Shown here: piece after piece, positions 1-25,516 of the stretch
How positions within the stretch are numbered: position 1 is the first letter of the stretch
Layout of the letters: each line of letters begins with the position of its first letter
Assembly: GCF_006345805.1 (NCBI RefSeq)
Contig: NW_021836081.1
Coordinates: forward strand, 1-25,516
Direction: 5' to 3'
DNA: 25,516 bases
From: Octopus sinensis
Lineage: Eukaryota
Notes under the pieces: model-generated
Database searches by the model: none
What the model was told of the DNA's origin: nothing
The model's input: the letters and a program-made list of their open reading frames with translations, nothing else
Program-made: the position numbers and the translations under genes

Positions 1-144
1 ATAAGATACCGTGTTTTTGGTTAAACTGCAACCGCAAAATGTGGGAGTAGTTAGGAATCTAAATCGTAGGAGACAGACACACAACCTCTCTTTTTATATA
101 TAGAATTATATTATATATATATATAATGTATCTATGTATGTGAC

Positions 145-372
145 AGGATGTTGTCTCAGTTATAGACGCAGCAAATGATTTTAGCTCAATAGAGGCCATT
201 GATTGGTTAAAATTCGAAAAATTAAACTACGTTAAACTTACAAATTACAATTTTCTCAAGAAAGCCAAGAGAAAAAAATGTTTTTTTTGACACATTCTAC
301 CAGTATACGAAGTTTTAAAATGTTTAGTTAACTAGAAATTGTGTTGATAACTGCTGTTCAAAAGGAAAATTT
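145..372 (+). repeat. Partial copy of dispersed repeat family E
   Basis: Similar to 1990-2197 (ttttctcaa.aaagccaagagaaaaa...cacattctaccagtatacgaagttttaaaa...tagaaatt). Confidence 0.8.
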
Positions 373-578
373 TAAATAACAAATTCCAACCCTGCTCCGA
401 GGCGAAACCGCGACTCCCCTTTTCCTTTCTTGCTTACATTTAAAACAAAAAAACTGTTAACGAATGTTCATTCAATAGTTGCAGGATCTATTTTTTTTTT
501 CCTTTTTTTTTTACATAAAACGTTTAACGAAATATTTTTCTCGGTCTTTCACAGTATTAAAAATAAATCACGACTTAC

Positions 579-675
579 CACTTCATCTTCTTTTCGTCCG
601 TCCGCATAATTCACCATCGAGGTGCGACGTTCAATATTCACCTCCGGCCTCAGTGGATTCACTCTGTCATAATGT
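579..675 (-). CDS. Candidate exon of an unidentified minus-strand gene (HYDRVNPLRPEVNIERRTSMVNYADGRKEDEV)
   Basis: Non-repetitive, GC-richer segment with one open frame ending at a consensus GTG|GTAAGT donor (573-578 on minus). The acceptor context is poor and there is no recognisable homology. Confidence 0.25.
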
Positions 676-805
676 CTTTAAATTTTGAATTTCTTTTAAC
701 TTTTGGCTGTCCTATATTCCACTATACACCTTACTTCTGTTTGTGTCTTACATGTTTGTGTATTTTGTCTTTGTATTTCTGTAATTCTTGGCTTTCCTGT
801 GATTG

Positions 806-1470
806 TATCTGTGTGTCTGTGTGTTTGTGCATTTGTGTCTGTGTGTTTGTGCATTTGTGTCTGTGTTGTTTGTGCATTTGTGTCTGTGTGTTTGTGCATT
901 TGTGTCTGTGTGTTTTGTGCATTTGTGTCTGTGTGTTTGTGCATTTGTGTCTGTGTGTTTGTGCATTTGTGTCTGTGTGTTTGTGCATTTGTGTCTGTGT
1001 GTTTGTGCATTTGTGTCTGTGTGTTTGTATCTGTGTGTCTGTGTGTTTGTGCATTTGTGTCTGTGTGTTTGTGCATTTGTGTCTGTGTGTTTGTGCATTT
1101 GTGTCTGTGTGTTTGTGCATTTGTGTCTGTGTGTTTGTGCATTTGTGTCTGTGTGTTTGTGCATTTGTGTCTGTGTGTTTGTGCATTTGTGTCTGTGTGT
1201 TTGTGTGCATTTGTGTCGTGTGTTTGTGCATTTGTGTCTGTGTTTTTGTGCATTTGTGTCTGTGTGTGTTTGTGCATTTGTGTCTGTGTGTTTGTGCATT
1301 TGTGTCTGTGTGTTTGTGCATTTGTGTCTGTGTGTTTGTGCATTTGTGTCTGTGTGTTTGTGCATTTGTGTCTGTGTGTTTGTGCATTTGTGTCTGTGTG
1401 TTTGTGCATTTGTGTCTGTGTGTTTGTGCATTTGTGTCTGTGTGTTTGTGCATTTGTGTCTGTGTGTTTG
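806..1470. repeat. 22-bp minisatellite (gtgtctgtgtgtttgtgcattt), about 30 copies
   Basis: Direct reading; the unit contains no stop codons, which explains the stacked ORFs in several frames on both strands. Confidence 0.97.
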
Positions 1471-1805
1471 TACTTGTGTGTCTGTGTGTTGTTCTGCGAG
1501 TTTCGTCTGCGTGTCTATGTTTTTTAGGTTTCTGTGATTCTGAGTTTTCTTGTATCTGTTTGTCTATATTTCTGTGCTTTTGTATGTCTGTGTATTTGTG
1601 TGTCTGTGGGCCTGAATGTTTATGTACTTTTAAGTCCTTTACTGGTGAACCTACTGGTAAGTCTTCCCCGCATCTCGTCATAGGTTGGATTACCTCTTTC
1701 ATGACTTCCTCCTCTCTCTCTTTTTCTTGCTTTCACCTCCACAAACACACCGTCATGTTCTGTTATTTGTTTCTGTGTTTCTCCACCATTATATTCTCCT
1801 GGATA

Positions 1806-2197
1806 ATTTTGGATCTTTTGGGCTTTTTCTAGCGGTGTCATATGAAATTGTCACCCGTAATTATGACCCTAGTATCGACCTATTGCATTTTAATCTGTTT
1901 TAGGGTTAGGGTTAGGGGCGGGGGGAAGGGTATCTTTTTTTTTCTTCACAAATGTAAATAAACTCAATCAGTTTCTTAAAAGAGGGACATATTCATACGG
2001 CACAGAATGATTTTCAACTCAATAGACGCCAGTGATTTGTTGAAATTGCAGAAATTGAAGAAATTAAAGACCAAATATCTTACAAAGTATAGAATTTTCT
2101 CAATAAAGCCAAGAGAAAAAGATGTTTTATAAACACATTCTACCAGTATACGAAGTTTTAAATTTTTTAGTTACCTAGAAATTATGTTAATAACTGC
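1806..2197 (+). mobile_element. Dispersed ~400-bp repeat family E with TTAGGGTTAGGGTTAGG motif (non-autonomous element, class unknown)
   Basis: Reverse-complement copy at 6879-7292 and partial copy at 145-372. Confidence 0.75.
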
Positions 2198-2532
2198 CGC
2201 CATCCCACTATAGCATCTCCTGTATCAGCACACTTGGGTCAAGAGGAACTCGACCTCCAGTAGCTTCTGCATAACTTCGGCTAGAATCCTTCAAAATCCA
2301 ACAAAAATGTGGCTTGGTAGCTGCCAATGCTTATTTGCCTTCGAAGGCTTATAGAATTTCAAATTAAATAAATTCACTGATCTACACTGGAAACGGATTT
2401 TCCTGGGGTTAAATAGCAGTAGCATTCTTCCCTTTCCTGGGACTGCCACATTAAGTTGGTAACAAACCATAACTTTATCGAGCTGCTACTGTATAAGTCT
2501 CTCTGAAAGATTTAGAAATGCAATATTTCTTC

Positions 2533-2537
<5 letters not shown>

Positions 2538-2618
<81 letters not shown>

Positions 2619-2742
2619 CTATATATAAATATATATATATATATATATAAATATATATATATACATACATATAAATATATATATATAAAACATATAAAAA
2701 TATAATATATATAACAAAAAATATATAATATATATATATACA

Positions 2743-2813
<71 letters not shown>

Positions 2814-2822
2814 TATATATAT

Positions 2823-2860
<38 letters not shown>

Positions 2861-2878
2861 TTATATGCATATATAATA
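2538..2878. repeat. (TA)n-rich microsatellite
   Basis: Direct reading. Confidence 0.97.
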
Positions 2879-2977
2879 TGTGTGTGTGCGTGTATTTTCC
2901 CTTGTTAACAATTAGCACGGAAAAAATATCACCAGCGTTTAACTCCATTTTTATATATATGTGTGTGTGTGTGTGGT

Positions 2978-3290
2978 GTGGAGGCGCAATAGCCCAGTGG
3001 TAGGCCAGCAGACTCGCAGTCGTACGATCGCGGTTTCGATTCCCAGATCGGGCATTGTGAGTGTTTATTGAGCGAAAAACACCTAAAGCTCCACGAGTCT
3101 CGGGCAGGGGATGGTGGTGATCCCTGCTGTACTCTTTCACCACAACTTTCTCTCACTCTTACTTCCTGTTTCTGTTGTACCTGTATTTCAAAGGGGCAAC
3201 CTTGTCACACTCTGTGTCACGCTGAATCTCCCCGAGAACTACGTTAAGGGTGCACATGTCTGTGGAGTGCTCAGCCACTTGCACATTAAT
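2978..3290 (+). mobile_element. tRNA-derived SINE family A, 3'-truncated
   Basis: A-box-like tagcccagtgg and B-box-like ggtttcgattccc; near-identical to 4109-4481 and 16727-17098. Confidence 0.88.
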
Positions 3291-3295
3291 AATTA

Positions 3296-3490
3296 AGCTA
3301 CGACGTCACTGGTGCCACAGCTGCGACGGCTTTTGCCTTTGCCTTTCCCTTGGATGACACTGGTGGCGTGGAGAGGAGAGGCTGGTAGGCGTGGGCGACT
3401 GCTGGCCTTCCATAAACAGCCTTGCCCAGACTTGTGCCTCGGAGGGTGGCTTTCTAGGTGCAATCCCATGGTCATTCATGGCCGAAGGGG
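3296..3490 (+). mobile_element. SINE family B, 3' half
   Basis: Matches 3910-4095. Confidence 0.8.
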
Positions 3491-3675
3491 ACCACACAAT
3501 ATATATATATATATACTAATTATCTCTGTATTTATTATCTGTGTCTGTCTGTTTCTCAATCTATCTATCCATTCACCATCCATCCATGTATCTATCTATT
3601 TATCTATCTATCAATCTATACACGCACGCACATACACATATATATCTATATTTATATCTATCTATATACACACGT

Positions 3676-3678
3676 ATA

Positions 3679-3762
<84 letters not shown>

Positions 3763-3768
3763 CATACA
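3676..3768. repeat. (TA)n microsatellite
   Basis: Direct reading. Confidence 0.95.
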
Positions 3769-3769
3769 T

Positions 3770-4095
3770 GAAGGCGCATGGCTCAGTGGTTAGAGCGTCG
3801 AGCTTACGATCGTGATGTTGTGACCTCGAATCCGGACCGGGCTGCGTGTTGTGTTCTTGAGCAGACACTTTATTTCACGTTGCTCTAGTTCACTCAGCTG
3901 TAGAAATGAGTTGCGACGTCACTGGTGCCAAGCTGTATCGACCTTTGTCTTTCCCTTGGATAACACTGGTGGCGTGGAGAGGGGAGGCTGGTATGCATGG
4001 GCGACTGCTGGTCTTCCATAAACAACCTTGCCCGGACTTGTGCCTAGGAGGGTAACTTTCTAGGTGCAATCCCATGGTCATTCATGACCGAAGGG
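3770..4095 (+). mobile_element. tRNA-derived SINE family B, full length
   Basis: tRNA-like head with tggctcagtggtt (A box) and ctcgaatcc (B-box-like); the body is repeated at 3296-3490. Confidence 0.85.
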
Positions 4096-4108
4096 TATAT
4101 ATATATAT

Positions 4109-4481
4109 GTGGAGGCGCAATGGCCCAGTGGTTAGGGCAGCGGTCGTAGGATCGCGGTTTCGATTCCCAGACCGGGCGTTGTGAGTGTTTATTGAGCGAA
4201 AACACCTAAAGCTCCACGAGGCTCCGGCAGGGATGGTGGTGATCCCTGCTGTACTCTTTCACCACAACTTTCTCTCACTCTTACTTGTTTCTGTTGTACC
4301 TGTATCTCAAAGGGCCGGCCTTGTCACTCTCTGTGTCACGCTGAATATCCCCGAGAACTACGTTAAGGGTACACGTGTCTGTGGAGTGCTCAGCCACTTA
4401 CACGTTAATTTCACGAGCAGGCTGTTCCGTTGATCGGATCAACCGGAACCCTCATCGTCGTAACCGACGGAGTGCTTCCAC
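4109..4481 (+). mobile_element. tRNA-derived SINE family A, full length
   Basis: A/B boxes; 3' end cgacggagtgcttccac shared with the 16727-17098 copy. Confidence 0.9.
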
Positions 4482-4833
4482 TATTATATATATATATAGC
4501 TTTCTTCCAAGGAATCTAATGTGCTTGGCTTAGATTTTCCTTTGGGGCTGCCCAGATCAGAGCAATCTCAAGATTAACCAGCCGAAATTGCGAGGATGAT
4601 CCGGTTCTTGACTGAAGATTGAGGGCTTCGAATGTCCCGTCCGTGTTTCTTGTGTCGTCTTCCGAATGTTTTGCGTTCTTGTCCCAGTTTGAATTTTTTT
4701 ACAAATATATATATATATATATATATTTATTAATCAATATAGGGTGGCAAAAAAAAATTTTGTAGAATTCTTTTTGCCACCAGCGGCCTAGTGGGAAAAA
4801 ATTAAATAGTCATAGACCATTTTTAAGTTCAAC

Positions 4834-5097
4834 ATCAACAATCAAGGAACGGCCATAATAGGCCATTCACCCACTAGAAATAACAGCCAAAGCTTCAACC
4901 GCAAATAAAGATTAATTCCGTAAACAGGAGAAAATTTTTAAAAATTTTAAAAATTTTTAAAAATTTAAAAATTTTACAGGGTAAATGTTTTTTAAATTTT
5001 CTCCTGTTTACGGAATTAATCTTTATTTGCGGTTGAAGCTTTGGCTGTTATTTCTAGTGGGTGAATGGCCTATTATGGCCGTTCCTTGATTGTTGAT
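4834..5097. repeat. Perfect 104-bp inverted repeat with a 56-bp A/T spacer
   Basis: 4834-4937 is the exact reverse complement of 4994-5097 (checked base by base). Confidence 0.97.
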
Positions 5098-5110
5098 ATA
5101 TATATATATA

Positions 5111-5319
5111 CTCTTTTACTCTTTTACTTGTTTCAGTCATTCGACTGCAGCCATGCTGGAGCACCGCCTTTAGTCGAGCAACTCGACCCCGGGACTTATT
5201 CTTTGTAAGCCCAGTACTTATTCTATCGGTCTTTTTTGCCGAACCGCTAAGTGACGGGGACGTAAATACACCAGCATTGGTTGTCAAGCAATGCTAGGGG
5301 GACAAACTCAGACACACAA

Positions 5320-5350
<31 letters not shown>

Positions 5351-5437
5351 CATACATATATACGACAGGCTTCTTTCAGTTTCCGTCTACCAAATCCACT
5401 CACAAGGCATTGGTCGACCCGGGGCTATAGCAGAAGA
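5111..5437 (-). mobile_element. SINE family C, 5'-truncated, antisense
   Basis: Reverse complement of about 12800-13150, including the internal CA/TA microsatellite and the gtaaaagag tail. Confidence 0.88.
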
Positions 5438-5824
5438 GTGCAAGTGTGCTTATGTGTGTGTATTTGAGTTATCTGCGTGGACGTGTGACTGTGAGGTGGT
5501 GTGTATATCTTTCCGTGTGTCTGTATGTACAAGTGTTTCCTATGCCTACGCAAAATGGCGAGTGTAAGTATTTTTGGAATTTTCCCATCACAATAGATCC
5601 TGCCCTACCTTGTTACTGAGACAATAATGACAATGTTGTAGATTTGAATAAACAATTATATTCATTCAATTAAATACACCCAGCACATACACATGTGATT
5701 ACATACACACATATACATACGCTATGGCTGCATATATATATATATATACACGCATATTTATACAATGACAACGGTGGGAAACAGGCAGGCGTCTATTTCT
5801 GTATCTACTTCTATCCGTCTGTTT

Positions 5825-5900
5825 TAGTGCCTGCCTGCGTACGTAGTGCCTGCCTGCGTACGTAGTGCCTGCCTGCGTACGTAGTGCCTGCCTGCGTACG
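5825..5900. repeat. 19-bp tandem repeat tagtgcctgcctgcgtacg x4 (exact)
   Basis: Direct reading. Confidence 0.97.
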
Positions 5901-5903
5901 TAT

Positions 5904-6233
<330 letters not shown>

Positions 6234-6689
6234 AGCGGAAAGCTCGACGACGTAAACAAAGGAGAAAAAAAATAACACAATTGAAATAATAAAAAAAAAA
6301 TATGGGTGCGCCTCCTAGCGGATGTTAGTCCTAAGTTGTTGGGTTAATAATCAGTGACACACGGTCACCGACGACAGTTCTCGAGAGGAACGGAAACAAG
6401 ATTACTGTTTGATATACAACTTAAAGGACCACACAGTGTGGAAACTGCGAAAAGGACGAGAGCGATATTACTAATTTGCTCCATGAAAATATAAAGAAGA
6501 ATCGGATTTCGAGTACAGAAGAAAGAAAGAAAACGAAAAATAATTTTAAATAATTTATTCGCTGTCTATTTATTTACGTTCATTAACGATTTGTTTATTT
6601 GTAATATTTAATATTTGGTGTTTTTATCGACCGTCGAAATGGAATCTGTAAGACTGTCATCAACGTTTTCGTCGTCATCATCATCAGCA

Positions 6690-6714
6690 ATGAAGTTACT
6701 GTTATTGTCACAAG
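6690..6714 (+). CDS. Probable first coding exon of the Cys-rich/sushi gene (MKLLLLSQ + 1 nt); an in-frame upstream ATG lies at 6639
   Basis: ATG AAG TTA CTG TTA TTG TCA CAA G followed by a consensus donor GTAAGT at 6715. Phase 1 matches the exon at 16558 and completes a signal-peptide-like MKLLLLSQVFSFMTVQISSA. The link spans a 9.8-kb intron and is inferred. Confidence 0.65.
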
Positions 6715-6878
6715 GTAAGTCATTAAGTGTGATTTTCTTCCTCAGATTATATATCACATATTCATAACAACAAGCGTACGCGTGCATGATATTATGTAAC
6801 ATATGGTCCCCCTTTTTCTTTTTCCCCCTTTTTTTATTTGTGTTATATACGTCAAACTTATATTTTCAGTTAAAATTT

Positions 6879-7292
6879 AGGATCTTTTCAGTTTGAACGG
6901 CAGTTTTTAAAAATAATTTCCACGTAACTAAACACTTTTAAACTTCGTATACTGGTAGAATTTGTTTATAAAACATCTTTTTCTCTTAGCTTTATTGAGA
7001 AAATTCTATAGTTTGTAAGGCATTTGTTGTTGTTTCTTTCAATTTCTGCAATTTCAACCAATCTCTGACGTTTATTGAGGTAAAAAACATTATGTGCCGT
7101 ATGAATATGTCCCTCGTTTAAGAAATAGATTGAGTTTATTTACATTTGTGAAGAAAAAAAGATACCCTTCACCCCGTCCCTAACCCTAACTCTTAAATAG
7201 ATTGAAATGCAATAGATCGATAATAGGGTCATAATTATGGGTGACAATTTCAATTGACACCGCTAGAAAAAACCGAAAAAATCCAAAAAAAT
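6879..7292 (-). mobile_element. Dispersed repeat family E, antisense copy
   Basis: Reverse complement of 1806-2197, including ccctaaccctaa. Confidence 0.8.
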
Positions 7293-7367
7293 ATACGAAA
7301 ATATTTATTCTGTGAAAACATTTGTATATTTTTATTTCAAAACATATGAATGCATATAAAACTAGTT

Positions 7368-8186
7368 AAGGCGGCGAACTGGCAGAAACATTAGCACGCC
7401 GGGCGAAATGCGTAGCCGTATTTCGTCTGCCGTTACGTTCTGAGTTCATATTCCGCCGAGGTCGACTTTGCCTTTCATCCTTTCGGGGTCGATAAATTAA
7501 GTACCAGTTACAACTGGGTCGATATAATCGACTTAATCCGTTTGTCTGTCCTTGTTTGTCTTCTCTGTGTTTAGCCCCTTGTGGGTAGTAAAGAAATAGG
7601 TATTTTCTGCCGCTGCGTTCTGAGTTCAAATTCCGCCTAGGTCAACTTTGCCTTTCAACCTTTCGGGGTCGATAAATTAAGTACCAGTTACGCACTGGGG
7701 TCGATATAATCGAGTTAATCCCTGTGTCTGTCCATGTTTGTCCTCTCTGTGTTTAGCCCCTTGTGGGTAGTAAAGAAATAGGTATTTCGTCTGCCGTTAC
7801 GTTCTGAGTTCAAATTCCGCTGAGGTCGACTTTGCCTTTCTTCCTTTCGGAGTCGATAAATTAAGTACCAGTTACGCACTGGGGTCGATGTAATTGACTT
7901 AATCCCTTTGTCTGTCCTTGTTTGTCCCCTCTGTGTTTAGTCCCTTGTGGGCAATAAAGAATTAAGAAACGTTAGCACGCCAGGTGAAATGCTTAGCAGA
8001 TATTTCGTCTGCCGTTACGTTCTGAGTTCAAATTCTGCCGAGGTCGACTTTGCCTTTCATCCTTTCGGGGTCGATAAATTAAGTACCAGTTACGCACTGG
8101 GGTCGATGTAATCGACATAATCCGTTTGTCTGTCCTTGTTTGTCCTCTCTATGTTTAGCCCCTTGTGGGCAATAAAGAAATAAGAA
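7368..8186 (+). mobile_element. SINE family D tandem array (4 units)
   Basis: Head aaggcggcga.ctggcagaaac followed by four ~182-bp bodies ending in taaagaa.ta. Confidence 0.9.
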
Positions 8187-8274
8187 TAGAACTATTTTCA
8201 TGTCATGTTTAAAAAGTTAAGCTTCTTTTCATAGCACAAAAAATATATAAATATATGAACAAAATTTTGACGCA

Positions 8275-9287
8275 TTTCCAACATTTTCTCAATATTTTAT
8301 ATGTGACTATGGCTTCTACCATATTGTGGGCTCTTATTTATTTGTCCTCGGGATTATCCTTCGACGGATTTCATTATAGAGTGTCCTAGCTACAATGTCG
8401 TGTCCCGTCGGTAGATAATGCCGTGATGACATTTGATGTGGGTGATATCTTCAGAGTGAACTCCACAAAGTTTGCATTGGTTGTCACATTTTACTGCTTT
8501 TCCTGCATATCTATCCCTTTTGTGCATCAGGTACTTAGTTGATATTTCCTGTTCCTGGATTGCAAACGCAGACCCTTCAAAGTGGGAGGTAGTAATCCGG
8601 CTATTGGTCCATGATAAACTGTTTTGATGATCGATGTTACTGTCATCACAGAGCTTTCTACTAACATATCCATGCATAGACTTCTGCTCATTTAAGCTCA
8701 TCCTTTCATCTGATGATACGTTGCGGTAGAGTCGTACGATTTCTTTGGGCATGTATTCTAGGTCATCAGACAAAGAGTGTTGCCCAAGGAGTTGCCTTCC
8801 AAGTCTTATGATGTTATCAGCCTCATGTATGCAAACTTGGTCAAAGGATGCACTTCGACACTTGATGGTTAAAAGATGTTGCTGAAGGGATATGATGCGA
8901 CATTCAAAGGCATTTTGGATCGAGGTTAAGCCTCTGCCGCCTTGTTTCCATTTTAGGTAGAAGCAGTTTACATCACTGTTTATGTAAAAATTATGTGTAC
9001 TTGTTAATATTTTTCGGGCTTTCACATCAATGGCTCGGATCTCATCAAGCATCCAATCAAGCAGCCCAAATGTTGGTATGAGTTCTGGCACTGCAAACAC
9101 ATTTTGGGCCACTGTTTTATTGAATGCAGAGAGTTCTGAAGTCCAAATTTTCTTTATTCGGCTGAGATATTCTTTAGTGACACGTGTTTTATTACAGGTG
9201 CCACTGTAAGATGTATTGTCACCTACCCCTAGATACCTGTTACATTCCTCGTCAGATGTAGGGGAAACAGTCAAATCATTAATGGAG
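8275..9287 (-). pseudogene. Decayed non-LTR retrotransposon fragment (R4/Dong-like: RT C-terminus, thumb region and CCHC knuckle)
   Basis: Translation contains RYLG, ELSAFNK..AQN..A.P, GGRGL, MHGY, EG..FAIQEQ.I.T and CKLC....E...HI. It then frameshifts into MSSRHYLPTGHDIVA (the RHD.V motif). Clade assignment is from motif memory. Confidence 0.85.
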
Positions 9288-9750
9288 ATGTATGTATGTA
9301 TTATGTATGTATTATGTATGTATGTACATATGTATGTATGCATGTATGTATGTATGTATGTATATATGTATGTATGTATTCATGTATGCATGTATGTATG
9401 TATGTATGTATGTATGTATGTATGTATTTATGTATGTATGTATGTATGTATGTGTGTATGTATGTATTATGTATGTATGCATGTATGTATGTATGCATGT
9501 ATGTATGTATTCATGTATGCATGTATGTATGTGTGTATGTATGTATGTATTATGTATGTATGTATGTATGTATGTATGTATGTATGTATGTACGTACGTA
9601 TGTATGTATGTATGTACGTATGTAAGTATGTATGTATGTACGTACGTATGTATGTATGTATGTATGTATATATATGTATGTATGTACGCACGTATGTATG
9701 TATGTATGTATGTATGTATGTATATGTATGTATGTACGCACGTATGTATG
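9288..9750. repeat. (ATGT)n microsatellite
   Basis: Direct reading; source of the MYVC ORFs. Confidence 0.97.
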
Positions 9751-10075
9751 CATTAAATAAACAACGATGGCTAAAAAACGTACACGCAGGACAGACAGAG
9801 AAGGCCCTAATTCTCCAGCAGTTATCAACGGAATGGCAATACTCAGCTCCATGCCTTTATTAATAATACGCATATGGGTGCCACCCGGAAAATTTGCGGA
9901 GAATTAGGGCTTCGAGCGAACAAAACGATACAAAATAAACAAACGTAATTTAAGACGATTGACACAGACGGAATAACTAGGTGGACGAGAAAAATATGGC
10001 CTTTCTGCCAAAATGACGAAAATGATGGGTAACGCCTGGAAGGAATCCTGAATGGATATAGCAAGTCGAATAGCA

Positions 10076-10989
10076 AGAGGCGAGCTGGCAGAAACGTTAG
10101 CATGCCGGGCGAAATGCTTAGAAGTATTTCGCCTGTCGTTACGTTCTGAGTTCAAATTCCGCCGAGGTCGACTTTGCCTTTCATCCTCTCGGGGTCAATA
10201 AATAAAGTACCAGTTACGCACTGGGGTCGATGTAATCGACTTAATCCCTTTGTCTGTCCTTGTTTGTCCCCTCTGTGTTTAGCCCCTTGTGGGTAGTAAA
10301 GAAATAGGCGTCTTTGTGCTAAAGGGCGGTGAACTGGCAGAAACGTTTGCACGCCGGGCGAAATGCGTAGCCGTATTTCGTCTGCCGTTACGTTCTGAGT
10401 TCAAATTCCGCCAAGGTCGACTTTGCCTTTCATCCTTTCGGGGTCGATAAATTAAGCACCAGTTACGCACTGGGGGTCTATGTAATCGATTTAATACCTA
10501 TGTCTGTCCTTGTTTGTCCCCTCTGTGTTTAGCCCCTTGTGGGTAGTAAAGAAATAGGTGTCTTTGTGCTAAAAGGCGGTGAGCTGGCAGAAACGCTTGC
10601 ACGCCGGGCGAAATGCGTAGCCGTATTTCGTCTGCCGTTACGTTCTGAGTTCAAATTCCGTCGAGGTCCACTTTGCCTTTCATCCTTTCGGGGTCGATAA
10701 ACTAAGTACCAGTTACGCACTGGGGTCGATATAATCGACTTAATCCGTTTGTCTGTCTTTGTTTGTCCCCTCCGTGTTTAGCCCCTTGTGGGTAATAAAG
10801 AAATAGATATTTCGTCTGTCGTTACGTTCTGAGTTCAAATTCCATCGAGGTCGACTTTGCCTTTCATCCTTTCGGGGTCGATAAATAAAGTACCAGTTTC
10901 GCACTGGATCGATGTAATCGACTTAATCCGTTTGTCTGTCTTTGTTTGTCCCCTCTACGTTTAGCCCCTTGTGGGTAGTAAAGAAATAT
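10076..10989 (+). mobile_element. SINE family D tandem array (3 headed units and 1 headless unit)
   Basis: Units 2 and 3 are both preceded by the same gtctttgtgctaaa spacer. Confidence 0.9.
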
Positions 10990-11814
10990 ATTAATAACTA
11001 CTACTGCTATTACTACTACTTACACCGCCACCACTAACAACAACAACAACAACAATAAAGGCGATGGTGAGGATGGTAGTAGTTTTAAGCATATAAACGT
11101 TGACTTGATTGAAATGTAAAATTTCTGGAAAACTGGTACAATACAATCCAATGAAAACAAAATATGTTGTAAACAAAATATAGCCAAACAATTATTCTTT
11201 TAGGCGCGCTCAAAGTAGATAATCCTTGACATGCCTATCAAACCGTGACGTCTATGCCGCACACTAATTGACGAAAATATCTCGTTGACAAGAGTGGAAT
11301 AAATGCTAACCAAATTGGCGCAATTACCAAACCGTGATATCTAAGCCACATCCTGCTTGGTCGAAATACAGTTAGAACTTTGCTGGCGCGCTCACAAAAA
11401 CATGACATCTAAGCCACATACTGATTGGTCAAAAATGCAGTTCGTAAGATTCAGGTTGCAAGAACTCATCGGAGGGTATTTAAAGGACAAATCTAACCAT
11501 TTCGCTAGCGTTGTCAGTTGTGGAACACGACTGTTACTACATAAACCTGACGATTGCGTAACACATGAAAGTACTAGTTTATTTTAAAATCGTTGGAATT
11601 TCATTGATTAATATATTCTTCTATACATAAGCTTACAAACTCGGATATATATTTCATGACCACGTGTTTTTGAAAGCAAGCTTCTTCACAATACCGCCAC
11701 ACGCCCGCCTTTAGACTTATTTGCTAATAATGTTTTCTCGCTGTTCTGTACAAAGTACTTACATGGTAATGTTAATTTTCATATAAATATAAATATATAT
11801 ATGTGTGTATGTGT

Positions 11815-12115
11815 GTGGAGGCACAAGTGTCCAGTGGTTAGGGCAGCGGACTCGCGGTCGTAGGATCGCGGTTTCGATTCCCAGACCGGGCGTTGCGAGT
11901 GTTTATTGAGCGAAAACATCTAAAGCTCTACGAGACTCCGGCAGGGGGTGGTGGCGATCCCTGGTGTACTCTTTCACCACAACTTTCTCTCACTCTTTCT
12001 TCTGTTGGCCTGCTCACTTAGCCAGCGGGGTGGCGCCATTTGAAGACTAAAACAATGTGAAGCGCATTGTGACCAGCGACGTATAGCAACATCTGATATC
12101 CTGGTCGGTCACGGT
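11815..12115 (+). mobile_element. SINE family A variant with a different 3' half
   Basis: The first ~185 bp match family A; the sequence diverges after tctctcactctt. Confidence 0.8.
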
Positions 12116-12116
12116 A

Positions 12117-12120
12117 ATAT

Positions 12121-12162
<42 letters not shown>

Positions 12163-12211
12163 TACATATATATATGTATATTATATATATATATATATAT
12201 ATATACATATA

Positions 12212-12255
<44 letters not shown>

Positions 12256-12295
12256 TATAGTATATTATATATATATATATATATATATTATATAT
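12117..12295. repeat. (TA)n microsatellite
   Basis: Direct reading. Confidence 0.95.
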
Positions 12296-12712
12296 CAGTG
12301 GCTTCGCTCGAGTATAAATTTAGTAACGTGAATGTGTATTTGCAACCTGATTTAATTTCTACCAACACTGACTTCAAGTATCTAATTTCAGCCAATAACT
12401 TGAGCTCCTTTTATTGAGCCTCGTCGCAGTTACTTTATTTTCGTTCAGCGTCTGGCGGTTGTCTTAGAGGTGCCCTGTGTCAAAAAAATGTTCGTAACAG
12501 ACGTTCTCTCGACATCGTTCACACGCGCTTGACTCGGGCTCAGAAGTTACAGCCTTAAAGTAACGAAGACTTATACAGCAACTCGGGCTAATACGAACGA
12601 GCCTGGTATGTGTAAAAGACTAACTGGCATCTCTTGTCAAGAGTACAGGCGACAGTTTTTGTGCATTCCGCTGTCGTTATTTGATTGATGTTTTACTCAT
12701 ATATATATACAT

Positions 12713-12882
12713 AGGCGCAGGAGTGGCTGTGTGGTAAGTAGCTTGCATCCCAACCACATGGTTCCGGGTTCAGTCCCACTGCGTGGCATCTTGGGCAAGT
12801 ATCTTCTGCTATAGCCCCGGGCTGACCAATGCCTTGTGAGTGGATTTGGTAGACGGAAACTGAAAGAAGCCCGTCGTATATA

Positions 12883-12921
<39 letters not shown>

Positions 12922-13154
12922 GTGTGTGTAGGTGTTTGTGTGTCTGTGTTTGTCCCCCTAGCATTGCTTGACAACCGATGGTGTGTGGTTACGTTACGCC
13001 CCGTCACTTAGCGGTTCGGCAAAAGAGACCGATAGAATAAGTACTGGGCTTACAAAGAATAAGTCCCGGGGTCGATTTGCTCGACTAAAGGCGGTGCTCC
13101 AGCATGGCCGCAGTCAAATGACTGAAACAAGTAAATGAGTAAATGAGAAATGAG
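12713..13154 (+). mobile_element. SINE family C, full length, with internal TA/TG microsatellite
   Basis: tRNA-like head (tggctgtgtggtaag ... ggttcagtcc) and repetitive tail gtaaatgag; matches 5111-5437. Confidence 0.88.
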
Positions 13155-13165
13155 TATATATATAT

Positions 13166-13246
13166 GACTGTGTGGTAAGTAGCTTGCTTCCCAACCACAT
13201 GGTTCCGGGTTCAGCCCCACTGCGTGGCACCTTGGGCGAGAGTCTT
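13166..13246 (+). mobile_element. SINE family C head fragment
   Basis: Matches about 12724-12805. Confidence 0.8.
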
Positions 13247-13326
13247 GTCTGTGTGTATGTATGTATGTCTGCATGTCTATCTGTGTATATGTGTGGACCG
13301 CCATGCTGGACTGCTGAACTCAACAC

Positions 13327-13477
13327 GATGTTTTTTCCGTCTTTCTCTATTCTCTCTTATTCCTTTCTGCCGAGGCTCGAAACGTTAAAGACTTTTCCAT
13401 TTTTCCACAGCGTCAACCTAATATGCTTGCTTGTTGTTCCTACACCTGTCTTCGTCTTTAGTCTTTCTATAAGTCTG
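13327..13477 (+). repeat. Dispersed repeat family F (possibly Penelope-like terminus)
   Basis: Similar to the reverse complement of 23690-23865 (ctttctg.cga...ggctcgaaa.gt.aaagacttt). Confidence 0.6.
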
Positions 13478-13544
<67 letters not shown>

Positions 13545-13759
13545 CAGACAGACAGACAGAGACAGTGACAGAGAGAGAGATGAGTGTATTTTTCCATTGT
13601 TAACAATTAACACGGAAAAAATAGATGAATAGTTTCCAGGGTAGCAAAAAATCACACAAGTAAAGGGGTTGTAAGTCCTTGTCTTTAAAGGTAGAAACTT
13701 CGGGTTTACGTGGAACTTTTTGCATAATATATAAATAAATAAATGGAGTTTAACGCAGG

Positions 13760-13799
<40 letters not shown>

Positions 13800-13987
13800 C
13801 AGAAACAAGGAAAATGCCACTTATATTTGAACACTATGCAAATATTCTTTTAAAAAAAACTTTTCTTTTAATTTTTCTAAATTTAATTATTTAATTGTTA
13901 CAGTTGAAAATGTCGCAATGACTGAAACCGGTACTGAAATGTTCTTTACAAAATATTTTAGCATTTTCTATCCTCACTTGTTTTTTC

Positions 13988-14062
<75 letters not shown>

Positions 14063-14130
14063 CCGAGTAAACACATAAATGTGAAACAAGGTGGAAAAAA
14101 GAGTACTCAAATACCAGTGGTAGAGATATG

Positions 14131-14247
14131 CTTTATTTAAAGCAGCAGAAATTCACAAAATCTGTTACTCTGAGTTCTCGTTGCCGTTCATCAGACAGTT
14201 TTGCTGAGTAACAGATTTTGTTGAATTTTCTGCTGCTTTAAATAAAG
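14131..14247. repeat. Fold-back hairpin with 40/42-bp arms and a 35-nt loop
   Basis: 14131-14170 pairs with 14206-14247 with two single-nucleotide bulges. Confidence 0.92.
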
Positions 14248-14258
14248 TGTATATATAT

Positions 14259-14307
<49 letters not shown>

Positions 14308-15066
14308 GTGTGTTTTAGAACGTTTGATTGTGTCAGATGAATGACAGACATAATAGAAGAGAGAGAGAATGTAAATAAATCCAATGGCAACGTCTTCGGT
14401 GGTGGATTTGAGTTTTTAAAATGCTATAACATTTTTAGTAGCAAAAACTTTAGGCGAGAAAATTCACCGAATGTTTTTCTTTTTTAAATTTATTCTAGTG
14501 TAATATACTCTTATATTTTAATTGTTGTTGTTGTTGGTGGTGGTGGTTGTGGTGTATGAGATATGAAAACTAACAAACAGCAGGATGTTATAAAGATGAA
14601 GTGGAAGGGCTTAGCGCTGAATAGATAAAACATACTACCGTACGTCACTGTTAAAAAGCCATTCCCTGAAAAATGTGATTCTTCGTTTGACGTCATAATA
14701 GTGTCTACGGCATGGAGGTTTAAGTATTTGTGCACTTAGTATGTGGGTATGTATGTATGTGTGTGTGTGTGCATACGTGCATGTGCTTGCGTATATGTGT
14801 TTGTAAATGCGCGTGTGTGCGTGTGTGTGTGTGTGTGCTTGTTCACTTCCATTGAATCTCTGTCATTTAGTACATATGTTGGGCTTATTCCATATAAACA
14901 AACATTTTAGCTACATATACGTGTATGTTTGTGTATACATGTATGTATGTATCTATATATCTATGTATGTATGCATGTATGTATGTATATATATATGTTA
15001 TATGTGTGCGTGTGCATATATGTGTGCGTGTGCATATATATATACATATATATATATATATATTAT

Positions 15067-15100
<34 letters not shown>

Positions 15101-15145
15101 AATGATAAATCTCAGAGCGAGTTATAAACAGTAGCGGTAACCATC

Positions 15146-15536
15146 GTGACACATATTTGCCATTTGAATATGGCTAACCTCTAAGGGTGGATGCTACTGT
15201 AGTTTATAACTCGCTCTGAGATTTATCATTGTTTGATTTCACTTTTTCAATATCAGTGTCAATCGACACTGGAAAAAGTATATATATTTGTGAAGGGAGC
15301 TGACTTCTCGTCGACAACCATGATTGTCACACGCTGATGAAAGGTAAACACCTTGAAACTCGGGTCCGTGTGTATCATGAGTTGAAGACGGAGAGGATGA
15401 CTTCCCTTCACAAATACTGAGAGGACACAGATAGTGTGTATATAGCCAGCTGGAGGAGATATCTTCCTTTGGCTACAAACTACAGTAGCATCCACCCTTA
15501 GGGGTTAGCCATATTCAAATGGCAAATATGCGTCAC
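15146..15536. mobile_element. MITE-like element with 60-bp terminal inverted repeats
   Basis: 15146-15205 versus 15477-15536 differ at 2 positions; 271-bp non-coding interior; no TSD seen. Confidence 0.7.
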
Positions 15537-16210
15537 TATATATATATATATATATATAAAGATATATACTTATGTATATATATGGACATCTGACTCATTA
15601 GTAAGAGCAGTTAAATTCTGAAATGGAATGAAAAATTAAAACGTTAACCCTATCTTTCCTGGACTATGCATAGTTTCGGCAATCTTTTGTAAATAAAATA
15701 AAATAATTTCAATTTACAACTGGCGTTGCCATCTTCAGCAGGAGGCCAAGGCTCACATATAGACACGAGGCGATAAAGAACGTGCCTCGTGTTATATGTT
15801 ATAATTTTTCAAAATCCTCAATATATAATTGCAAATTAACGTAGCCCGAGAGATGGGACCATGCTTCGTCGCTAAATGATGCGATATTCAGCACATAAGC
15901 AGTATTGTCTTCGATAAATCAATTAAATCATCTGCGATAGCGAAGTCGCCCTTCGTGATCAATTGTTTCAGTTGTTTGTATGGGACAAGTTTTAATTCCT
16001 TTCTGACGGCTTTATGGTCAGGTCGCTCTTAAGCGCCACTGGTAACATGTAACCCATGGCCGGGTTGTCGGCGACTAAACTGGAAACCCTATCCAGCTTG
16101 CTTGGTGGGGAAGGTGATTGTTGGACACCCTGCGGGACGAAAAATAAGACCAGTCTAAGGACGGAAGAACTGCTGTGTAGTCAACGGTTTTGGTCGGCTC
16201 GAGGTTATAG

Positions 16211-16283
16211 TAGAAGACATTTGCCCAAGGTGCCACACAGTGGGACTGAGCCCAGAACCATGTGGTTGGGAAGCAAATTTCTT
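16211..16283 (-). mobile_element. SINE family C head fragment, antisense
   Basis: Reverse complement of the family C head (aaccacatggttc.gggctcagtcccactg.gtggcaccttgggcaa). Confidence 0.75.
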
Positions 16284-16557
16284 ATACACACGGATACAGA
16301 CACACATGCACACACACACACATACAAACCCGCGCACAAATTTAAATATGCGTGCTTCCTGAAGCATCCAAGTGGCTTTGTACAGATTCACCTGTATTGG
16401 GGAAACCGAATCTGTATCAAAAACCACCAAACGAAGATGCTGCCAATGGGGCTTAATCTAAACCCTTAATGATCGGGCCCTTGTGTAGCGGTGCTCAGCA
16501 GGATTTTCCCAATATATTTTCACTATCGCTTTAAATTATGTTTCACATCTTTTTCAG

Positions 16558-16675
16558 TGTTTTCCTTCATGACTGTGCAAATATCGAGTGCAGAGAATCA
16601 AGGATGTCCTGATAGTCTTGTGTCATGTCCGTGTGGGAGAGATCTCATGAAAGAGGTCGATATTCCGATTGAGAT
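16558..16675 (+). CDS. Exon 2: end of signal peptide and start of Factor C-like Cys-rich domain (FSFMTVQISSAENQGCPDSLVSCPCGRDLMKEVDIPIE)
   Basis: Acceptor tttcacatctttttcAG at 16556-57 and donor GTAAG at 16676. Ends in phase 2 (AT), which joins the G of exon 3 to give Met. Confidence 0.85.
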
Positions 16676-16726
16676 GTAAGTATGCGATTATTTTGCACTC
16701 ATTCACGCACAGCGATACACTCCTAT

Positions 16727-17098
16727 GCCCAGTGGTTAGGGCAGCGGACTCGCGGTCGTAGGATCGCGGTTTCGATTCCCAGACCGGGCGTTGTGAGTGT
16801 TTATTGAGCGAAAACTCCTAAAGTTCCACGAGGCTCCGGCAGGGGATGGTGGTGATCCCTGCTGTACTCTTTCACCACAGCTTTCTCTCACTCTTACTTC
16901 CTGTTTCTGTTGTACCTGTATTTCAAAGGGCCGGCCTTGTCACTCTCTGTGTCACGCTGAATATCCCCGAGAACTACGTTAAGGGTACACGTGTCTATGG
17001 AGTGCTCAGCCACTTGCACGTTAATTTCACCAGCAGGCTGTTCCGTTGATCGGATCAACCGGAACCCTCGTCGTCGTAACCGACGGAGTGCTTCCACC
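16727..17098 (+). mobile_element. SINE family A with a 10-bp target-site duplication
   Basis: acactcctat flanks both sides (16717-16726 and 17099-17108). Confidence 0.92.
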
Positions 17099-17104
17099 AC
17101 ACTC

Positions 17105-17139
<35 letters not shown>

Positions 17140-17289
17140 CATACATATATATATACATATACATACATATATTCACATTTAAATAATGAGGGAGATAAAT
17201 TGAATATTAATTTAATTAATATCAATTTAAAACCAGTTGCCTAACATACAAAAATCTGAAAAATCAGAGAAAATTCCAATACGTGTGTA

Positions 17290-17738
17290 TATTTTAAGGG
17301 CTAAAAACCACTATGTGGACAGCCATATGCTAGAAATAGATCACCTACGATCAAGCTACAAAGAAAGAATGTTCTCTAGAGAAAATTTCAGCGGACACCA
17401 GAACAATAGGCGGGCAAGACAGATGAAATTTATATAAAAATCAAGAATTAATCGCATACCGGTTCCGTCTATTAACGAATAGATCACTTACGTAATCCTT
17501 CGTCCGTTGGACTCATCAGTACGGACGAAGGATTACATAAGTGATCTATTCGTTAATAGATGAAACCGGTATGTTACTAATTCTTGATTTTTATATAATT
17601 TTCATCTGTCTTGCCCGCCTATTGTTCTGGTGTCCGCTGAATTTTTCTCTAGAGAACATTCTTCCTTTGTAGTTTGATCGTAGGTGATCTATTTCTAGCA
17701 TATGGCTGTCCACATAATGGTTTTTAGCCCTCAAAATA
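17290..17738. repeat. ~450-bp fold-back palindrome (arms ~218 bp, roughly 94% matched, 13-nt loop)
   Basis: The ORF track shows the same peptide on both strands (17237+ and 17591-); apex cgtccgt-tggactcatcagt-acggacg. Confidence 0.95.
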
Positions 17739-17939
17739 AATACATACATATATTCATGTATATATTTCTGCATGTTTATATGTTCATATGAATAGATATA
17801 CATACATGTATGCATGTATATATTTCTGTATGTATATTTAAACGTATTATATACGATGTATATATGTATGTATGCTTGTATTGTATGCGTGTATGCATGC
17901 ATATCTCAAATTATAGCCTACATGTATTTATTTATCTGT

Positions 17940-17945
17940 CTATCG

Positions 17946-18029
<84 letters not shown>

Positions 18030-18065
18030 GCTAGCTAGCTAGCTAGCTAGCTAGATAGCTAGATA
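17940..18065. repeat. (CTAT)n/(CTAG)n microsatellite
   Basis: Direct reading. Confidence 0.95.
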
Positions 18066-18376
18066 GATATATTTACAAACTCATATACGCACACACACAC
18101 AGACTCTCTCTCTTTCTCCCTCTCTTCCATGCCAACTTTCTCTCTTACACAATCTCTCTCTCCCTCTCCCCTATTCTTTCTTAATTTTACTCTAAATCTT
18201 TTCCAGTTCGAGTCTATCTTCTTCCACATACACACACACATACACACACACACACATACACAATCCGTCTCCATCTCTCACTATCTCTCCCTTTATTTCT
18301 TTCTCACGCTCTCTGTCTCTTACTCTCTCTCTCTCTCTCACTCTTTCTCTCTAAACCTATATGTTTCTCCTTCTAG

Positions 18377-18534
18377 GTGTCGAAATTTCACATTCGGATG
18401 GTTTTTCCCGAAGTTAAGATGTCTGACTTGTCACTCCCTTATACCGGAAGCCGTCTGTAGACCTTACAAACGCTGTACAGATTGCAGACCTGATGGTATT
18501 AGCTCCTGTATCCCCTACAAAAAAGACCGCCAAA
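18377..18534 (+). CDS. Exon 3: remainder of Cys-rich domain (CRNFTFGWFFPKLRCLTCHSLIPEAVCRPYKRCTDCRPDGISSCIPYKKDRQ)
   Basis: Acceptor tttctccttctAG at 18375-76 and donor GTAAG at 18535. Open frame with 7 Cys; phases 2/1 match both neighbours. Confidence 0.9.
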
Positions 18535-18704
18535 GTAAGCTGTTGATATTTTCTTGTTAAAAAATGACTGACTGAGATGAGATTGTGTATTGTGTGTGAA
18601 CGAGGAGAATTGGGTAGGGATGTTGTGTCACAGGTCGGTGGTTCGAATCCCTGTCACCGTGGCAGTGAGATGGTAGATAAAACAAACAACTTAAAACAAA
18701 TAAG

Positions 18705-19359
18705 CCGGCGAGCTGGCAGAAACGTTAGCACGCCGGGCGAAATGCTTAGCGGTTTTTCGTCTGCCGTTACGTTCTGAGTTCAAATTCCGCCGACGTCGAC
18801 TTTGCTTTTCATCCTTACGGGGTCGATAAATTAAGTACCTATTTCTTTACTACCCACGAGGGGCTAAACACAGAGAGGACAAACAAACGGATTAAGTCGA
18901 TTACATCGACCCCAGTGCGTAACTGGTACTTATTTAATCGACCCCGAAAGGATGAAAGGCAAATTCGACCTCGGCGGAATTTGAACTCAGAACGTAACGG
19001 CAGACGAAATACGGCTACGCATATCGCCCGTTGTGCTAACGTTTCTGCCAGCTCGCCGATAATTTAAGTACCGGTTACGCACTGGGGTCGATGTAATCGA
19101 CTTAATCCGTTTGTCTGTTCTTGTTTGTCTCCACCGTGTTTAGCCCTTTGTGGGTAGTAAAGAAATAGGTATTTCGTCTGCCGTTACGTTCTGAGTTCAA
19201 ATTCCGTCGAGGTCGACTTTGCCTTTCATCCTTTCGGGGTCGATTAAATAAGTACCAGTTATGCACTGGTGTCGATATAATCGATTTAATCCGTCTGTCT
19301 GTCCTTGTTTGTCCCAGCTGTGTGTAGCCCCCTTGTGGGCAGTAAAGAAATAAGAAATA
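18705..19359 (+). mobile_element. SINE family D cluster: sense copy interrupted by an antisense copy (18840-19058), followed by a headless unit
   Basis: The 14-bp duplication ataa(a/t)ttaagtacc flanks the antisense copy. Confidence 0.9.
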
Positions 19360-19427
19360 AAATAAACACCGTCGACGACAGTAACAATACAATCAACATC
19401 AAAGAAGTAAAGTTTAATTATAATTGC

Positions 19428-20010
19428 CACACCATCACCACCATCACTACCACCAAAACCACCACCACCACCACCACCACCACCAAAACCACCACCACCA
19501 CCACCACCACCACTACCACCACCACCACCAAAACCACCACCACCACCACCACCACCAAAACCACCACTACCACCAAAACCACCACCACCACCACCACCAC
19601 CACCAAAACCACCACTACCAAAACCACCACCACCACCACCACCAAAACCACCACCACCACCACCACCAAAACCACCACCACCACCAAAACCACCACTACC
19701 ACCACTACCACCAAAACCACCACCACCAAAACCACCACCACCACCAAAACCACCACCACAACCACCACCACCCCCAAAACCACCACCACCCCCCAACCCC
19801 CCCAAAACCACCACCACCAAAACCACCATCACCGACACCACCAACAACAACAACACCGCCAACACCACGACTACCATTATTACTACTATTATCATTACTA
19901 CCACTACTAGCACCACCACCACCAACACTACCACAAACAACACCATTACTACCACCACCGCTACCTCTACCAAGATTACTACTAAAATTACCATCACCAC
20001 CACCACCACT
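19428..20010. repeat. Compound (ACC)n trinucleotide tract with AAA/ACT interruptions
   Basis: Direct reading. Confidence 0.95.
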
Positions 20011-20316
20011 ACCACCTTGATTGCTACATTCAGACCGTCGTTACCAATCCCACACCCCACCCACCTATAACATCAACCCACCAGAACCACCCCAGCATAA
20101 AAAACTGTAACCATAACATTTCCAGTCAGTATTAAAATGGCCTCACAACTAACATAACTACCACTATCACTGCTACTACTACAACCACCACACCTACCAT
20201 GACTACCACACTTAATACTACAGCCACCACTTTGTCCACATTTTGTCCACCACTAAATATATCTTGTTTCATTTATTAAACAATATTTTTAATTAATAAA
20301 ATTCTTCAATTTCCAG

Positions 20317-20491
20317 TTCGAAGAAATCATTGTCCTCGTCCACTTCTACTACCAAACGGTCACATCACTGTGGACAAGGAACCACAACCAGGGTCAGTGG
20401 TGAAATACAAATGTGCTAACCGGTATGTCTTGAAAGGACAGCCAAAACGTACCTGCGGAGGGGATTTTCGCTGGATCGGCGGTCCACCCAC
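20317..20491 (+). CDS. Exon 4: sushi/CCP domain 1 (RRNHCPRPLLLPNGHITVDKEPQPGSVVKYKCANRYVLKGQPKRTCGGDFRWIGGPP)
   Basis: Acceptor ttcttcaatttccAG and donor GTAAG at 20492. Shows the CCP pattern C-P..P.NG..G..V.Y.C...Y.L.G...RTC....W...PP. Confidence 0.93.
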
Positions 20492-20544
20492 GTAAGACGA
20501 TTCTTAACTTTGTTCTCTCTAAGTCAGGCCCTCTGTCTACGCCT

Positions 20545-20762
20545 AACGTTAGCACGCCGGGCGAAATGCGTAGCCGTATTTCGTCTGCCGTTATGTTCTG
20601 GGTTCAAATTCCGCCGAGGTCGACTTTGCCTTTCATCCATCCTTTCGGGATCGATAAATTAAGTACCAGTTACGCACTGGAGTCGATGTAATCGACTTAA
20701 TACGTTTGTCTGTCCTTGTTTGTCCCCTCTGTGTTTAGCCCCTTGTGGGTAGTAAAGAAATA
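20545..20762 (+). mobile_element. SINE family D single copy, slightly 5'-truncated
   Basis: Matches the family D consensus seen at 7368. Confidence 0.88.
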
Positions 20763-20820
20763 TATATATGTATATATAGTAACAACCGCACATACTCAAT
20801 GTTTCGTCACACACACACAC

Positions 20821-21006
<186 letters not shown>

Positions 21007-21271
21007 AGTCAATATTCTAATATCCTAAAGCTGATTAACCAACTAATGTTCTCCTCCATTTTCTTATTTGTGATATAAATAATGGTAAATATTTCTTTAC
21101 CTTCACCCATTTAATACAATAAATAAGTTTATTGCATTGCAATTAAAAATACTTGTGTATTAATAATTTGTGTATTATACCAACAGTATATTGGATAAGT
21201 ATTATCCCTTAGCGGGTTGGATTCACAACCCCTAACTTTTTTGGTGGGTATATATATATATATATATATAT

Positions 21272-21965
21272 ACAACTTATAAATAAGGGCAAACGAAAAA
21301 AATTTCTAATGCAAATATGCCGAAAAAATTGGGCATATTGTCCATTACCATATATTTTTCACATACGCACGTCCTCGAAAAAAAGCCGACAAAAATTTCT
21401 AAAAAATTCCATTATTACCATATCGGACCGATTTCAGGGTTAGTTCGTAAGAACCCTCCCTTCGTCAGTGATACATGTGGCAAAGAAATAAATGAAATAC
21501 TTACTCATACCCATGGAAGAAGCAAAATACTAAGTCATGAGCACAACTAAGTACCCCAAATACATCTAAAATAGAAATACTCTAGCCCATTCAAGACACG
21601 AGGTTCTCACAGAGTGAGAGAGTCCGGAAGTGAACACTTAAATTTATATTTAATGTAGGATAAAATTTTTTTCTTTCGAAAAAAATTTTGTCAATGGTCA
21701 GCATATTAAAAAATACCTTTAACAGTTAAAATTATAAACAACTTATAAATAAGGGCAAACGAAAAAATGTCTAATGCCAAATATGCCGAAAAATTGGACA
21801 TATTGTCCATTACCATATAATTTTTCACAATACGCATGCTACTCGAAAAAAAGCCGACAGAATTTTCTAAAAAATTCCATTATTACCATATTGGACCGAT
21901 TTCAGGGTTAGTTCGTAAGAACCCTTCCTTCGTCAGTGATACATGTGGCAAAGAAGTAAATGAAA
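21272..21965 (+). repeat. ~226-bp direct repeat pair (21272-21497 and 21738-21965)
   Basis: Same sequence at a period of 466 bp; the ORF track shows a shared KKFHYYHIGPISGLVRKNP translation. Confidence 0.9.
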
Positions 21966-22670
21966 GAGTGCATATACGTACATACGTATATATATATATA
22001 TTTGAACAACCCCTAAGCAAGTAAATAGTATTTTCCTAAACAATAGATTCACTTATTTCGGTTAGTGACTTATTCACGAATATACCAACACTTGCGTCCC
22101 TGAAGATGATATCCTCTGGGAACGCACAAAAGCCTTTTTCAGAGTTATTTACTTTGAATTGTTATTATATCATATCTGATTACCCTGTTATTACGATTTT
22201 AGTATACATACCTTATTAGTATTTCCTCCTATGTTCTGTATACTCTGGGAATGCATTAAAACCCTTTTCGTGGTTACTTTATTTGAATTCTTATTATCGA
22301 GTAACTAATTTCATGTTGTTACAAAACTGACTTCACAATTTGGGTATTCATAACTTATTGGGAATTCCTAAAAACAAGATCCTGTGTAAGACAGTTCTCT
22401 GTAAATGCACAAAAATCGCTCTAAGGTCTACATACTTTGTATTGTTGTTATTGGATTAGCGAAACAATTATGAGAACTAACTCAAGGGATAAGGCACCGC
22501 TTTCTCGGGAATTATCGGTACGATATCTAGTATATATATATATTCTTTTACTTTTTCAGTCATTTTCAGTCATATTTGAGAAAGAGAGAGAGAAAGAGAT
22601 AGAGAAAAAAAGAGAGAGAGAGCTCTTGTTAGTTTTGGGATGTTGTATTTCTGAAAATCTGTTGTTTCAG

Positions 22671-22763
22671 GTGTTTGAAAACCATGTGTCTCCCGCCTGC
22701 AGGACTGAAACACGGCCGTATCCACTACAGCAGAAACCAGCTTGTTTTCAATGTCAATGATAG
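22671..22763 (+). CDS. Exon 5: last Cys of CCP1 and first half of CCP2 (CLKTMCLPPAGLKHGRIHYSRNQLVFNVND)
   Basis: Acceptor tctgttgtttcAG at 22669-70 and donor GTAAG at 22764. Phases 2/2 match and it supplies the missing fourth Cys of CCP1. Confidence 0.9.
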
Positions 22764-23043
22764 GTAAGAATACATCATATATATATACTCTTCCTACTAT
22801 CTGCCTTTGACGTCGAATCTACTAACGGTTTTTTTAAATACTTAATAACGTTCTGTTTATCATTTAGGCAGTCATCGTAATTGTTATAATGTCTTGTTGT
22901 TGAGATAGCCTCTCTTTCTTTCCTGATGAGAAGATTTCATTTTACACCGTTTATTCCTTTGGAATAAAACCATGTTGTCTTCGAAACATATGTCGAAAGT
23001 AAAGAATTTTAATAACGTCTTCGTTCAACTCCATTTATTTACT

Positions 23044-23079
<36 letters not shown>

Positions 23080-23088
23080 CACATATGC

Positions 23089-24375
23089 CAGAGTGTACCC
23101 GAAAGAAACTGGAATTGTTATTTTATTCACTTGGTTTTACATGTTTACACTTTTTATCTCCTTCAAAGTATTCTCCATTTGAAGCAATGCATCAGTCCAG
23201 GCGTGTTTTCCACTGTTCGAAGCAGTGCTGGATGCGAAGTGATGCCCTTTAACGCCTCCGTCGTTCTTTTTTCACCTCTTCCACATTCGCAAATTCCGTA
23301 GCACCAGCTTGCGTCACCAGTAAGGACCTTCGAAAACAGGTCCGGATCAACTTCCAGCTGTTCCTGCAGTTCACGACATGCATTCAGTCATGACTGCTTT
23401 TGATCTTCCGTGAGAAATCGAAGCACAAATTTTGCTGCAACTCTTTTCGTTTGCATTCCTCGCTCAAAATTTGTTGGCAGGAGGTCCAGGATACACCAGT
23501 CGTATCGACAAGTTCGTCGATTGTTAGGTTGGTCTCCAGGCGACAAGTGACCGTTCCTAAAGCGTGGAAACCACTCTTAAATTTGTTTTGCTCATTGCAG
23601 CGTCCTTATAAGCTGATTGAAGAAATGACAACTATTTCCAGCGCTGTTTGTCCCATATATATATATATATATATATATATAACGGGAAGGTTTACGAAAA
23701 TAAGCAAAAGACGAAGGCAGGTGGAGTACAAACAAACAATTGTATTAGTATGGCGCTCAGGAATAGAAATAGAAAAAGTCTTTTACATTTCGAGCCTACG
23801 CTCTTCGACAGAAAGATACACAGAAAAAAACAAGGAGAGAAACAAGGAGAGAGAGAAATGCGTGTAGGAGCTAACGATCTATCATGGCGTCCTGACTTTG
23901 GACTTCCCATATATATATATATATATATATATGGGATTATCACAGTCTTGAACAGATGATATTGGTTCAACAACCAAAATAGAAAATATGAATGGAGGGA
24001 ATAAATTGCACAAAATTTTAATTCCTGTAAGAGATGACATATCCATTTTGGAAGAGGGGGAGCCAGAATAGAGCACAACCAAGAGTGAAACAACGACAAC
24101 ATTATGCCTGAGCTAAACAAGCGTACATAAACCAGTAGAAAACAGAATTTCACTGAAGTACGTTGTTCCTTCGTTTGAGCCATCGCAAAAATCGACGAAC
24201 AGGGAAGCACTTCAAAACAAAGACACACCACGACGCAGTATGGCATTAGCAAACGACGCCAGTCGGTAGATTGATGCCTGAGGGTCGCATCAAGTGACTT
24301 CAAGCGGCGGAAGCCTGAACCAGAACAGGCTTGGCCAACAGTAAACGTTTCCGGTTACTTTTGGATTCCCCCCAG
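23089..24375 (-). mobile_element. Decayed mariner-family DNA transposon with internal deletion and nested insertion
   Basis: N-terminus MAQTKEQRTSVKFCFLL (ATG at 24183); resumes near 23655 (..AYKDAAMSK..EWFPRFRNG..); KRVAAKFV..LTEDQK and KVLTGDASWCYG (first catalytic Asp); C-terminal NVEEVK..CFEQWK..GEYFEGD. Degenerate TIRs ctggggggaatccaaaagtaaccggaa and cagagtgtacccgaaagaaactggaa; TA at 24376-77. Confidence 0.85.
23690..23865 (-). repeat. Dispersed repeat family F copy nested in the mariner
   Basis: Similar to 13327-13477; bounded by (TA)n on one side. Confidence 0.6.
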
Positions 24376-24441
24376 TACATACATACATACATACATACAT
24401 ACATACATACATACAACATACATACATATATACATATACAG

Positions 24442-24480
<39 letters not shown>

Positions 24481-24525
24481 TATGAACATATATGCATGTG
24501 ATTTATTCATTTTTATTCTATTTAG

Positions 24526-24629
24526 AGTATCCTACTCGTGTGACGACGATTACGTGATTTATGGCGAATCTGTAAGAATCTGTGGGGCTGATGGTAAATG
24601 GTCAGGGTCGGAACCGTTTTGCAGTAAAG
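24526..24629 (+). CDS. Exon 6: second half of CCP2 (VSYSCDDDYVIYGESVRICGADGKWSGSEPFCSK)
   Basis: Acceptor tttttattctatttAG at 24524-25 and donor GTAAAT at 24630. Canonical CCP C-terminal motif Y.C...Y...G...R.C...G.WSG..P.C. Confidence 0.93.
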
Positions 24630-24708
24630 GTAAATTCTTGAAAAATAAAGCCTTTAAACTTTTTCCTCAAATATGTCTTTTTCATTCTCTTAACTCGCTT
24701 AACACTAG

Positions 24709-24764
24709 GATTACTCACTTGTTCCAACGTGCTAAAGCACACGACGCGTCCCCCGGTCCAGTAG
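24709..24764 (+). CDS. Possible short terminal exon (GLLTCSNVLKHTTRPPVQ*)
   Basis: A 79-nt GT-AG intron (24630-24708) with a pyrimidine tract and TTAAC branch-like motifs would join it in phase 1; stop at 24762-64. No homology support. Confidence 0.25.
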
Positions 24765-25389
24765 CTGAAACCCCATTATTACGATCGTATCTGCAATGCC
24801 CTGACTGCTGAGCTAGGTGCCTCGACACTCATATATATGATGATGGACATAGATAGCTACAAACCGTTCGGTCTGGTGATCCCGTCGTCTTTTAGAAGAT
24901 AGTAGGAGTTCTCTGCCCTGCTTGCAACATGTACCGAATGCAAATTGCATCGATAACTAGCTAGAGGAGGCTCTTCCTGGAGTTAAATTCGGTAGTAAAA
25001 TGAGTATTTTTTCCGATGGCCGGATAACTGAAGAGATGGCGGCGTGGATTTCCGCCCCGACATCCGAAACTCGGAGTTTTATCATGGCTACCGAATAATT
25101 GTCACATATTAATTTACAGATAAATTCCTCTATTTACATAATATTGAGGTCTCTTTCATTCTTTTGCTGTCTTACCATTTCTATCAATATATATATATAT
25201 ATATATATAATATTAATTCGAGACAAAACCACTATTTTGCAAAACAAACAAGAAAGACTTAATCAATACATAAACATTTTTAATATAAAGAAATAATATA
25301 TATATATATATTATATATGCATGTATGTATGTATGTAGTGTATATTACACACACAAATATATATATATATATATATATATATCTATATA

Positions 25390-25421
<32 letters not shown>

Positions 25422-25516
25422 AATAAACAGGGAGTATAACTCCAAACTTACAGGGAAAAATTCAATTTAGTATTAAATCAAATTTCACAGTATCAATATA
25501 TAAAATATATAATAGT

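What the first reader, a model, noticed from the sequence alone, without database searches (positions are those of the whole stretch)
16558..18534. Horseshoe-crab Factor C-type Cys-rich (LPS-sensor) domain in a probable cephalopod secreted protein
Spliced exons 2-3 give C-x6-C-x-C-G-x13-C-x13-C-x2-C-x8-C-x5-C-x2-C-x7-C. The N-terminal Cys-rich region of Limulus/Tachypleus Factor C, as I recall it (CDETRFECKCG..P...C....W...CKPC.L.....C.KYKRCQEC..G..SC), has C-x6-C-x-C-G-x12-C-x9-C-x2-C-x8-C-x5-C-x2-C-x6-C. All 10 Cys align, with shared CG, P, W, YKRC and G..SC. This region is the established LPS-recognition module of Factor C and, to my knowledge, is regarded mainly as an arthropod (chelicerate) feature. 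Finding it behind a signal peptide and ahead of tandem CCP domains suggests an unrecognised molluscan pattern-recognition or complement-like family. The domain is split over two exons and is invisible to the ORF track.
Basis: partly seen in the sequence, partly recalled or inferred. Interest (0 to 1): 0.9.

Follow-up and report, generated by a model that had tools for sequence, protein, structure and literature searches.

The report
Octopus Factor C-like protease, N-terminal module
Two exons of an Octopus sinensis gene encode a ten-cysteine module that is very probably the same module that heads horseshoe-crab clotting Factor C, and the gene is the front half of a shortened Factor C-like protease; whether it senses bacterial LPS is untested, and the known LPS-binding motif is not conserved.

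Summary
Exons 16558-16675 and 18377-18534 have canonical splice sites and join into a 10-Cys module behind a signal peptide. My six-exon splice translates exactly to RefSeq XP_029657581.2 ("complement C2-like", Octopus sinensis).

Homology to the Factor C N-terminus is well supported, mainly by context. Sequence signal alone is marginal: BLASTP 31 bits, hhalign 89-91%, HMMER profiles about 22 bits, and one decoy reached 26 bits. Stronger evidence:
- The Tachypleus Factor C gene has an intron at the same codon and phase, just before Cys4, followed by an exon of nearly the same size.
- The full-length homologues (Argonauta hians, annotated "limulus clotting factor C-like", and an RNA contig) continue into three CCPs and a trypsin domain closer to Factor C than to any solved protease.
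- Their best database relative is a hemichordate "clotting factor C-like" protein with a textbook Factor C module.

The window holds only the 5' half, because the scaffold ends after CCP2. The LPS-sensor reading is not supported: the Arg-Trp-Arg motif is absent, and the EGF, LCCL and lectin domains are missing. I rate this a divergent, reduced Factor C-family member of moderate interest.

The parts
6639..6714 (+). Exon 1 coding part: MESVRLSSTFSSSSSSAMKLLLLSQ plus the first base of the next codon. It holds two possible start codons (M1, M18) and the start of the signal peptide.
   Evidence: Exact match to P0001 residues 1-25, donor GTAAGT
16558..16675 (+). Exon 2: end of the signal peptide (VFSFMTVQISSA|ENQG) and Cys1-Cys3 of the Factor C-type module (CPDSLVSCPCG...DIPIE), ending in phase 2.
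   Evidence: aligns to Factor C residues 33-55
16676..18376 (+). Intron 2. It splits the codon immediately before Cys4 after its second base, the same place and phase as in the Tachypleus Factor C gene and the Argonauta gene.
   Evidence: L003, L002. It holds an interspersed-repeat copy, microsatellites and a 461-bp hairpin.
18377..18534 (+). Exon 3 (158 nt): Cys4-Cys10 of the module (CRNFTFGWFFPKLRCLTCHSLIPEAVCRPYKRCTDCRPDGISSC) plus a linker, ending in phase 1.
   Evidence: The corresponding Tachypleus exon is 161 nt with the same phases.
20317..20491 (+). Exon 4: CCP/Sushi domain 1, entire.
22671..22763 (+). Exon 5: first half of CCP/Sushi domain 2.
24526..24629 (+). Exon 6: second half of CCP/Sushi domain 2, with a good donor GTAAAT at 24630.
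   Evidence: Pfam Sushi E=1.8e-8
24630..24811 (+). Read-through tail of the RefSeq model (GKFLKNKAF...QCPDC, then stop). It is probably intron sequence, because the Argonauta counterpart splices here into CCP3 and the protease exons.
   Evidence: No CCP3 or protease exon is found before the scaffold ends at 25516.

Best explanation
The window is a whole 25.5-kb unplaced scaffold of Octopus sinensis. It carries the 5' half of a gene for a secreted, modular serine-protease zymogen of the Factor C family. The plan is: signal peptide, Factor C-type 10-Cys N-terminal module (exons 2-3), then CCP1 and CCP2. The scaffold ends before CCP3 and the trypsin-like domain that the full-length cephalopod homologues have.

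Shown: the exon structure, the module, the conserved intron, and the Factor C affinity of the homologues.

Inferred: the protein circulates as a zymogen. Its non-catalytic N-terminal part (Cys-rich module plus CCPs) docks it on a target surface or partner. Clustering there promotes activating cleavage just before IIGG/ILNG. The active enzyme then cuts after basic residues (Asp189 is kept) to drive a humoral defence or clotting-like or complement-like step.

What the module binds is unknown. Its Cys4-Cys5 loop is still aromatic and basic (RNFTFGWFFPKLR), so lipid or LPS binding is possible but not indicated by the known motif.
For: - Identity of the gene: (spliced CDS equals XP_029657581.2).
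- Real Factor C obtained by exact look-up (Q26422 = P0017).
- Module similarity: BLASTP's best HSP of the 88-aa octopus peptide on the 1019-aa Factor C is its residues 33-95, at 31.2 bits, pairwise E=4e-6, all 10 Cys aligned.
- Smith-Waterman score exceeded all 5000 shuffles that keep the Cys fixed for octopus and Argonauta, and all but 4 of 5000 for P0003.
- hhalign gave 89% (E 2.3e-6), and 91.4% (E 8.9e-7) with Ptychodera added.
- HMMER profiles gave about 22 bits in both directions.
- In a set of 100 modular proteases, the Factor C and cephalopod modules are reciprocal best hits over the full length.
- Independent of sequence score: the intron lies at the identical codon and phase before Cys4 in octopus, Argonauta and Tachypleus Factor C, and the next exon is 158 versus 161 nt with the same end phase.
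- Context: P0002 and P0003 are Cys-rich module, 3 Sushi and Trypsin. They align to Factor C with E=5e-52 and 4e-56.
- The P0002 protease domain scores 147 bits to Factor C against at most 103 bits to any PDB protease.
- A profile of the two homologues finds the Ptychodera 'clotting factor C-like' protein as best relative (417 bits; next best 250 bits for a poly-protease, then PAMR1 at about 220). That protein has a textbook Factor C N-terminus and matches Q26422 at E=4e-138.
- The catalytic His/Asp/Ser and Asp189 are conserved in the homologues.
Against: - Sequence evidence for the module alone is weak. The exhaustive phmmer search of 1.84 billion representatives did not bring up Factor C at E<=0.001.
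- Single-sequence HMMER gives only 13-15 bits after bias correction, no better than spurious PDB hits.
- An unrelated insect protease reached 26 bits in BLASTP.
- P0003 against Ptychodera is not significant.
- There is no Pfam model or solved structure for the module, and the AF2 model was unusable at pLDDT 38.7, so the fold and disulfide topology are untested.
- Three of nine inter-Cys loops differ in length.
- The EGF, LCCL and C-type lectin domains and the RWR motif of Factor C are absent.
- The protease half is not in the window, so for O. sinensis itself it is inferred from homologues.
- In the homologues the oxyanion-hole Gly193 is Tyr or Phe and the Cys191-Cys220 disulfide is lost, so full activity is not assured.
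Confidence: 0.8

Rival explanations
1. LPS sensor: the module is a conserved LPS/lipid A recognition unit, and the protein is a Gram-negative pattern-recognition receptor.
For: The module is homologous to the region that binds LPS in Tachypleus Factor C (PMC10672452). The Cys4-Cys5 loop remains rich in aromatic and basic residues, and module pI is 7.6-8.6.
Against: The basic-aromatic-basic tripeptide Arg-Trp-Arg, whose mutation abolishes LPS binding in Factor C, is not conserved in any of the three cephalopod sequences; in P0003 even the Trp is lost. The loop is 4 residues longer. The EGF-like domain that takes part in binding is absent. In Carcinoscorpius the high-affinity sites were mapped to Sushi 1 and 3 instead. 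There are no expression or binding data.
Confidence: 0.2
2. Chance or convergent resemblance: a generic disulfide-rich linker whose Cys spacing happens to resemble Factor C, with no common origin.
For: HMMER scores are at noise level for single sequences. A decoy reached 26 bits in BLASTP. No structure is available.
Against: Fixed-Cys shuffles were almost never as good. The modules are reciprocal best full-length hits among 100 modular proteases. Intron position and phase are identical and the exon size is matched. The module has the same position directly after the signal peptide. The rest of the protein is specifically Factor C-like.
Confidence: 0.08
3. A stand-alone short secreted protein (module plus two CCPs, no protease) as in the RefSeq model, or a truncated or duplicated gene fragment on an unplaced scaffold.
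For: The RefSeq model XP_029657581.2 ends at a stop at 24809-24811 after reading through the exon 6 donor. No protease exon lies in the window.
Against: Exon 6 ends at a good donor (GTAAAT) exactly where Argonauta splices to CCP3. The 60-residue tail has no similarity to anything and lies in repeat-rich sequence. The scaffold ends only 887 bp later, while the matching Argonauta intron is about 1.3 kb. Both full-length homologues have the protease.
Confidence: 0.12
4. A complement C2/factor B homologue, as the RefSeq product name says, or a MASP/C1r/C1s homologue.
For: CCP repeats followed (in homologues) by a trypsin-like domain. MASP-1/2, C1r and C1s are the closest solved CCP-CCP-protease structures.
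Against: No von Willebrand A domain in the homologues, and no CUB-EGF-CUB (Pfam). Scores to Factor C (277 bits) and to Ptychodera factor C-like (342-417 bits) far exceed MASP-1 (141 bits). The N-terminal module occurs in neither C2/Bf nor MASP.
Confidence: 0.03

Closest known systems
Horseshoe-crab clotting Factor C (Q26422 Carcinoscorpius; Tachypleus isoforms)
   Same: Signal peptide followed directly by a 10-Cys module with 6 of 9 inter-Cys spacings identical, plus CG, Pro, Trp and YKRC. The intron lies in the same codon and phase before Cys4. CCP repeats follow. In homologues, the C-terminal trypsin domain is 37-38% identical and shares YLGK, DDxYVQ, DIALI, PICLP, MFCAG and WxLEGIVSWG. The residue before the mature N-terminus is non-basic.
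   Different: No EGF-like domain, LCCL domain or C-type lectin domain. Three CCPs instead of five. The RWR LPS tripeptide is absent. The Cys4-Cys5 loop is 4 residues longer. In homologues Gly193 is Tyr or Phe and the Cys191-Cys220 disulfide is lost. The proteins are about 570 aa instead of 1019 aa.
Ptychodera flava 'clotting factor C-like isoform X2' (P0032, hemichordate)
   Same: Best database relative of the cephalopod proteins (417 bits). Same order of module, CCPs and protease. Shares CPD at the start of the module. It also lacks the LCCL and lectin domains.
   Different: It keeps a near-canonical Factor C module (CVYFYRWRPYCKACDD, CPKYQHCLEC), the EGF-like domain and seven CCPs. Its protease domain is 49% identical to Factor C, against 37-38% for the cephalopods.
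MASP-1/2, C1r, C1s (complement initiating proteases)
   Same: CCP-CCP-trypsin C-terminal unit; a zymogen activated on a recognition complex; the closest solved structures.
   Different: Their N-terminus is CUB-EGF-CUB, not the 10-Cys module, and similarity scores are clearly lower.
Complement C2 / factor B (the RefSeq product name)
   Same: N-terminal CCP repeats and a C-terminal serine protease.
   Different: C2/Bf have a von Willebrand A domain and no Cys-rich N-terminal module. The name reflects CCP similarity only.
PAMR1 (CUB-EGF-CCP-CCP-protease-like)
   Same: Third-best relative in the big search, at about 220 bits after a 250-bit poly-protease hit. It shares the CCP-CCP-protease unit.
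   Different: It has a different N-terminus and lacks the 10-Cys module. RefSeq annotates it as an 'inactive serine protease'.

Membership tests
Factor C family (Limulus clotting factor C-like proteases) | N-terminal 10-Cys module directly after the signal peptide (C-x6-C-x-CG...C-x2-C-x8-C-x5-C-x2-C) | tested here: met
   All 10 Cys plus Gly and Pro are invariant across octopus, Argonauta, P0003 and horseshoe-crab sequences; the Ptychodera module aligns with all 10 Cys in separate comparisons. Six of 9 spacings are identical. BLASTP, hhalign and shuffles are positive, but HMMER is weak.
Factor C family (Limulus clotting factor C-like proteases) | Gene structure: phase-2 intron in the codon preceding Cys4, followed by an exon of about 160 nt ending in phase 1 | tested here: met
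   Octopus AT|G, Argonauta AA|., Tachypleus CA|A. Exons are 158 and 161 nt.
Factor C family (Limulus clotting factor C-like proteases) | Arg-Trp-Arg LPS-binding tripeptide in the Cys4-Cys5 loop | tested here: not met
   GWF, NWY and EHF in the three cephalopod sequences, against RWR in horseshoe crabs and Ptychodera.
Factor C family (Limulus clotting factor C-like proteases) | EGF-like domain after the module | tested here: not met
   Exon 3 runs through a 13-residue linker straight into CCP1. There is no EGF hit in P0001-P0003.
Factor C family (Limulus clotting factor C-like proteases) | LCCL and C-type lectin domains between the CCPs | tested here: not met
   Absent from P0002 and P0003. Also absent from the Ptychodera relative, so they may be chelicerate additions.
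Factor C family (Limulus clotting factor C-like proteases) | Tandem CCP repeats before the protease | tested here: met
   Two CCPs in the window and three in the full-length homologues.
Factor C family (Limulus clotting factor C-like proteases) | C-terminal trypsin-like domain specifically related to Factor C | tested here: inconclusive
   Not present in the window, because the scaffold ends. Met in homologues: 147 bits to Factor C against at most 103 bits to any PDB protease, and the best relative is Ptychodera factor C-like.
Factor C family (Limulus clotting factor C-like proteases) | LPS-triggered autocatalytic activation | not testable with these tools
   Needs recombinant protein and biochemical assays.
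Complement C2 / factor B | von Willebrand factor A domain between the CCPs and the protease | tested here: not met
   No VWA hit in P0002 or P0003.
MASP / C1r / C1s | CUB-EGF-CUB N-terminal region | tested here: not met
   No CUB or EGF in P0001-P0003. The N-terminus is the 10-Cys module.

The most novel reading that the evidence does not exclude
The 10-Cys module is an ancient bilaterian surface- or lipid-recognition unit, present in chelicerates, a hemichordate and cephalopods. In cephalopods a minimal 'module-CCP3-protease' version acts as the self-activating sensor at the top of a still undescribed haemolymph protease cascade, either complement-like C3 activation or clotting. It would use a binding chemistry different from the RWR motif.
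Probability: 0.15. Interest if true: 0.75.

Novelty: new variant of a known kind. Interest (0 to 1): 0.5.

Why it matters
Factor C is the endotoxin sensor behind the LAL and recombinant Factor C tests, and it is usually discussed as a chelicerate protein. Its N-terminal module has no Pfam model and no solved structure.

This work finds the module, with the same intron, in cephalopods. A near-canonical copy also occurs in a hemichordate. Together these suggest that the Factor C lineage predates the protostome-deuterostome split. The LCCL and lectin domains may then be lineage-specific additions, although only two outgroup lineages were sampled.

The finding gives cephalopod immunology a concrete candidate for an initiating humoral protease. 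It also gives structural biologists a small set of divergent sequences with which to define the module. It corrects a misleading RefSeq product name ('complement C2-like').

Tried and rejected
- Pfam and PDB sequence searches of the module found nothing useful.
- The word-indexed homologue search with the octopus module, and with the Factor C N-terminus, returned nothing. The index evidently lacks P0001, P0003 and Q26422, although they are in the collection. These nulls are therefore uninformative, and two capped searches were lost.
- A brute-force search for exon 1 was swamped by ATGT microsatellites. Exon 1 was placed only after P0001 was retrieved.
- The Factor C sequence could not be found in papers or supplements. 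It was instead verified by exact look-up of my recalled sequence.
- AlphaFold2 on a 6-sequence alignment gave pLDDT 38.7, so no fold search was attempted.
- The species of the RNA contig SRR24189497 could not be established.
- The Ptychodera genomic locus was not on record, so its intron position is untested.
- Literature searches found no paper on a molluscan Factor C module. One of them was badly framed.
- A cephalopod venom preprint that mentions Sushi domains concerns unrelated SE-CTX-like proteins.
- No tRNA genes or Rfam families were found in the window.
Full report
WHAT THE WINDOW IS. The window is eukaryotic and repeat-rich, with 25-49% GC per kb. It equals a whole 25,516-bp contig of Octopus sinensis. 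An exhaustive phmmer search of 1.84 billion representative proteins with the spliced peptide returned a 100% identical 301-aa protein, P0001. An exact look-up identifies P0001 as XP_029657581.2, 'complement C2-like [Octopus sinensis]', whose longest contig is 25,516 bp. Six + strand exons translate exactly to that protein: 6639-6714, 16558-16675, 18377-18534, 20317-20491, 22671-22763 and 24526-24811. Every internal junction is AG/GT.

OBSERVATION. The finding's coordinates are the outer limits of exons 2 and 3. Exon 2 supplies the end of a signal peptide (MKLLLLSQVFSFMTVQISSA|ENQG, if the second Met is used) and Cys1-3. Exon 3 supplies Cys4-10. One complete CCP exon and a two-exon CCP follow.

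A REAL FACTOR C FOR COMPARISON. Neither papers nor supplements gave the sequence, and the PDB holds no Factor C. An exact-sequence look-up of the 1019-aa sequence I recalled found it in the collection as Q26422, Limulus clotting factor C of Carcinoscorpius rotundicauda (P0017). Tachypleus isoforms sit in the same cluster. All comparisons below therefore use database sequences, not memory.

SEQUENCE TESTS OF THE MODULE: POSITIVE RESULTS.
- The best BLASTP HSP of the octopus peptide on Factor C falls on residues 33-95, its N-terminal Cys-rich region. It scores 31.2 bits with pairwise E=4e-6, 32% identity and all 10 Cys aligned. The same holds against the Ptychodera protein (27.7 bits).
- Smith-Waterman scores beat all 5000 shuffles of Factor C in which the Cys were held fixed. 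This held for octopus and Argonauta (z about 6), with 4 of 5000 reaching the real score for P0003. Non-Cys residues therefore contribute.
- hhalign of a 3-sequence cephalopod profile against Factor C profiles gives 89% and 91.4% probability.
- In a set of 100 modular serine proteases with CUB, EGF, Sushi, LRR, kringle and TSP domains, every Factor C-family protein is hit over the full 68-aa module. The reverse searches return only the cephalopod modules above about 17 bits.

SEQUENCE TESTS OF THE MODULE: WEAK POINTS.
- The 1.84-billion-protein search found only three clusters at E<=0.001: self, Argonauta and an RNA-derived protein. It did not find Factor C.
- After composition correction, HMMER gives 13-15 bits for single sequences and about 22 bits for profiles in either direction. 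That is E about 1e-3 at the size of the PDB.
- One unrelated insect protease reached 26 bits in BLASTP with misaligned Cys.
- There is no Pfam model and no solved relative.
- The AF2 model was useless at pLDDT 38.7.
On sequence alone I would call the relationship probable, not proven.

GENE-STRUCTURE EVIDENCE. I fetched the Tachypleus tridentatus Factor C locus (L003) and mapped its first exons. Its Cys-rich region is interrupted by an intron inside the codon that immediately precedes Cys4, after the second base (…AAA CA|gtaagt … ttatag|A TGC…). In octopus the split is …GAG AT|gtaagt … tctag|G TGT…, and in Argonauta …AAA AA|gttagt. All three share the same codon and the same phase. The next exon is 161 nt in Tachypleus and 158 nt in octopus, and both end in phase 1. 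With roughly 200 possible positions in the module, an exact coincidence is unlikely. This evidence is independent of residue similarity.

THE REST OF THE PROTEIN. P0002 (Argonauta hians GAB1610081.1, named 'limulus clotting factor C-like', 64% identical in the module) and P0003 (569 aa, 36% identical) are full length. P0003 comes from an uninterrupted 1961-nt RNA contig, L001.
- Both have the plan signal peptide, module, three Sushi domains and Trypsin.
- The Argonauta gene has the same exon plan as the window, followed by two CCP3 exons and four protease exons.
- tblastn finds none of those later exons in the window, which ends 887 bp after exon 6. The octopus model is therefore truncated by the scaffold, and its 60-residue tail is read-through of a good donor.
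- The homologues align to Factor C over CCP-CCP-protease with E=5e-52 and 4e-56.
- The protease domain alone scores 147 bits to Factor C, against at most 103 bits to any of 177,635 PDB sequences, including MASPs, C1r/s and clotting proteases.
- A profile of P0002 plus P0003 searched against the 5.8-billion-protein index gave as best relative 'clotting factor C-like isoform X2' of the hemichordate Ptychodera flava (417 bits). The next hits were a poly-protease at 250 bits and PAMR1 at about 220 bits.
- That Ptychodera protein has a textbook Factor C N-terminus (CPDETQQCQCG…CVYFYRWRPYCKACDD…CPKYQHCLEC), an EGF-like domain, seven Sushi domains and a protease. It has no LCCL or lectin domain, and it matches Q26422 end to end at E=4e-138.

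WHAT IS NOT SUPPORTED.
- A review (PMC10672452) states that in Tachypleus LPS binds the Cys-rich region through Arg36-Trp37-Arg38, while in Carcinoscorpius high-affinity sites were mapped to Sushi 1 and 3. The tripeptide is at positions 36-38 of the mature horseshoe-crab sequences and is kept in Ptychodera.
- The tripeptide is GWF, NWY and EHF in the three cephalopod proteins, within a loop 4 residues longer.
- The EGF, LCCL and lectin domains are missing.
The module is therefore homologous, but LPS recognition cannot be transferred.

MECHANISM.
Shown: a secretory leader, the module and the CCPs in the window. In the homologues, an intact catalytic triad and Asp189.
Inferred: the protein is a zymogen whose non-catalytic arm docks it on a surface or partner. 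It is activated by cleavage before IIGG or ILNG. The preceding residue is Asn or Pro rather than Arg/Lys, which, from my own knowledge of Factor C, recalls the unusual Phe-Ile autoactivation site there. The enzyme then cleaves after basic residues.
Caveat: Gly193 is replaced by Tyr or Phe and the Cys191-Cys220 disulfide is lost. Catalytic efficiency may therefore be low or dependent on a cofactor.

RIVALS.
- Chance resemblance is disfavoured by the intron, the context and the reciprocal-hit results.
- The RefSeq reading (C2-like) fails for lack of a VWA domain.
- MASP-like fails for lack of CUB-EGF-CUB.
- A truly short protein, or a fragmentary duplicate on this unplaced scaffold, cannot be excluded without reads.

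NOVELTY. The protein is already in RefSeq, and the Argonauta counterpart carries an automatic 'factor C-like' name. The papers I could search contain no description of a molluscan Factor C module. I rate it a reduced, divergent variant of a known family. Its interest is moderate and lies mainly in evolution (a Factor C lineage older than chelicerates) and in providing a candidate initiating protease for cephalopod humoral immunity.

LIMITS. The alignments are shallow, with three cephalopod sequences and two Factor C lineages. There is no structure, no expression data and no phylogeny. The species of P0003 is unknown. The word index of the homologue search is incomplete, so taxonomic absence elsewhere cannot be claimed.

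Noticed in passing
window 17284-17744 (intron 2): A 461-bp near-perfect hairpin: two 224-nt arms, 94% complementary, with a 13-nt loop. It looks like a foldback or MITE-like insertion inside the intron that splits the module.
   Followed up: partly
window 1791-2193 and 6905-7304: Inverted repeats of about 400 nt, 87-88% complementary (pairs I6, I12, I14). They bracket a 4.7-kb segment that contains exon 1 (6639-6714) and the presumed promoter.
   Followed up: no
window 7268-8284, 9974-10993, 18602-19356, 20638-20767: An interspersed repeat family with a unit of about 180-250 bp and at least 11 copies. It occurs in tandem clusters and in both orientations in introns 1, 3 and 4. A second family (2991-3290, 4114-4409, 11828-12002, 16726-17025) has a copy in intron 2. 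ARAGORN and Rfam find nothing.
   Followed up: partly
window 812-1490; 19430-20016; 9288-9750; 5904-6232; 2539-2879: Long simple repeats: a 22-bp minisatellite of about 31 copies, a (CACCACCAC)n array of about 590 bp, and (ATGT)n, (ATAG)n and (TA)n arrays. They produce long spurious Cys-rich ORFs.
   Followed up: no
window 24630-24811 and scaffold end 25516: The RefSeq model reads through the exon 6 donor (GTAAAT) to a stop at 24809-24811. This adds 60 residues with no similarity to anything, probably an artefact of the scaffold ending before CCP3.
   Followed up: yes
window 6639-6714: There are two in-frame start candidates. M1 is followed by a Ser-rich stretch (SSTFSSSSSS), and M18 begins a textbook signal peptide (MKLLLLSQ...). 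Argonauta has the same Ser-rich leader.
   Followed up: no
P0002 / P0003 protease domains (L002 20579-27225; L001): In the cephalopod homologues the oxyanion-hole Gly193 is Tyr or Phe, the Cys191-Cys220 disulfide is absent, and the residue before the mature N-terminus (IIGG/ILNG) is Asn or Pro rather than Arg/Lys. The catalytic triad and Asp189 are kept.
   Followed up: partly
P0032 (Ptychodera flava, XP 'clotting factor C-like isoform X2'): A hemichordate protein with a near-canonical Factor C N-terminal module including RWR, an EGF-like domain, seven Sushi domains and a protease 49% identical to Factor C, but no LCCL or lectin domain. This suggests the family is not chelicerate-specific.
   Followed up: partly
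tool behaviour: The word index of the search for homologous proteins does not contain P0001, P0003 or Q26422, although all are in the underlying collection. 'No homologue found' from that tool is therefore not evidence of absence for these eukaryotic proteins.
   Followed up: yes
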